From assembly GCA_041690135.1 (NCBI GenBank), contig JAWLHY010000002.1, positions 352,001 to 416,000 of the forward strand: 64,000 bases of DNA. The letters are read 5' to 3'. Both the position numbers and the translations under genes were made by a program. Within the stretch, counting starts at the first letter, position 1, and each line of letters opens with the position of its first letter. This DNA comes from Armatimonadota bacterium. GTDB taxonomy: Bacteria; Armatimonadota; SYMT01. The notes beneath the pieces were generated by a model that was given only the letters and a program-made list of their open reading frames with translations, did not search any database and was not told where the DNA came from. Positions 1 through 64,000 of the stretch are shown piece after piece.

Positions 1-125
1 TGCAACAGCGGCTGGCGGATCGGTTCAATGCCACCCCACTGGTGCAGGTGACGGTTCTTGAACCCCCCCGGCGCACCGGTCCCAACCCGTGAGCCGGGGG
101 GCGTGTGGGGTTGGTGCGGAGTCCA

Positions 126-600
126 ACCGCGCCTGCGGTACCCAGACGGCCCGATGCGCCGCCGGGTGTACTCAAGCCGCGGCTACAAAAGGCGTCTGTC
201 CAACGGCGCCTGCCGTACCCAAGCGGCTCAAGCCGCGGTTATAAACGCCAACTGACCAACGCGCCTGCCGTACCCAAGCGGCTCAAGCCGCGGCTACAAA
301 GAGCCAAGCCGACCTCCGTCGGCTCCACGCTCATTTCACCTACGTGCAACAGGGGCTGCTGCCACACGCGAGGGGCGCGTCAACCCGAGGGAGCACGTAG
401 GCTACAGCATTCCCAGCCCGTACGGGCTTTGCCTTGTGTAGCCGGGGCACCCACTTGTGGGTCGTCACTCGCCTAGCCGACCAACGAGCCGGTGGTGATC
501 CCAATTCCAGAAGGCGTCTGCCGTACCCAGGCGGCCCTATGCTGCGCCGGGTGTACTCAAGCCGCGGCTACAAACAGCGAAGCCGACCTCCGAAGGCTCC
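126..600 (-). repeat. REP/BIME-like repeat cluster (GTAG-type on the minus strand)
   Basis: Core CTCAAGCCGCGG(C/T)TA(C/T)AAA at 171-189, 227-245, 282-300 and 556-574, each preceded by a GCG(C/T)CTGC(C/G)GTACCCA block. The reverse complement begins GTAGCCGCGGCT. An opposite-orientation variant lies near 772-794. Confidence 0.75.
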
Positions 601-1080
601 GTGCACAATGCCGGTGGTGAAGGCTCGTGCCTTTGCCACAAGGCCAAGAAGTGACAAGCCGGGATTTACTTGGGTTTCTTGGGTTTCAGGGTTCCCAGCC
701 GACGGAGGTTTACGCCCCGAGGGGGTGCGGGCGCCGGGTACCCACAGAGTGGGTGTGGACAGTTGCCTTGTGTAGCCGCGAGTTTACTCGCCCAGCCGAA
801 CCCGGCTCCGTGTGAGTTGGAGCGGAGCCCAAGAGGCGGGTGTGTGTCTCGACCCGATTTCGGGTGCGGATGTAAGTTCGAGTCGCCACAAGGGGCGGGC
901 GTCTCGCCCGCCCCACCGTGCGGCTCCCGGGGTGCAATACAGGTTCGGGGGCATGATCCTGGTCGGTAACAGTCCTAGCCCTATGCTCCGCCGGGTGTAC
1001 GGCCCCGACCCTACCTTCTCTGGTACGAGGTTGCGTCTACCAGGGCTCGGCAACCCGTAACCCTGGCCCCCAAGGGGGCT

Positions 1081-1108
1081 TCAACTTTCAACCTTCAACC
1101 TTCCAACT
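1081..1108. repeat. Heptamer tandem repeat (TTCAACC)n
   Basis: tcaactttcaaccttcaaccttccaac; the reverse-complement array (AAGGTTG)n is at 61745-61783. Confidence 0.7.
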
Positions 1109-1145
1109 CAGATCTACTTCCGGTCGGCCCGCAGTGGCTTCTGTC

Positions 1146-2612
1146 CTAGACTTTGGAGGGGACTTCGAAGCCCTTGCGGTAGGCCCGGCTGACGAGGGCG
1201 TTGGCTGCGTCGTTGTCGCGGAAGCGTTCCTTCTTCGGGTCGAATTTGAGCCAGGGGCCCACCGTGAGGCGGCTGGCGCTCACGTCCACGCCGTTGCGGG
1301 CCAGGTGCTCCTTCATCGACTCGTAACGCTCTTCCAGGAACGGTTCGCTTTTGATGCGCTCCACGCACTCGCCCGGCGACATGGTCTTGCCGACGAGGTG
1401 GGAGATGAGGCCGGTGTGGCAGAGGGCGCTGGAGAGGTGGGTCTCCTCGCAGTCCGCGTTGAGCATCTCCGGCTTGCGCTCGCGGACGGCGGCGATGAAG
1501 TTCTCCATGTGGTCGGCGCCGCCGATCGCCTCGAACTTCTTGATCTCCTTGCCGTTGTGGTCGTAGGCTGCGACGCCACTCCGGCCGTCGTAGACCTTGC
1601 CGCCCTCGCAGTCGACCATCACGGAGACGCCGCGACCGCCGGGGAACCAGTCCGGGCTGTCCATGTTCTTGCCCCACAGGCCGGCGTCGTGGAACTCCTT
1701 GCCCCGGGGCAGGCCGCGCGTCTCGAAGATGAGCGGCGCCTTGTCGTAGTCGTGGTAGACGATCTGTGTGTTCGGGGTCTCTCCATCGTCGTCGTAGCCC
1801 AGCCGGCCGCCGATGCTCATCACGCGGGGGGAGAGCTCGTCCACGCCCAGGAACCAGCGGGCAATGTCCATCTGGTGGATCCCCTGGTTGCCCATGTCGC
1901 CGTTGCCGGTGTCGTAGACCCAGTGCCAGTCGTAGTGGAGCTTCGCGCGGGTGAGCGGCTTCATGGGGGCGGGGCCGATCCAGAGATCGTAGTCGAGGCC
2001 GGTAGGAATCTGGCCCTTGCCGGAGTTGCCGATCGACATCCGCGGTTTGTAGCAGAAGCCGTACACCGCGCGGATCTTGCCGAGGTTGCCAGCCTGGACC
2101 CACTGCACCGCGTGCCGGATCTGCCCGTTGCTGCGGCTCTGCGTGCCGCCCTGGACTATCCGCTTGTACTTGCGGGCCGCCTTGACGAGCTGCCGGCCTT
2201 CCCACACGTTGTGGGAGATCGGTTTCTCGATGTAGGAGTCCTTGCCCGCCTGGCAGGCCCAGATCCCGATGAGGGAGTGCCAGTGGTTCGGCGTGGCCGT
2301 GGTGATCGCGTCGATGTCCTTGTTCTCCAGCAACTTCCGGACGTCGCTGTAGGTCTGGACTTTGATCCCCTGCTTGTCCAGCTTCGTCGCTTCCCGCGCC
2401 AGCACGGCGGGGTCCACGTCGCAGAGGGCGACCAGGCGCACCCCCTTCATTTTCGCCAGGTCGTTGATATGCCCCACGCCGCGGCCGTTGAAGCCGATCA
2501 CCGCGACCCGGAGGTCGTCGTTGGCGCCCAGCACGCTTGCGGTCGGCAGCACCAGCGACGCGCCGACCGCCACCGAACCGGTCAGGAAGCTCCTGCGGGT
2601 TATCCCATTCAT
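1146..2612 (-). CDS. Gfo/Idh/MocA family oxidoreductase, Tat-exported
   Basis: TRRSFL Tat motif; VAVIGFNGRG Rossmann motif; ATPNHWH, EKP and GTQSRS motifs; GAGAGGAG RBS before ATG 2612. Confidence 0.92.
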   Translation of the reverse strand: MNGITRRSFLTGSVAVGASLVLPTASVLGANDDLRVAVIGFNGRGVGHINDLAKMKGVRLVALCDVDPAVLAREATKLDKQGIKVQTYSDVRKLLENKDIDAITTATPNHWHSLIGIWACQAGKDSYIEKPISHNVWEGRQLVKAARKYKRIVQGGTQSRSNGQIRHAVQWVQAGNLGKIRAVYGFCYKPRMSIGNSGKGQIPTGLDYDLWIGPAPMKPLTRAKLHYDWHWVYDTGNGDMGNQGIHQMDIARWFLGVDELSPRVMSIGGRLGYDDDGETPNTQIVYHDYDKAPLIFETRGLPRGKEFHDAGLWGKNMDSPDWFPGGRGVSVMVDCEGGKVYDGRSGVAAYDHNGKEIKKFEAIGGADHMENFIAAVRERKPEMLNADCEETHLSSALCHTGLISHLVGKTMSPGECVERIKSEPFLEERYESMKEHLARNGVDVSASRLTVGPWLKFDPKKERFRDNDAANALVSRAYRKGFEVPSKV

Positions 2613-2767
2613 CAGCGATCTCCTCTCGTTGGAATGGCTCGGGTCCACCTTCTCTATCGTTTCAGTTCCGTGGCGGAGCCGGAGTTCCTGCACGAGTTAG
2701 GAGCGCGCTGGTGAGTGGGGGAACGCGGGAGCGACCGACGGCTGTTCCGGTGCGGCCGGCGCCGGGG

Positions 2768-3481
2768 TCACAGCCGCACCGGCCCCGCGCTTCCCGTGGC
2801 GGTCACCCGCAGGGTATTGTCCTGCACCCGGACCTCTCGCACGTGGAGCGGCACCGGCATGGCGGAGAAGTCCACGATCGGGTTGATCGCGCGGGAGATG
2901 CGCTGGGCCCCGGAAGGGCCGACCGTTACTCCCGCCGCCCGCACATCGGAGACCACGAAGTTCACCCGCCCGTCTTCCCCCACCAGCGTGCCGCGCATCA
3001 CCACGTTGAACCCGGAGGGGAATTCCACCCCCTCGAAGGCCGGTCGGGCACGGATCACGATTTCCTGGGGCTGCCGCAGGTCCACCGACACGTCCTGCAC
3101 GTTGCGGTGGTTTTCCAGAAATGCTTCCAGGTCGGTCTGGGTGATCCGGGCCGTGGCCACCGCGCTCCCCAGTCGCTCGATCCGTTCCTCGCCGCGGTCG
3201 TACTTCACGTCCCGCAGCTCCACGTCGATCCGGTCCAGCACCGGCGCGTTGGTCGGGCGCACCCGCTCGCCCACGGCGGTTACCCGATCAGCCTCGCCTG
3301 CGCGTGCCCGCAGGCCCGTAATGTCGACGTCATACTCGTCGGCGGGCCCTACCAGCCGGGGCAATTCGCGCTCGATGCCCCGCTCCACCTGCCCCGTAGA
3401 CGGAGCGCAGCCGGCCCATACCGTCAGCAGCAATCCCGTGAGAACGATCCCGCTCCCGCGGCTCCAGGCATGCTTCTGCAT
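2768..3481 (-). CDS. DUF2993/LmeA-like lipoprotein
   Basis: Signal peptide ending WAGC (lipobox-like); beta-rich body with ARITQTDL and a C-terminal 'LRVTATG' pattern; GAGGAG RBS. Confidence 0.65.
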   Translation of the reverse strand: MQKHAWSRGSGIVLTGLLLTVWAGCAPSTGQVERGIERELPRLVGPADEYDVDITGLRARAGEADRVTAVGERVRPTNAPVLDRIDVELRDVKYDRGEERIERLGSAVATARITQTDLEAFLENHRNVQDVSVDLRQPQEIVIRARPAFEGVEFPSGFNVVMRGTLVGEDGRVNFVVSDVRAAGVTVGPSGAQRISRAINPIVDFSAMPVPLHVREVRVQDNTLRVTATGSAGPVRL

Positions 3482-3614
3482 TCAGATTCTCCTCGGCTTC
3501 CGACCGGCGAATCCCGGTCAGTCCCCCCTTTCCCCGTGCCCGGCAGCGCGAAACTCCCGCGCTGCGTGTCCCGCCCGCCGGCTTCCGGGTAATAACCGGA
3601 CCGGAGGAGCCGGC

Positions 3615-5063
3615 ATGCAGGTGCGAAGGGGAAACAACCGGGAAGGCGCGCGGACTCTGTGGGTCCTGCTGGGCCTGCTGCTGATATTCGGGGTACCCGC
3701 CTTCGGCCAGGCGCCGGTCCCGCCCGCACCGGCGTCCCGCCCACCCACCGCGACCCCGACCACCTTCGCCGGGGTGCAACTGGAGGGACGCACGCTCTTC
3801 GAGGTGGCGGCCACCGAGGGGGTGACCGCCGCGGAGCGGGCCGAACGGATCGAGCGCCGCCTGCAGAACCTGGTTCAGCGCGAGGCCCCGGTCCGCCCGT
3901 TCGGCCGGGACGACATCCGGCGGAGCGCGGATGGGGATTGGCAGATCTTCCTCGGGGGCGAGCTGATCATGGAGGTCACGCCGGAGGACGCGCAGGACGT
4001 GCTGGCCACCCCGGAAGAGCTGGCGCTGCTCTGGGGCCAGGAGCTGGCCGGGGCCGTCGCGGAGGCGCGCACCACCCGGGAGAACCCCCTCCAGGGGATC
4101 GGCATCCTGATCCGGAACTCGGTCCGCGACCTGGTCGTGTCGACCGTCACGTGGCTGCCTCGCCTGGCCAGTGCCCTCATCCTCGCCGTGATCTTCTGGC
4201 TCCTGGCGAAGCTCGCGGCCTGGGTGGTGTGCGTGGTGGCGAACCGGACGCGGCTCGACCCGAACCTGCGGCAACTGGCGCGCGCCGTCGCGTTCTACGG
4301 GCTCTGGGCCGTGGGCGCCGTGGCGATCCTGGCGACCTTCGGCTTCGAGACCGGCGGCATCGTCGCGGCGCTGGGGATCTCGGGCTTCATCCTCGGCTTC
4401 GCTTTCAAGGACATCCTCTCGCACTTCCTCGCCGGCCTCATGCTGCTCCTGGGCCGCCAGTTCCGGATCGGGGATCAGATCGTCGTGAAGGACCAGGAAG
4501 GCACCGTGGAGCGCATCGAGTTGCGGGCGCTGCACCTGCGCACCTACGACAACCGCCTGGTGATCATCCCGAACGCAGAAGTGTTCAACTCGATCATCAC
4601 CTCCAACACGGCCAGCCCCTACCGCCGGCGGGAGTTCGTGGTCGGCATCGGCTTCGAGGACGACATCGGCCGCGCACTCCAGGTGGCGCTGGAGGCGGTG
4701 CGCGGCACTCCGGGGGTGATGACGGAACCGGAGCCGGACGTGCTGGTGGATGAGTTAGCACCTTCGACCGTGAACCTGCGGGTCCGGTTCTTTATGAACT
4801 CCCTGCGCGCGGACTACCTGAAGGTCGGCAGCGAGTGCATGCGCCGGGTGAAGGAGGCGTTCGACCGCGAAGGGATCTCCATGCCGACCGAGATCTTTAC
4901 GCTGGTGTTCGACAACGCCGCCGAAGCCGCGGACGAAGTGAAGGGGGTGCTGGCCGGTGGTCCGTCCCGGCGGAACGCCCATCGGGGAGGTCCGGCCGAT
5001 GAAGCTGCGGGGCCGGACCCGTCTATCCAGGAGGATCCAACGGATCGCCGCCGTGCGGCATGA
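3615..5063 (+). CDS. mscS: MscS-family mechanosensitive channel with N-terminal periplasmic domain
   Basis: GFAFKDILSHFLAG, FRIGDQI, GTVERI, IIPN motifs; GGAGGAG RBS before ATG 3615. Confidence 0.9.
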   Translation: MQVRRGNNREGARTLWVLLGLLLIFGVPAFGQAPVPPAPASRPPTATPTTFAGVQLEGRTLFEVAATEGVTAAERAERIERRLQNLVQREAPVRPFGRDDIRRSADGDWQIFLGGELIMEVTPEDAQDVLATPEELALLWGQELAGAVAEARTTRENPLQGIGILIRNSVRDLVVSTVTWLPRLASALILAVIFWLLAKLAAWVVCVVANRTRLDPNLRQLARAVAFYGLWAVGAVAILATFGFETGGIVAALGISGFILGFAFKDILSHFLAGLMLLLGRQFRIGDQIVVKDQEGTVERIELRALHLRTYDNRLVIIPNAEVFNSIITSNTASPYRRREFVVGIGFEDDIGRALQVALEAVRGTPGVMTEPEPDVLVDELAPSTVNLRVRFFMNSLRADYLKVGSECMRRVKEAFDREGISMPTEIFTLVFDNAAEAADEVKGVLAGGPSRRNAHRGGPADEAAGPDPSIQEDPTDRRRAA

Positions 5064-5083
5064 GGCTCGGGCGAGCGGAACCC

Positions 5084-5327
5084 GCGCTGCAGGTCGCCGG
5101 AGTTCGCAGTGAGGTCACCAGCCTCTGGTAGATCCGCGAGGACGCCGCGTGCGTGTTAATGGTCCGGTTCCACGAGGGGGTGCGCGCCGGCCCTGTCCAA
5201 GGACGATGCACTCAAGACCATGACCGCGGTGGCGGCGCGCAAGGGCTGGGTCCATCCCTTTTACTGGGCCAGGTTCACTTTATCGGGCGACCCGGATCCG
5301 CTCCAGACTGCGGAACGCGCCCGCTGA
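5084..5327 (+). pseudogene. CHAT (caspase-like peptidase) domain C-terminal remnant
   Basis: Reads ALQVAGVRSEVTSLW*IREDAACVLMVRFHEGVRAG, then after a frameshift near 5192 LSKDDAL...HPFYWARFTLSGD. These match the CHAT SLW and HPxYWA motifs. In-frame TAG at 5129-5131. Confidence 0.8.
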
Positions 5328-5350
5328 CTCGAGTCCGGGGCCCGGTGCGG

Positions 5351-5392
5351 AGGCGTATAACTTCCCTGCTTCCGCAGGGAAGTTATACGCCT
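5351..5392. repeat. Perfect 19-bp inverted repeat with 4-nt loop
   Basis: AGGCGTATAACTTCCCTGC-TTCC-GCAGGGAAGTTATACGCCT. Confidence 0.85.
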
Positions 5393-5489
5393 GGGAGAAA
5401 TTCGGAGTAGAATCTCCACTACTTGCGGCACCAAGTAGTGGCGGATGGAGACAGCGTTGTCTTCGCACCCCACCGGAGGCAGACGATTC

Positions 5490-8400
5490 ATGGCTGAACG
5501 CGGGGCACCCACCCCACTCAACCGACGCCCCCGTCTTCTCGCCTGGGTGGTGCTCCTGAGCGCGCTGACTTTTACCGGACTGGCCACCTGGTCCACCGCC
5601 CGCGCTGTTCAGGCCAGGGAACGTCTCCGTTTTCAGAACTCGGTACGGCGAACAGAAGACATTCTGCGAAATCGACTGGATGTCTACGTCAATCTCTTGC
5701 GAGGAGGCGCAGCCTACTTCACCGCCAGCGACGAGGTGAGCCGAGCGGAGTTCGGCACCTACGTGCGGCGCCTGGAGGTGACCCGGCGCTATCCCGGCAT
5801 CCAGGGAATCGGCTTCAGCGCTCGGGTGGAGCCCGATGCCGCCGGTCCACTCACGCGGAGGATGCGCCGCGAAGGAGCGGCCGGCTTCCGCATCTGGCCG
5901 GACGTAGCGCAACCCGAAAGGCACGCGATTCTGTATTTGGAACCACTGGATCGCCGGAACCAGGCAGCCATCGGCTACGACATGTTCAGCGAGCCGACGC
6001 GACGTGCCGCGATGGAGCGGGCTCGGGACACCGGCGCCGCCGCGGCGTCCGGGAAAGTGACTCTCGTCCAGGAGATCGATGCGGACAAACAGCCCGGCTT
6101 TCTGATCTACGTACCAGTCTATCGGGGCCGGGGGATTCCCACCACAGTTGCCGGTCGGCGCGCGGCCTTACATGGGTTCGTTTATAGCCCATTCCGCGCC
6201 GCCGACCTGTTCCGGGGAATCTTCGGATCGGAACAGAAGCCGCGGGTGGACTTCCGGATTTATGATGGGAGCGAGCCGCGCACCGAGAATCTCCTACATA
6301 CCTCGCAGCCAGCGCAAGTGGCTGTTCACAACTCTTCTCTCTTCTCTGCGACCGAACGCCTGCAGGTTGCCGGGCGCCCGTGGACGGTCCACTATACCAG
6401 CAGTGCCTCCTTCGATGCCGCGGCGGCCAGCTCGGTGGTTCCGGTTACCCTGACTTCCGGTGTGGTCATCAGCCTGCTTCTGTTTGTCGTTACCCGATCG
6501 CAGGTACAGGCGCGTGAACGCGCCGAGCAAGGCGCGTTGGTGCTCCAGCGGTCCGAGGCCGAGGCGAGGGAGCAGCGCGAGCAGTGGCGTATCACGCTCG
6601 CCAGCATTGGCGACGCCGTCATTGCGACCGATCCGGAGGGCAAGGTCACTTTCGTCAATGCGGTCGCGGAGGCGTATACGGGCTGGTCTGCGTCCGAGGC
6701 TCAGGGGAAACCCGTGCAGGAGGTCTTCTTCGCCCTACACGCGGAGACGAGACAGCGCGTAACGAGCCCCGTAGAAGAGATTCTGGCGCGGGGCGGGGTG
6801 GTAGGCTTGGGCAATCACACGGTGCTGGTGGGCAGAGACGGCCGGGAACGTCCCATCGAAGACAGTGGAGCTCCCGTCCGAGATGATGCGGGAGTACTCA
6901 AGGGGGTAGTCCTCGCGTTTCGGGATGTGTCGGAGCGAACCCGCCTCGAGCGGAGGCGCACACTCGAACATCGCGTCGCTCAGGTCCTATCGGAAGCCCG
7001 GACATGGGAGGAGACCGCACCGGGAGTACTACGGGCCATCGGCGAGGAGCTGGGTTTCTTGTGGGCGATCTTCTGGCAGGTCGAGCCCGAGGCGCGTGTG
7101 CTCCGCTATGGTGAAGGCTGGTATCGACGCGCATCCGACACGGAAGAGCTAGAGGCGCACCACCGGCACATCACTTTTCAATGGGAGGAGGGGCTGCCCG
7201 GCCGTGCCTGGGCGGGGAAAACACCGGTTCGGGTTCCGGACGTGGCTCACGAGCCCGTTTCTTATCCCGCGCCGGACGGTCAGGCGTGGAGCGCCGGCGC
7301 CGGGATTGCGATTCCCCTGGGGCTGAGCGGCGAGGTGATCGGGGTTCTGGAGTTTCGCGGGCTTCCGGAGCAAGCGCCGGACGATGCCACGACCGATCTT
7401 CTCGTATCGCTGGGAAACCAGTTGGGTCTCTTCGCCGAACGAAGCCGGGCCGAGGAGGCGCGCCGAGCTACGGAAGCTCTCAAGGCGGCGATCATCCACA
7501 CCGCCATTGACTGCATCATCACCATCGACGCCGAGGGGCGCATCATCGAGTGGAACCCGGCCGCGGAGCGGACTTTCGGGTACCCACGCGAGGAGGCAGT
7601 AGGGCAGAGGCTCTCAAGCCTGATCATCCCCAACCGCCTGCGAGAGCGGCACGAGCAGGGGCTTTCTCGCTATCTGGCGACCGGTGTGGGCCCGGCCCTG
7701 GGTAGGCTCCTCGAGTTTCCGGCACTGCGAGCCGACGGCTCGGAGTTCGCGGCCGAAATCTCGATCGTAGCGATCCAGGGAACGAACAGCCCATGTTTTA
7801 CCGCCTTTCTCAGGGACATTACCGCGCGGAAGCAGGCCGAGGAGACGCTCCAGCTTCAGGCCCGGGTGCTGGAAAGTATGGCGGAAGGCGTGAGTGTAGC
7901 CGATGCGAACGGGATGATTCTCTATACCAACGCGGCAGAAGATGCGATTTTCGGCTATGCCGAGGGGGAGCTGATTGGCTGCCACGTCGGCATCCTCAAT
8001 GCTTATCCGCCGGAGGAAAACCAGCGGATCATTGGGGAAGTGCTGGACCACCTGCGGGTGTATGGGGCCTGGTCCGGCGAGTGGCGCAATCGCCGTAAGG
8101 ACGGCGGGATCTTCACCACCCATTCGCGCATCACCGCGCTGGATGTCGGGGACCAGCGCCTTCTGGTATGTGTTCAGGAAGATGTTACCGAAAGGAAGCG
8201 GACCGAGGAAAGCCTGCATTACTTGATGGACCACGCGCAGTGCCTCCTCTGGCACGCGTTCGTGGAAGCCCCCACAGCACCCGGTGAACCTTACCGGTGG
8301 GATTTGCAGATATTCGATGAGCAGGCTGCCCAGCGGTTCCTGCCCCTTGATCTTCTGCCCGGCGAAAGCTACGCGGAAGCCTTCTACCGGAACAAGCCGC

Positions 8401-9323
8401 CGGAAGACCGGCAATTAGTGGACCGCAACGCACGGGCAGCCTTCGAGTCGGGAAGCAGTTCCTATATCCAGGAGTATCGCTGTCTACGCCGTGATGGGGA
8501 AGTTTGCTGGCTCTCCGAGGTAACGCACCTGGAGCGGATCGCACCGGACCGGTGGCGGTCCGTCGGTGTGTGTACGGACATCACCCTCCGGAAGCGTCTG
8601 GAGGAGGCACTCCGGCAAAGGGCCGAAGACTTGACGATCGCCGATCGCCAGAAGGACGAGTTCCTAGCGATGCTGGGCCACGAACTCCGCAGCCCCCTGG
8701 GGGCGATGGTGAACGCCCTACATCTCTTGCGCCGGCGGAGTGAAGAACCGGCGGTCCTTCGCTCCGCCGCCGTCCTGGAGCGTCAACTGGCGTTAGTGAC
8801 CCGGCTGGTCGGCGATCTACAAGTAGTGTCCCGGCTGAAGACCGGGAGCTTTCAGGTGGAGAAACGACCCCTCGACCTCACCGAGGTGTTGAATCAGGCC
8901 GTTGAGACTTCCCGTCCGCTCATCGAGGAGCGTCGGCACCAACTCACCGTAGCCCTGCCCCCGGAGATGCCGCCCCTGTGTGGGGACTTCACGCGCCTCG
9001 TGCAGGTGTTTTCCAACCTTCTGAACAACGCCGCGAAGTACACTGAACCGGGCGGGCGGATCCAGTTGGAGGCGATATGCCAGCCGACCGAGATTGAGGT
9101 GCGGGTTCGGGACTCCGGGTTGGGTATCCCTCCGGAGCAGTTGCCGAAGGTCTTCGACCTGTTTATGCAGTCTGAGCGAACGCTCCGCCGTGCCGATACC
9201 GGACTGGGCATCGGCCTGGCCCTGGTACGCGGCCTGGTCGAGATGCATGGCGGCGCCGTTTCCGCCCATAGTGGAGGACCCGGACAGGGAAGCGAGTTCA
9301 TTGTGCGGCTGCCGCGACCCTGA
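5490..9323 (+). CDS. Multi-sensor histidine kinase (CHASE-PAS-GAF-PAS-PAS-PAS-HisKA-HATPase)
   Basis: CHASE motifs YLEP...AIGYDM and SGKVTLVQE between two TM helices; PAS SIGDAVIATD; GAF EGLPGRAW; H-box HELRSPL; NLLNNAAKYT and GLGIGL. Alternative start at 5445. Confidence 0.93.
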   Translation: MAERGAPTPLNRRPRLLAWVVLLSALTFTGLATWSTARAVQARERLRFQNSVRRTEDILRNRLDVYVNLLRGGAAYFTASDEVSRAEFGTYVRRLEVTRRYPGIQGIGFSARVEPDAAGPLTRRMRREGAAGFRIWPDVAQPERHAILYLEPLDRRNQAAIGYDMFSEPTRRAAMERARDTGAAAASGKVTLVQEIDADKQPGFLIYVPVYRGRGIPTTVAGRRAALHGFVYSPFRAADLFRGIFGSEQKPRVDFRIYDGSEPRTENLLHTSQPAQVAVHNSSLFSATERLQVAGRPWTVHYTSSASFDAAAASSVVPVTLTSGVVISLLLFVVTRSQVQARERAEQGALVLQRSEAEAREQREQWRITLASIGDAVIATDPEGKVTFVNAVAEAYTGWSASEAQGKPVQEVFFALHAETRQRVTSPVEEILARGGVVGLGNHTVLVGRDGRERPIEDSGAPVRDDAGVLKGVVLAFRDVSERTRLERRRTLEHRVAQVLSEARTWEETAPGVLRAIGEELGFLWAIFWQVEPEARVLRYGEGWYRRASDTEELEAHHRHITFQWEEGLPGRAWAGKTPVRVPDVAHEPVSYPAPDGQAWSAGAGIAIPLGLSGEVIGVLEFRGLPEQAPDDATTDLLVSLGNQLGLFAERSRAEEARRATEALKAAIIHTAIDCIITIDAEGRIIEWNPAAERTFGYPREEAVGQRLSSLIIPNRLRERHEQGLSRYLATGVGPALGRLLEFPALRADGSEFAAEISIVAIQGTNSPCFTAFLRDITARKQAEETLQLQARVLESMAEGVSVADANGMILYTNAAEDAIFGYAEGELIGCHVGILNAYPPEENQRIIGEVLDHLRVYGAWSGEWRNRRKDGGIFTTHSRITALDVGDQRLLVCVQEDVTERKRTEESLHYLMDHAQCLLWHAFVEAPTAPGEPYRWDLQIFDEQAAQRFLPLDLLPGESYAEAFYRNKPPEDRQLVDRNARAAFESGSSSYIQEYRCLRRDGEVCWLSEVTHLERIAPDRWRSVGVCTDITLRKRLEEALRQRAEDLTIADRQKDEFLAMLGHELRSPLGAMVNALHLLRRRSEEPAVLRSAAVLERQLALVTRLVGDLQVVSRLKTGSFQVEKRPLDLTEVLNQAVETSRPLIEERRHQLTVALPPEMPPLCGDFTRLVQVFSNLLNNAAKYTEPGGRIQLEAICQPTEIEVRVRDSGLGIPPEQLPKVFDLFMQSERTLRRADTGLGIGLALVRGLVEMHGGAVSAHSGGPGQGSEFIVRLPRP

Positions 9324-9348
9324 ACTTCCCATAGGCCCACTTCCGACG

Positions 9349-9738
9349 ATGTTTACCGAAACCTACCTCGACCGCTGCGTGTTAATCGTAGACGACCACG
9401 CGGATCTTCGCGAAACACTGGCGGAGATCCTGGAAGAAGAAGGTTACACCACGGCTCAGGCCGCCAATGGTCAAGAGGCATTCGACTACCTGCAAGCCAA
9501 CCCGCTTCCGAGTTTGATCCTGCTCGATCTGATGATGCCGATTATGGACGGTTGGGAGTTCCGGAAGCACCAGTGCCGGGAGCCGGCCCTGGCGGAAATT
9601 CCGGTGGTGGTCGTCAGCGGCGCCGACGAGCAAGAGCAGCGCGCGGGATTCCGGGAAGCCGTGGCCTACCTTACCAAGCCGGTCGACCTATCCGCGCTGA
9701 TTGACACCGTCTCCCGCTATTGCCGGCAGACCCGTTAA
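9349..9738 (+). CDS. Single-domain response regulator (receiver)
   Basis: VLIVDD, LILLDLMMPIMDG, YLTKP. Confidence 0.92.
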   Translation: MFTETYLDRCVLIVDDHADLRETLAEILEEEGYTTAQAANGQEAFDYLQANPLPSLILLDLMMPIMDGWEFRKHQCREPALAEIPVVVVSGADEQEQRAGFREAVAYLTKPVDLSALIDTVSRYCRQTR

Positions 9739-10103
9739 CTGGCGGAGCGCACCTAGCGCCCCGTGCCGCTCCAAGCCGGAACGCCAGCCGCACGTCGCCA
9801 GCGGGGGACTCCAGCAGAAGCGGGCGCGGGGCTTTCCGCATTCGGTCTTCCCGGTCGATGGTTTCCGAGCGATGTCCGGCAGAGCGCACCGCCGGCACCG
9901 CGACGCAAGCTGTACAGGCGACGAGGAGCAAAGCGGATCGGAAGAGAGTGGGGTGCTGGCGCTTGTGCGTCAAGTGAGCTTCTTCCCTACAAGTCAAAGT
10001 CGGATCGCGCAGGTGCGGACCCGGCGATGATTACCCGAATGGGATAACCCGGCCGCGCCATCTCTCGTCTGTCCTGAAGGAATGACGGACAGGAGGGGTA
10101 CGG

Positions 10104-11468
10104 ATGCGCAAGTTCCTGAAGCTGTCGGGAGTCGCAATACTGGGCATAGCGGTGGTTTGCGCCGCCCCGGCCGGGGCTGCACCCGGGCCGGAGCGAGCGG
10201 TGCTGGCGGGGAGCGAGGCCGTGTTGGTGGCCCCACCGGAGTTTGTGACGGAAGGGGAAGTGGCCGCGGCCGAGTGGTCCTCCTCCGGGCGCTTCGTACT
10301 GGCGTCCCGCAGCTTCATGCGCCTCCCGGACCGGGTCGAGGCGGTGGAGCAGGCGATGCGGGAGATCCGGATCGAGCAGAGCGTGGTGCTCTACGATGCG
10401 CAGAGCCGGACGTCGACCGAGCTGTTTAAAGTGCAGGCAGGTTCGGAGACCCGACCCGAGATCGGCTGGCTGCATGGAACCGATACCGCTTTTGTGGTGA
10501 CGAATTACTGGCGGAAGCCCGTGCCTGTCCCTGTGCCAGGCCAGGCGCCGCCGCAGCCGGAGCGCTGGCTGTTCCGCGTGGACGCCGGCCGAAAGGCAAT
10601 GCGCCCTCTGTACCGGGTCGTGGGGGACACCCGGCTGCACGTAGCGCCGGAGAGCGCGCTCGCGGTGCTCTTCAACCGGGAAGAGAAACTGCTCCAGGTG
10701 CTGAAGCCGGACGGCCAGCCGCGACAGGTGGTGGCGATTCCGGCGGGAACCGAACCGCTGGACGTTCGCTGGTCGCAAGACGGCCGCACTCTGCTCGTCG
10801 ACTGCCTGGTGCCCACCGGGCAGGGTGAAGGCGAGAAGTTCAAAGCCGGGATCTTCGCCCTGGATGTGACGAAGGGAGCACTGGCGCCGGTTTCGATGCG
10901 TCCGGCGCCCTACCGGCCGCAGGCGCCGGAAGGGGTGCTGCGCCTGCGCCACTCCCATGCCACGCTGCAAGAAGGAAAGGCGAAACAGCCGCTCCGCCCG
11001 CTGTGGCTGGAGAGTACCTCCGAGAAGGAGCCGGAGCGCGTGCTGGTGGCGCCGGACGCGCAGTGGGGACGCCTCTCCCCACGTGGGGATGCCGTGCTCT
11101 ACGTGAACGAGAGCGGGGCGTTCGTGGCGCCGTTCGTCCGGGTGGCGCGCGAGCCGTTCCTCCAGGCGCGGGCAGCGGCCATGCGGGCCGTCGCCCTGAG
11201 CAATGCCAAGCAGGTGGGGCTGGCCCTGAACATCTATGCGCAGGACCACGGAGGTCAACTCCCGGCGGCGGGCCAGCCGGTGGAAGAGCTGCTGCGACCT
11301 CTCGTCGGCGGTAACGCGAGGATCTTCGAGGGGCTGGTCTACACCCACCCGGGAGGTAAGCTCACCGATATCGCCACCCCGGCCACCACCGTGCTTGGTT
11401 ATATTCAGGCGCCCGAGGGCCGCGTCCAGATCTTCGCGGACGGGCACGTGGAGCTGGCGCGGGACTGA
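10104..11468 (+). CDS. Secreted beta-propeller-like protein with C-terminal DUF1559/H-X9-DG-like segment
   Basis: Signal peptide; WSSSG, WSQDG and LSPRG blade-like motifs; SNAKQVGLALNIYAQDH...LP and a terminal IFADGHV. Confidence 0.7.
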   Translation: MRKFLKLSGVAILGIAVVCAAPAGAAPGPERAVLAGSEAVLVAPPEFVTEGEVAAAEWSSSGRFVLASRSFMRLPDRVEAVEQAMREIRIEQSVVLYDAQSRTSTELFKVQAGSETRPEIGWLHGTDTAFVVTNYWRKPVPVPVPGQAPPQPERWLFRVDAGRKAMRPLYRVVGDTRLHVAPESALAVLFNREEKLLQVLKPDGQPRQVVAIPAGTEPLDVRWSQDGRTLLVDCLVPTGQGEGEKFKAGIFALDVTKGALAPVSMRPAPYRPQAPEGVLRLRHSHATLQEGKAKQPLRPLWLESTSEKEPERVLVAPDAQWGRLSPRGDAVLYVNESGAFVAPFVRVAREPFLQARAAAMRAVALSNAKQVGLALNIYAQDHGGQLPAAGQPVEELLRPLVGGNARIFEGLVYTHPGGKLTDIATPATTVLGYIQAPEGRVQIFADGHVELARD

Positions 11469-11568
11469 TGGGAGGGTGCACCACCCAGGTTCAGCTTGTT
11501 CGCGCCTGATTCACTTCACGGCAGGGCTGACTGGTGGTGAGTGGTGTGTGCTCTGTCATTGCAGGGAT

Positions 11569-11736
11569 GTAGGGCAGGCTTTCCGATGCCTGCCCGGTCC
11601 TGGCCTCGTGCCTGTCCTGGCGATCAGGACCCCATCCATCCCAGCATATGAAAACTCGCGGGGTGTCGGGGCCGCGTTCCACATGGCATCACGGGTGCAA
11701 GACCTGAGCCCGGCGGGGACGGAGATCCCGCCCTAC
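11569..11736. repeat. Convergent pair of GTAG REP-like hairpins
   Basis: + strand GTAGGGCAGGC-TTTCCGAT-GCCTGCCC at about 11569-11595; minus strand GTAGGGCGGGATCTCCGTCCCCGCC at about 11712-11736. Confidence 0.6.
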
Positions 11737-11872
11737 TTCTACAGGTGCAAGGACAGAACGCCGCTTTGTTTCCGAGAGAGGACACTGCCAATCGGAATCC
11801 AGGTGGCAAGAGACTGGTACAAGCCCGGCCGGTCCCCTCCTACCCGAGTGGTGTTCACAAACAAGGGTTGGC

Positions 11873-12643
11873 TCAGGCGGCCGCACAGGTCTCCAACTCA
11901 TCCGGGAGCACGGAGCCCCAGTACTGCCGGTACTCCTCCGGGGAGGGGATCCCCCGCTGGGGTTGAATCCCCGGCGCGACATGGGCAACGGCTGCGGCGA
12001 GCACTTCGAAGGGGCGGTAGCCGGTAAGGAGCACCGCCTTTTTCTCCGGGCCCCGGGTCGCACTCCGGATGATGAACGTGGGGAAGCGGCCGATCTGCCG
12101 GAAGCGCGCCTCGCGGAGGTCCTCCTCGAAGAGCCGGATGGCCGCCTCACCGCCCAGGTCCGCCTCGAACCGTTCAGGGTCCAGGCATCCCGCTCCCGTC
12201 TCGCTCGCCGCGCACTCGTGAGCGAGTTCGACAAGCATTTCCGGGTGGGCCGGGTTGCGCCGCTCCAGCATGCTCGCCTCCCGCAGGCGGCGCAGGTACG
12301 CTTCCTCCGCGGCTGGCCCTTGTAGTCCGGCGGCCTTCACCGCCAGGCAGGCCGGATACGAAGAAGCGGGAGGGTCCTCCACCCACAGGCGCTCGTCCAG
12401 GGGACGCCCGGTCTCCTTGCGCACGTAGAACCACTGGGGTCCCATCTGACCGGGGGAATGGACGGCATTGAGCGGATCGGAATAGGACTGCCAGTCCGGG
12501 AGCATCCCTCCCATGAAATACCGTCCGCGGATCTGGTCGCCGTAAAGGTAGCGGAGACGACGCCAGTGGGGCTCCATCGCCCAGCTCCAGGAACAGAGGG
12601 GGTCCGTGAAGTAGAGGACTTCCACTATCTGACCATCATTCAT
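11873..12643 (-). CDS. DsbA/FrnE/YjbH-like thioredoxin-fold protein
   Basis: YFTDPLCSWSW (CxxS), SSYPACLAVKAA, FPT cis-Pro motif. Confidence 0.88.
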   Translation of the reverse strand: MNDGQIVEVLYFTDPLCSWSWAMEPHWRRLRYLYGDQIRGRYFMGGMLPDWQSYSDPLNAVHSPGQMGPQWFYVRKETGRPLDERLWVEDPPASSYPACLAVKAAGLQGPAAEEAYLRRLREASMLERRNPAHPEMLVELAHECAASETGAGCLDPERFEADLGGEAAIRLFEEDLREARFRQIGRFPTFIIRSATRGPEKKAVLLTGYRPFEVLAAAVAHVAPGIQPQRGIPSPEEYRQYWGSVLPDELETCAAA

Positions 12644-12755
12644 GCAATCACCTGCAAGGGGGAAGGGGAGATCCCTTGAACGGCAATCTCTCCCCTTCCC
12701 CCTTTCTTCCCTCTCTCCCCTTCATTCCGAACAGGAGATCCGGCTCACTTGCGTG

Positions 12756-13757
12756 CTAGACCGGCGTGGTGGCCTCTTCCTCTTCGGTCTCGTCCACCTC
12801 CATCGGGCTGGCCACCGTCCGCTGCGGGTAGTCGGACCACTGGTTTTCGCCCTTGGGGATTGCGCTCATGATCTCCTGGCTGCGCATCTTCCCGAGCTCC
12901 CGGTTCATCCGCTGCACCTCATCCTGCGTGCGCGACGAGCCGCGGATCTGGCGGTTGATGAGCCCCTGGGTCTCCACGCAGTGCTTCAGCGGGTCGTCGA
13001 TGTAGTCCCACTGCTCGCCCGGGTTCCACGGGCCCTGGCCCTGGTTCCAGGGCCCGCGCGCGTCCGCGCCGTTCGACATATTGAAGTAGGCGTGGGTGTA
13101 ACGCGGGTCGCCCTGCAGCACTCCGGGCGGAAAGTTCGGCTGGATGGATTCCAGAGCGGTGGCGAACATCTGGAAATGCGCGATCTCGCGGGTCATCAGG
13201 AAGCGCAGTGATTCCTGGACGTGGGGGTCGTCGGTGAATTGGATCAGGTATTCGTAGACGATCTTGGCCCGCGACTCCGCCGCGATGTTGGAGCGCAAAT
13301 CGACGGTCAGGTCGCCGTTGGCATTGACGTAGGCCGCCGTCCAGGGCACGCCCTGGGAGTTCGTGAGCGTCGGTCCGCCGCCGGAGAGGGCGAGGAACTG
13401 CGGGCTGGCGAGCGCTTCGTGCAGCAACTTTTCCTTCTCCGCCTTCCCCTTCATCAGGCTGGTGAGCGGGTTGTTGGCCGCGGCGTCCTTCAACTCGCCG
13501 TTGACGCCGTCCAGGAGCATGGTGATGGTCGCCCCAACGATTTCCAGATGGCTCAATTCCTCGGCGGCAATGTCCATCAGCAGGTCGTACTTCTCCGGAT
13601 AGGGCTGGCGCGCCGAAAAGGCCTGGACGAAGTACTGCATGGCGGCCTTCAGTTCGCCGTTGCCACCTCCGAACTGCTCCAGCAGCATGCTGGCGAAGCG
13701 CGGGTCGGGCCCGGAGACGCGGGCGTTGAACTGCAATTCTTTCACGTGGTGAAACAC
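12756..13757 (-). CDS. Manganese catalase family protein
   Basis: EQFGGGNGEL, DIAAEELSHLE, NIAAESRA, TREIAH. Confidence 0.93.
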   Translation of the reverse strand: MFHHVKELQFNARVSGPDPRFASMLLEQFGGGNGELKAAMQYFVQAFSARQPYPEKYDLLMDIAAEELSHLEIVGATITMLLDGVNGELKDAAANNPLTSLMKGKAEKEKLLHEALASPQFLALSGGGPTLTNSQGVPWTAAYVNANGDLTVDLRSNIAAESRAKIVYEYLIQFTDDPHVQESLRFLMTREIAHFQMFATALESIQPNFPPGVLQGDPRYTHAYFNMSNGADARGPWNQGQGPWNPGEQWDYIDDPLKHCVETQGLINRQIRGSSRTQDEVQRMNRELGKMRSQEIMSAIPKGENQWSDYPQRTVASPMEVDETEEEEATTPV

Positions 13758-14036
13758 GAGGAACTCCTCCCATCACTCGAATGTTGGAGCGCCCCACGCA
13801 AGCCTCTCTCGTGGATGCTTGTCGGGTTGGTAAGGCCACGAGAAGAAAGAGACGCTCCGGCGGTACTGCTACCCCGTGGGGTCGCTGTGACTTTGCCCGA
13901 GGCTGCAGCGGCTGAAACTCACCTCGACCGATTCTTTCCGAACTCCCGGGGTTTGGATGGGAAAGCCCCTGGGAAACTCGGCTGCGTCCTTCCGCGATCC
14001 CCTACCTGGTGATTGCTTGCATCCAAGGAGGTTCCT

Positions 14037-15212
14037 ATGCAGCCAGGACGATACCCCTTTGTCGCTGCGTCGTTCCTGTTAACCAGTTTGCTGCTGGCGA
14101 GTCCCGGCCCGGCGGCCCAGCGCACCCAGACGATCACCGTTCCGGCGGATACCGTCGTCCACGTCAAACTCGATAAGCCGCTCACCAGCAAGACAGCTCG
14201 GATCGGGCAACCGGTGACGGCGACCATGGCGCCCACCGACCTGGGCGGGTTCCCGACGGGTACTCGTTTTGAGGGCATTGTCACGGATGTCCGGCCCGCA
14301 ACATCCGAGGGGCCGGGCCAGGTTGCCGTGCGCTGGCACGCCGCGGTTTTGCCCAACCCGGAAACCGTGCCCGCAAACGGACGCCCCTGGAGTCTCGGCC
14401 CCGAGGCAACCTGGCGAGATGATGAAGGGCGTCTGATCGGCCGGGACGATACCTATCGGCGATTCGATGACGATGACGACGATGATGATGACGGGTTCGA
14501 TCCGAAGTGGATCGGCTACGGCGCGGCAGGCGGAGCCGTGCTGGGCGGTCTGTTCGGGGGCGGCATCCTCGAAGGGGCGCTCCTCGGCGGGCTCGGAGGC
14601 GCCGCCTACGGGGCCATCGAGGGCGGGGTCTTCGGCAGCGTTCCGGGTGAAACTCGTCCCGTCCGCGTCGCCAGCGCAAAACTGGTCGCCCTGCAGGGCA
14701 ACCGGCATCCCGACGTGATGCTCGACCGGGGCGCCGACTTCGGCATCCGCTTCTCGCAGCCGGTTACGTTCACCGCCAAGGACACCTTGCGGTACCCCTC
14801 CCGGGCGCAGGCGCTGCGGGATGCACGGGTCCTTGGCACGCGGCAGGAACTGTTCCGGCCGCCGGTGGTTACCTACGGAGGCCGGGGAATCGAGTTCGAC
14901 GAGGCGCGGCCGGTGACCCTGGACGGAGTCCCGCTCGTCCCGCTTCAACCGATCGCCCAGGCAGCGGGACTGCGCTACACGCACGGGTTGGGCACGCCGA
15001 ACTTCGCCTTCCGAAGCCCTCTCGGGGATGTGACGGGGGCGGCCGGCCGCTCCACCGTGATGATGGGTGATCGACAAGTCGGGATCTATCCGTCGCCCGT
15101 GCTGCTCAACGGCGAGGTGTACGTCCATCCCCGCTTCCTCAACCGGGTCGCCGGGATGAACGTTACGTGGAATCCCATCGTGGGTCGGTTGGAGCTTATG
15201 GGGGCGCGCTAG
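14037..15212 (+). CDS. Secreted protein with glycine zipper and C-terminal copper-amine-oxidase-N-like (stalk) domain
   Basis: Signal peptide; VPADTV...LTSKTARIGQ beta domain; D9 run; GAAGGAVLGG zipper; DGVPLVPL...NGEVYVHPRF. AAGGAGG RBS. Confidence 0.7.
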   Translation: MQPGRYPFVAASFLLTSLLLASPGPAAQRTQTITVPADTVVHVKLDKPLTSKTARIGQPVTATMAPTDLGGFPTGTRFEGIVTDVRPATSEGPGQVAVRWHAAVLPNPETVPANGRPWSLGPEATWRDDEGRLIGRDDTYRRFDDDDDDDDDGFDPKWIGYGAAGGAVLGGLFGGGILEGALLGGLGGAAYGAIEGGVFGSVPGETRPVRVASAKLVALQGNRHPDVMLDRGADFGIRFSQPVTFTAKDTLRYPSRAQALRDARVLGTRQELFRPPVVTYGGRGIEFDEARPVTLDGVPLVPLQPIAQAAGLRYTHGLGTPNFAFRSPLGDVTGAAGRSTVMMGDRQVGIYPSPVLLNGEVYVHPRFLNRVAGMNVTWNPIVGRLELMGAR

Positions 15213-15418
15213 TCTCCTAGCAGGTCGATACAAGCCTGCTTTACCGCCTGGGGGTCTTCGCCTTCCACTTCCACCTCCACCCGCCACGGCGTGGCGCCGG
15301 GGTTCGGCCCCACCAGCCGGACCCCGGCACGGGGATAGCGCTCGCGGATGTTTTCCAGTTGCTCCTTCACCCCTTCGCCGACTTCGCGGGAGGGGACGGG
15401 CTCTACAAAGGTGCTCAT
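15209..15418 (-). CDS. Small hypothetical protein (69 aa)
   Basis: GAGAGGAG RBS before ATG; protein-like composition MSTFVEPVP...CIDLLGD. Confidence 0.6.
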   Translation of the reverse strand: MSTFVEPVPSREVGEGVKEQLENIRERYPRAGVRLVGPNPGATPWRVEVEVEGEDPQAVKQACIDLLGD

Positions 15419-15504
15419 TGACGGGTGCTCCTCTCTTTGTTGGTCTGCAGTTACGCGCCCACTTTTCCTGACGGCGGGAGGATGTAAACCCGCATCGTCC
15501 GGGT

Positions 15505-15990
15505 GCGGGGACTCGCCCAGGGCTGAACCCCTGGGCTTCGGAACGGCACGCTGCCCACCTCCGTGGGCACGTATCGCGCGCATTGTTCACAGCGAGTTCG
15601 AGATGCTCGCTGACGCATTCTAGCCTGCATCTGGATTGCGCCTGTCGTACTGGGTACCCGCCGGGCGCCCACGCAGGCTTGCGCCCCGAGGGGGTGTAGG
15701 CAGCGTGCATCTCCAGAGCGCGCCCGTTCAGGGGCGCGGCGGATCGCGCACCCGGACTCTCGCAGCGCTAAACCCCTGCGCTTTGGAACCGCACCGTCCC
15801 CGCCTCCGCGGGCACGCTCCACGCGCGTTGGTCGAGCGTTGTTTCTGGGTGTCGCCCGACGCAGGTGTGCACAGCGGGTTAATCCACGACCATCCTGCAT
15901 CTCCGCCGGGCGCCCACGGAGGTTTACGCCCCGAGGGGGTGAGGGCGCCGTGCGGTACCGGAGCGCGCCCGTTCAGGGGCGCGGCGGATC
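15505..15990. repeat. Degenerate tandem duplication of about 250 bp built from REP-like hairpins
   Basis: Blocks GGACTC...AACCCCTG(G/C)GCTT..GGAAC.GCAC and CGCCGGGCGCCCACG.AGG.TT.CGCCCCGAGGGGGTG...GAGCGCGCCCGTTCAGGGGCGCGGCGGATC each occur twice about 245 nt apart. Confidence 0.75.
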
Positions 15991-16007
15991 AGGATAAGGC
16001 AATGATC

Positions 16008-16203
16008 CCGTGTAAGGACAGCTGCCCTGACCAGGGGGATGGCCACGTCGCTTACGGGTACAGTTGCATGTGGCCGGATGCTTCGGCGAGAGGCTCATCA
16101 GGTTCGAGGAGGTTGCCGCAGATTTAACGCTCCTCGCCATGACGAATGTGGCCAATGCCTGAACGTCCGAACACCTGCACACCCGAACACCCGAACACCC
16201 GAA
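16008..16203 (+). repeat. Dispersed repeat element, copy A (138 nt) plus (CCCGAACA)n tail
   Basis: 16008-16145 aligns ungapped to the reverse complement of 25087-25224 (107/138 identical by hand count). Confidence 0.85.
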
Positions 16204-16245
16204 GAAGGCTTTCGTCCCTATCGCAACCAATAGTCCAGCAAGACC

Positions 16246-16542
16246 ATGCTGGACACACTGCGTCAGACTTTCACGGACAACTGGATCGCCTGGGCGTATC
16301 AGTACGGCCTGGGCGGGATCTTCTTCTGGGTGACCCTGGCTATCGGCATCCGTTCCGGCGCGCTGCACCTGCGCAGTCGCCGGGACCGCCGGGTCGCGGC
16401 GGCGCTGGTGATTGGGCTGTTCCTCTTCGCGGGAGGACACGCGCTCTGGATCACCGCAGTGCAGGGGCCGCCGGGCGCCCGCCCACAGGCGGAGATCGAG
16501 CAGATCACGCTGCGCGCGGCGCCGATCGGGAGGGGGAGGTAG
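16246..16542 (+). CDS. Small 2-TM membrane protein, probable partner of the downstream symporter
   Basis: Two hydrophobic segments; ends 4 nt before the SSS start and contains its GGAGG RBS. Confidence 0.7.
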   Translation: MLDTLRQTFTDNWIAWAYQYGLGGIFFWVTLAIGIRSGALHLRSRRDRRVAAALVIGLFLFAGGHALWITAVQGPPGARPQAEIEQITLRAAPIGRGR

Positions 16543-16546
16543 CATC

Positions 16547-18367
16547 ATGGGTCTCCTCCATCCGGCGGACCTCGTGGTCATTGCACTCTACTTCGGCGCC
16601 GTGGTGGGCGTGGGGCTTTTCTTCGGGCGCTTCACGCAGTCCACCGCCGATTTCTTCTTTGCGGGACAGCGGTTCACGTGGTGGCCGATCGCCGTCTCCT
16701 GCGTGGCCACGCTGGTCGGGTCGTACAGCTTCGTCAACTATTCGGACCTGGGCTACGACCACGGCTTCCCCAGCGCCCTCTACTACACGAACGACTGGCA
16801 CATCCTCCCGCTCTTCCTGCTGGGCTGGATGCCGGTGCTCTATTTCAGCCGGGTCAGCAGCATTCCGGAGTACTTCGAGCGTCGTTTCGACCCGCGTACC
16901 CGCAAGGCGGTCCTCATCCTCGCCCTCCTGTTTCTGGTGGGCTACATCGGGATGAACCTGCAAACCATCGGCGTGGTGGCGAACCGGTTAGTGGGGATTC
17001 CGGTCCTGGCCGGCGCCCTGGTGATCGCCGTCCTCTCCCTCATCTACATGCACCACGGAGGGCAGATGTCGGTGCTTGGGACGGACTTGTTCCAGGGCTT
17101 CCTGCTCCTGGTGACCGGCCTGTCCGTGCTGTTGCTGGGCGTGGGTTACGTCGGCGGCTGGGAGCCGTTCTGGATGGGGCTCGAAGGGAAATACCAGGCG
17201 CCGTTTCCCGGTTTCAACCAGCCGCCGGGTTACCACTTCATCGGGAGTTTCTGGGGTGACTCGATGGCCAGCACCCTGGCGTTCTTCTTCATCAACCAGG
17301 GGATGATCCTGCGCTTCCTCTCGGCCAAGTCGGTACACGACGGCCGCAAGGCCATGATCGTCTGCGTGCTCCTCTTCATGCCCCTCGCGGCCATTGCCGT
17401 CAGCGGCGGGGGCTGGGTCGGACGCGCGATGGTGGGGCTGGGAATGGAGGGCGCGCCGGAGAAGGAGAAGGGAGTCTTCGTCACCGTAGCGCGGATGGTC
17501 TGTTCTCCCGGCATGTTCGGCCTGGTGGTGGCGGCCCTGCTCGCCGCGCTCATGTCGACCCTCGACACCTACATCAACGCCGTGGCGGCGATCGGCGTCA
17601 ACGATATTCTCCGCCCGCTCCGTCCCGGCCGGGATGACGCCTATTACCTGAACGCGGCCCGGTGGATCGCCGTGGGCGCGACCCTGCTGGGCTTCGCGCT
17701 TGTGCCGCTCTTCGAGCTTTCGGACACCATCTACAAGGCCCACGCTACCTTCTTCGCCTGCGTGAACCCGCCGTTCGTGGCGGTGGTGCTGATGGGCTGC
17801 CTCTGGAAACGGTTCACCGCGCCCGCCGCGTTCTGGGCGCTCACCGCCGGGACCGGGATTACCCTGCTCTCGCTCCAGTTTCCGGGGTGGATCGCGCCGT
17901 TTGCTCACGGCGTTGCACCCACGGAAAACTACATCTACATGCGCGCCCTGTTCGCTCTGGTGACGACTGCCTCGATCGGTATTGTCGTGACCCTGGTGAC
18001 CCAGCCGCGTCCCGAAGCGGAGATCGGTGGTCTTTGCGTGCAGACGTTGCGGGCCGGGATGATCGCCTTCAAAGGCGGGGAGCCGAATGTGGAAGACGGC
18101 GAGCGGACCGGACACCTACCGGTCCGGGTTGGCGATACGGAGCCGGGCGTCCTGCGCGTGCCCGTGGCCGCCATGGAAACCATGAAGGCCCGAGAAGGGG
18201 ACCTGGTGTACCTGACCGATGCGCGGGTCTGGCTCGGGGGCCTTCGGAGTATCCGCCTCCGCCTGGGGCCGCCGTGCGCGGAAGCCGCCGCGTGCGTACA
18301 CGAGGCGGATTGCCGCGCCGGCAACCTGGATCTCAAACGGCCGGTCTACGCGGAGAAGATCATGTAG
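16547..18367 (+). CDS. Sodium:solute symporter (SSS) family protein
   Basis: DFFFAG, SIPEYFERRF, GGQMSVLGTD, LAALMSTLDT; about 13 TM helices; soluble C-terminal extension. Confidence 0.92.
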   Translation: MGLLHPADLVVIALYFGAVVGVGLFFGRFTQSTADFFFAGQRFTWWPIAVSCVATLVGSYSFVNYSDLGYDHGFPSALYYTNDWHILPLFLLGWMPVLYFSRVSSIPEYFERRFDPRTRKAVLILALLFLVGYIGMNLQTIGVVANRLVGIPVLAGALVIAVLSLIYMHHGGQMSVLGTDLFQGFLLLVTGLSVLLLGVGYVGGWEPFWMGLEGKYQAPFPGFNQPPGYHFIGSFWGDSMASTLAFFFINQGMILRFLSAKSVHDGRKAMIVCVLLFMPLAAIAVSGGGWVGRAMVGLGMEGAPEKEKGVFVTVARMVCSPGMFGLVVAALLAALMSTLDTYINAVAAIGVNDILRPLRPGRDDAYYLNAARWIAVGATLLGFALVPLFELSDTIYKAHATFFACVNPPFVAVVLMGCLWKRFTAPAAFWALTAGTGITLLSLQFPGWIAPFAHGVAPTENYIYMRALFALVTTASIGIVVTLVTQPRPEAEIGGLCVQTLRAGMIAFKGGEPNVEDGERTGHLPVRVGDTEPGVLRVPVAAMETMKAREGDLVYLTDARVWLGGLRSIRLRLGPPCAEAAACVHEADCRAGNLDLKRPVYAEKIM

Positions 18368-18394
18368 CGAGTATGCGGATAGCCAGGAAGCGAA

Positions 18395-19375
18395 TCATTC
18401 TCCCTTGACTTCCAGGAGATACCGCGCGAGGGTTTGCGGCAGGATGTTGCCTCCGGAGAGCAGGACGATGGTCTTGCCCTGGGGGCGGACCTTCCCGGCC
18501 AGTAAGGCGGCGGTGCACACCGAGCCGCCGGCCTCGACCACCAGCTTGGCCTTTTCGACGAGCCAGGCGATGGCCGCTTTCACTTCCTGGTCGCTCACCA
18601 GCACTACCTCGTCCACGTATTTCTGGATGTGCGGCCAGGGCAGGCGTCCGGGATGGGCGGCGATGAGGGCGTCGCAGATGGTGTCGATGGTCTCGATCCG
18701 GGTGATCTCACCCCGCTGTCGCGAGAGGTAGGTGGCGTTGGCGCCCTCCGGCTGGATGCCGATCACGCGCGCCTGGGGCCGCAGCTCTTTAACGGCGGTC
18801 GCCACACCCGCGATCAGGCCGCCGCTGCTGATCGGGACGAGCACCGTATCGACGTCCGAGAGGTCCTCCACCATCTCGAGGCCGAGGGTTCCGTGGCCGG
18901 CGATCACGTCCGCGTCGTCGAAGGTGTTGATCGCTCGGATCCCCCGCTCCGGTTCCAGGGCGAAGAGCGTCCTCCAGCGCGCGTCGAAGTCGTTGGGACA
19001 GAGAATGACCTCCGCCCCGTACCGGCGCGTTTTCTCGATCTTGAGCGGGGAGGTCTTCTCCTGCATCACCACCGTGGTGGGGATGCCCAGCAACCGGCCC
19101 ATGTACGACCAGGCGCTGGCGAAGTTGCCGGAAGAGGAGATGGCCGCACCGCGGGCCTTCTGCTCGTCGGGCAGGTGGTTCAGCATCGTGTACGCGGCGC
19201 GCGCCTTGTAACTGCCGGTGACCTGCAGGTTTTCCGTCTTGAACCAGACCGGCGCCCCCGCCACCTCCGTCATATCCTCGGAAAAGAGCAGCGGCGTGTG
19301 GACGATCTGCGGCGGCAGTTGGGCGCGGGCTTCCTGGATCTGGGCCAGGGTAACGAGCCGGATTTCCTCACTCAT
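18395..19375 (-). CDS. PLP-dependent threonine/serine dehydratase family protein
   Basis: KTENLQVTGSYKARAA, SSGNF, PISSGGLIAG, LSGGN. Confidence 0.9.
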   Translation of the reverse strand: MSEEIRLVTLAQIQEARAQLPPQIVHTPLLFSEDMTEVAGAPVWFKTENLQVTGSYKARAAYTMLNHLPDEQKARGAAISSSGNFASAWSYMGRLLGIPTTVVMQEKTSPLKIEKTRRYGAEVILCPNDFDARWRTLFALEPERGIRAINTFDDADVIAGHGTLGLEMVEDLSDVDTVLVPISSGGLIAGVATAVKELRPQARVIGIQPEGANATYLSRQRGEITRIETIDTICDALIAAHPGRLPWPHIQKYVDEVVLVSDQEVKAAIAWLVEKAKLVVEAGGSVCTAALLAGKVRPQGKTIVLLSGGNILPQTLARYLLEVKGE

Positions 19376-19548
19376 GCGGACCTCATCTCTGCGTGGGTTG
19401 AAATCTACCGGCGTAGCATTCCCCCCGCCTCTCCGGGCTTCCTCTCCCAGTGCAGCCGGGGATTGCTGGCGGTGAGGCGGGAAGACGGGCGGCCGGTTGC
19501 GAAAGTTCCTCGTGTCACCGTGCGTCCGTGGTGATAACTGTGTGACGT

Positions 19549-20013
19549 ATGGACGAAACATTCTGGTTTGTAGTGGTGATGCGCTGGCTGCACGTGGCCT
19601 CCGCCGTGGTGGGTGTCGGAACGACGCTGTTCATGCGTTTCGTCATCGTTCCCGCACTGGCGCGCGTGCCGAACGGGGGGGAAGTGCTGGACCAGATCCG
19701 GCCGGGGCTGAAACGCGTGATCCACAGCGCGCTGGGCCTGCTGATCCTCACCGGGTTTTACAACTACCTGGCCGTGGCGGTGCCGCGGATCAAGCAGCTC
19801 AAGAGCACGGGCCTGGCGGCGGAGCAGTTGGCGCTCTACCACCCGATCATGGGATTCAAGATCATCCTGTCCCTGGTCCTGTTCGTGGTCGCCATCCTGC
19901 TGCTGATGCCGCTGCCCAGTTTTCACGAGAACCGCAAGACCTGGCTTTCCGTAAACTCTGTGTTGGGCCTGTTGATCCTCTTCCTCGCGGCGATCCTGCG
20001 CCGCCTCTGGTAA
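19549..20013 (+). CDS. 4-TM membrane protein (CopD/DUF2269-like)
   Basis: RWLHV...G motif, LILTGFYN, YH...GFKIIL; four hydrophobic helices. Confidence 0.75.
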   Translation: MDETFWFVVVMRWLHVASAVVGVGTTLFMRFVIVPALARVPNGGEVLDQIRPGLKRVIHSALGLLILTGFYNYLAVAVPRIKQLKSTGLAAEQLALYHPIMGFKIILSLVLFVVAILLLMPLPSFHENRKTWLSVNSVLGLLILFLAAILRRLW

Positions 20014-20074
20014 ATCCAAAGCGAGCCAAGGAGAGCAGGATACCTGGATTTCCGCCGCAGAACCCGGTAGTACC

Positions 20075-20335
20075 ATGAGCGAAAACATCGAGCGCGCGAA
20101 CCATCGGTTGTGCACCCACATCGATTCCAAGAAGCTGGCCATGTTGGGCCCGGAGGACGCCGAGGCCGAGGTGGACCTCGTCCACCTGGACGGCTTCGAG
20201 AACTACTGGTGCCGCAAGACGTGGACGGACAGCGGCCCGGACGGCGGCTGGGTGAACTACCAGCGGTGCGCGCCGGGACGTACCTGCTACTGCGCCCGTA
20301 GTGCGGAAGCACCGGGAACCGCCGTCCATGGATAG
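20075..20335 (+). CDS. Small Cys-rich hypothetical protein
   Basis: CTH...YWCRKT...GPDG...CAPGRTCYC; stop overlaps the xdhC start; typical GC3 usage. Confidence 0.7.
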   Translation: MSENIERANHRLCTHIDSKKLAMLGPEDAEAEVDLVHLDGFENYWCRKTWTDSGPDGGWVNYQRCAPGRTCYCARSAEAPGTAVHG

Positions 20336-21548
20336 CCTCTATCGGGAGGTGGTTCGGCTGCTGGACGAAGGTCAGCCGTTCTCACTGGGGACGGTGATCC
20401 ACACCTCCGGCTCGACGCCCCAGAAGATCGGCGCGCGCGCCGTGTTCCTCGCCGGCGGCCAGATTCTCGGTACGCTGGGCGGCGGGTGCATGGAGGCGGA
20501 GGCGCGCCGCCGGGGTCTGCAGATGGTGCGGGGCGGCGAGCCCGACCTGATGGAGCTTCACCTCGACGACGACTTCGGGTGGGACGACGGCCTGATCTGC
20601 GGCGGGACGGCGAACATCTTCCTCCAGCCGAGACCCGAAGCGGACCAGGAAGAGGTCTACCGTCAGGTCGTGGCCCTGCACGACACGCGCGGTCGGGGCG
20701 TGTTGGCCCTGGTAGCGACCGGAGAACCGGAAGCCGTGGGGCGCCTCTGCCTGATCCGGGAGGGAGAAGCGCCCCACGGCGACCTGCACGTGCCGGCCCT
20801 GCAAGCGTTGATCGAGGAGAAGGCGCGCGAATTTCTCGCCGAGGGCCGCGAGGAGCCGCGGCGGGTGCGGCTCCTGGATCCAGAGGCCACCGTCTATCTG
20901 GAGCCGCTGCGTCCGAAGCCGCTCTGCTTCATCGCCGGCGCGGGTCACATCGGCGCGGCGCTCACGCACTACGCGGCGCGCTGCGGGTTCGAAGTGGCGA
21001 TCGTGGACGACCGGGCATCCCTCTGCAATGCGGAACGCCTCCCCGATGCGGACCAGATTCTGGTGGGCGATATCGTGGAGACGGTTCGGAACTGGCCGAA
21101 GACTCCCGACAGCTATTGGGTCATCGTCACGCGCGGCCATCGCCACGACGCGGTGGTGCTGCGGGAGTTGGTGAAGGCTCCCGTGGCCTACCTGGGCATG
21201 ATCGGGAGCAAGCGGAAGATCCTGACGATCTACCAGGAGTTCGTGGAGCAGGGCCTGGCCTCACCGGAAGAACTATCGCGCATCCATGCGCCGATCGGGC
21301 TGGATATCGGCGCGTTGTCCGTGGAAGAGATCGCCCTCTGCATTGCGGCGGAGCTGGTGATGGTGCGGCGCAAGAGGTTGGGAGATGGGGAAAGTCACGG
21401 CGATTGTCCTGGCGGCGGGAGAGTCGCGGCGGATGGGGACGCTCAAGCCGCTCTTGCCGTTCGGCTCGGGGACCGTAATTCAGTCGGTCGTCCGCTCACT
21501 GAAGGCCTCCCCCGTCGATACGGTGCTGGTGGTTCTGGGGCACCGTAA
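20328..21548 (+). CDS. xdhC: XdhC/CoxI family molybdenum cofactor chaperone
   Basis: GSTPQKIGA, GTLGGGCMEAE, ICGG, GAGHIG, TRGHRHD, GMIGSKRK, APIGLDIGA. Confidence 0.92.
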   Translation: MDSLYREVVRLLDEGQPFSLGTVIHTSGSTPQKIGARAVFLAGGQILGTLGGGCMEAEARRRGLQMVRGGEPDLMELHLDDDFGWDDGLICGGTANIFLQPRPEADQEEVYRQVVALHDTRGRGVLALVATGEPEAVGRLCLIREGEAPHGDLHVPALQALIEEKAREFLAEGREEPRRVRLLDPEATVYLEPLRPKPLCFIAGAGHIGAALTHYAARCGFEVAIVDDRASLCNAERLPDADQILVGDIVETVRNWPKTPDSYWVIVTRGHRHDAVVLRELVKAPVAYLGMIGSKRKILTIYQEFVEQGLASPEELSRIHAPIGLDIGALSVEEIALCIAAELVMVRRKRLGDGESHGDCPGGGRVAADGDAQAALAVRLGDRNSVGRPLTEGLPRRYGAGGSGAP

Positions 21549-22014
21549 AGCGGAAATCGCCGCGAACCTGGAAGGCGCCGGCGCCGAGGCGGTGGAGAAC
21601 CCTCGCTACCAGGAAGGGATGCTCACCTCCGTGCAGGCCGGGTTCGCCGCTGCTCCTCCGGACACGGAGTGGTTCGTCATCGCCCTGGGCGACCAGCCCT
21701 CCCTGCGCCCCGAGGTCGTATCTCTTCTGCTTGCCGAGGCAGAGGCGCAACAATTTGCAATTTGCAATTCCAAACCTCTCCCCCTCCACACCATTCTTGT
21801 CCCCTCCTACCACGGCCGCCGGGGACATCCGCTGTTCATCCATGCCTCGCTCCGCGAGGAGGTGGGCACACTGGACCCCGAGGTAGGCCTGCGGGAACTG
21901 ATGCAGCGACACCCCGAGGCGATCCGTCACCTCGTCGTGACGGACGAAGCGGTCCTTGCGGACATGGACACTCCCGAAGATTACCAGCGCGAGCTCCGGC
22001 GACTGGGGAATTGA
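21385..22014 (+). CDS. mocA: MocA/MobA-like nucleotidyltransferase
   Basis: LAAGESRRMG..K, LGDQP, GHP and DMDTPEDY motifs; adjacent to xdhC. Confidence 0.85.
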   Translation: MGKVTAIVLAAGESRRMGTLKPLLPFGSGTVIQSVVRSLKASPVDTVLVVLGHRKAEIAANLEGAGAEAVENPRYQEGMLTSVQAGFAAAPPDTEWFVIALGDQPSLRPEVVSLLLAEAEAQQFAICNSKPLPLHTILVPSYHGRRGHPLFIHASLREEVGTLDPEVGLRELMQRHPEAIRHLVVTDEAVLADMDTPEDYQRELRRLGN

Positions 22015-22020
22015 TCCGGT

Positions 22021-22314
22021 TTACCGGCGGCCCGCCGTGGCGGCGAGGCGGCTCTCATCCACGGGGAACTCCAGGCGCAGGTCCATCGGCTCGTGCGTGA
22101 CGGTGGTTTTGGGTTCCGGAAAGGCGAGGTGGCCGAGGTGCTGGCCGTCCAGCCGAAGGCGTGCTGCATGGAACGCCACCGGGTAGACCTGCGGCGGCAC
22201 CAGCGCGTCGAGGATCCAGATTCCGTTCCGCTTTTCCACCACATCACAGGCGACGGGTGTTGCCTCTCCCGCCTCGTCTAACAGGGTCAGCCAGAGACCG
22301 CGCTTCAACGTCAT
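22021..22314 (-). CDS. Hypothetical protein
   Basis: GGGAG RBS; fills the gap between genes; no recognised motif. Confidence 0.55.
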   Translation of the reverse strand: MTLKRGLWLTLLDEAGEATPVACDVVEKRNGIWILDALVPPQVYPVAFHAARLRLDGQHLGHLAFPEPKTTVTHEPMDLRLEFPVDESRLAATAGRR

Positions 22315-22457
22315 CTTTTACTCCCGGTGCCCCCGTTCGGGGCCTCCTCACCGCTCTTTTCCGAGCCCGCCGCTCCTGGGATACGCTTTCCATGCTCCCC
22401 CATGCACTCTATGGGTTACCGACTTGAGTTACCCGCGAAACGTCGATTGAGCCTTCT

Positions 22458-23354
22458 ATGCTGAACTTTCATCTTCCCGTGCCGCAGCCGTTTCACTTCC
22501 GCGACGTGGTGTTCTCCCACGGCTGGCTGCGGTTGCTCCCCTACCGCTGGGAAGAGGGGACCGGGACCCTCTCCCGTGTCGATCGCCTGGCGTCCGGCTG
22601 TTTGGTACGGTGGGAGATGCGGGAGGCGCCGGGAGGCGTCGCGATCTCGGCCGCTGCTCCGCCGGAAGAAGGTCCGGAGCTTGCCGCGTTGGCCCGCTGG
22701 GTGCTGGCCGTGGAAGACCAGTTCGAAGGGTTCCACGCGCTCTGCCGGGAAGAGCCGGGCCTGCGCGCCGCCGGGGAAAGGGGTCAGGGTCGAATCCTCC
22801 GGTGCCCAACCGTGTGGGAAGACCTGGTGAAGACCCTGTTCAGCGTCAACACGACGTGGCGGCAAACGATCTCCATGACGGAGAAGTTAGTGGCCCTTTG
22901 TGGTGAAGCGGGGCCGGAAGGAGAGCGGGCCTTTCCGCGTCCGGAGGCCGTGGCGGAACTGGCGCCCGGGGTCTTGCAGCGGGAATGCCGGGTGGGTTAC
23001 CGCGCCGAACCGCTTTCACAACTGGCGCGGGACGTGGCGGAGGGAATGACGGATCTGGAGACGCTCAAGGACCTGACCCTGTCCGATGCCGAGGTGGAGA
23101 AGCGCTTGCTAGCCCTGCGCGGTATCGGTCCCTACGCCGCCGCTAACGTGATGATGCTGCTGGCCCGTTACGACCACCTGCCCGTCGATAGCTGGCTCCG
23201 GAAGACGGTCCGCGACGGCTGGTTCGGCGGCGAGGCCGTGCCGGACCGGGAGATCCTGGCCCGCTTTGAACGGTTCCGCCCCTACCGGACCCTCGTTTAC
23301 CGCTTCTATGATTGGGAAGGGACGATGCGGACGGGCGTGTGGACGGAGGGTTAG
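22458..23354 (+). CDS. HhH-GPD DNA glycosylase (AlkA/Ogg-like)
   Basis: SHGW, GRILR.PTVWED, VGYRA, LRGIGPYAA helix-hairpin-helix, PVDSW. Confidence 0.88.
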   Translation: MLNFHLPVPQPFHFRDVVFSHGWLRLLPYRWEEGTGTLSRVDRLASGCLVRWEMREAPGGVAISAAAPPEEGPELAALARWVLAVEDQFEGFHALCREEPGLRAAGERGQGRILRCPTVWEDLVKTLFSVNTTWRQTISMTEKLVALCGEAGPEGERAFPRPEAVAELAPGVLQRECRVGYRAEPLSQLARDVAEGMTDLETLKDLTLSDAEVEKRLLALRGIGPYAAANVMMLLARYDHLPVDSWLRKTVRDGWFGGEAVPDREILARFERFRPYRTLVYRFYDWEGTMRTGVWTEG

Positions 23355-23623
23355 TGGGCTATAAAGTGGGTTCCGTCTTCCGCGCGGCTGGGCGGAAGAA
23401 GCGGGAACGGCCTGGTTTTGGACAGCCCAGGGGGACGGTCCGTAGGGAATGCGACGCCGTTCCATTCCGCAGTCGGTGACGCTGATCCTGTTGCGCCAAC
23501 CCAGACCGGGCAGGAACCCGGACTACCCCAGTCGGCACGACGGGATCGTCTTCAGTACTGCGGAACGCTACGGCGAGACGCTCCCTACGAGTACCACTTC
23601 CAGGGATCTGCTGAATCCATCCC

Positions 23624-24622
23624 TTACAAAGACTTGCGCCCGCGGCGGGGACGCAGCAGATCGAGGGCCGGTGGCTGCGGCACCGTGCGGTTCCGCTCTT
23701 CAAAGAAGGAGCGGAGGGCACGCAGGCCTTCCTCATCATCCGCGGGAATCTGCTCCTCGGTGGGTCCGGGACCCGCCATCCGCATTCCGGGGTCCTTCTC
23801 CATCGCCACCACCGGCTCCGGTCCGCCGCCCAGCGGCTGCATTGTTCCGGCGCTGTTGACAATGGGATCGCCCGGCATCGCCACGATCTCGGGTGGGGTG
23901 GCCGTAGCCGGCGTTTCGGGCTGCGAGGCCCGAGCTTCCATCACCGGCTTCCCGGCGGGCGTAATCACGGCTAGCGGCTGCGGACGCTCTTCCAACGCCA
24001 ACACGGAGGGGGCGACGGGGCGCTCCAGCCGCACCGGCTTCTGTGTCGCGCGGGTGGGCTGCTTGGCGCTCTGCGCATCGACGGTCATCGGACAGCTGAT
24101 TGGGCCGGTGATCTCCGCCGCCGGCTGGGGCCGGGCGGCATCCGCCACCTCCGCTGGCCCCGCCGGCTCCTGCCCGTGGATTGGCTGCGAGCCTCCCGAG
24201 CCGCGCAAGTCGGGTATGGCCTGCACGGGCGCACGTTGTGCCAATCCCGGAGGTACCGGCGATGGGCGAACCGCCACCTGGGGTCCGCGGCTCTGGACAT
24301 AGGCAAAGGCGACCGTGGCCGTGGCGCCGGCGACGGCGGTCCAGACCAGCGGTCCGAAAGGCGTCAGGCGGCGGGCAGGGGCTGCGGCGGCGGGCGTGGC
24401 ATCGGCGTAAGCCAGCCGGGTCATGATCCGCGAATGCAGATCGACGGGAACATCCTCTTCCGGAATCAGGGCGGTGATCCGCGTCAGGCGGTCCAGGCTT
24501 TCCCGCTCGAGCGAACAGCTCTCGCAGTGCGCGAGATGCTGCTCCAGGTTGCGAGCTTCCGCCACGGAAAGCTCTCCGTCCATATATGCGGATAACTGGC
24601 TGCGGACTCTTCTACACCACAT
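23624..24622 (-). CDS. Zinc-binding anti-sigma factor (zf-HC2) with TM helix and low-complexity tail
   Basis: C...LSAYMDGEL...HLAHCESC (HxxxCxxC), then a TM helix and a Pro/Ala-rich region. Confidence 0.88.
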   Translation of the reverse strand: MWCRRVRSQLSAYMDGELSVAEARNLEQHLAHCESCSLERESLDRLTRITALIPEEDVPVDLHSRIMTRLAYADATPAAAAPARRLTPFGPLVWTAVAGATATVAFAYVQSRGPQVAVRPSPVPPGLAQRAPVQAIPDLRGSGGSQPIHGQEPAGPAEVADAARPQPAAEITGPISCPMTVDAQSAKQPTRATQKPVRLERPVAPSVLALEERPQPLAVITPAGKPVMEARASQPETPATATPPEIVAMPGDPIVNSAGTMQPLGGGPEPVVAMEKDPGMRMAGPGPTEEQIPADDEEGLRALRSFFEERNRTVPQPPALDLLRPRRGRKSL

Positions 24623-24992
24623 GAGCGCCCACTCCTGCTCCACCTTTGGGGCATCCGATCTTTCACTCGATTACGACGACGGGATCGATTTCCGGTTTCA
24701 ACAATTTCGCAATGACCCGGCTTGCACATCGATGGGCCGGGTCGGCCCACTGTAGGGACACGCACCAGGAGAAGGGGTTTCCTGCTTTTGATGGGGCCTA
24801 TCTAAAATCTTGATAAAACCGCCCCGCAGCCTCGAATCCCGCCGTTCTCCCCGGCGCAAGAATACAGACGTCCCGCACGGCAGGGATGTTCGGGGGTGTT
24901 TGGATGATTTAAGGCGGTGAGGCATTGGGCGGTGGGCATTGGGCCCCCCTGTGGGGGGTAAACGTTGGGCGTTGGGCGGTCAGGCGAGGCCC

Positions 24993-25302
24993 AGGTGTTC
25001 GGGTGTTCGGGTGTTCGGGTGTTCGGGTGTTCGGGCGTTCGAGCGTCCAGCCACTGCTCACGCTCATTATCAGCCTATGGATACGATCGTCATGGCGAGG
25101 AGCGAGAGACCGGAAGCAACTTCTCCGCGTCTGATGAGCCCCGCGCCGAAGCACCCAGCTACCAGAACCAGAACCCGCAAGCGACGTGGCCATCCCCCTG
25201 GTCAGGGAAGTCGCTTTTACACGGACCGCCAGCCCCTGGATCAAGGCAATCATCCTTACCCGGCACTCTCTATCCTTATCCATTCCGCCCTCTGGTCAGG
25301 GC
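24993..25302 (-). repeat. Dispersed repeat element, copy B, with (CCCGAACA)5-6 tail and extra partial heads
   Basis: Reverse complement of 25087-25224 matches copy A. Octamer array at 24993-25041. Further CC(C/T)TGA(T)CCAG heads at about 25233-25246 and 25288-25302. Confidence 0.85.
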
Positions 25303-25306
25303 GGCT

Positions 25307-26854
25307 TCAATCGCCACTGGTGCGGAGGCGGAGCCCGCGGGGGACCACCATCCGGTCCAGCAGGTCGAAAGCTCCCTGAACGGCAAGGGCGAGGAGCGCT
25401 GCGGGGACGGCCCCCTGGAGGATGAGCTGGTCGTTCAGGGTCTGGAGGCCGCGCAGGATCGGCTCACCGAGACCGCCCGCCCCGATGAAGGCGGCGAGGG
25501 TGGCGGTTCCCACGTTGATGACGGCGCTCGTCTTCAGGCCCGCCATGATCGCCGGGGAAGCCATCGGCAGCTCGATCCGGAGCAGGCGGGTGGCGGGGGC
25601 TAATCCCAGGGCCTCGGCGGCTTCGGCAAGGTTGGGTGGGATGGTGGTGAGGCCGACGTAGGTGTTGCGGACGATCGGCAGCAGGCTGTAGAGGAAGAGC
25701 GCCACCAGCGCCGGCCCCACCCCGATTCGGCCGAGGAGCGCGATGAGGAACGCCAGCAGCGCCAGGGAAGGAATGGTCTGGAGGAGGCCCGCCGTCGAGA
25801 GGATCAACGCACTCAGGAGGCGGCTGCGGGCGGCCGCGATGCCAAGCGGAATTCCCACCAGCGCCGCCGCGGCGAGGGAGATGCCCACCAGTTGCAGGTG
25901 GCGGAGCGTGTGGCCGAGCACGGCTCCGGCGCCGGACGCCACGGGTGCCGGTGGTACGGCGAGATCGGCAGCCTCCCGTAACAGGGTCGCCGCGGCCTGT
26001 TCCTCCGGGCGCTTCTCCAGGACCACCTGCGCGTTGGCCGCGATCATCTCCGGCTCTTCGATTTGCCCCACCAGCCGCTGCATTGCCGCCCAGGCCCGCA
26101 GGTTCCGTGCGGGGAGGTCGAGGCGGTAGAGCAGGACAGCGTCGTAGCGCGGAAAGAACTCGCGGTCGTCCTCCAGCAGCCGGGGCTGGACCTCCGCGAT
26201 CTGGGCGTCCGTCGTGTAGACGTCCATCACGTCGATCTGCCCGTTCTGTAGGGCATGGTAGGCCAGGTCGTGCTGGATGCCCCGCACGTCGGTCATCCGC
26301 AGCCCATAATGCTGGGAAAGGCTGGGCCAGCCGTCTTTCCGCTCCAGGAACTCGTGGGTCAGCGCCACCCGGAGCTCCGGGTGCTTCGCCAGGTCCGAGA
26401 TCTTCTCCAGCCCCAGCCGGCGGGCGGTCTCCGGGTTCACGGCCAGGGCATAGCCGTTGTTGAAGCCAAGCGAGTCGCTGATCCCCAGACCCTCCGCGGC
26501 CAGGCGGGAGCGCATCTCTGCCAGCGACGGTCGCCCCGGCAGCTTCAGGATCGCCTCGGCAATCGTCCCGGTGTACTCGGGATAGACGTCGATACTGCCG
26601 GATTTCAGCGCGGCGTAGACGATGTCGGTGCCGCCGAGGTTGCGCGCGTGCTTCGCCTCGGCCCCCGCGGAGCGGGCGATCTGGGTCAGCGCCTCCCCCA
26701 GGACCCACGACTCCGCGAACGCCTTGGAACCCACCGCAACGGTCCCGTCCTGCGCCCGGGCCGGCACCATGCCTGCCAGGGAGACGACCAGCAGCAGCAG
26801 CCACTTCCAGGCCCACTGACCCGGGCGGATCCCAGGTTCAACCAGGTACTGCAT
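25307..26854 (-). CDS. Betaine/choline-family ABC importer, fused substrate-binding and permease protein
   Basis: VGSKAFAES, YPEYTGT, GFNNGYAL, DVYTTDA, LEDDREFFPRY; permease QTIPSLAL, EAA loop, GAGGLG. Confidence 0.92.
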   Translation of the reverse strand: MQYLVEPGIRPGQWAWKWLLLLVVSLAGMVPARAQDGTVAVGSKAFAESWVLGEALTQIARSAGAEAKHARNLGGTDIVYAALKSGSIDVYPEYTGTIAEAILKLPGRPSLAEMRSRLAAEGLGISDSLGFNNGYALAVNPETARRLGLEKISDLAKHPELRVALTHEFLERKDGWPSLSQHYGLRMTDVRGIQHDLAYHALQNGQIDVMDVYTTDAQIAEVQPRLLEDDREFFPRYDAVLLYRLDLPARNLRAWAAMQRLVGQIEEPEMIAANAQVVLEKRPEEQAAATLLREAADLAVPPAPVASGAGAVLGHTLRHLQLVGISLAAAALVGIPLGIAAARSRLLSALILSTAGLLQTIPSLALLAFLIALLGRIGVGPALVALFLYSLLPIVRNTYVGLTTIPPNLAEAAEALGLAPATRLLRIELPMASPAIMAGLKTSAVINVGTATLAAFIGAGGLGEPILRGLQTLNDQLILQGAVPAALLALAVQGAFDLLDRMVVPRGLRLRTSGD

Positions 26855-26884
26855 GGGGCAATCCTCAAACGATGGGCCAGGCCT

Positions 26885-27631
26885 TCACTCTGGCCAGGCG
26901 GTCCGGTGCGCGGAGATGAACTCGGTGACGTAGGGATCGGCGGGGTGGTCCCGGAGTTCCCGCAGCGTGCCGCTCTGGAGAATCCGGCCGTCCCGCATCA
27001 CGCTGATGGTTCCGGCCAGGAACGCCGCCTCGCCCAGGTCGTGGGTCACCAGAAGCACCGTCTTACCCAGGCGCTGGAAGATCTCCTTCAGGTCCGCCTG
27101 CAGCCGCGCGCGGATGAGCGGGTCGAGCGCCCCGAGCGGCTCGTCCATCAGCAGGAGGGGTGGGTCCAGCATCAGGGCGCGCATCAGGCCGACTCGCTGG
27201 CGCTGTCCGCCGCTGAGTTGAAGAGGGTAACGCGCCAGGCCGTCCGAGGGAAAATGGACCAGGGCCGCCAGCTCGGCGAGGCGCTCATCGATGCGGTACG
27301 GGTCCCAGCGGAGCTGGCGTGCTACCAGCGTGACGTTCTGTTCCGCCGTGAGGTGCGGGAAGAGGCCGCCGTCCTGGATCACGTAGCCGATGCGGTGCCG
27401 CAACTTGATCTGCCGGTGCGGCGCCCCCGCGGCGGTTACCGGCTGGCCGTCGATGGCGACCTCCCCGGAATCGGGAGGGAGGAGGCCCATCACGATGCGG
27501 AGGAGCGTGCTCTTTCCGCAGCCGCTCTGACCGACCAGGGCATGCGTGGCGCCGGTCGGAACCTCCAGCCGGTCCACGTCAAGCACGCGGCGGTCGCCAT
27601 AGGATCGGATCAGGTTACGGAGGCTCAACAT
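26885..27631 (-). CDS. ABC ATPase (OpuBA/OsmV type)
   Basis: GQSGCGKST, IGYVIQDGGLFPH, LSGGQRQR, LLMDEP, VTHD. Confidence 0.93.
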   Translation of the reverse strand: MLSLRNLIRSYGDRRVLDVDRLEVPTGATHALVGQSGCGKSTLLRIVMGLLPPDSGEVAIDGQPVTAAGAPHRQIKLRHRIGYVIQDGGLFPHLTAEQNVTLVARQLRWDPYRIDERLAELAALVHFPSDGLARYPLQLSGGQRQRVGLMRALMLDPPLLLMDEPLGALDPLIRARLQADLKEIFQRLGKTVLLVTHDLGEAAFLAGTISVMRDGRILQSGTLRELRDHPADPYVTEFISAHRTAWPE

Positions 27632-27735
27632 ACGGGTAAGAAAGGCGGGCTTGCCTGGACGTAGACACGGCCCTCGTTGGAACATCGTCTGACTGGCCCA
27701 CCCACTCGAGCGGGTGCGGTTTGGGCCCACCATCT

Positions 27736-28719
27736 ATGCTAACTGATCTGACTCCTTCTCTTCTCGATACCGAATTCCTGGCCGCGGTGCATGCCGGGCT
27801 CGCAGCCGATCCGAAGACCCTTCCCTGCCGTTACTTCTACGATCGTGAGGGATCGCTGCTGTTCGAGGAGATCTGCGGTCTTCCCGAATACTACCTGACC
27901 CGGACCGAAGACCGCATTCTTCGCGAGCGTGCAAGTGAGATCGCCGCGTGCCTTCCGTCGCCGGTGGAAGTCATCGAGCTGGGCAGCGGCAGCTCCCGCA
28001 AGACGCGACGCCTGCTGGAAGCGGTGCTGCGTCGCCAGCCGGAGCTGCGCTACACCCCCGTCGATATCTCCGCGAGCATGCTCCGCGAGACGGCCATCGC
28101 CCTGCGGGAAACGTACCCCCGGCTGACCGTCTCTCCCCTGGCCGCCGAGTACGGGGAGGCACTGGCCCAATTGCGCGCCCACTCCGGCAGCTCCCGGCTG
28201 ATCCTCTTTCTCGGTAGCAACCTCGGTAACTTCGATCCGGAAGAGAGCACCCGGTTTCTGCGCGGAATCCGGGGACTGATGCGCGAGGGCGACCACGCGC
28301 TGATCGGTCTGGACCTGCAGAAGGACCGCACGGTGTTGGAAGCGGCCTACGATGACTCCCAGGGCGTCACCGCGGCCTTCAACCGCAACCTCCTGCGGCG
28401 GATCAACCGGGAGTTGGGTGGCGACTTCGATCTCTCGGCCTTCCGCCACGGGGCGCACTACCACGCGGAAGCGGGTCGGGTGGAGATGCACCTGGTGAGC
28501 ACGCGACCGCAGGAAATCCGGGTCCAGGACCGTCGCTACTCTTTCCGGGAAGGGGAAACGATCCACACCGAGAACTCGTACAAGTTCACGCTTCCGGGCA
28601 TCCGGTCCCTGGCCGCCCGCGCCGGTCTCCACCTCGCCCGGACCTGGACCGATGAACTGGAGTGGTTCAGCGTGAACTTGCTGGAAGCCTGGCAGGTTCA
28701 CGGTCATTCAATGGCGTAA
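27736..28719 (+). CDS. egtD: L-histidine N-alpha-trimethyltransferase
   Basis: K.LP.RYFYD..GS.LFEEI..LPEYYLTRTE, ELGSGSSRKT, FLGSNLGNF, AYDDSQGVTAAFN, IHTENSYKF. Confidence 0.95.
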   Translation: MLTDLTPSLLDTEFLAAVHAGLAADPKTLPCRYFYDREGSLLFEEICGLPEYYLTRTEDRILRERASEIAACLPSPVEVIELGSGSSRKTRRLLEAVLRRQPELRYTPVDISASMLRETAIALRETYPRLTVSPLAAEYGEALAQLRAHSGSSRLILFLGSNLGNFDPEESTRFLRGIRGLMREGDHALIGLDLQKDRTVLEAAYDDSQGVTAAFNRNLLRRINRELGGDFDLSAFRHGAHYHAEAGRVEMHLVSTRPQEIRVQDRRYSFREGETIHTENSYKFTLPGIRSLAARAGLHLARTWTDELEWFSVNLLEAWQVHGHSMA

Positions 28720-28816
28720 CTGTCTTTGCGGGAGAACCCGACAGACAGCACCTCCTGGCGTCTACCACGACCGGCCCTGGTTCCGTGCCGCGCTCCTCCA
28801 GCAGGAAAGATAGAAA

Positions 28817-29446
28817 ATGAATAGATGCAAACTTGCGGTTCTTATACCGATTCTCGGCTTGTTGTGCCTTCCGGCCCTCGGAGCCGAGCAGCGGGCCAGG
28901 ACAACTGACGGGCGTGAGGTCATCCTGCGTGACGATGGTACGTGGGTCTACGCCGAACAGGCGAAAGGAAGCAACCTCCAGCATGCCAAGAACGCGGTGC
29001 TCCAGTACAAGGGCAAGCACGAGACGTTCGCCCTCTACCTTCCTCCCAACCTATGGAAGGTCAAGCCCGGAGCCAACGAAGAACTCGAGGTCTCATTCCA
29101 GCACAAGGACGGTGATGCCTTCGCGATGGTGATCGCCGAACGGATCGCCATCCCCATCGAGGCCCTGAAGAAGGTAGTTCTCGATAACTTGAAGGAAGCC
29201 GCCGCGGATGCGGCGATCGTCAAGGAAGAGAAGCGAAAGGTCAACGGCACAGATGGGCTCTGCCTGACCATGAAGGCGACGGTAGAAGGGATCCCTTTCA
29301 CTTACTACGGCTACTACTATTCCGGTCCCGCCGGATCCATCCAGGTAATCACCGTTACGGGGCAGAACCTGTTCGAGGAATTCAAACCGGATCTGGAAAA
29401 GTTCCTGAACGGATTCGTGGTGTTGAAGAAGGCTCCTGCCAGGTGA
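28817..29446 (+). CDS. Secreted hypothetical protein (N-terminal DUF3157-like motif)
   Basis: Signal peptide then ARTTDGREVILRDDGTWVY; AGGAAAG RBS; stop overlaps the egtB start. Confidence 0.75.
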   Translation: MNRCKLAVLIPILGLLCLPALGAEQRARTTDGREVILRDDGTWVYAEQAKGSNLQHAKNAVLQYKGKHETFALYLPPNLWKVKPGANEELEVSFQHKDGDAFAMVIAERIAIPIEALKKVVLDNLKEAAADAAIVKEEKRKVNGTDGLCLTMKATVEGIPFTYYGYYYSGPAGSIQVITVTGQNLFEEFKPDLEKFLNGFVVLKKAPAR

Positions 29447-30723
29447 GGAGCCGAGCGGAGCCGGAAGCCAGGCGGTGGTTTTTAGAAGTCCGGACCCGGA
29501 GCGAGGCGCTGGCCCGGCCGCTGGAGATCGAGGACTACGGGCTTCAGTCGATGCCGGACGCCAGCCCGCCGAAGTGGCACCTGGCGCACACCACGTGGCT
29601 CTTCGAAACTTTCCTGCTCCAGCCCTTCCTGCCCGGCTACCGGCCCTTCCACCCGCAGTTCGGCTACCTGTTCAACTCCTACTACGAGGCGGTGGGCGCC
29701 CGGCACCCGCGACCCCAGCGGGGACTGCTCTCCCGCCCCACGGTGCGCGAAGTCTACGCCTACCGGTCGCACGTCGATGCGGAGATGCAGCGGCTGCTGG
29801 AGAGCCCCGGATCCGCCTGGACGGAGTTTGAGCCGCTGCTGACCCTGGGCCTCCATCACGAGCAGCAGCACCAGGAACTGTTTCTCACGGACCTGAAGCA
29901 CGGGTTCTCCGTCAATCCCCTTCGCCCCGCCTATGCCGCCGGTCGTCCCGACGCGCCGGCGGGATCCACCCCCCTTGCCTGGGTTCCGTTCTCCGGTGGC
30001 GTTCACGAGATTGGCTTCCCCGCCGCACAAGAGGGCGAGTTCTGCTTCGACAACGAGACGCCGAGGCACCGGGTCTATCTTCAGGACTACCGCCTCGCCT
30101 CCCGGCTGGTGACCTGCGGTGAGTACCGCCAGTTCATGGTGGATGGCGGCTACCGTCGCCCGGAGTGGTGGCTCTCGGAGGGCTGGCGCACCGTCCAGGA
30201 GCGGGGCTGGACCGCCCCCCTCTATTGGGAAGAGCGGGACGGCGAGTACCGGCAGATGACCCTCCACGGCATGCGGCCGGTCGACCCGGACGAGCCCGTC
30301 TGCCACGTGAGCTACTTCGAGGCCGATGCCTTCGCCCGGTGGGCCGGGAAGCGCCTCCCCACGGAGGCGGAGTGGGAACACGCCGCGGAGTCCCTCTCGC
30401 CGCTGGGTCCGACGGAGGGCAACTTCGTGGAGAGCGGTCATTTCCATCCGGTACCGGCCGGCGCGGAGGGGGAGGGTTTGCGACAGTTTTTCGGGGACGT
30501 GTGGGAGTGGACCGCCAGCCCCTACGTTCCCTATCCCGGCTTCCGACCGGCGACCGGCGCCGTGGGGGAGTACAACGGCAAGTTCATGTGCAACCAGTTC
30601 GTGCTGCGCGGCGGCTCCTGCGCCACTCCCCGCTCCCATATTCGCGCCACCTACCGCAACTTCTTCCCCCCGGACGCCCGCTGGCAGTTCACGGGCCTTC
30701 GCCTGGCCGACGATGTGGGCTAA
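29443..30723 (+). CDS. egtB: Ergothioneine sulfoxide synthase (DinB plus FGE-like domains)
   Basis: QSMPDASPPKWHLAHTTW, FNSYY, RPQR, iron motif HEQQHQE, RLPTEAEWE, GEYNGKFM, YRNFF. Confidence 0.95.
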   Translation: MRSRAEPEARRWFLEVRTRSEALARPLEIEDYGLQSMPDASPPKWHLAHTTWLFETFLLQPFLPGYRPFHPQFGYLFNSYYEAVGARHPRPQRGLLSRPTVREVYAYRSHVDAEMQRLLESPGSAWTEFEPLLTLGLHHEQQHQELFLTDLKHGFSVNPLRPAYAAGRPDAPAGSTPLAWVPFSGGVHEIGFPAAQEGEFCFDNETPRHRVYLQDYRLASRLVTCGEYRQFMVDGGYRRPEWWLSEGWRTVQERGWTAPLYWEERDGEYRQMTLHGMRPVDPDEPVCHVSYFEADAFARWAGKRLPTEAEWEHAAESLSPLGPTEGNFVESGHFHPVPAGAEGEGLRQFFGDVWEWTASPYVPYPGFRPATGAVGEYNGKFMCNQFVLRGGSCATPRSHIRATYRNFFPPDARWQFTGLRLADDVG

Positions 30724-30734
30724 CACGCCACAAC

Positions 30735-30791
30735 CTTTCTAAATCCCCTTTATTAAAGCCTGTTGACGAAGCCCTCTATCCGTCTTACACT
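30735..30791 (+). promoter_or_regulatory. Sigma70-type promoter with upstream AT-rich imperfect palindrome (possible ROK operator)
   Basis: TTGACG (30763-30768)-N17-TACACT (30786-30791); CTTTCTAAA-TCCCC-TTTATTAAAG at 30735-30758. Confidence 0.6.
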
Positions 30792-30896
30792 TGGCGTAAG
30801 GGCCGCGCACGTTCGGGCGTACAGTCGCAAGGTGAACGGCAATCCTCGCGGCTACGGACCGGCCAGAACACCTGAATACCCGAATACCTGACTCCC

Positions 30897-32141
30897 GTGA
30901 CCCAACTCTCCGTCGTCCAACCCAGCCTGCTTAGCCGCATCAACGAGCGCCAGGTCCTGCGCACCATCCAGGCCTGTGGGCCGCTCTCGCGCGCGGAAGT
31001 GGCCCGGCACTCCGGCATCAGCGCCCCAACAGCTTCCAAAGCAGTAGAAGCGCTCCTGCGGGCCGGTTTCCTGGAAGAAGGGGAAGCCGTGGAACTGGCG
31101 CGCGGCCGGCCTGCGAAGAAGCTCCGCCTCGCCAACCGGACGGCCCAGGTCCTGGGGCTGGTCATCGACGCGGGGACGAGCCGGCTCGTGGCGGCCGGGC
31201 TCGACGGCAAGCTGCACGAAGAGCGGACCGTGGAGTTCGCCACGCCGGAGACCTACGACGCGCTGATCGCCACGGCCACAGAGATTGCGGGGCCGCTGGT
31301 ACAGCGATCGGGTGTCGCCACACTCGGCCTGGCAGTCTCCATGCCGGGCCAGATCGACTACCGTCAACAGGCCGGTGTCCTCTCTCCCAACCTTCCCCTC
31401 ACCAACGGGCGCACGCCTGGGCTGGATCTCTCTGAGCGGCTGGGGATCGACTGCATCCTGATCCAGGAGTCCCACGCGCTCTGCCTGGCGGAGCGGTACT
31501 ACGGCGAGGCCCGGGGCATCGATGATTTCGCCATGCTGGATGTGGCGACCGGCGTCGGTCTCGGCGTGATGAGTGGGGGACGCCTGTTGACCGGGCATAG
31601 TGGCCTGGCCGGAGAGATCGGGCATACCACCGTGGATCTGGACGGCCGTCCCTGCGGCTGTGGAAACCGGGGCTGCCTGGAAACCGTTGCCTGTGACTCG
31701 GCACTGGCCCGGGCCGTATCTCAACGTGTCGGCCGCCGGCTCAGCTTCGAGGAGTTGCTTGCGGGAGTCCAGAGTGGTGAACTGACCATCACGGAGGAGC
31801 TGGATCGCACGGTCCGCTACCTGGGGGTCGCGCTGGCGGCGGTGCTCAACCTGTTCAACCCGTCCACCCTCTTCGTGCACGGAAGGCTGTTCGGGCTGGA
31901 CGACGAACTGTTTTCCCGGGTGGTGGAGGAAGCCCGCCTCCGGACGCTGCCGCCTTCCTTCGCGGACTGCCGGATCATCCAGGCCCGTGGCAGTAAGCGG
32001 CAGGGCGCGGTGGCGGCGATGATCGAGCATTTGACGGACGCGGTGGTTCCGGCCGAGGCCCCACAGCTCCGCTATCATCCCAATGGCGGCAGCGCGGCCG
32101 CCGGGGCTCTCAATGGGGCCGGAGGGGGAGGGGAAGTATGA
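30897..32141 (+). CDS. ROK-family transcriptional regulator
   Basis: N-terminal HTH (GPLSRAEVA...PTAS); GVGLG; AGEIGH; CGCGNRGCLE. Confidence 0.93.
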   Translation: MTQLSVVQPSLLSRINERQVLRTIQACGPLSRAEVARHSGISAPTASKAVEALLRAGFLEEGEAVELARGRPAKKLRLANRTAQVLGLVIDAGTSRLVAAGLDGKLHEERTVEFATPETYDALIATATEIAGPLVQRSGVATLGLAVSMPGQIDYRQQAGVLSPNLPLTNGRTPGLDLSERLGIDCILIQESHALCLAERYYGEARGIDDFAMLDVATGVGLGVMSGGRLLTGHSGLAGEIGHTTVDLDGRPCGCGNRGCLETVACDSALARAVSQRVGRRLSFEELLAGVQSGELTITEELDRTVRYLGVALAAVLNLFNPSTLFVHGRLFGLDDELFSRVVEEARLRTLPPSFADCRIIQARGSKRQGAVAAMIEHLTDAVVPAEAPQLRYHPNGGSAAAGALNGAGGGGEV

Positions 32142-34798
32142 ATTCGCGAGTCGTTCTGGCCACCGGCCTTACCAGCGTGCTGGTCGGGGGGATCACCCTC
32201 GCCGCCGTGGCGAAACCGGATCCCGCTCCGGCGGCCGGCGTTCCCAAGGCAGGTGCTGCTTCGGCGCTTTCCGGACCCGAGGGCGAGAAGTTCTTCGCCG
32301 AACAGGTGCGCCCTCTCCTGGAACAGAAGTGCGTGAGCTGCCACAGCGGCGAAAAGCCCCAGGGCGACCTGCGCCTGACTACGCGCGCGGCCCTGCTCAA
32401 GGGCGGCGTCAGCGGTCCCGCCGCGATCGCCGGGCAGCCGGGCAAGAGCCTGCTGATCTCCGCGATCAACTTCCAGGGACGGCGCATGCCGCCGCAGGGG
32501 CAGATGGCGCCCAAGGACATCGCCACCCTCACCCGGTGGGTCGCGCTGGGGATGCCGTGGCCGGCGGGAGAGCACGCCAGCCTGGAGCCGAAGGCGGAGC
32601 ACGGCCCGCCGCAGGTGAACGAGAAGACGAAGCAGTTCTGGTCGTTCCAGCCTGTCCGGCGTCCCGCGGTGCCCGCGGTGAAGATGAAGGCGTGGGTCCG
32701 CAACCCGATCGATGCTTTTGTGCTGAAGCGGCTGGAGTCGGAGGGCCTGAAGCCGAACCCCACGGCCAGCCGTGCGACCCTGATCCGGCGCGCCTACTAC
32801 GACATGCTGGGCCTGCCCCCGACCCCGGAAGAGGTCCAGGCTTTCCTGAACGACAAGAGCCCGAATGCGTGGGAGAAGGTGGTCGACCGTCTCCTCGCCT
32901 CGCCGCAGTACGGGGAGAAGTGGGGACGGCACTGGCTCGACCTGGTGCGGTTTGCGGAGTCGAACAGCTACGAGCGCGACGGCACCAAGCCGAACGCCTG
33001 GCGCTACCGGGACTACGTGATCCGGAGCTTCAACGAGGACAAGCCGTATGACCAGTTTGTCACCGAGCAACTGGCCGGCGACGAGCTGAGCCCCCGCACC
33101 CCGGAGCGCCTGATCGCCACCGGCTACTACCGGCTGGGAATCTGGGACGACGAGCCCGCCGACCCGCTGCTGGCGCTGTACGACGACCTGGACGACATCG
33201 CCAACACCACCGGGCAGACCTTCCTCGGCATGACCATCGGCTGCGCCCGCTGCCACGATCACAAGATCGACCCGATGCCGCAGAAGGACTACTACCGGTT
33301 CCTGGCGTTCTTCAGCGGCGTGCGCCGGTACGGCGTGCGGAGCCACGAATCGGTGGAAGCCGCATCCCTCCGCTCCATCGCCACGGAGGAAGAGAAGCGG
33401 ATGCACCGCGAACGCGTCGCGCCGCTCCTGGCGGAGAACGCCCGCAAGATCCAGGCCGTGGAGGACCGCCTCCTCCCGGACCTCACCCCGGTCGAGAAAG
33501 AGGAGTGGCGGAACCCGTTCGCCCGGTTCGACATCGCCGCCAAGCGGGTGCCGAAGCTGCTGTCGCGCCGCGACCTGGGCGACTATCGCCGCCTGCTGGA
33601 AGAACGGCGGCGGCTCCAGCGCTCGGAGATGACCGACCTGCCGATGGCGCTCTGCGTGACGGAAGAGCGGCAGCCCCGGGAAACGTTCGTGCTCCTCCGC
33701 GGCAACCCGCACGCCAAGGGCGACCCGGTGGAGCCCGGCTTCCTCTCCGTCCTCACGCCGCCGCAGCCGCGGGTCGTGCCGGCGGCCCACGGCGACACCA
33801 GCGGCCGCCGTCTCGCCCTGGCGCAGTGGATCGCCAGCCGCGAGAACCCCCTCACCTCCCGGGTGATGGTCAACCGCGTGTGGCACTACCACTTCGGCCG
33901 CGGCCTGGTGAAGTCCACCAGTAACTTCGGCTTCCAGGGCGACAAGCCGACCCATCCGGAGTTGCTGGACTGGCTCGCTGATCGGTTCAGCAGCCCGGCA
34001 ACGGTTTCTGTCGCTTCCAACAGGGCCGGGCAGGGCAAGGGACAATTGACAATTGACAATTCTCAATTGTCAATTGTCAATTCCCGGTCAGGCGCCGAGT
34101 TCAAGACCGGCTTCGGCTGGCGCCTCAAGCCCCTCCACCGGCTGATCCTGCTCTCCAACACCTATAAGATGTCGTCTCAGGCCCAGCCCGCGGCGCTGAA
34201 GAAGGACCCGGAGAATGACCTGCTCTGGCGGTTCGACATGCGTCGTCTCCAGGCGGAAGAGGTGCGGGACGCCATCCTGGCCGTGAACGGCAGCCTGAAC
34301 CCCAAGATGTGGGGGCCCAGCTTCTATCCCGACATCCCGGCGGACGTGCTGGCGGGGCAGTCGCGGCCCGGTGAGAACTGGGGCAAGTCCTCTCCCGAGG
34401 AGCAGCGGCGACGGAGCGTCTATATCTTCGTGAAGCGCTCCCTGATGACGCCGATCATCGCCAGCTTCGACGGTCCGGAGACCGACTTCACCTGTCCGAA
34501 CCGGTTCTCCACCACGCAGCCGACCCAGGCGCTGGGCATGCTGAACAGCGAGTGGACCAACGAGCAGGCGCACGTGCTGGCGGAGTACCTGCGGAAGCAC
34601 GCCGGTGACGACACCGCCGCCCAGGTAAAGCTGGCCCTCTGGCGGGTGACCCAGCGGGAGCCCACGCCGAAGGAGATCGAGCGCGGCGTGAACCTGATCC
34701 GCGATCTGCAGAAGGAAGACGGCAAGAAGCCCGAAGAGGCGCTGCAAGCCTTCTGCGTCGTCGCCCTGAACCTGAACGAGTTTCTGTACCTGGACTAG
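32138..34798 (+). CDS. Planctomycete cytochrome c / DUF1549 / DUF1553 protein
   Basis: CVSCH, WSFQP, NPIDAF, YGEKWGRHWLD, CARCHDHK, RVMVNRVW, PTHPELLDWLA, QALGMLN, NLNEFLYLD. Confidence 0.93.
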   Translation: MNSRVVLATGLTSVLVGGITLAAVAKPDPAPAAGVPKAGAASALSGPEGEKFFAEQVRPLLEQKCVSCHSGEKPQGDLRLTTRAALLKGGVSGPAAIAGQPGKSLLISAINFQGRRMPPQGQMAPKDIATLTRWVALGMPWPAGEHASLEPKAEHGPPQVNEKTKQFWSFQPVRRPAVPAVKMKAWVRNPIDAFVLKRLESEGLKPNPTASRATLIRRAYYDMLGLPPTPEEVQAFLNDKSPNAWEKVVDRLLASPQYGEKWGRHWLDLVRFAESNSYERDGTKPNAWRYRDYVIRSFNEDKPYDQFVTEQLAGDELSPRTPERLIATGYYRLGIWDDEPADPLLALYDDLDDIANTTGQTFLGMTIGCARCHDHKIDPMPQKDYYRFLAFFSGVRRYGVRSHESVEAASLRSIATEEEKRMHRERVAPLLAENARKIQAVEDRLLPDLTPVEKEEWRNPFARFDIAAKRVPKLLSRRDLGDYRRLLEERRRLQRSEMTDLPMALCVTEERQPRETFVLLRGNPHAKGDPVEPGFLSVLTPPQPRVVPAAHGDTSGRRLALAQWIASRENPLTSRVMVNRVWHYHFGRGLVKSTSNFGFQGDKPTHPELLDWLADRFSSPATVSVASNRAGQGKGQLTIDNSQLSIVNSRSGAEFKTGFGWRLKPLHRLILLSNTYKMSSQAQPAALKKDPENDLLWRFDMRRLQAEEVRDAILAVNGSLNPKMWGPSFYPDIPADVLAGQSRPGENWGKSSPEEQRRRSVYIFVKRSLMTPIIASFDGPETDFTCPNRFSTTQPTQALGMLNSEWTNEQAHVLAEYLRKHAGDDTAAQVKLALWRVTQREPTPKEIERGVNLIRDLQKEDGKKPEEALQAFCVVALNLNEFLYLD
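34044..34082. repeat. Heptamer-built 18-bp perfect inverted repeat inside a CDS
   Basis: AATTGACAATTGACAATT-CTC-AATTGTCAATTGTCAATT. Confidence 0.9.
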
Positions 34799-34831
34799 GT
34801 AACCGCGGTGAAAACAGACCGGAGAAAGCTG

Positions 34832-36298
34832 ATGGCACATCGCAAAGGTGAGTTCTGTGGGCGGACGCGCCGCCAGTTCCTGTGGGAGACCGGCTGCGGG
34901 TTTACGGGTACGGCGCTGGCGGCCATGCTGGGGGAGGACGGCTTCCTGGGCACGCAGGCGGTCGCCGCGGACGGGAAGACGCCTTTCAAGAACCCTCTCG
35001 CCCCCAAGGAGCCGCACTTTAAGGGCAAGGCGAAGTCGGTCATCTTCCTCTACATGTACGGCGGCCCCAGCCAGATCGATACCTTCGACTACAAGCCGCA
35101 GATGAAGGGGATGGACAACAAAACGGTCCAGGTGAAGACCTTCGGCCGCGGCGGCCACAAGAACGTCGGACGGATCGTGGAGCCGCGCTGGAACTTCAAG
35201 CAGTACGGTCAATGCGGCAAGTGGGTGTCGGACCTCTTCCCCCACCTGGCGAAGCACGTGGACGACATCGCCTTCATCCACTCGATGACGGCCGATTCCC
35301 CCATACACGGCTCCGCCATGCTCCAGATGAACACGGGCAAGATCCTGAGCGGCGCGCCCTGCCTCGGCTCCTGGGTGAACTACGGCCTGGGTACGGTGAA
35401 CCAGAACCTGCCCGGCTTCGTGGTGATGCTCGACCCGCGCGGCGGGCCCATCAGCGGCGCCAAGAACTGGAGCAGCGGTTACATGCCGGCCTACTACCAG
35501 GCCACGATGATGCGCTCCAGCGGCACCCCGATCCTCGACCTGAAGCGGCCGGCGGGGCAGACGGAGCAGGTGCAGCGCCGGATGCTGGACGCCCTCCAGG
35601 AGTACAACGAGGAGCACCAGCGACCCCGCGATTTCAACTCCAACCTGGCCGCCCGGATCGCGAGCTACGAGCTGGCGTTCAAGATGCAGGCCACCGCGCC
35701 GGAAGCGGTCGATCTCGCCCAGGAGAGCGAGAAGACCAGGGAGCTGTACGGCCTCAACGATAAGCGCACCGAAGTATTCGGCCGCCAGTGCCTCCTCGCG
35801 CGGCGCCTGGTGGAGCGCGGCGTGCGGTTCATCCAGCTCTACTCCGGCGGCAACCACGTCGATACGACCTGGGACGCCCATAACGACCTGAAGACGAACC
35901 ACGATCTCCACGCGGGTGAGACGGACCAGCCGATCGCCGCGCTGATCCAGGACCTGAAGCAGCGGGGTATGCTCGACTCGACCCTGATCGTGTGGGGCGG
36001 CGAGTTCGGGCGTCAACCGACCGCCGAGTACTCGGAAGGGACCGGTCGGGACCATAACTCCTACGGCTTCACCATGTGGATGGCCGGCGGCGGCATCAAG
36101 GGCGGGGTGAGCGTTGGCCAAACGGACGAACTCGGCAGCGCCGCGGTGGAGGATCCCTTCCACGTGAAGCACCTCCACGCCACGATCCTCCAGTGCCTGG
36201 GCTTCGATCCGAACCGCCTCTCGTACTTCTACGGCGGCCTGGATCAGAAGCTCGTCGGCGTGGAAGGCGCGGAGCCGATCCACAAGGTCCTGGGCTGA
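34832..36298 (+). CDS. DUF1501 domain protein
   Basis: TRRQFL, KAKSVIFLYMYGGPSQIDTFDYKP, CLLARRLVERGVRF, WDAH, GEFGR, GRDHN. Confidence 0.93.
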   Translation: MAHRKGEFCGRTRRQFLWETGCGFTGTALAAMLGEDGFLGTQAVAADGKTPFKNPLAPKEPHFKGKAKSVIFLYMYGGPSQIDTFDYKPQMKGMDNKTVQVKTFGRGGHKNVGRIVEPRWNFKQYGQCGKWVSDLFPHLAKHVDDIAFIHSMTADSPIHGSAMLQMNTGKILSGAPCLGSWVNYGLGTVNQNLPGFVVMLDPRGGPISGAKNWSSGYMPAYYQATMMRSSGTPILDLKRPAGQTEQVQRRMLDALQEYNEEHQRPRDFNSNLAARIASYELAFKMQATAPEAVDLAQESEKTRELYGLNDKRTEVFGRQCLLARRLVERGVRFIQLYSGGNHVDTTWDAHNDLKTNHDLHAGETDQPIAALIQDLKQRGMLDSTLIVWGGEFGRQPTAEYSEGTGRDHNSYGFTMWMAGGGIKGGVSVGQTDELGSAAVEDPFHVKHLHATILQCLGFDPNRLSYFYGGLDQKLVGVEGAEPIHKVLG

Positions 36299-36302
36299 CG
36301 CC

Positions 36303-36328
36303 GATTAGGACAAGGATTAGGATTAGGA
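36303..36328. repeat. Hexamer array (GATTAG)n
   Basis: gattaggacaaggattaggattagg between co-directional genes. Confidence 0.65.
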
Positions 36329-36363
36329 AGACTCGGATCCAGAGGCTGGCGGAATAACATCCT

Positions 36364-37104
36364 GTGTCCGTTTCCACTCACAGAATAGCGATGTGGTCCG
36401 GTCCGCGGAACATTTCCACGGCGCTCATGCGCTCGTGGGGGAACCGGCCGGACACCTTCGTCTGTGACGAGCCGCTTTACGCGCACTACCTGAAGGTCAC
36501 CGGCCTGGACCACCCGGGCCGGGACGAGATCGTCGCGCACCACGAGAACGACTGGCGCGAGGTGGCGGCGTGGCTCACCGGGCCGATCCCGGAGGGCAAG
36601 GTAGTCTTCTACCAGAAGCACATGGCGCACCACCTCCTCCCCGAAATCGAACGGGAGTGGCTCGGCTCGCTCACGCACTGCTTCCTTATCCGCGAGCCGC
36701 GGGAGATGCTGACCTCGCTGATTAAGGTCCTGCCCCGGCCGCGGCTGGAGGACACCGGTCTCCCGCAGCAGGTGGAGCTGTTCGAGCGCGAGCGGGAGCG
36801 GACCGGCGCAACGCCGCCGGTGCTGGACGCGCGCGACGTGCTGGACGACCCTCGCGGCATGCTGGAGGCCCTCTGCCGGAAGGTGGGAGTCCCCTTCACC
36901 GAGGCCATGCTCTCCTGGCCCGCCGGCCCTCGCGCCACGGATGGCATCTGGGCCAGGCACTGGTACAGCCAGGTGGAGCGCACCACGAGCTTCCAGCCGT
37001 TCAAGCCCAAGGGGGAAAAGGTGCCGTCCGAACTCCAGCCCCTGCTGGCAGAGTGTGAGACGCTGTATACTTGCCTGTATCAACAGCGCCTGCACTCATC
37101 ATGA
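36364..37104 (+). CDS. Sulfotransferase-like P-loop protein (partner of class IV aminotransferases)
   Basis: IAMWSGPRNISTALMRSW, DEPLY, QKHMAHH, FLIREP, DGIWARHWY; ATGA overlap with the next gene. Confidence 0.88.
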   Translation: MSVSTHRIAMWSGPRNISTALMRSWGNRPDTFVCDEPLYAHYLKVTGLDHPGRDEIVAHHENDWREVAAWLTGPIPEGKVVFYQKHMAHHLLPEIEREWLGSLTHCFLIREPREMLTSLIKVLPRPRLEDTGLPQQVELFERERERTGATPPVLDARDVLDDPRGMLEALCRKVGVPFTEAMLSWPAGPRATDGIWARHWYSQVERTTSFQPFKPKGEKVPSELQPLLAECETLYTCLYQQRLHSS

Positions 37105-38000
37105 AACAAACCTGGAACGAAAAGAACCGCGACCTGCTCGTGAACATCAACGGTAGGCTGATCCACCGGGATGAAGCCGGGATCAGCCCCTTCGACTCGG
37201 CCGTCCAGGGTGGCGACGCCGTGTGGGAAGGGCTGCGGCTTTACCAAGGGCGCATCTTCAAGCTGCGGGAGCACCTGGACCGCCTCCGCAGCTCCGCGCT
37301 GGCGCTGGCATTCGCGGAGATCCCCAGCCACGAGGCGATCATCGAGGAGATCCGCCGCACCCTGGCCGCGAACCAGATGACGGACGGCGTCCACATCCGC
37401 CTTACGCTGACGCGCGGGGTGAAAATCACCTCCGGCATGGACCCCCGCCTCAACCAGTCCGGCCCCACCCTCATCGTGCTCGCCGAGCACAAGGCGCCCG
37501 TCTACGACAAGGGCGGCATCACCCTCATCACCAGCAGCGTCCGCCGCCCGCCCCCGGACGTGATGGACCCGAAGATCCACCACTGCAACCTCATCCCCTC
37601 GATTCTCGCCAAGATCGAGGCGAATGTCGCCGGCGCGGACGATGCCCTGATGCTGGACACCCGCGGCTTCGTGGCGGAGACTAACGCGACCCACGTCTTC
37701 CTGGTGCACGCCGGGACCGTCGCCACCAGCCGCGACGTCGCCTGCCCGGAAGGGATCACCCGCGACACGGTCCTCAACCTCTGCCGCGAGCACGGCATCC
37801 CGTATCAGGAGAAGGACCTCTCCCTCACGGAAGTCTACCGGACGGACGAGTTGTTCTGCACCGGTACCATGGGCGAGCTGGCGCCCGTGGTCCGCGTCGA
37901 CGGCCGCACCATAGGCACCGGGGATACCGGACCGGTCACCCAGCGCCTCATGGAGCTCTTCCGCGCCCTGACGGCCAGAGAGGGAGAGCCGGTCATTTGA
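37101..38000 (+). CDS. Class IV (BCAT/DAT-like) aminotransferase
   Basis: FDSAVQGGDAVWEGLR, HLDRL, ETNATHVF, GITR, GTMGEL. Confidence 0.92.
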   Translation: MKQTWNEKNRDLLVNINGRLIHRDEAGISPFDSAVQGGDAVWEGLRLYQGRIFKLREHLDRLRSSALALAFAEIPSHEAIIEEIRRTLAANQMTDGVHIRLTLTRGVKITSGMDPRLNQSGPTLIVLAEHKAPVYDKGGITLITSSVRRPPPDVMDPKIHHCNLIPSILAKIEANVAGADDALMLDTRGFVAETNATHVFLVHAGTVATSRDVACPEGITRDTVLNLCREHGIPYQEKDLSLTEVYRTDELFCTGTMGELAPVVRVDGRTIGTGDTGPVTQRLMELFRALTAREGEPVI

Positions 38001-38066
38001 CCCATGGGGTGTTGTCCTTGCTCGATGAACCGTTAGGGAACGCCGTTGACCCTGGCCTTCGGCCCC

Positions 38067-38090
38067 CTGCCCCCCAATCCTGGGGGGCAG
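38067..38090. repeat. 10-bp hairpin (REP or terminator-like)
   Basis: CTGCCCCCCA-ATCC-TGGGGGGCAG. Confidence 0.5.
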
Positions 38091-38324
38091 TACAACCACA
38101 CGACAGGTGCGGGCGACCGGGTCGTGCTGCACTCCCAACATACGGACCAGCAGGGGTAAATCCCGGACTTCGTCAGAGCCGTGCCGATAGGCACTGCCTT
38201 CCCCCGGTTGATTGTGCTGCAATGGCCTCTTATGGTATGGTCAGGCCGATGCACCTTCGCGGAAGCGGTCCCTGAACATATCCAAGGACCTCACCGCACG
38301 GATCGACAGATAGGAACCAGTCCA

Positions 38325-39560
38325 GTGGAGAACGCGTTACAGGTCCTCGGCGAACGTGGGTTCATTCAGCAGTGCACCGACCAGGAGGGATTGACCCGGC
38401 TGCTCCAGGAGCAGCGGGTCACTTTCTATAACGGTTTCGACCCCACCGCCGACAGCCTGCACGTGGGCCACCTGCTCCCCATCATGGCCATGGCGCACCT
38501 CCAGCGCTGCGGCCACCGTCCGCTCGCCCTGGTGGGGGGCGGCACCGCCATGGTGGGCGACCCCAGCGGCAAGACGGAGATGCGCCAGCTTCTCACCAAA
38601 GAGGAGATCGAGCGCAACCTCCAGGGCGTCACGGCGCAGTTCGCCCGCTACCTGGACCTGGGTGAGAACGGCGCCCGGGTGGTGAACAACGCCGACTGGC
38701 TGCTGGGCCTGGGCTACATCGACTTCCTCCGCGACATCGGCCGGTACTTCAAGGTCAACGAGATGATCCGGGCGGAAGCCTACCGGATGCGCCTGGAGCG
38801 CGAGGAAGGCCTCTCCTTCATCGAGTTCAACTACCAGCTCCTCCAGGCCTACGACTTCCTGGTCCTCTACCGCCGTGAAGGCTGCCTGCTGCAGACCGGC
38901 GGCGACGACCAGTGGAGCAACATCCTGGCCGGCGCGGACCTGATCCGGCGGGTGGAGGCGAAGACCGCCTTCGGGCTCACCTACCCCCTCCTGACCACCG
39001 CGCGCGGGGAGAAGATGGGCAAGACGGCTGCCGGCGCCGTGTGGCTGAGCGCGGAGCGGACCTCCCCCTACGAGTACTACCAGTACTGGATCAACTGCGA
39101 CGACCGGGACGTGCGCCGGTTCCTGGCGCTGTTCACCTTCCTCCCTATGGAAGAGGTGAACCGCCTGGGGGCGCTGGAAGGCGCCGACATCCGGCAGGCG
39201 AAGGAAGTCCTCGCCTTCGAGGCCACGAAGCTCACTCACGGTGTGGAAGAAGCGGAGAAGGCGCGCACGGCGGCCCGCGCCGCCTTCGGTCAGCAGGGGA
39301 CCGACCTCTCGGCCGTGCCCAGTTCCACCCTCTCGGCGGAACGGCTGGCAGAGAAGATCTCCGTGGTGGACCTCTTCTGCGAGGCGGGGCTCACCCCCGG
39401 CCGCAACGCCGCCCGCCGGCTCATCACCCAGGGCGGCGCCTACGTCAACGGCCGCCAGGTCACGGATGTGGAGGAGTCAGTCGGCCCCGAAGCCGTGGAA
39501 GACGGTGCGATCATGCTCCGCTACGGCAAGAAGAAGTACCACCGGCTGTTGATCGATTAG
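38325..39560 (+). CDS. tyrS: Tyrosine--tRNA ligase
   Basis: GFDPTADSLHVGH, GDPSG, YQLLQAYDF, GGDDQWSNI, KMGKT, C-terminal S4 domain; GTG start. Confidence 0.97.
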   Translation: MENALQVLGERGFIQQCTDQEGLTRLLQEQRVTFYNGFDPTADSLHVGHLLPIMAMAHLQRCGHRPLALVGGGTAMVGDPSGKTEMRQLLTKEEIERNLQGVTAQFARYLDLGENGARVVNNADWLLGLGYIDFLRDIGRYFKVNEMIRAEAYRMRLEREEGLSFIEFNYQLLQAYDFLVLYRREGCLLQTGGDDQWSNILAGADLIRRVEAKTAFGLTYPLLTTARGEKMGKTAAGAVWLSAERTSPYEYYQYWINCDDRDVRRFLALFTFLPMEEVNRLGALEGADIRQAKEVLAFEATKLTHGVEEAEKARTAARAAFGQQGTDLSAVPSSTLSAERLAEKISVVDLFCEAGLTPGRNAARRLITQGGAYVNGRQVTDVEESVGPEAVEDGAIMLRYGKKKYHRLLID

Positions 39561-39625
39561 GAATCAGGATCAGGATTAGGACAAAGGAAGGTTTCTAATC
39601 CTAATCCTAGTCGTAATCCTAATCG
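39554..39625. repeat. Inverted hexamer arrays forming a hairpin between convergent genes
   Basis: (GATTAG)4-like at 39555-39580 facing (CTAATC)5-like at 39595-39624. Confidence 0.75.
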
Positions 39626-39633
39626 GCCGTGCG

Positions 39634-41040
39634 TCAGCCGGCAAGGGTGGCTCTCTCACCCAGGCCGGGCACCGAGACCTCCCAGCCCAGCTCGGTGACG
39701 ATCTTCGCCTGCAGGGCGCGGCGCGCTTCGGGTTCTCCGTGCACGATGAAGGTCCGCTTCGGAGCCTCCTCGAAGTCCCCCAGCCACCGCATGATCTCGC
39801 CCCGGTCGGCGTGAGCGGAGAGGGCGTCGATCCGCTCGATGCGCGCGCGGACCGGCACTTCCCAGCCGTAAGCCCGGAACTGCTTCGCCCCCTCCAGTAG
39901 CGCTCGGCCGGGCGTCCCCTCTCCCTGGTAGCCGACGAACAGCACCGTGGTATTGGGTGTGGGCAGCCGGTTCAACAGGTGGTGGCGGATGCGCCCGCCG
40001 TTGCACATCCCGCTCCCCGCGATGATGATCCCCGGCCCCTCGCGTTCGTTCAGCGCCTTCGACTCGTCCCGGGTGTGGACGAAGTGCAGGTTCGGGCCCT
40101 CAAACGGGCAGCGGTCGGCATCCAGCAAAGCTCGCATCTCCAGGTCGTGGTCTTCGTGATGCTTCGCGAAGAGGGGGATGGCGCTGTTAGCCATCGGGCT
40201 GTCCACGTAGACGGGGAGCGCCGGGATCCGGCCCGCGTGGACGAGGTCGTTCAGCAAATAGAGGATCTCCTGGGTCCGGCCGATGGCGAATGCCGGAATC
40301 AGGATGAAGCTGCGCTCCTTCGCGGCCCGGCATACCAGCCGCTCCAGGGCGGTATGCACGTCTTCGTTGCTGTGGTCGCGGTTACCGTAGGTCGACTCCA
40401 CCAGCAGGTAGTCCGCCCGGGAAACCGGTGTCGGGTCCGGAATGATGCTCTGGTGGTACCGTCCCAGGTCGCCGCCGAATAGCACGGTGCCAGCCTCCGT
40501 CTCCGTAGAGGCGTACGCCGAGCCCAGGACGTGCCCCGCGCGCAGGAAGTGCACGCGCACGCCCTCCGCTGGCGAGAAGGCCTCGTGGTAATGGTGTCCT
40601 TCCAGCAGCTTCAGGCACTCTTCCACGTCGCCCGTGTCGTAAAGGGGCACCGCCGGATGGTGGCGCGACCAGCCGTGGCGGTTGGCGTGCTCCGCCTCTT
40701 CTTCCTGCAGCCGGGCGGAATCCATCAGCATGATCCACAGCAGGTCCCGCGTGGCCATGGTGCAGTGAACCGGTCCCCGGTAGCCCTGCTTCACCAGGCG
40801 CGGCAGGTAGCCGGTATGGTCCAGGTGCGCGTGCGTCAGCACCACCGCATCGAGCGAGTCCACCGGCACCGGAAACCGCTCCCAGTTCCGCTTTCGCACG
40901 TCCCGCGGCCCCTGGAACATCCCGCAGTCCACCAGGATGCGCTTGACCCCGGTCTCCAGCAGGTGGCGCGACCCCGTAACGGTGTCCGTCGCCCCATGAA
41001 ACGTGATCGATGTTCCCCCCACTCCCGTGGTTCCATTCAT
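39634..41040 (-). CDS. MBL-fold / beta-CASP ribonuclease-like protein
   Basis: VTGSRH, THAHLDH, AGHVLGSA, ESTYG, PAFAIGRTQ, SAHAD, VHGE. Confidence 0.93.
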   Translation of the reverse strand: MNGTTGVGGTSITFHGATDTVTGSRHLLETGVKRILVDCGMFQGPRDVRKRNWERFPVPVDSLDAVVLTHAHLDHTGYLPRLVKQGYRGPVHCTMATRDLLWIMLMDSARLQEEEAEHANRHGWSRHHPAVPLYDTGDVEECLKLLEGHHYHEAFSPAEGVRVHFLRAGHVLGSAYASTETEAGTVLFGGDLGRYHQSIIPDPTPVSRADYLLVESTYGNRDHSNEDVHTALERLVCRAAKERSFILIPAFAIGRTQEILYLLNDLVHAGRIPALPVYVDSPMANSAIPLFAKHHEDHDLEMRALLDADRCPFEGPNLHFVHTRDESKALNEREGPGIIIAGSGMCNGGRIRHHLLNRLPTPNTTVLFVGYQGEGTPGRALLEGAKQFRAYGWEVPVRARIERIDALSAHADRGEIMRWLGDFEEAPKRTFIVHGEPEARRALQAKIVTELGWEVSVPGLGERATLAG

Positions 41041-41140
41041 TTCTGGTTGTCTCCCTGGTCTGGGCTTGTTCAATTGGCCCTTATCTCATGAACGCCAGCA
41101 TACCCGGATTCGACACGGTCATTTGGATGGACACACGCGA

Positions 41141-42379
41141 TTAACCGAACAGCAGCACGGCCACCCCGGAGAGGATGGAGATGCCGAACAGCACGGCGAT
41201 CTCCCGCAGCAGGCGGGGGTGACCCAGGGTGGCCACCATCCCCGCCTTGAAGATCAGGTTCGACATGGCCGCGATCACGATCATCTGCCAGCCCCGCTGC
41301 GGATCGAGCTGGCCCGCATGGACCAGGCCGGAGGTGGAAAGAGTAATGGCATCCATGTCGGTCAAGCCGGAAATGCCTGCCACCAGGTAGAGCGCGGAGT
41401 TGCCGAGGTAGTGACGGACCGTCGCCACCAGCAGCAGGATGAGCGCGTACATGGCCCCGAAGAAGATGGCCGCCTTGAGTTCCGCCGGGTTCTCCTGCTC
41501 CGGTAGCTCCGATTGTTCCCGGGGGATGCGCCACCACCAGAGGGCACAGAGCACCACCGACACGGCCATCATCACGGCGATCCGGGGCCCCGCGATCGGC
41601 AGGAAGCCCGGCGCGACCACCTGGATCTCGACCAGCACGCGGATGTACACGATTGTCGAGGCGATCATGATGACCACGGCGGCGGGCCGGGCCCCCTCCG
41701 GGGCCTCTTTGGTCCGCCGCGCGTAACCGGCCGTGGTGGCGGTGCTGGAAATCACGCCGCCCAGGATGCCTCCCAGCACGATCCCCGCCTGTTGCCCGAA
41801 GAACTTGTAGAGGATGTATCCGCCGAGGCTGATGCCGACGATCAGCACCACCAGCCGCCAGATCTCATACAGGTTGATGACGTCGAACGGGCCGAAGGTC
41901 TGGTCCGGGAGCACCGGCAGAATGATGAAGGCGATCAGAACGAACTGCATGATCGCCCGGACATCCTCGTCTTCCAGGCGCCGGACGAAGCCGTGGAGCT
42001 CCGGCTTGAACTGGAGGAGCACCGCCACCCCGCCGCCGACGGCGATGGCGACCACCTGGGGACCGTACACCAGGTAAGCGCCGACCATGTACATCAGCGC
42101 CAGGGCGAACTCGGTGGTGAGGCCGGCGTCCGCGGCGCCCTCCCGCATCTTCTGCACGTTGCCGACGACGGCCAGAAGCACTACCGCCAGCAGGCCCGCG
42201 GCTACGATCCACCCGCCGAGGGCTTGCGCCAGGAGCCCCGTGATCGTCCCCAGCAGCGTGACCAGGGGGAAGGTCCGGAAGCCGGCCAGGCGCGACTCGG
42301 CTCGCTCACGCTGCATTCCCACCAGCAGCCCGAGCATGAGCGCCAGGCCCAGCTTCACAAAGATCGGGAACGTCTGCAT
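41141..42379 (-). CDS. MgtC/SapB plus DUF4010 membrane protein
   Basis: GLLVGMQRE, AGFRTF, GLTTE, ILPVLPD, SSTATT, SGLTDMDAI. Confidence 0.9.
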   Translation of the reverse strand: MQTFPIFVKLGLALMLGLLVGMQRERAESRLAGFRTFPLVTLLGTITGLLAQALGGWIVAAGLLAVVLLAVVGNVQKMREGAADAGLTTEFALALMYMVGAYLVYGPQVVAIAVGGGVAVLLQFKPELHGFVRRLEDEDVRAIMQFVLIAFIILPVLPDQTFGPFDVINLYEIWRLVVLIVGISLGGYILYKFFGQQAGIVLGGILGGVISSTATTAGYARRTKEAPEGARPAAVVIMIASTIVYIRVLVEIQVVAPGFLPIAGPRIAVMMAVSVVLCALWWWRIPREQSELPEQENPAELKAAIFFGAMYALILLLVATVRHYLGNSALYLVAGISGLTDMDAITLSTSGLVHAGQLDPQRGWQMIVIAAMSNLIFKAGMVATLGHPRLLREIAVLFGISILSGVAVLLFG

Positions 42380-42506
42380 CCGCCATCCATCGTCCCGGCG
42401 CGACCTCCACCAAGGAGCCAGGCCTGGGCCTGCACCCCCACCGAAAAGCCGGGCGCTCGGGAATGATGTCAGTTTATCCCAGACGCTCCATCACCTTAAA
42501 CCCGGC

Positions 42507-43739
<1,233 letters not shown>

Positions 43740-43766
43740 CTACCCTTCCCTTTCTTGCCGGAAGGT

Positions 43767-45071
43767 TTACGCTCCTGCCGCGAGGCGTGCGAGGAGTTCG
43801 CCCTGGGGCAGGGTTTCCTGACCGCCCCCCTCCATATCCTTGAGCGAGGCGACCCCCTGGGCCACCTCATCCTCGCCCAGGATCACCACGTAGCGGGCGT
43901 TGACCCGGTTCGCCGCCCGCATCTGCGCCTTCATGCTGCGAGCGCGGTAGTCGGTGTCCGCCGCCACCCCGGCCTGCCGCAGGTCGTTGAGCAGCTTGAG
44001 CCCCGGAAGCCGCGCCGCGTCTCCCAGCGTGACCACGAAGACCGGCCGCCGTGCCTCCACGGGGAATTCCACGCCCAGTGCCTCGCACGCCAGGAGCACC
44101 CGCTCGATCCCGCAGCCGAAGCCGATGCCGGGCGTCGGCTCCCCACCGAGATCCTCCACCAGGCCGTCGTACCGGCCCCCGCCCAGGATCGTCGACTGCG
44201 CGCCGAGGCCGCTGTGCGTGATCTCGAAGCTGGTCTTGACGTAGTAGTCAAGGCCCCGGACCAGCCGCTTGTTGCGCACGTACTCCACACCGAAGGCGGC
44301 CAGCGCCTCCTGCACCGCCGCGAAGTGGCCGGCGCAGCTCTCGCAGAGGTGATCCACGATGTCGGGGACCACCGGCTCCAGCACGGTCCAGTCTTCGAAC
44401 TTGCAGTCCAGGATCCGCAGCGGGTTCGTCTCATAGCGCCGCTGACAGTTGCCGCACATGGAGCCGATCCGCTCCCCAAGGGCCTGCCGCAATGCTTCAC
44501 GGTAGGCCGGCCGGCATGCCGGGCAGCCCACGCTATTCAGTTCCGTCCGCTCGCCGCGGATACCGACCCGGTGCAGGTAGGTCAGACCGAGGGCGATCAC
44601 CTCCGCGTCCAGGGCCGGGTCATCGCTGCCCAGCGCCTCGATACCCGTCTGGTGGTGCTGCCGGAGCCGTCCCTTCTGCGGCCGCTCGTACCGGAAATTC
44701 GGCGCAATGTAGAACAGCTTGGTCATCGGCGCCTCTTTGCCCAGGCTGTGCTGGATGTAGGCGCGCAGTGTCGGCGCGGTTCCTTCCGGCCGGAGCACGA
44801 ACGTCTCCCGCTCCTTCTTCTCTCCGGCGTCGTCCGACTCGCCCGCTTCGGACGGCTTCCCCCCGGAGACGCTGAACATCTCCTTGGAGACGATGTCGGT
44901 GTGCTCTCCCACGGCCCGGACGAACAGGTCCGTCTGCTCGAACGCGGGCGTGCGGATCTCTTCATAGCCGAAGTCCGCACAGGTGCGCCGGAAGGTCCCT
45001 TCCACATAACGCCAACGGGAGACTTCCACCGGCAGGATATCCTGGGTTCCTCTGGGGGCTTTGTATTTCAT
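43767..45071 (-). CDS. hisS: Histidine--tRNA ligase
   Basis: PRGTQD, LRPEGTA, FRYERPQKGR, LVRGLDYY, GGGRYDGL, GFGCGIER. Confidence 0.97.
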   Translation of the reverse strand: MKYKAPRGTQDILPVEVSRWRYVEGTFRRTCADFGYEEIRTPAFEQTDLFVRAVGEHTDIVSKEMFSVSGGKPSEAGESDDAGEKKERETFVLRPEGTAPTLRAYIQHSLGKEAPMTKLFYIAPNFRYERPQKGRLRQHHQTGIEALGSDDPALDAEVIALGLTYLHRVGIRGERTELNSVGCPACRPAYREALRQALGERIGSMCGNCQRRYETNPLRILDCKFEDWTVLEPVVPDIVDHLCESCAGHFAAVQEALAAFGVEYVRNKRLVRGLDYYVKTSFEITHSGLGAQSTILGGGRYDGLVEDLGGEPTPGIGFGCGIERVLLACEALGVEFPVEARRPVFVVTLGDAARLPGLKLLNDLRQAGVAADTDYRARSMKAQMRAANRVNARYVVILGEDEVAQGVASLKDMEGGGQETLPQGELLARLAAGA

Positions 45072-45083
45072 GATCCAGCCTCA

Positions 45084-45152
45084 TCAATTGCAAACTGCAA
45101 ATTGTCAATTTCAAATTTCAAATTTAAAATTTGCAATTCTCAATTTGCAATG
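45084..45152. repeat. AT-rich heptamer array (CAATTTG-like, about 10 units)
   Basis: tcaattg caaactg caaattg tcaattt caaattt caaattt aaaattt gcaattc tcaattt gcaatg in the hisS 5' UTR. Confidence 0.85.
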
Positions 45153-45189
45153 TCTTTTCCCTTGAGCCGGGAAAGGGCGCGGCATCCAC

Positions 45190-45225
45190 AAAAAAGCCGC
45201 GGCGGCCCGGAAGGGCGCCGCGGCT
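45190..45225 (-). terminator. Intrinsic terminator (attenuator) upstream of hisS
   Basis: Minus strand GCCGCGGC-GCCC-UUCC-GGGC-C-GCCGCGGC followed by UUUUUU. Confidence 0.88.
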
Positions 45226-45249
45226 CGAAACGGGGCGACTGCGGAACGA

Positions 45250-45345
45250 TCAGCAGGCGCGCGCGAGCCGCGGCTCACCGTGAAGGTGTCCGTGATGCGC
45301 CCGCCCGGCATCGGCCGACCTGCGTTCCAACGTGCAGTCGTACAT
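45250..45345 (-). CDS. His-rich leader peptide (31 aa)
   Basis: MYDCTLERRSADAGRAHHGHLHGEPRLARAC*; 4 His in 6 codons; ends 25 nt before the terminator; lies upstream of hisS. Confidence 0.8.
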   Translation of the reverse strand: MYDCTLERRSADAGRAHHGHLHGEPRLARAC

Positions 45346-45351
45346 CGCACA

Positions 45352-45381
45352 ACTATAGCACGAGCAGCTTTCCAGGGTCAA
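45352..45381 (-). promoter_or_regulatory. Sigma70 promoter giving a leaderless leader-peptide mRNA
   Basis: TTGACC-N18-TATAGT with extended TGn; 6 nt separate the -10 from ATG 45345. Confidence 0.75.
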
Positions 45382-45700
45382 AGCTTCGCAAACCCCATGA
45401 GAAACCGTTCTCTTATAGGGCTGGGAAGGGCACCCCACTCACGTTGACGGTGGTTTGATGATGCTTTGACGCTGATTTGATCCTTGTAGTCAGGAGAATC
45501 AGTAGGAGATGTTAGAGATTAGGACAAGCGGCCAGGCCGTGTGGAGGCAGACAACACAGAGGATGGCAGTCTCCACCTTCCCCGCGGCACTATGCGCTGC
45601 CCGTCCGGTAGACGCTCTTGAACGAACGATCTGCCAGTGGCGCGTGCGTCCGGAGACAACGATCCGGCGCCAGGCTCATGACAGTCACCAGGAAACGCCG

Positions 45701-46783
45701 ATGCCTCTCATTCTCACAAGACTTCTCAAGGCCTCCAACGCCATTCCCATCGGAGTGGCGTTGGGCCTGGCCTTAGCGGGGGGACCGGTCTGCGCACAGA
45801 CCGTACCTGCATCCTCGGGCGCGGATGGCGCCTTCAATGCTGCCGGCGACGTAATCCTACCCGCCGGCACCTACAACTTCACCACCTTCAACATCGCACC
45901 CGGAGCCACCGTAACCGTGGCGGGAAGCGGCGTGCTCGACATCCGGGTACAGGGCACTGCCGTGATCGAGGGCAGCCTGAGGCTTGACGGCCAGAATGGG
46001 AGTAACGGAGGGGTGAACACGGCTCTTCCGGGTGCGGGAGGGAGTGGTGGCGGTGGAGGCGGGGCGGCCGGCGGAGTGGGCGGCTATTATGCGGGTGTGG
46101 GGCAGAGTGGTTCCGGTCCCGGAGGGGGCGGAAGTGGAGCGAATTCTGCCGACGGTGGAGGCGGTGGAGGGGGTGGGCATGCCGCTCCGGGTGCTAACGG
46201 TGGTAACGGGCTTTACTTCGATACTGGCTTGATCGGCTCCGGGGGAGCCGGAGGGGCAGCCTATGGAGTAACCGCCTTCACCGAGTTGGCCGGAGGGTCC
46301 GGAGGCGGCGGTGGTGGCTACGGCAGCGCGTTCAACGGTTCGGGAGGCGGAGGAGGTGGCGGTGGCGGGGCCGTCCGGATTGCCGCCTCGCAGCTTCAGA
46401 TCGCCGGAGCGATCACTGCCAACGGCGGGAACGGCGGGAACAATGCCGCTGGTACCGACGGCGCCGCCGGCGGGGGCGGCAGCGGGGGCATGGTCTGGCT
46501 ACAGGCGTCTTCGGTCATTCTCTCGGGCGTGGTTCAGGTGAACGGAGGGCTCGGCGGCACGGCTTCCGCGACTTCCCGCGGCACTCCCGGAGCGGGCGGA
46601 AACGGCGCACGGGGTCGAGTCCGGATTGACACGAATGCCCTCACCGGTACGGCTCCAGCGGGAACTTACCTGTCTGAGTATCCCCTGGACGCCTCGGCCG
46701 TGCCGGAACCCGGGGCACTTTTCCTCTTTGCCGGCGCCCTTCTGCCACTTGGGCTCATTGCAAGACGTCGCTCCGGCAGGTAG
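45701..46783 (+). CDS. Glycine-rich PEP-CTERM surface protein
   Basis: Signal peptide, GGGGG-rich repeats, C-terminal VPEPGALFLFAGALLPLGLIARRR. Confidence 0.9.
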   Translation: MPLILTRLLKASNAIPIGVALGLALAGGPVCAQTVPASSGADGAFNAAGDVILPAGTYNFTTFNIAPGATVTVAGSGVLDIRVQGTAVIEGSLRLDGQNGSNGGVNTALPGAGGSGGGGGGAAGGVGGYYAGVGQSGSGPGGGGSGANSADGGGGGGGGHAAPGANGGNGLYFDTGLIGSGGAGGAAYGVTAFTELAGGSGGGGGGYGSAFNGSGGGGGGGGGAVRIAASQLQIAGAITANGGNGGNNAAGTDGAAGGGGSGGMVWLQASSVILSGVVQVNGGLGGTASATSRGTPGAGGNGARGRVRIDTNALTGTAPAGTYLSEYPLDASAVPEPGALFLFAGALLPLGLIARRRSGR

Positions 46784-46794
46784 CGACATACACC

Positions 46795-46830
46795 AGGGCG
46801 GACCGGCGGGCATCCCCCGGTCCGCTCTTT
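46795..46830 (+). terminator. Probable terminator hairpin between convergent genes
   Basis: AGGGCGGACCGG...CCGGTCCGCTCT followed by a short T run. Confidence 0.55.
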
Positions 46831-46832
46831 GA

Positions 46833-48587
46833 TCAATTGAGCTGGACCTCCAGTGTCTCTTCGGGCCGGATGACAACCGTCTCTCCCTCGGGCGTGCGGA
46901 GGTGATACAGGTCGCGTTCCAGAGAGTAGAGCGTGCCGGTGACCGGATCCCCGTGGAGGGTGTTGACCCGGTAAAGCTTACCGATCTCCAACTGCCGTCC
47001 CATCGAGTCCCCTCGCTGGAGGGCCTCTCTCCGCCGGCGCAGCCGCTCCTCTTCTGCCGCTCGCAGCCAGTCCCGTTCCTGGGGCGTCGGGTCTACCGGC
47101 TCCACATCCCAGCCATCCCGCTCGTGCAGTTCCAGGATTTCCCCGTCCGGGTCGCGCCGCACGGTGTAGGTCCCACCCTCATACCGGAGGAGGTGTCCGA
47201 CCGTGGCTTCTCCGTCGACCGGCACAAAGCGATAAGGGCGCTCCAGGGGAATCCGGGTGCGGTCTTCCACCCAGTTGGGAAGGTCCTCTCCGGATGAAGC
47301 TTGAGCCGTCGCCGGAGGAGCGTCCGGATCGGCGGTGAGGGTGAGCGTCGCGGCGCGCAGGGTCTCGTCCCACGCCACCTTCACCATGCGCCCACCGAAG
47401 CGCTCCTCCCGCTCGCGACTCTCCGCTTCCCGAAGCGATTCGGTCAGCGTCTCCAGCGCCCACGAGGCCGCGCCGGGGGCATACTCGTCCAGGAGCAGGC
47501 TCACGCGCGCCCCGTTCGCGCCGCCGGTGAGCCACTCTTCGGTGGCCGCGGTGAAGGAGAGCTGAACTGCGTGGAGGTCCTCCGGCGGCCCGATCAGTTC
47601 GTAGGTGGTCAGCCCGTCCGCGGTTTTCCCGACGGAGCGCAGCCGCCCATCCACGAGCGGCGAGTCGTAGAACTCGCATGGTCCCTCCCGGCGCAGGAGT
47701 TCCACCACCTGGTCGCGCGTGAGCCCCAGCCCCCTTACCACGGGTGCCGGCGGGGTAGGCGCCGTGACGGTCACTTCCGGTACCGCTTCCGGGGGGCTTA
47801 CCGCTGGGGCGGAAGCCGCGGGGACCGTCGCGGGAGGGGTGGAAGGCTCCGGGGCGGGACGGCCGAGCCACAGTGCGAGACCATAGCCGACCGGCGTGCC
47901 GATGCCGGGAATGAGCAGCCACGGCAGCCAGCGCGGCCGCCGTTTGCGCTGGGTCGTCACCGCCTCGGGGGTGGGTTCCGGCTCGGGTTGGCCGGGCGCA
48001 CTCACCGCGACCGCGGCCGGTTCGGCATCGCCTTCCACCACGATCTCCAGGGCTTCCTCTTCCGGTTGTGCCTGTTGCATCGCCCGTCCGCAGCGGGGGC
48101 AGAAGCGGAAGTCCGCCGCGTTCGCGGAGCCGCACGCGCACGTCCAGGCGGCGGCTGGCGCCGTAGTGGCGGTCCCGTTAACGGTGCTGCTCTGGGCGGT
48201 CTCTTCGCGGGCCGCCGGGGCGGGCACCGCGGAGGCGGAAGCCTCCAGCCGGTGCACGGCGGCTCGGGCGCGGGCATGCGAGGCATCCAGCACCAGGGCA
48301 CGGCGGTAGGCACCCAGGGCCTCCGTCGGATGGCCGGACTGCTCCAGCGCTTTGCCCAGGTTGAACTGGAACGCCGCGGACCCGGGTTCCAGTTGAGTGG
48401 CGCGCCGGAGACAGAGGACGGCCTCTGCGGTGTTCCCCTCCATCCCGTGGGCCACGCCCAGGTAGGCGCAAAGCTCCGCGTCGTCCGGAGCCTGCTCCAG
48501 GGCGGCGGAGAGACTGCGGATGGCGGCGGGCACATCCCCGGCCTGCAAAGCGTGCAGGGCGGCATCGCGGGCGGAAGTGGGTTGCAT
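46833..48587 (-). CDS. TPR / zinc-ribbon / single-TM protein
   Basis: TPR repeats (YLGVA, FNLGKAL), WTCACG...FCPRCG, TM helix, Pro-rich linker, two similar short beta repeats at the C-terminus. Confidence 0.8.
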   Translation of the reverse strand: MQPTSARDAALHALQAGDVPAAIRSLSAALEQAPDDAELCAYLGVAHGMEGNTAEAVLCLRRATQLEPGSAAFQFNLGKALEQSGHPTEALGAYRRALVLDASHARARAAVHRLEASASAVPAPAAREETAQSSTVNGTATTAPAAAWTCACGSANAADFRFCPRCGRAMQQAQPEEEALEIVVEGDAEPAAVAVSAPGQPEPEPTPEAVTTQRKRRPRWLPWLLIPGIGTPVGYGLALWLGRPAPEPSTPPATVPAASAPAVSPPEAVPEVTVTAPTPPAPVVRGLGLTRDQVVELLRREGPCEFYDSPLVDGRLRSVGKTADGLTTYELIGPPEDLHAVQLSFTAATEEWLTGGANGARVSLLLDEYAPGAASWALETLTESLREAESREREERFGGRMVKVAWDETLRAATLTLTADPDAPPATAQASSGEDLPNWVEDRTRIPLERPYRFVPVDGEATVGHLLRYEGGTYTVRRDPDGEILELHERDGWDVEPVDPTPQERDWLRAAEEERLRRRREALQRGDSMGRQLEIGKLYRVNTLHGDPVTGTLYSLERDLYHLRTPEGETVVIRPEETLEVQLN

Positions 48588-48794
48588 AATGAAATGATCG
48601 GAGATTCGGAGGGATAGACGCGAGGGAGAAGATTGAATGTTCCCGAGAGGAAAGCCGTACGCACCGGGCCGGCCGGCTCCCGCCCCGGTAGCGAAAATCC
48701 CGGTAACCGGAGTGACGACAACTGACTACCCGCTGCATAAGATGAGATGCGGCCGTTCGAAGGGGACGGTTGAGTGGAACTCGTGGAGACCGGA

Positions 48795-49544
48795 ATGACT
48801 GCAGATCATCACTCGGAGACCCGGAAGATCGCCCTAGTGACGGGGGCCAACCGGGGAATTGGGCTGGAAACGGCCCGCCAGTTGGCGCAGCAGGGTTACC
48901 AGGTATTGATGGGCGCCCGTGACCTGGAGCGGGGCCAGGCGGCCGCGGCCGGGCTCCGGGAAGGGGGGCTGGAGGTCGAGGCCATCCGGCTAGACGTCGG
49001 CAGCGAGGCGGACCACCGCGCCGCCGCGGAGCTGATTGAAGCCCGTTATGGGCGCCTGGATGTACTGGTGAACAACGCCGGGGTGTTGATGAAGGGTGAC
49101 GGCCTCCCCGGTAAGGTGACTATGGAGGCGCTGCGCGGTAGCTTCGAAATCAACCTGTTCAGCGTGGTCGCCCTCACGCAGACTCTCCTCCCGCTGATCC
49201 GAAAGAGCCCCGCCGGCCGGATCGTGAACCTCTCCAGCATCCTGGGCTCCCTCAGCGTGCTCTCCAGCCCCGATAGCGGGGTAGGCGATGCCTTCAAAGT
49301 GTTGGGCTACAACGCCTCGAAAACGGCGCTCAACATGTTCACCGTGCTGCTGGCGGACGAATTGCGGGACACCCCGATCAAGGTGAACTCCGCCCACCCC
49401 GGCTGGGTGAAGACGGAGATGGGCGGCGAAGCGGCGCTCCTGGATGTGGAGGCGGGTGCCCGAACCAGCGTTCGGCTCGCCACTCTGGCGGAAGACGGGC
49501 CCACCGGCGGGTTCTTCCACCTGGAAGACCGGCTCCCCTGGTAG
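48795..49544 (+). CDS. Short-chain dehydrogenase/reductase
   Basis: TGANRGIG, NNAG, YNASK, HPGWVKTEMGG. Alternative GTG start at 48774. Confidence 0.93.
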   Translation: MTADHHSETRKIALVTGANRGIGLETARQLAQQGYQVLMGARDLERGQAAAAGLREGGLEVEAIRLDVGSEADHRAAAELIEARYGRLDVLVNNAGVLMKGDGLPGKVTMEALRGSFEINLFSVVALTQTLLPLIRKSPAGRIVNLSSILGSLSVLSSPDSGVGDAFKVLGYNASKTALNMFTVLLADELRDTPIKVNSAHPGWVKTEMGGEAALLDVEAGARTSVRLATLAEDGPTGGFFHLEDRLPW

Positions 49545-49778
49545 ATTTAGACCGTAAACCTACCCATAATAGGGAGGAGTGTGCCTCCCGCGGGGCGGAT
49601 GGGTAACTGTGCTCCCACCGAGTGTTGGTTCCGGGAACCGACGTGAAGGGGAGAAAGAATGGGAGAGCGGGTGCCCGTAGACCCGGATCACTCCCATTCC
49701 CCATTCCGTCGCTCGTTGGGTCGGCGCCACCGACAGTCTTCAGTCGCGCTTGCCCGGCCCTCCATCGCACCCGTCCTG

Positions 49779-51248
49779 ATGCTTCTCCGCCCTGCCTACC
49801 TCCGCTGCCTGCTTCTGATCCTGCCGCTCGCCGCCATCCCACTCATGGCTCCGCGGGGGCCGGTTGAGGCGCAGGAGGCGGATTACGTCCACAGCGCTCC
49901 GCAGCTTGCACTGGAAGGGCGCGTCCGCTCCGTGGCCCCGGATTATCGCAGCTTCGACCTGGAGTTGGTGATAACGACCTCGCCCTCCGGTCGCCGGACG
50001 CTCTTGCCCGTACCCAGCCTCCGCAAGGTGTGGCTGGCCTCTCCCTGTTACATCTCTCCCCGGGGCGACGGGCAGCGGTTCCTGACGCCTCGCGACATTC
50101 CCGCAGGCACCGTGGTGGCCATCCTGGGCGTACAGGGGAAGGGTGGAGATCTGGTGGCCGGACAGGTATTTGTGGGCGGCACCCTCCCCAAGACTCTACC
50201 GGCCGCCGTACCCGTGCCGGAGATTCCCGAGGATCCGGATGCGATCATCCTCCCGCCGCTCCGGAAGGGACTGGCCAAGTTCGAACCCGCTTCCGGCTGC
50301 TACCTCGGCGCGTTCGTCATGCGGGACGAAAACGTGAATGGCAGCATGGCGGCCTGGGAGCGGAGGGTCGGTAAGGGTCACGCCTCCTACCTGCGTTACG
50401 TGGGGTACGGAAAGCCCTTTCCCCACGAATGGGTGCAGGAGGTGCGCCGGGTAGGAGCCGTTCCGAACCTGGCTTGGGAGCCCAACGCCGGCCTTCAGCA
50501 TGTAAAGGACGATGCCTACCTGCGCAAGTGGGCCCAGGCGGCGGCCAACTCCGGCGGTCCCGTCTTCCTACGCTTTGCCAGTGAGATGAACGGGGGCTGG
50601 ACCGCTTACTCCGGCAATCCCACCCTCTATAAAGCCAAGTTTCGCCTGGTGGCGCGGGCGATGCGGAAGCTGGCGCCGAATGTGGCGTTGGTCTGGACGC
50701 CCTATTGCACACCCACCGGTAACATTCCGGACTACTACCCCGGTGATGCCGCCGTGGACTGGGTAGGCGTGAATATCTACAGCGTTCACCACCACAACGG
50801 CCGGGTTACGGAACTGGCCGAGCACGAGGACCCGCTTCGCTTCCTTAAAACCGTCTATGATCGCTACGCGAAACAGAAGCCGATCCAGATCTCCGAGTAC
50901 GCGGCCACCAACTTCTGCCTGGCGTGCAAGCAGTCCATGCCGGAGTTCGCCATCCGCAAGATGCAGCGGATGTACGGCAGTCTCCAGAAGCAGTTCCCGC
51001 GCGTCAAGATGATCTACTGGTTCAGCATGGACACCATCGCCAGCCGGGCCGCGGAAAACAACTACGCCGTCACCGGCGATAACGACGTGCTCCACGCCTA
51101 CCGCCGGATCACCCACCAGCCCCACTTCCTGGCCCGTCTCTCCCCCAGGCTGCTCGCCGTCGGGAAGCGTCGCTCCGAGGTCTCCCTCCCCCTTCGCTCC
51201 ACCAAAGAGGCCTCCGCCGCCACGCGCCGTGAACGGAAAGACCCCTGA
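49779..51248 (+). CDS. Secreted glycoside hydrolase family 26 protein
   Basis: AWEP, FLRFASEMNGGW, YYPGD..VDWVG, KPIQISE; N-terminal OB-like domain. Start uncertain. Confidence 0.85.
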   Translation: MLLRPAYLRCLLLILPLAAIPLMAPRGPVEAQEADYVHSAPQLALEGRVRSVAPDYRSFDLELVITTSPSGRRTLLPVPSLRKVWLASPCYISPRGDGQRFLTPRDIPAGTVVAILGVQGKGGDLVAGQVFVGGTLPKTLPAAVPVPEIPEDPDAIILPPLRKGLAKFEPASGCYLGAFVMRDENVNGSMAAWERRVGKGHASYLRYVGYGKPFPHEWVQEVRRVGAVPNLAWEPNAGLQHVKDDAYLRKWAQAAANSGGPVFLRFASEMNGGWTAYSGNPTLYKAKFRLVARAMRKLAPNVALVWTPYCTPTGNIPDYYPGDAAVDWVGVNIYSVHHHNGRVTELAEHEDPLRFLKTVYDRYAKQKPIQISEYAATNFCLACKQSMPEFAIRKMQRMYGSLQKQFPRVKMIYWFSMDTIASRAAENNYAVTGDNDVLHAYRRITHQPHFLARLSPRLLAVGKRRSEVSLPLRSTKEASAATRRERKDP

Positions 51249-51251
51249 ATT

Positions 51252-51518
51252 GGATTAGGACCGAATGGATAAAGACCGAGGGGATAAGGATAGGGATAAC
51301 GGGGACAGGACGGGTATGCGGTTCCCCGGGCTGCGGGTGCCGGATCCTTTGTCGCAAATACGGACCGCGCTAAAGCGCCTGCGTGTAGGGGTTCTTCATC
51401 CTTATCCGGGTCGAATCCATCCGCCTGTGGTCAGGGCACCCACCCTTACACGGGACTCTTTATCCTTATCCTCATCCTCATCCTTTCCTTATCCTTATCT
51501 TTATCTTTATCTTTATCC
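51252..51518. repeat. Inverted hexamer arrays enclosing a partial copy of the dispersed element
   Basis: (GGATAA)-like at 51252-51300 versus (TTATCC/TTATCT)n at 51459-51518. Minus strand 51428-51455 reads TCCCGTGTAAGG-N5-TGCCCTGACCA, as in copy A. Confidence 0.8.
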
Positions 51519-51520
51519 AT

Positions 51521-52198
51521 TCAGGGCTCTCGCACGCTCCGGTGGGATTTGACGAACGCCTGGATGCGGCTGATGAGCGCCTCCGGGACCTTCTGTTTCC
51601 GTAGTTCCTCCGCGGGGAGCGTAGCCACCGGAAGTTCACGCGGCACCCGGAGTTGCTCCAGGGCGATCTTCTCGCTTCCCACGAATAGCGTGAATTGGGG
51701 CGGGCGGGCTTTCGGCGCTTCCTTGTAGACGTGCACGCCGAACTTGCCGCCGGGGAGGCGCCGCCACCACTCCTCCAGGACCTTCCGGCTGCCGACCGCG
51801 AAGGTCGCCTCGTACCCCACACGGGCGTGCCGGTCCCACCGGAACTCCGCTTTCGGATCAAGCAACACGGCCGGCCTCTCTCCCTTCACCTGCGCCAGCA
51901 CCTTCAGCAGGCGGTTGGCCTCGCGGGTGCTGTCCAGCCGGTAGCCGAAGGTCTGCGAGTCGTTCGGGCACTCGCTGAAGATCGGGTGCCATCCCTCGAC
52001 GCGCGCGGGGTCGTTCACCAGGTCCAGCGTTCCCGCCGGCCAGGCGTACTGCGCGGCGATCTCCCGTGCCATCGGAACTTTTCCGAACTGCATCACCTCG
52101 TAGAGTGCCGCCGCCTGGGTGGCGAGCAAGGCAGTCAGGATTCCACTGATCTTCAAAATCCAGCGGAAAGAAAGCATCCGGTATTCTCCAAAACTCAC
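51521..52198 (-). CDS. Secreted hypothetical protein
   Basis: Signal-like N-terminus; start overlaps the upstream stop (GTGA). Confidence 0.7.
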   Translation of the reverse strand: MSFGEYRMLSFRWILKISGILTALLATQAAALYEVMQFGKVPMAREIAAQYAWPAGTLDLVNDPARVEGWHPIFSECPNDSQTFGYRLDSTREANRLLKVLAQVKGERPAVLLDPKAEFRWDRHARVGYEATFAVGSRKVLEEWWRRLPGGKFGVHVYKEAPKARPPQFTLFVGSEKIALEQLRVPRELPVATLPAEELRKQKVPEALISRIQAFVKSHRSVREP

Positions 52199-52644
52199 TT
52201 CTTCGGCGCGGCAGGCTTCAGGTAGTCCTCTACCGGGATCACGTGATAGTACCAGGTACGTGGGTCCTGCCTGCCGTCGAGGTGCGAGGTGGTCAGGTGG
52301 ATCTCGGCCCGCTCCGCGAGATCCCGCTTCAGGTGCACCCTCGCCACCTGTTGACCGCCTTCCTCCCGCGTGGCGAGCGCCAGCGAGAGATCCACGTTGC
52401 CCTTTCTGTCCTGGCTGGGGACCACCAACTGCACCGCACGGAGGGGCTTCAGCCGGCCCGCGTCGGCGATCCGCAGGTTCACGGTGACCCGTCCGGTGCC
52501 GTGATCCGTGGCCTCCACCTCATACTTCAGCCCGAGCTGTTCCTTCGTTTCGCCGAGTTGAAAGCCCAGGGCCCAGGCCGCGCTGGCGGTCAGCGCCAGG
52601 ACCGCAAGGGTAAGGGTCAACGAGTAAAGCGTGTGTCTGCGCAT
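52195..52644 (-). CDS. Secreted hypothetical protein
   Basis: GGAGGT RBS; signal peptide ending ASAAWA. Confidence 0.75.
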   Translation of the reverse strand: MRRHTLYSLTLTLAVLALTASAAWALGFQLGETKEQLGLKYEVEATDHGTGRVTVNLRIADAGRLKPLRAVQLVVPSQDRKGNVDLSLALATREEGGQQVARVHLKRDLAERAEIHLTTSHLDGRQDPRTWYYHVIPVEDYLKPAAPKK

Positions 52645-52756
52645 GGCGTACCTCCCTCCCGTGAGGAGTAGCGGCGGTATCTTGCCGGTTCCGGAGGATA
52701 GATGCGACCCCTCCGCGCCGGGTTACACCTCCAGTCCGGAGAAGGACGAAGCACCC

Positions 52757-53233
52757 ATGTGGAGCAATACTTCGGACATGGCAGAAACACGCGGCAAGCG
52801 GCGTCAGCCCCCTCACAACAATACCTCTGAACGCATCCAGGCACCCCTGGTTGCCGAGCGGGAAGGCGTGAGTGTGCGGGTTATGGGAGTCCATTCCCTC
52901 CCCTACGTTCGGGACACGCTCCTGGTCGAAGTGATGGTGAACCTACCGTCACAAGAGGTTTCCGCGGCGGACTTCAACGCTCCCAGCAATATCCAGGAAT
53001 GGAGTGAGGACTGTGGCCAGTATGAGTTCTGGCTGAACCAGGACGGCTCGGAGTTGATTGGGTACTGGTTGGATCCCCCGGTGCAACCCGCGCCCACGCG
53101 CTTTGCATTTCTCCTGTATGGTTGCCCGGTGCCGTTCACGCTAACCACCCCCGCTGGAAAGGTTCGGATCCACCGGTCAACCCCGGTCCCGCCACGCTTG
53201 CTGCACCTGATCTGGATTGAGGACCTAGCTTGA
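52757..53233 (+). CDS. Hypothetical protein
   Basis: Protein-like C-terminal two thirds (QYEFWLNQDGSE...RFAFLLY); start uncertain. Confidence 0.55.
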   Translation: MWSNTSDMAETRGKRRQPPHNNTSERIQAPLVAEREGVSVRVMGVHSLPYVRDTLLVEVMVNLPSQEVSAADFNAPSNIQEWSEDCGQYEFWLNQDGSELIGYWLDPPVQPAPTRFAFLLYGCPVPFTLTTPAGKVRIHRSTPVPPRLLHLIWIEDLA

Positions 53234-53253
53234 GGCCTCAAGGGAGCGAACGC

Positions 53254-53667
53254 ATGGAAACATGGCGGTCGAAGGCCCTGGAACTAATACCCGAACTTTC
53301 AGAGGAGATCAGCGAAGCGGAAACCCCCATGAGGCTGTGGAGCGAGATCCGCCTCCGGTTTGAGGAAGCCTACCACGAGCCCCGGAACGAGGACTTGATC
53401 CGGCGGATCTACGCGTATGCCGCCTGGGGACATGAGCAGGGAGAACGTCACCCCACGGCCCGGATGGATGTTCCCACCGCGGTCGCTACCGCCTTCTACG
53501 AGAGCATTCCCACAATCCCGGTGGCTCGGGAAGACATGCCCCGGTGGTTCACCCGGCAAGAGTTCCTCGACCTGAAGCACCTGTTCCGCTACCTCATCAG
53601 TGAGGATGAGTATCAGCGACTGCTTGCCCTGTTTCCCGTGGAGGGTCGCCACTACTCTGAACGTTAG
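53254..53667 (+). CDS. Alpha-helical hypothetical protein (immunity-protein-like)
   Basis: GGGAG RBS; WRSKALELIPEL...IRRIYAYAAW...AVATAFYESIP. Confidence 0.7.
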   Translation: METWRSKALELIPELSEEISEAETPMRLWSEIRLRFEEAYHEPRNEDLIRRIYAYAAWGHEQGERHPTARMDVPTAVATAFYESIPTIPVAREDMPRWFTRQEFLDLKHLFRYLISEDEYQRLLALFPVEGRHYSER

Positions 53668-53703
53668 TTAGTTACGAACGGCTCCGAAGCCGGCCATTCC
53701 GAC

Positions 53704-53732
53704 TTGCGCCCGTCACGGGAGCACCCTATACT
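53704..53732 (+). promoter_or_regulatory. higBA promoter with palindromic operator
   Basis: TTGCGC-N17-TATACT; CCCGT-C-ACGGG at 53709-53719; 7 nt separate the -10 from the ATG (leaderless). Confidence 0.7.
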
Positions 53733-53739
53733 GAGGATT

Positions 53740-54033
53740 ATGCGCGTCATAGCCCTTCGCACACTGCGTGAGTTCTGGACGACACATGCGGATGCAGAGG
53801 ACGCGCTAAGAGCCTGGCATGCGGACGCGCAAAGAGCGGTCTGGAAAACGCCAGGTGATATTCGTGCCACCTACGCGACCGCGAGTATCATCGGGAACAA
53901 TCGCGTAGTCTTCAACATCCGCGGGAACACCTATCGGCTGATCGTTGCAGTCAACTACGATTACGGCATTGTCTATATCCGGTTCATTGGCACGCACGCG
54001 GAGTATGACCGGATCGATGCCGAGACGGTTTAG
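53740..54033 (+). CDS. higB: HigB-family toxin
   Basis: MRVIALRTLREFW..H, RVVFNIRGN.YRLI, IRFIGTHAEYDRID. Confidence 0.95.
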   Translation: MRVIALRTLREFWTTHADAEDALRAWHADAQRAVWKTPGDIRATYATASIIGNNRVVFNIRGNTYRLIVAVNYDYGIVYIRFIGTHAEYDRIDAETV

Positions 54034-54043
54034 GATTAATCCG

Positions 54044-54421
54044 ATGGAATTGCGCCCCATAAGAGACGAAGCCGACTACGAAGAGGCACTGGCAGAGATT
54101 GAGCGACTCTTCTCCGCGCAGCCAGGCACTCCGGAAGGAGACCACCTCGACGTAATCACCACCCTTGTGGAAGCGTACGAACGCCGGCATCATCCCGTGC
54201 TGCCACCAGATCCGATCGAGGCGTTGCTCTATCACATGGAAAGCCGGGGGTTGACCCGGCGGGACCTGGAGCCTTACCTGGGCAGCCGAGCGCGCGTGGC
54301 CGAGATCCTCAATCGCCGCCGTGCCCTGACCATCGACATGATCCGCCGCCTTCACACAGGGCTGGGCCTGCCGGCGGAGATCCTCATCCAGCCGTACGCG
54401 CTCCAGGAGCGAGCCGCGTAG
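54044..54421 (+). CDS. higA: HigA-family antitoxin
   Basis: PIRDEADYEEAL, LVEAYE, PDPIEAL, HTH ...RRALTIDMIRRLH. Confidence 0.95.
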   Translation: MELRPIRDEADYEEALAEIERLFSAQPGTPEGDHLDVITTLVEAYERRHHPVLPPDPIEALLYHMESRGLTRRDLEPYLGSRARVAEILNRRRALTIDMIRRLHTGLGLPAEILIQPYALQERAA

Positions 54422-54450
54422 AATGGCGCGGCTCCGCTCCGGCAGCCCGC

Positions 54451-54783
54451 TCAGTCCTGGACCGTCAGCACCAGCCAACCGCCCTCTTCCCGCACCGGGT
54501 AGGTGCGCAGGCAGTGGGAAGCGTCGTTGAGGCAGGCCCCGGTCGCCAGGTTGAACTTCCACGAGTGCAGCGGGCAGATGACGGTGCACCCTCCGGTCAC
54601 CCCTTCAGCGAGCGGTCCTGCCTCGTGCGGGCACTCGGCCTGCACTGCGTAGAGGCCTCCATCCCGCAGGCGGAAGATGGCGATGCTGTGCTTCCCGACC
54701 TGAAAGCGCTTGCCTTCTCCGGGCGGAATGGCTTCGATACGGCCGACCGTGAGGTCGGTAGGAGGTTCTTGAATGGTCGGCAT
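54451..54783 (-). CDS. nirD: Nitrite reductase small (Rieske) subunit
   Basis: CPHEAGPLAEG...CPLHSW; lies downstream of nirB. Confidence 0.88.
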   Translation of the reverse strand: MPTIQEPPTDLTVGRIEAIPPGEGKRFQVGKHSIAIFRLRDGGLYAVQAECPHEAGPLAEGVTGGCTVICPLHSWKFNLATGACLNDASHCLRTYPVREEGGWLVLTVQD

Positions 54784-54978
54784 GGCGTATATCTCCGGTG
54801 TTCGGGCAGGCGATCCGCGAATTGGGCGAATAAGGTGAATAAGGATGAACGTTGGGCCACTTCTCGGGTGGTTAATGTTCAGGCAATCCGGCTGTCCGGC
54901 TTGCATATCAGCCGACGGTGAGCATCAATCGGCACATCACCTGTGCCCAGATCCAGAGATTTCTGAAAAACAAGGGCT

Positions 54979-55291
54979 GTCATGGCGAGGAACGGTGGAC
55001 TTGCTGCAACTTCCCCGATCTCGCAGAGCTTCCAGTCGAAGTGCATTACTTTCGTCTTTGATGTCGTGAGTGACGTGGCCAGCCCCCTGGTCAGGGCCGT
55101 GTTGGATTAGGATTACGATAAGGATAAGGAGTTCGCGTACAAGACCGGTCTCCTGACCAGGGGGCCTGCCCTAGCTTCGCCGGGTAAACTCGCGTCGGGT
55201 GCCGGGGAGCAGAGTCAGGACGGCTGGGCTCCGGCAGTGCGGCGGCTGTGGTCTGGGAAGTCGGCTGGGGTCTATCCCTCCTCGCAGTGAC
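54979..55291. mobile_element. Inverted doublet of the dispersed element (REPIN/MITE-like) between nirB and nirD
   Basis: Outer IR GTCATGGCGAGGA / TCCTCGCAGTGAC (11/13). Inner perfect 14-bp IR at 55082-55095 and 55152-55165 around a GGATTA/GGATAA array. 54979-55096 on the minus strand is a further copy of the A/B element. Confidence 0.7.
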
Positions 55292-55325
55292 GGCGAAATT
55301 CATTACAATTCTCCAGCCGGGCGCC

Positions 55326-57752
55326 TTACACGCGGGCGGCGGCGATGGCGTCGATGGGGATGAGCTCGCTGGTGAACTGGGCGGGATGGTAGGGGCGGAC
55401 CGCCTCTTCCCAGGGGTCCACGTAGGCGTCCACGGCCTTCTGGATCTCGGCGTCCAGGTAGTCGCAGATCCCCTCGCTGTCCTCCACCAGGATTGCCCGC
55501 AGCTTCTCCACGCCGTACCGCTCCACGAAGGCGTGGGTCCGCTCCATGTACTTCCCGTGCTCGCGGTAGTACTGCATGAACCGTCCGGTGATCCGCAGCA
55601 CCTCTTCCTGCGTCTTTACGGTGCAGAGGAGATCCCCCGCGCGGACCCGGCTTCCGGCGGCCCCGCCGATGTAGATCTCCCAGCCGCCGTCCACGGCGAC
55701 GAAGCCGATGTCCTTCACCGTCGACTCCGCGCAGTTGCGGGGGCAGCCGCTGGCGGCCAGCTTCACCTTGTGCGGGAACTCGATCCCCTGGTAGCGGCGC
55801 TCGGCCGCGATCCCCAGCGCGGTCGAGTCGCCGACGCCGTAGCGACAGAACTCGGCGCCCACGCACGTCTTGCAGGTGCGGAACGCCTTGGTGTAGGCAT
55901 GGCCGCTCGGCATGTCGAGGTCACGCCAGATGGCGGGAAGGTCTTCCTTCTTCACGCCCAGGATGTCGATCCGCTGACCTCCGGTGACCTTGACCATCCG
56001 TGCGTGGTACTTCTCGGCCACGTCCGCGATGCGGCGCAGCTCCGCGGGGGTGGTCACGCCGCCGTACATCCGCGGGATCACGGAGAAGGTGGCGTCCTTC
56101 TGGATGTTGGCGTGGACGCGGTCGTTGATGTACCGGGCATCGCGCTCGTCTTCGTACTCGTCGTTCCAGAGCGACTTCAGCAGGGAGGCCAGGCCCATCT
56201 TGCTGGCCGCGTCTTCCTCGCCTCCGGCCAGCTCGCGGAAGACGGCGCTGACGCTCTTCAGGCCGCGCGCCTGGATCTCGCGGACCAGCTCCGGCTTGGC
56301 GTAGGGCACCCCCGGCACGTACCAGTTATCGCGCGGGTCCGGCGTGGCGTTGGTGGCGTAGGCGTCGATCAGCTCCTGGACCACCGGCTTGCAGCCACCG
56401 CAGCCGGTGCCTGCCTTGGTGCAGGCGGCCAGCGTGGAGAGGGAGCAGCGGCCGTTGCCGATGGCGGTGAGGAGCGTCTTCTTGTTGACCTGGTGGCAGG
56501 AGCAGATGAGTGCCTCGTTCGGCACGCTCCGGATGTCGCCCTCGCCGCTCTCCTGGCTCGGGAAGAGGAGCGTGGAGCGCCGCTCGGGCACGTCGGCGCC
56601 GCGCAGGAAGAGGTCGGTGAGGGTGCCGGTGTTGCTGATGTCGCCCAGCAGGCATCCCGCCATGAGTTGACCGTCGCGGACGATCAGTTTCTTGTAGATC
56701 CCGGCCGCCGGTTCCACGTAGCTCACGATCTCGTCGCCGGGCTGCATGTCCGAAACCCGGCCCATGGAGACCAGTTCCACGCCCATCACCTTGAGCTTGG
56801 TCGCCACCCTGGAACCGAGGTAGAGGGAGTTCGGCGAGACGCCGGTGAGCACGTCCGCAGCGACCTGCGCCTGCTCGAACAGCGGCGCCACCAGGCCGTA
56901 GAGCATTCCCCGGTGCTGGGCGCACTCGCCCACCGCGAAGATGTCGGGATCGCTGGTCCGCATCTGGTCGTCCACCACCACGGCGCGTTCGACGGTAAGG
57001 CCGCAGTCGCGCCCCAGCTCCGCGTTCGGACGGATGCCGCAGCTCACCACCACCATCTCCGTCTCCAGGACTTCGCCGTCCTTGAACCGGAGACCGGTGA
57101 CCCGGCCGTCCCCCTGGATCTCGCTGGTCATCGCCTGCAGGCGGACGGAGACCCCCATCTCCTCCATGGTCTTCTGGAGGATGGCGCCGCCCGCGCCGTC
57201 GAGTTGCTGTACCATTAGGTGCGGCGCCACTTCGACAATGGTCACCTCCACGCCGTGGGTAAGGAGCCCGCGTGCCGCTTCCAGGCCGAGGAGCCCGCCA
57301 CCGATGACGACGGCGCGGGAACAGTCCGCCGCGTAGGAGGCAATCCGCTCGCAGTCTTCCAGGGTGCGGAAGAGGAATACGCCCTTCTTCTCGGTCCCCT
57401 CCATCGGTGGGACGAACGGCCGGGAGCCGGTGGCCAGGATGAGGCGGTCGTAGGGCACCTCCATGCCGTCCGTGCTCACCACCACCTTCCGGTCGCGGTC
57501 GATGCGTTCGATCCGGACCCCGGCGTGCAGGGTGATGCCGTTCTTCTGGTACCAATCCAGGGGATGGGTGAAGATCTCGGTCGCCGGCTGCGAGCCGTTG
57601 AGGACATTCGAGAGCAGGATCCGGTTATAGCTCCCGCACGGCTCATCGCCGAACATGACGATTTCGAACCGGTTCCGGTCCCGCGCCAGGATCTCTTCGA
57701 CGACCTTCGCGCCGACCATTCCGTTTCCGATCACGACCAATCGTTCTGCCAT
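55326..57752 (-). CDS. nirB: NAD(P)H nitrite reductase large subunit
   Basis: IGNGMVG, YNRILLS, GGGLLGLE, BFD cluster CSCH...CGGC, HANIQKDATFSV, CVGAEFC...SGCPRNC siroheme/4Fe-4S ligands. Confidence 0.95.
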   Translation of the reverse strand: MAERLVVIGNGMVGAKVVEEILARDRNRFEIVMFGDEPCGSYNRILLSNVLNGSQPATEIFTHPLDWYQKNGITLHAGVRIERIDRDRKVVVSTDGMEVPYDRLILATGSRPFVPPMEGTEKKGVFLFRTLEDCERIASYAADCSRAVVIGGGLLGLEAARGLLTHGVEVTIVEVAPHLMVQQLDGAGGAILQKTMEEMGVSVRLQAMTSEIQGDGRVTGLRFKDGEVLETEMVVVSCGIRPNAELGRDCGLTVERAVVVDDQMRTSDPDIFAVGECAQHRGMLYGLVAPLFEQAQVAADVLTGVSPNSLYLGSRVATKLKVMGVELVSMGRVSDMQPGDEIVSYVEPAAGIYKKLIVRDGQLMAGCLLGDISNTGTLTDLFLRGADVPERRSTLLFPSQESGEGDIRSVPNEALICSCHQVNKKTLLTAIGNGRCSLSTLAACTKAGTGCGGCKPVVQELIDAYATNATPDPRDNWYVPGVPYAKPELVREIQARGLKSVSAVFRELAGGEEDAASKMGLASLLKSLWNDEYEDERDARYINDRVHANIQKDATFSVIPRMYGGVTTPAELRRIADVAEKYHARMVKVTGGQRIDILGVKKEDLPAIWRDLDMPSGHAYTKAFRTCKTCVGAEFCRYGVGDSTALGIAAERRYQGIEFPHKVKLAASGCPRNCAESTVKDIGFVAVDGGWEIYIGGAAGSRVRAGDLLCTVKTQEEVLRITGRFMQYYREHGKYMERTHAFVERYGVEKLRAILVEDSEGICDYLDAEIQKAVDAYVDPWEEAVRPYHPAQFTSELIPIDAIAAARV

Positions 57753-57837
57753 ACTGCTTCTCCTGTTAGCGAACCGGTTTATTGCCCGCGAGCCTGCCCG
57801 TATGGGAATTCGCGGAAAGCGCGGAAGAAACGTGCTG

Positions 57838-59910
57838 CTAGCTCTCAACCTTCAACTCGACGCGGGCGGCGCAGACTTTGAACTCCGGCATCCGGGAAAC
57901 GGGATCCAGCGCGGGGTTCGTCAGGGTGTTTGCTCGACCCGCGCCGCCCCAGTGGAACGGCATGAAAAGGGTGTCGGGGCGGATCGCCGGGGTGATCCGG
58001 GCGGGAGCTTCCGCTACTCCCCGGCGGGTCACCACGCGCAGCGCATCTCCGTCTTTCACGCCCATCGACCGAGCCGTTATCGGGTGGATCTCGATGAACG
58101 GCTCCCGCACCGCGCCGCTCAGGGCGCCGACGCGCCGGGTCTGGGTGCCGGATTGGTACTGCTGCATCACGCGCCCGGTGGTGAGGTACAGCGGGTATTC
58201 CGTGTCCGGCTCTTCCGCGGCGGGGCGATGCTCCACGGGATGGAACCGCGCCCGGCCGTCCGGGGTGGCGAACCGCTCCAGGAACATCCGCGGAGTCCCC
58301 TCGTGTTCTTCGGAGGGGCAGGGCCAGAAGACCCCGTTCTCCTCCGCGATCCGCTCGTAGGTCACCCCGGCATAGTCCGCCACGGCGCCGGCCGTGGCTC
58401 GGCGGAGCTCTTCGAAGAGCGCGCGGGGCTCGGCGGTGAAGGAGGCGTCCCGGCCCAGCCGCTTTGCAAGCGCCACCAGGATCTCCGCGTCGGTCCGCAC
58501 CCCTTCCGGAGGCGCCGCCGCGCGCCGGCGCAGGAGGACCCGTCCCTCCAGGTTGGTCATCGTGCCTTCCTCTTCGGCCCACTGGGCGGCGGGGAGGACC
58601 ACGTCCGCGAGCGCCGCCGTTTCCGAGAGGAAGAGGTCCGCCACCACGAGGAAGTCCAGGCTCCGCATCCGATCCTCGACGTGGGCGGCCCGGGGCGCGG
58701 AGACGACGGGGTTGGAGCCCATCACCAGCAGGTTCCGGACGCCCCCTTCCATACCCAGAGTGTCCAGCAGCTCGTACGCGGAGCGGCCGGGGCCGGGAAG
58801 CTCGTCCGGGTGGATGCCCCACACCCGCGCCACGTGCTCGCGGTCCGCGGGGACGTCGATCCGGCGGTAACCGGGAAGCTGGTCCGCCTTCTGGCCGTGC
58901 TCCCGTCCGCCCTGGCCGTTCCCCTGGCCTGTCAGGCAGCCGTACCCGCAATGGGGCCGGCCGACCTGGCCCAAAGCCAACGCGAGGTTGATGAAGGCGA
59001 GGACGGTATCAACGCCCTTGCTCTGCTGCTCGGCGCCGCGCGCGGTGAGAACCATGCCGGTCTCGGCCGACCCCAACAGGTGCGCCGCTTCCTCCAGCCG
59101 GCGACGAGGCACGCCGGTGATCCCTTCCACCCGCTCCGGCCAGTAGCCCGCGACCACGCGCCGGACCGCCTCCCAGCCGGTGGTGCGCTCCCGGATGAAG
59201 GTCTCGTCGATCAGCCCGTCCCGCACCGCGACATGCAGCAGCCCGTTCGCCAGCGCCAGGTCGCTCCCCGGCGTAAGCTGAAGATGGAGCGCGGCGCCCA
59301 GCGCGGTCCCCGTGGCGCGTGGATCCACCACGATCAGCTTGCCGCCCCGGCGCTGCTGCTCGTCGAAGTACTGCATGATCGGCGGCATGCACTCCGCCGG
59401 GTTCGCTCCCACCAGCAGGATCACATCCGCCCGGGGGATGTCCACCAGCGGGAACGGCAGGCCGCGGTCGACGCCGAACGCCCGGATTCCCGCCGCGGCC
59501 GCCGAGGACATGCAGAACCGCCCGTTGTAATCGATGGAAGGCGTGCCCAGGGCGACCCGCGCAAACTTGCCGAGGAGGTAGACCTTCTCGTTGGTAAGGC
59601 CCCCGCCCCCGAAGATCCCCACCGCGTCCCGGCCGTAATGCTCCTGCGTGGCGCGAATCTCCGCCGCCACCCGTTCGAGCGCCGCCTCCCAGGAGACCGG
59701 CCGCAGGGGCGCGTCCTTCCGCTCCCGCATGAGCGGAGTGGTCAGGCGCTCCGGGTGCCGGAGCAGGTCCACGGAGGTCCAGCCCTTCTGGCAGAGCCCG
59801 CCCCGGTTGGTGGGGAAGTCCCCGCGCGGGACCACAGTGAGCCCTCCGTCGCCGGGAACGAGGTTCATCCCGCACTGGAGCGCGCAATAGGGGCAGTGGG
59901 TGGCGGTCAT
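57838..59910 (-). CDS. nasC: Assimilatory nitrate reductase catalytic subunit (Mo-bisPGD)
   Basis: HCPYCALQC...LCQKG, NGRFCMSSA, TGQGNGQGGRE, NPALDPVSRMPEFK; no C-terminal BFD. Symbol follows Bacillus usage (nasA in Klebsiella). Confidence 0.93.
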   Translation of the reverse strand: MTATHCPYCALQCGMNLVPGDGGLTVVPRGDFPTNRGGLCQKGWTSVDLLRHPERLTTPLMRERKDAPLRPVSWEAALERVAAEIRATQEHYGRDAVGIFGGGGLTNEKVYLLGKFARVALGTPSIDYNGRFCMSSAAAAGIRAFGVDRGLPFPLVDIPRADVILLVGANPAECMPPIMQYFDEQQRRGGKLIVVDPRATGTALGAALHLQLTPGSDLALANGLLHVAVRDGLIDETFIRERTTGWEAVRRVVAGYWPERVEGITGVPRRRLEEAAHLLGSAETGMVLTARGAEQQSKGVDTVLAFINLALALGQVGRPHCGYGCLTGQGNGQGGREHGQKADQLPGYRRIDVPADREHVARVWGIHPDELPGPGRSAYELLDTLGMEGGVRNLLVMGSNPVVSAPRAAHVEDRMRSLDFLVVADLFLSETAALADVVLPAAQWAEEEGTMTNLEGRVLLRRRAAAPPEGVRTDAEILVALAKRLGRDASFTAEPRALFEELRRATAGAVADYAGVTYERIAEENGVFWPCPSEEHEGTPRMFLERFATPDGRARFHPVEHRPAAEEPDTEYPLYLTTGRVMQQYQSGTQTRRVGALSGAVREPFIEIHPITARSMGVKDGDALRVVTRRGVAEAPARITPAIRPDTLFMPFHWGGAGRANTLTNPALDPVSRMPEFKVCAARVELKVES

Positions 59911-61427
59911 GCTTCCACCCCCAGTGGCGGCGTGGGCTCCACTGTTCCTTTCGGACGGAAGCGGTCGACGAAGACCCGCACCAGCCCCTTACAGGAGCCG
60001 CAGCCGGTGCCCGCCCGCGTGGCGCGCATCACGGCGGAGAGGCTGCAGCCGCCCCCCGCGACACACTCGCGGATATCTCCCTTGGTGACCCCGTTGCAGT
60101 GGCACACCGTGGCGTCTTCCGCCATCTCGTCCGGGCTGACCGCGCCGGGCTTGCCCCCGAGATCGAAGAAGAGGGAAGCCCGCTCCTCCGGCACGGGGGT
60201 CCCCCGCTCCAACAGTTGCGTGACATACGGCGCTCGCTCCCCGTCACCCAGCAGGATCGCCCCGATGAGGCGGTTGTCCCGGATGACCAGTTTCTTGTAA
60301 ATCCCCCGCTTCGGCTCCACATACTGGACGACCTCGTCCTCGGGCTCCGTGGCCTCCGGCTCGCCCACCGAAGTCAACTCCACCCCTATCACCTTCAGGT
60401 GCGTGGTGGTCCGGGAGCCGGTATAAACACTCTCCGGCCGCCCGGTGAGGTGGTCCGCCAGCACCCGCGCCTGCTCCCAGGCCGGCGCGACCAGGCCGTA
60501 AGTCATCCTCCGGTGCTCCACGCACTCGCCCACGGCGAAGATCGCCGGGTCGGCCGTGGTCAGGTGGTCGTCCACCACGATGCCGCGCCCCACGGGCAAT
60601 CCGCATTCCTGGGCCAACTCCACGTTCGGGCGGATGCCGCATGCGAACACCACCATGTCGCAGGTGAGGGAAGTGCCGTTGTCAAAAGCCAGCCCCCGGA
60701 CCCGGTCGGAGCCCAGGATCTCGGCGGTGCGCTGGCCGAGATGGACCCGCACCCCCATCCGCTCCACCACCTGCAGCAGGATGGCCGCCGCGGCGGGATC
60801 GAGCTGGCGGTCCATCAACCGGCCGGACTGCTGGACGACGTGCACCTCCAGGCCGTACTGCTGGAGACCGTAAGCGGCCTCGAGCCCGAGGAGCCCGCCC
60901 CCCACCACCACGGCCCGCCGGCTGTGGCTGGCATAACCGGAGATGCGCCGGCAATCCTCCAGGGTTCGAAAAACGAACACCCCCGGCAGCGGCTCCCCCT
61001 CCGGGCCCTTCAGTCCCTGCACGGTCGGCACCAGCGGGCGCGAGCCGGTCGCCAGGATCAGGCGGTCGTAGGCGACCTCCCGCCCCGTCGCGCTGATCAC
61101 CGTCCGGCTCTCCCGGTCGATTGCGGTCACGCGCTCTCCGGCGTGGAGGGTGATCCCACTCTCCTCATACCAGGAGAGAGGGTGCAGGAAGATCTCCGTG
61201 GCCGGCTGGGTGCCGCTGAGGACTCCGGAGAGCAGCACGCGGTTGTAATTGCCGCACGGCTCGTCGCCGAACACGACGATCTCCCACAGGCGGCCACCGT
61301 CGCGGAGCAGGATCTCCTCCACCGTCCGCGCCCCGGCCATCCCATTGCCGACCACCACGAGCCGTGGGCGGGGCGAACCACTCCGGGCGGCAGGCGGCGT
61401 GACCGGACACGACTCCCGAACACTCAT
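59907..61427 (-). CDS. nasB: Nitrate reductase electron-transfer subunit (FAD/NAD domain plus one BFD 2Fe-2S)
   Basis: NirB-like N-terminal half (VGNGMAG, YNRVLLS) ending after CHCN...CGSC; no siroheme domain; GGAGGG RBS before ATG 61427. Confidence 0.85.
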   Translation of the reverse strand: MSVRESCPVTPPAARSGSPRPRLVVVGNGMAGARTVEEILLRDGGRLWEIVVFGDEPCGNYNRVLLSGVLSGTQPATEIFLHPLSWYEESGITLHAGERVTAIDRESRTVISATGREVAYDRLILATGSRPLVPTVQGLKGPEGEPLPGVFVFRTLEDCRRISGYASHSRRAVVVGGGLLGLEAAYGLQQYGLEVHVVQQSGRLMDRQLDPAAAAILLQVVERMGVRVHLGQRTAEILGSDRVRGLAFDNGTSLTCDMVVFACGIRPNVELAQECGLPVGRGIVVDDHLTTADPAIFAVGECVEHRRMTYGLVAPAWEQARVLADHLTGRPESVYTGSRTTTHLKVIGVELTSVGEPEATEPEDEVVQYVEPKRGIYKKLVIRDNRLIGAILLGDGERAPYVTQLLERGTPVPEERASLFFDLGGKPGAVSPDEMAEDATVCHCNGVTKGDIRECVAGGGCSLSAVMRATRAGTGCGSCKGLVRVFVDRFRPKGTVEPTPPLGVEA

Positions 61428-61519
61428 CGCGTCCCTCCGCCCGTTACTTGCATCCGTTCCGCTGCCCGCCAAGACTTCATCGATACCCTCTCCGGCGCGT
61501 CCGCCTCCAAAGGCCAGAA

Positions 61520-61603
61520 GAGGGGTCGAGTCGCGGCATACGCCCGCCTATCTCGACCCCTCCACCTTTGGAAGGAAACTCTGGTGCCCGGCCGCGTCGC
61601 CGG
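61520..61603 (-). promoter_or_regulatory. ANTAR-like dual hairpin overlapping a terminator-like stem
   Basis: CCGGC-GACGCG-GCCGG (61588-61603), UCC-AAAGGU-GGA (61561-61572), 11-bp stem at 61520-61530/61552-61562. Confidence 0.65.
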
Positions 61604-61626
61604 CAACGGCCATTCCAACCGTCAAG

Positions 61627-61697
61627 TGAAGGGTAACAGCGGCATATTGCCGGCTAGTATCGTGAAGATGAACTCTGTGTTACGGCCAACTGGACAC
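61627..61697 (-). promoter_or_regulatory. Nitrogen-regulated promoter, copy 1 (GlnR-like boxes plus extended -10)
   Basis: GTAAC-n6-TTCAT-n6-GATAC-n6-GCAAT then TGtTACCCT; 55/71 identical to 63715-63785. Confidence 0.75.
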
Positions 61698-61744
61698 GAA
61701 CTGGGGCGGTTCGGCTGGGATAGGATCTGGCCCCCCGCGGGGGC

Positions 61745-62180
61745 TGAAGGTTGGAAGGTTCAAGGTTGAAGGTTGAAGGTTGGGAACCCTAGGGTTCAGG
61801 ACGGGTGGGGTTTGGCGAAGATAGGGTCGAGCTCGGAAACGGTAGGCGCCGACCACAGAATGCCACTTGGTGATGGACACGGGACTCCCTCTCCCGCAGC
61901 GTGGGAGAGGCTTGCGCCCCGAGGGGGTGGGATAGGGGGCATGTGCGTTAATGTACGGCGATACGATCGTGGGTGCCGCTCCGACGAGGGATCAAACTTG
62001 CCGTCCTGCGCACGGGATTCCCCTCTCCCGCAGCGTGGGAGAGGGGGAAGGGGGTGAGGGCACCCCACACACCGCACTCGCCGATGATCCACCCTTCAAA
62101 ACAACCAAACGGGCGGCGCGAGCTCCCGCTCACGCCGCCCGCCCTGGCCGGTTGGCCGGTTGGCCGGTTGGCCGGTTGGC
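61745..62180. repeat. Repeat-filled spacer between the transporter gene and nasB
   Basis: (AAGGTTG)n at 61745-61783; two CCTCTCCCGCAGCGTGGGAGAGG hairpins at about 61888-61910 and 62022-62045; GGCTTGCGCCCCGAGGGGGTG at about 61909-61929; (GGCCGGTT)4 at about 62145-62180. Confidence 0.8.
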
Positions 62181-62189
62181 CTTAACCCC

Positions 62190-63554
62190 CTATTCCGCTC
62201 CCGCGCCCACCGGCACGGGTTCCGCGGCCCGGCGGGCGTTGGCGGCCCGCTGGAACGCTTCCCGCTCCTCGGCTTCCGTCTTCTCGCAGAAGCGCACGGC
62301 AAGCGCAAAGACCGACGCGCCGATCACCGCCAGGCCCAGGTAGCCCAGGGCCTGCTGCGTGGTGAGGGATTCCGCCTTGAACAGGAACCCCGCGGCCACC
62401 GCGCCGGCGTTCCCGCCCGCGCCCACGATCCCCGCCACCGAGCCGAGCGCCTTCTTGTTGATGAACGGCACGATACCAAAGGTCGCGCCCTCGGCCATCT
62501 GCACGAAGAGGCTGAAGACCACCATCGACAGGACCGCCACCGGCAGAACGGACATGTTGGAGAAGACCACCAGCGCGATCCCTTCCAGCAGGGTCACGAT
62601 CCCGAGGAAGGCGACGCGGCCCTTCAGCCCGCCCCGGCCGGCGAAGAAGTCCGAGATGACGCCGCCCAGGGTTCGCGCGAAAAGGTTCATCAGGCCGAAC
62701 AGCCCGGCGATGAGGCCGGCGGTCGTCACACTGAGCCCGAACCGGTCGTGGAAGTAGAGGGCGGCCACGTTGTTGATGGTCAACTCCACGCCGAAGCAGG
62801 CGGCATAGAGCACGAACAGCGCCCACACCCGGACGTCGGAGGCGGCGGAGAGGAAGGAACCCGCCGTGACCGAGGCCTTACCCTGCGAGCGCAGGTCGGC
62901 CAGGTTCCCATGCGGCGTGTCCTGCGTCATGAAGTAGTAGGCGATGCCCATCAGCAGGAGCGCGGCGCCGGGGACCACCATCGCCAGGCGCCACCCCAGG
63001 GACTCGCTCACCCCCAGCCCCAGCACCGCCGCCAGGATCAGCGGCATCACCATCTGCGTCACCCCGCCACCCAGGTTCCCCCAGCCGGCGGTGGTGGCGT
63101 TCGCCGTCCCCACGATGTTGGGAGCGAACATCACCGAGGTGTGGTACTGGGTGATGACGAAGGAGGCCCCGATCGCCCCGATCGCCAGGCGCATCAGGAG
63201 GAAACTCTGATAGTCCTGCGCGAGCCCGATGCCCATCACCGGTAAGGAACCCAGGATCAGGAGCCAGGTGTAAGCCCGGCGGGGGCCGATCCGGTCGCAG
63301 AGCCAGCCGATGTAGAGCCGCGCCAGCACGGTAATGGCCACCGAAGCGATGATCGTGTTGCCGATCTGCGCTTTCGTCAGGTGGAGGTCCTCGCGGACCA
63401 CGGCCATCAACGGGGCGATACCGAACCAGCCGAAGAAGCAGAGGAAAAAGGCGAACCAGGTCATGTGGAACGCCCGCATGGGCGGACGCCGGAAGTTGAA
63501 CAGGTCGATGGAAGTAGCCCGCCCATCCGCCGATTGCAGGTGCTGATCGCTCAT
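62190..63554 (-). CDS. narK: NarK/NRT2-family nitrate transporter (MFS)
   Basis: MRAFHMTWFAFF, GASFVITQYHTS.MF, AGWGNLGGG, FGVELT, FARTLGG, GIVGAGGN. Confidence 0.93.
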   Translation of the reverse strand: MSDQHLQSADGRATSIDLFNFRRPPMRAFHMTWFAFFLCFFGWFGIAPLMAVVREDLHLTKAQIGNTIIASVAITVLARLYIGWLCDRIGPRRAYTWLLILGSLPVMGIGLAQDYQSFLLMRLAIGAIGASFVITQYHTSVMFAPNIVGTANATTAGWGNLGGGVTQMVMPLILAAVLGLGVSESLGWRLAMVVPGAALLLMGIAYYFMTQDTPHGNLADLRSQGKASVTAGSFLSAASDVRVWALFVLYAACFGVELTINNVAALYFHDRFGLSVTTAGLIAGLFGLMNLFARTLGGVISDFFAGRGGLKGRVAFLGIVTLLEGIALVVFSNMSVLPVAVLSMVVFSLFVQMAEGATFGIVPFINKKALGSVAGIVGAGGNAGAVAAGFLFKAESLTTQQALGYLGLAVIGASVFALAVRFCEKTEAEEREAFQRAANARRAAEPVPVGAGAE

Positions 63555-63600
63555 AACCGTCCCTCTCGATACGAACCTGGCGCGTTCCGGCGCCCGGAAC

Positions 63601-63647
63601 AAAAAAGAGGGACCAGCGTACGCGTTGCATGCGTACGCTGGTCCCTC
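63601..63647 (-). terminator. Intrinsic terminator in the narK leader
   Basis: Perfect 17-bp stem (63607-63623/63631-63647), 7-nt loop, U6. Confidence 0.92.
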
Positions 63648-63693
63648 CGCCGTTGGAGAATGACCCGACCGGAACACCAGGGCCCCCGTTGGC
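63645..63693 (-). promoter_or_regulatory. ANTAR dual hexaloop hairpin motif
   Basis: GCC-AACGGG-GGC (63682-63693) and CUCC-AACGGC-GGAG (63645-63658). Both loops have A1/G4; the second overlaps the terminator 5' arm. Confidence 0.85.
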
Positions 63694-63714
63694 TTGCTGA
63701 TGCCTACTGACGAA

Positions 63715-63785
63715 TGAAGGGTAGCAGCCTCATATTGCCGGTTGATATCTGCATTGTGAACTCTGAGTTACGGCCCTCCGGACAC
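63715..63785 (-). promoter_or_regulatory. Nitrogen-regulated promoter, copy 2 (GlnR-like boxes plus extended -10)
   Basis: GTAAC-n6-TTCAC-n6-GATAT-n6-GCAAT then TGcTACCCT. Confidence 0.75.
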
Positions 63786-63799
63786 TTATTCAGGCCTGT

Positions 63800-64000
63800 T
63801 TACCAGTTCGTGAAGCTCCCGTCCTCGCGGCGCAGCAGCGGTCCGCTGCCGGCCTGGTAGCGGCAGAGTTCCTTCGCGGCTTCCTCGTTGAACTCCACGC
63901 CGAGACCGGGGGCCGTGGGCGGGAGGAGGTAGCCGTCCTGGAATGGGACCTGGACGGGGAACGCCTCCGGCAAGACGGTTCCCGGCAGGCGGGGCAGCTC
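63800..64000 (-). CDS. C-terminal end of a mandelate racemase/galactonate dehydratase-like enolase (partial)
   Basis: ...DGYLLPPTAPGLGVEFNEEAA...LRREDGSFTNW*; runs off the window edge. Confidence 0.8.
   Translation of the reverse strand, partial: ELPRLPGTVLPEAFPVQVPFQDGYLLPPTAPGLGVEFNEEAAKELCRYQAGSGPLLRREDGSFTNW

Follow-up and report, generated by a model that had tools for sequence, protein, structure and literature searches.

The hisS gene for histidine--tRNA ligase lies on the minus strand of a 64,000-nt stretch of an Armatimonadota genome (hereafter, the window), and is the single match of its kind in that genome. A first-pass annotation of the same DNA had placed a promoter, an ATG, a 31-aa frame containing HHGHLH and a U6 terminator in front of the gene, and all of these coordinates were confirmed on the minus strand. 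The parts of the element were as follows (segments are numbered in the order of transcription):

45376..45381, minus strand: -35 box TTGACC, found in the promoter scan (8 of the 10 homologous leaders have TTGAC at 36-37 nt upstream of the ATG).
45352..45360, minus strand: extended -10 box TG-n-TATAGT (TATAGT at 45357-45352; a -10-like box lies 6-8 nt 5' of the ATG in all 10 leaders).
45250..45345, minus strand: leader peptide frame of 31 aa, predicted to be leaderless (ATG at 45345, TGA at 45252-45250, no Shine-Dalgarno sequence).
45280..45297, minus strand: four His codons (His17, 18, 20 and 22; HHGHLH), the predicted sensor, from the sequence and from the His enrichment in the 10 leaders.
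45271..45292, minus strand: predicted local 1:2 hairpin in the minimum-energy fold (the His-codon stretch 45292-45285 pairs with 45279-45271).
45264..45274, minus strand: segment 2, the antiterminator 5' strand with a palindromic CCGCGG core, 6 nt past the last His codon.
45236..45248, minus strand: segment just past the stop codon, for which pairing with the 5' end of the leader (45340-45334 and 45328-45323) is predicted in ribosome-free RNA.
45217..45227, minus strand: segment 3, the terminator 5' arm and antiterminator 3' strand with a CCGCGG core (sequence, fold and alignment consensus).
45190..45204, minus strand: segment 4, the terminator 3' arm (CCGCGG core) and U6 tract (sequence, fold and alignment consensus).
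43767..45071, minus strand: hisS, histidine--tRNA ligase, 434 aa, the putative regulated gene (TIGR00442, 453 bits; cut-off, 287).

TTGACC (45381-45376) and TATAGT (45357-45352) are separated by a spacer of 18 nt, and the leader ATG at 45345 is located 6 nt past the -10 box; we infer that this start codon lies at or within ~2 nt of the transcription start. The promoter was one of two promoter-like sites detected within 44500-46500, for which shuffled sequences gave an expectation of 0.2, and no other promoter-like site was found on the minus strand of this interval. The frame is also open further upstream, to a GTG at 45438 (62 aa), but this start precedes the promoter. The 11-bp antiterminator claimed in the first-pass annotation was also found: GCCGCGGCTCG (45274-45264) is the exact 11-nt complement of CGAGCCGCGGC (45227-45217). 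Since CCGCGG is self-complementary, the same word serves the antiterminator strand and both arms of the terminator. The terminator hairpin (45226-45194; -28.9 kcal/mol) is accompanied by T6 at 45195-45190, and this U6 terminator is located 118 nt upstream of the hisS ATG (45071). In the minimum-energy fold, the 1:2 hairpin is predicted to hide the beginning of the antiterminator strand.

Two further features were noted in the neighborhood. An AT-rich heptamer repeat (TTGCAAA-like; 45085-45155) is located between the terminator and hisS; similar arrays were found at several other intergenic places of the genome (47 overlapping motif matches), and the repeat is absent from the homologous terminator-hisS spacers, which contain other inserts. 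A divergent Gly-rich protein of 424 aa is encoded on the plus strand (45509-46783); it had no NCBIfam match, and its C-terminus is presumably PEP-CTERM-like.

Homologous leaders before hisS and hisH

The nearest relatives of the HisS protein (68-80% identity) were encoded in the six remaining genomes of the host's family (G001-G006, with G000 being the genome of the window; L-numbers denote loci). A leader of the same layout was present before hisS in three of these six genomes, belonging to three other genera (L002, L003, and L004): a -10 box, an ATG, a frame of 25-31 codons, a CCGCGG segment, and a terminator with CCGCGG arms and a U tract. It was also present on a metagenome contig (L101; 76% identity over a 160-aa HisS query). 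The first-pass annotation had recommended a search for such leaders in related genomes, and had named a lack of conserved His codons as an outcome that would refute it; His codons were retained in the orthologous leaders: 2 in L002, 4 in L003, 5 in L004, and 5 in L101. No hisS leader was seen in G001, G002, or G003 when the upstream DNA was read for the best 30 of 66 HisS matches. No leader of this layout passed the filter elsewhere (30 of the 66 hisS matches, 70 genome loci, and, from metagenomes, the 80 top-ranking of 549 loci), a filter that missed L002, which was found by eye, so that leaders with 2 His codons elsewhere could escape it. In four genomes of another family (L017, L018, L019, and L021), a tRNA-like gene followed by a hairpin with a U run was located directly before hisS.

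A genome-wide scan of G000 for a -10 box combined with an ATG, a short frame, and a terminator-like hairpin tested 2112 starts. Eighty-three distinct sites passed, only three of which contained at least 4 His codons, and two of these three precede hisS and hisH. The third (C17:113746; 4 His) falls within a long coding frame, is not followed by a his gene, and was rejected. The most His-rich site (G000:C5:202505-202645, minus strand; L212:4006-4146) contained 6 His in 17 codons and a CCGCGG terminator; this paralogous leader, starting at G000:C5:202645, precedes hisH-hisA-hisF-hisI (genes named by NCBIfam). Up to 1500 nt upstream of hisH was then read for the best 30 of 58 matches and for the contig with the G004 hisH start, and leaders were found in five of the six family genomes with a hisH match: G000 (6 His), G002 (4), G003 (5), G004 (5), and G005 (7). 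The hisH leader was not seen in G001, and G006 had no hisH match at 1e-30. At least one copy of the leader was present in six of the seven family genomes, and both copies were present in three. Outside the family, hisH often directly follows hisB. The short form of hisG (G000:C1:1505871, minus strand) is located apart from hisHAFI, directly behind an aminotransferase-like gene and without a leader of its own.

A covariance model built from the 10 leaders recovered the 9 genomic training copies. No further His leader before a his gene was found among the 16 weaker matches inspected (seven family genomes and a 121-genome sample of the phylum, with 150 or 26 candidates scored per genome). When a 24-nt leader pattern with 2 mismatches was searched in the seven family genomes, control matches equalled the real ones, and only the 3 exact matches corresponded to leaders.

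The 10 leaders shared a marked and frame-specific abundance of histidine: 47 of 251 codons in frame versus 2 and 4 in the other frames. His was enriched 6.9-fold over a background of 2.7%, every other residue was at or below 1.25-fold, and the peptides otherwise diverge. The binomial P for 47 of 251 (~3e-25) is a naive value, since kin are not independent; for the leader of the window alone (4 His in 30 codons), P was ~0.009 at the same background. Both His codons were in use (CAC, 30; CAT, 17). In all 10 leaders, the ATG is located 6-8 nt past a -10-like box, with no Shine-Dalgarno-like word, and this spacing and the missing Shine-Dalgarno sequence fit leaderless translation from a putative start site. 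Of 232 strong promoter sites in G000, 4 were followed by an ATG at a gap of 6-8; leaderless starts show no general enrichment behind such promoters in this genome, and the fixed ATG spacing therefore characterizes this family of leaders. In 9 of the 10 leaders, the first CCGCG core is located 6-12 nt past the last His codon. Each of the ten leaders appears to be a compact switch of about 140-170 nt.

Predicted pairing of the leader RNA and modelled ribosome positions

The terminator was recovered as the consensus structure of the 10-leader alignment. Antiterminator pairs were kept in 75% of the cells of this alignment versus 32-54% for slid controls. The antiterminator covariation score was reached by 228 of 500 shuffles in these 10 sequences with an invariant core; it does not rise above shuffles because the core is both invariant and palindromic. 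The 1:2 hairpin was paired in 74% of cells of the 10 leaders, and its covariation score was reached by 30 of 500 shuffles. The pairings of the leader 5' end with the region just after the stop codon, which had been suggested from the sequence of the window, did occur within the minimum-energy fold, but the fold of the whole leader was unexceptional (z, -1.49; 13 of 200 shuffles were as good). Long ribosome-free hairpins form in the homologous leaders too, with differing sequences.

The effect of ribosome position was examined with a masking model, in which every base was blocked as far as 6, 8, or 10 nt beyond the A-site codon and the RNA was cut before the 3' core of the terminator. In the leader of the window, the modelled antiterminator probability was 1.0 with the ribosome at His17, 18, and 20, 0.1 or lower from Pro25, and 0.0 at the stop codon. 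The values at His22 depended on the footprint (1.0, 0.6, and 0.2, respectively), and this codon may be too near the antiterminator to count. The hisH leader of G002, which is without the CCGCGG segment, was excluded from the model. In 8 of the 9 remaining leaders, the antiterminator was lost within about three codons of the last His, and its probability at the stop codon was also 0.0 in 8 of the 9, with 0.5-0.8 for the hisH leader of G000. In L004/L034, the modelled antiterminator was high only around His15-His17.

The first-pass annotation had argued that a ribosome stalled at the His codons leaves the antiterminator free, and that one at the stop codon masks it. This geometry was reproduced by the masking model (1.0 at His17, 18, and 20, and 0.0 at the stop), but not by full-length folding at equilibrium, at which the terminator wins: with the ribosome on the His codons of the window leader, the terminator probability was 0.83-0.95 at His17-20 and 1.00 at His22. 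Since the terminator of the window dominates at equilibrium, read-through must be kinetic, i.e., determined by the order of folding. In the four other hisS leaders, the terminator partly or largely yields under the same full-length conditions. The nascent antiterminator of ribosome-free RNA reached 0.87-0.99 in 4 of the 9 leaders, including that of the window, and 0.30 or lower in the other 5; the value for the window (0.94) was 0.12 under another truncation and pair set. The putative 1:2 protector was present in full-length folds of the untranslated leader.

Probable histidine attenuation and rival readings

From its conserved parts, the element is very probably a ribosome-read transcription attenuator of the hisL type that senses charged tRNA-His, with a leader predicted to be leaderless. 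The hisL-type mechanism before hisS, as originally proposed, is backed by conservation in relatives, by the specificity of the His frame, and by the folding model; from these parts, we infer the start site, translation, stalling, and read-through as follows. Transcription would start at or beside the A of the ATG, on which a ribosome would load without a Shine-Dalgarno sequence. When His-tRNA is scarce, the ribosome would wait at His17, 18, or 20, covering segment 1 and leaving segment 2 free; the emerging segment 3 would be captured by segment 2 before segment 4 is made, so that the terminator would come too late and the polymerase would read into hisS. When His-tRNA is plentiful, the ribosome would pass over segment 2 to the stop codon, the 3:4 hairpin would fold, and transcription would end at U6. 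The related leader of hisHAFI would place that cluster under this signal as well, and the two loci would make up a small histidine regulon.

The same RNA might sense a general slowdown of translation, or arrest by the nascent peptide at the G-x-P-R stretch, with the His codons being secondary. The CCGCGG core does encode P-R in frame in 8 of the 10 leaders, mostly with Gly before it, and in the model, stalling at nearly every codon ahead of the core leads to antitermination in most leaders. However, His is the sole enriched residue, and the targets are His genes. Furthermore, the bases coding for P-R and Gly take part in the 1:2 and 2:3 pairings, and a ribosome at P-R would, in the model, mask the antiterminator strand and favor termination. 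The hisH leader of G000 keeps a similar RNA, although its frame stops before the core, which lies in another frame; the recurring Gly and Pro-Arg are for this reason best read as a by-product of the RNA pairings. We consider a slowdown or arrest sensor to be very unlikely. A switch operated by uncharged tRNA or by a protein (e.g., HisS itself or an antiterminator that binds His), in which the short frame is not the sensor, is still less likely. It would suit the stronger conservation of the RNA segments than of the peptide and the occurrence of T-box-like elements in the phylum (matches in 30 of the 41 genomes of the sample). Nevertheless, no Rfam family was found in the window at the gathering score, and neither His_leader (RF00514) nor T-box (RF00230) was among the 28 weak matches, all unrelated, obtained up to E 10 for 45000-45500; moreover, the in-frame His, the use of both synonymous codons, and the fixed position of the ATG are explained only by translation.

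The least likely of the alternatives is that the hairpin is a constitutive premature terminator, or the end of a small terminated RNA, with hisS being transcribed from another promoter and the His frame being incidental. The terminator is indeed strong and dominant at equilibrium, three family genomes are without such a leader before hisS, and the distance from the terminator to hisS ranges between about 60 and 420 nt across homologues. Against these points stand the same anatomy before two His-related loci in several genera, with 47 His among 251 codons, and the single minus-strand promoter-like site within 44500-46500. No rival accounts for the enrichment of in-frame His at both of these loci, and a hisL-type attenuator remains the preferred reading.

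Other candidate attenuators were found in the same genome. Two T-box-like matches (88-89 bits, below the cut-off of 93 bits) were located at G000:C13:135397-135757 (plus strand) and G000:C22:48092-48338 (minus strand), the first upstream of ilvB and the second upstream of a small gene with valS behind it; we take the small gene to carry a HIT-like motif. A predicted leaderless, Ile-rich frame of 17 codons with a terminator precedes ilvA (threonine ammonia-lyase; G000:C2:1234595, plus strand; L213), a gene without a close match in the six other family genomes. Upstream of trpE (G000:C13, about 85040-85210, plus strand; L285), a frame with three consecutive Trp codons is accompanied by GC-rich hairpins and a U run; its start is located about 16-19 nt past a -10-like box, and this is likely a trpL-type attenuator with a short 5' UTR. 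Upstream of ileS, leuS, trpS, cysS, lysS, asnS, pheS, aspS, gltX, and tyrS of G000, the regions listed showed no leaderless leader rich in one amino acid (tyrS was named by NCBIfam; the others are presumed from their motifs). Predicted leader peptides and T-box-like elements thus coexist in one genome.

We also lean slightly towards a wider reading, in which the leaders would represent an independently evolved, family-specific design of Armatimonadota: one self-complementary hexamer would act as the antiterminator strand and both terminator arms, ribosomes would load at the first transcribed base, and the copies on the sole hisS and on hisHAFI would form a histidine "ribulon" set by the order of co-transcriptional folding, alongside the T-boxes of ilvB and valS.

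Comparison with known systems

The leader peptide of hisL contains a single run of seven His codons behind a Shine-Dalgarno-led start, whereas the leaders described here contain 2-7 interspersed His codons and are predicted to be leaderless, and one of their targets is a synthetase gene; the window gave no RF00514 match, either at the gathering score or among the weak matches of 45000-45500. Attenuation of an aminoacyl-tRNA synthetase operon by a leader peptide is also known from pheM/pheST of E. coli, which resembles the present case in its type of target gene and differs in sensing Phe, in its Shine-Dalgarno-led start, and in its host (Proteobacteria). The likeness to hisL of the E. coli/Salmonella his operon (RF00514) includes the His-codon leader peptide, the competition between an antiterminator and an intrinsic terminator, and the response to charged tRNA-His, as outlined in the accessible part of PMC9413887.

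The closest parallels in the accessible text of earlier reports come from Firmicutes. In Bacillus, hisS* and hisZ were predicted to be preceded by His leader peptides (Naville and Gautheret 2010, PMC2965389), and Ashniev et al. described His attenuators in 17 Firmicutes genomes that did not match RF00514, with his-operon attenuators in the B. cereus group, Eubacteriales, and Erysipelotrichales (PMC9413887). As in the family studied here, the Bacillus His leader is common to a synthetase gene and a His biosynthesis locus, and replaces a T-box (PMC2965389, PMC9413887). On the other hand, the Bacillus leader precedes a paralogue of hisS, and a T-box is retained by the main hisS gene (PMC2965389, in its accessible part); in the present genome, the target is the sole hisS match, and the phylum is different. 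The Bacillus leaders, which we liken by description, are not described as leaderless in the accessible parts of these two papers (PMC2965389, PMC9413887).

Leaderless leader peptides are known from Deinococcus deserti, in which 14 at mapped transcription starts were predicted to be attenuators (de Groot et al. 2014, PMC4007540, Table S9, as far as accessible). Eight of them are located on synthetase genes (Tyr, Thr, Trp, Met, Asp, Leu, Cys, and Phe), and biosynthesis genes are also among the targets; in the accessible part of that report, there is no His leader among the 14, and hisS itself starts 2-3 nt from the transcription start (PMC4007540). In mycobacteria, leaderless polycysteine short ORFs at several loci (the "ribulon") were experimentally shown to act through ribosome stalling (Canestrari et al., 10.1101/834739); according to the accessible text, this system senses cysteine and sequesters a downstream ribosome-binding site, whereas the present element contains an intrinsic terminator 118 nt before the gene.

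The suggestion in the first-pass annotation that such an attenuator is probably undescribed in this lineage holds in part: its ingredients are published (the His leaders of Bacillus and the leaderless leaders of Deinococcus), but no report of an attenuator or leader peptide was found for Armatimonadota (Armatimonadetes) in the literature covered, which mostly excluded subscription papers. The contrast originally drawn with the T-boxes of Firmicutes does not apply as stated; the host is likely a member of Armatimonadota, and its HisS matches give no indication of Firmicutes.

The present results would extend leader-peptide attenuation to Armatimonadota, a phylum for which we found no attenuator report, and would place a synthetase gene and biosynthesis genes under one leader family, while T-boxes and leader peptides appear to divide amino acids within one genome. 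The ten natural variants pin down how far the antiterminator lies from the last His codon, and the combination of a putative leaderless start with attenuation makes it possible to test cleanly how quickly ribosomes load on an AUG at the 5' end of a transcript that is still being made. No new principle is revealed: judging from sequence and folding model, these leaders probably work like hisL while standing outside both RF00514 and the T-box family, a classical mechanism in another lineage.
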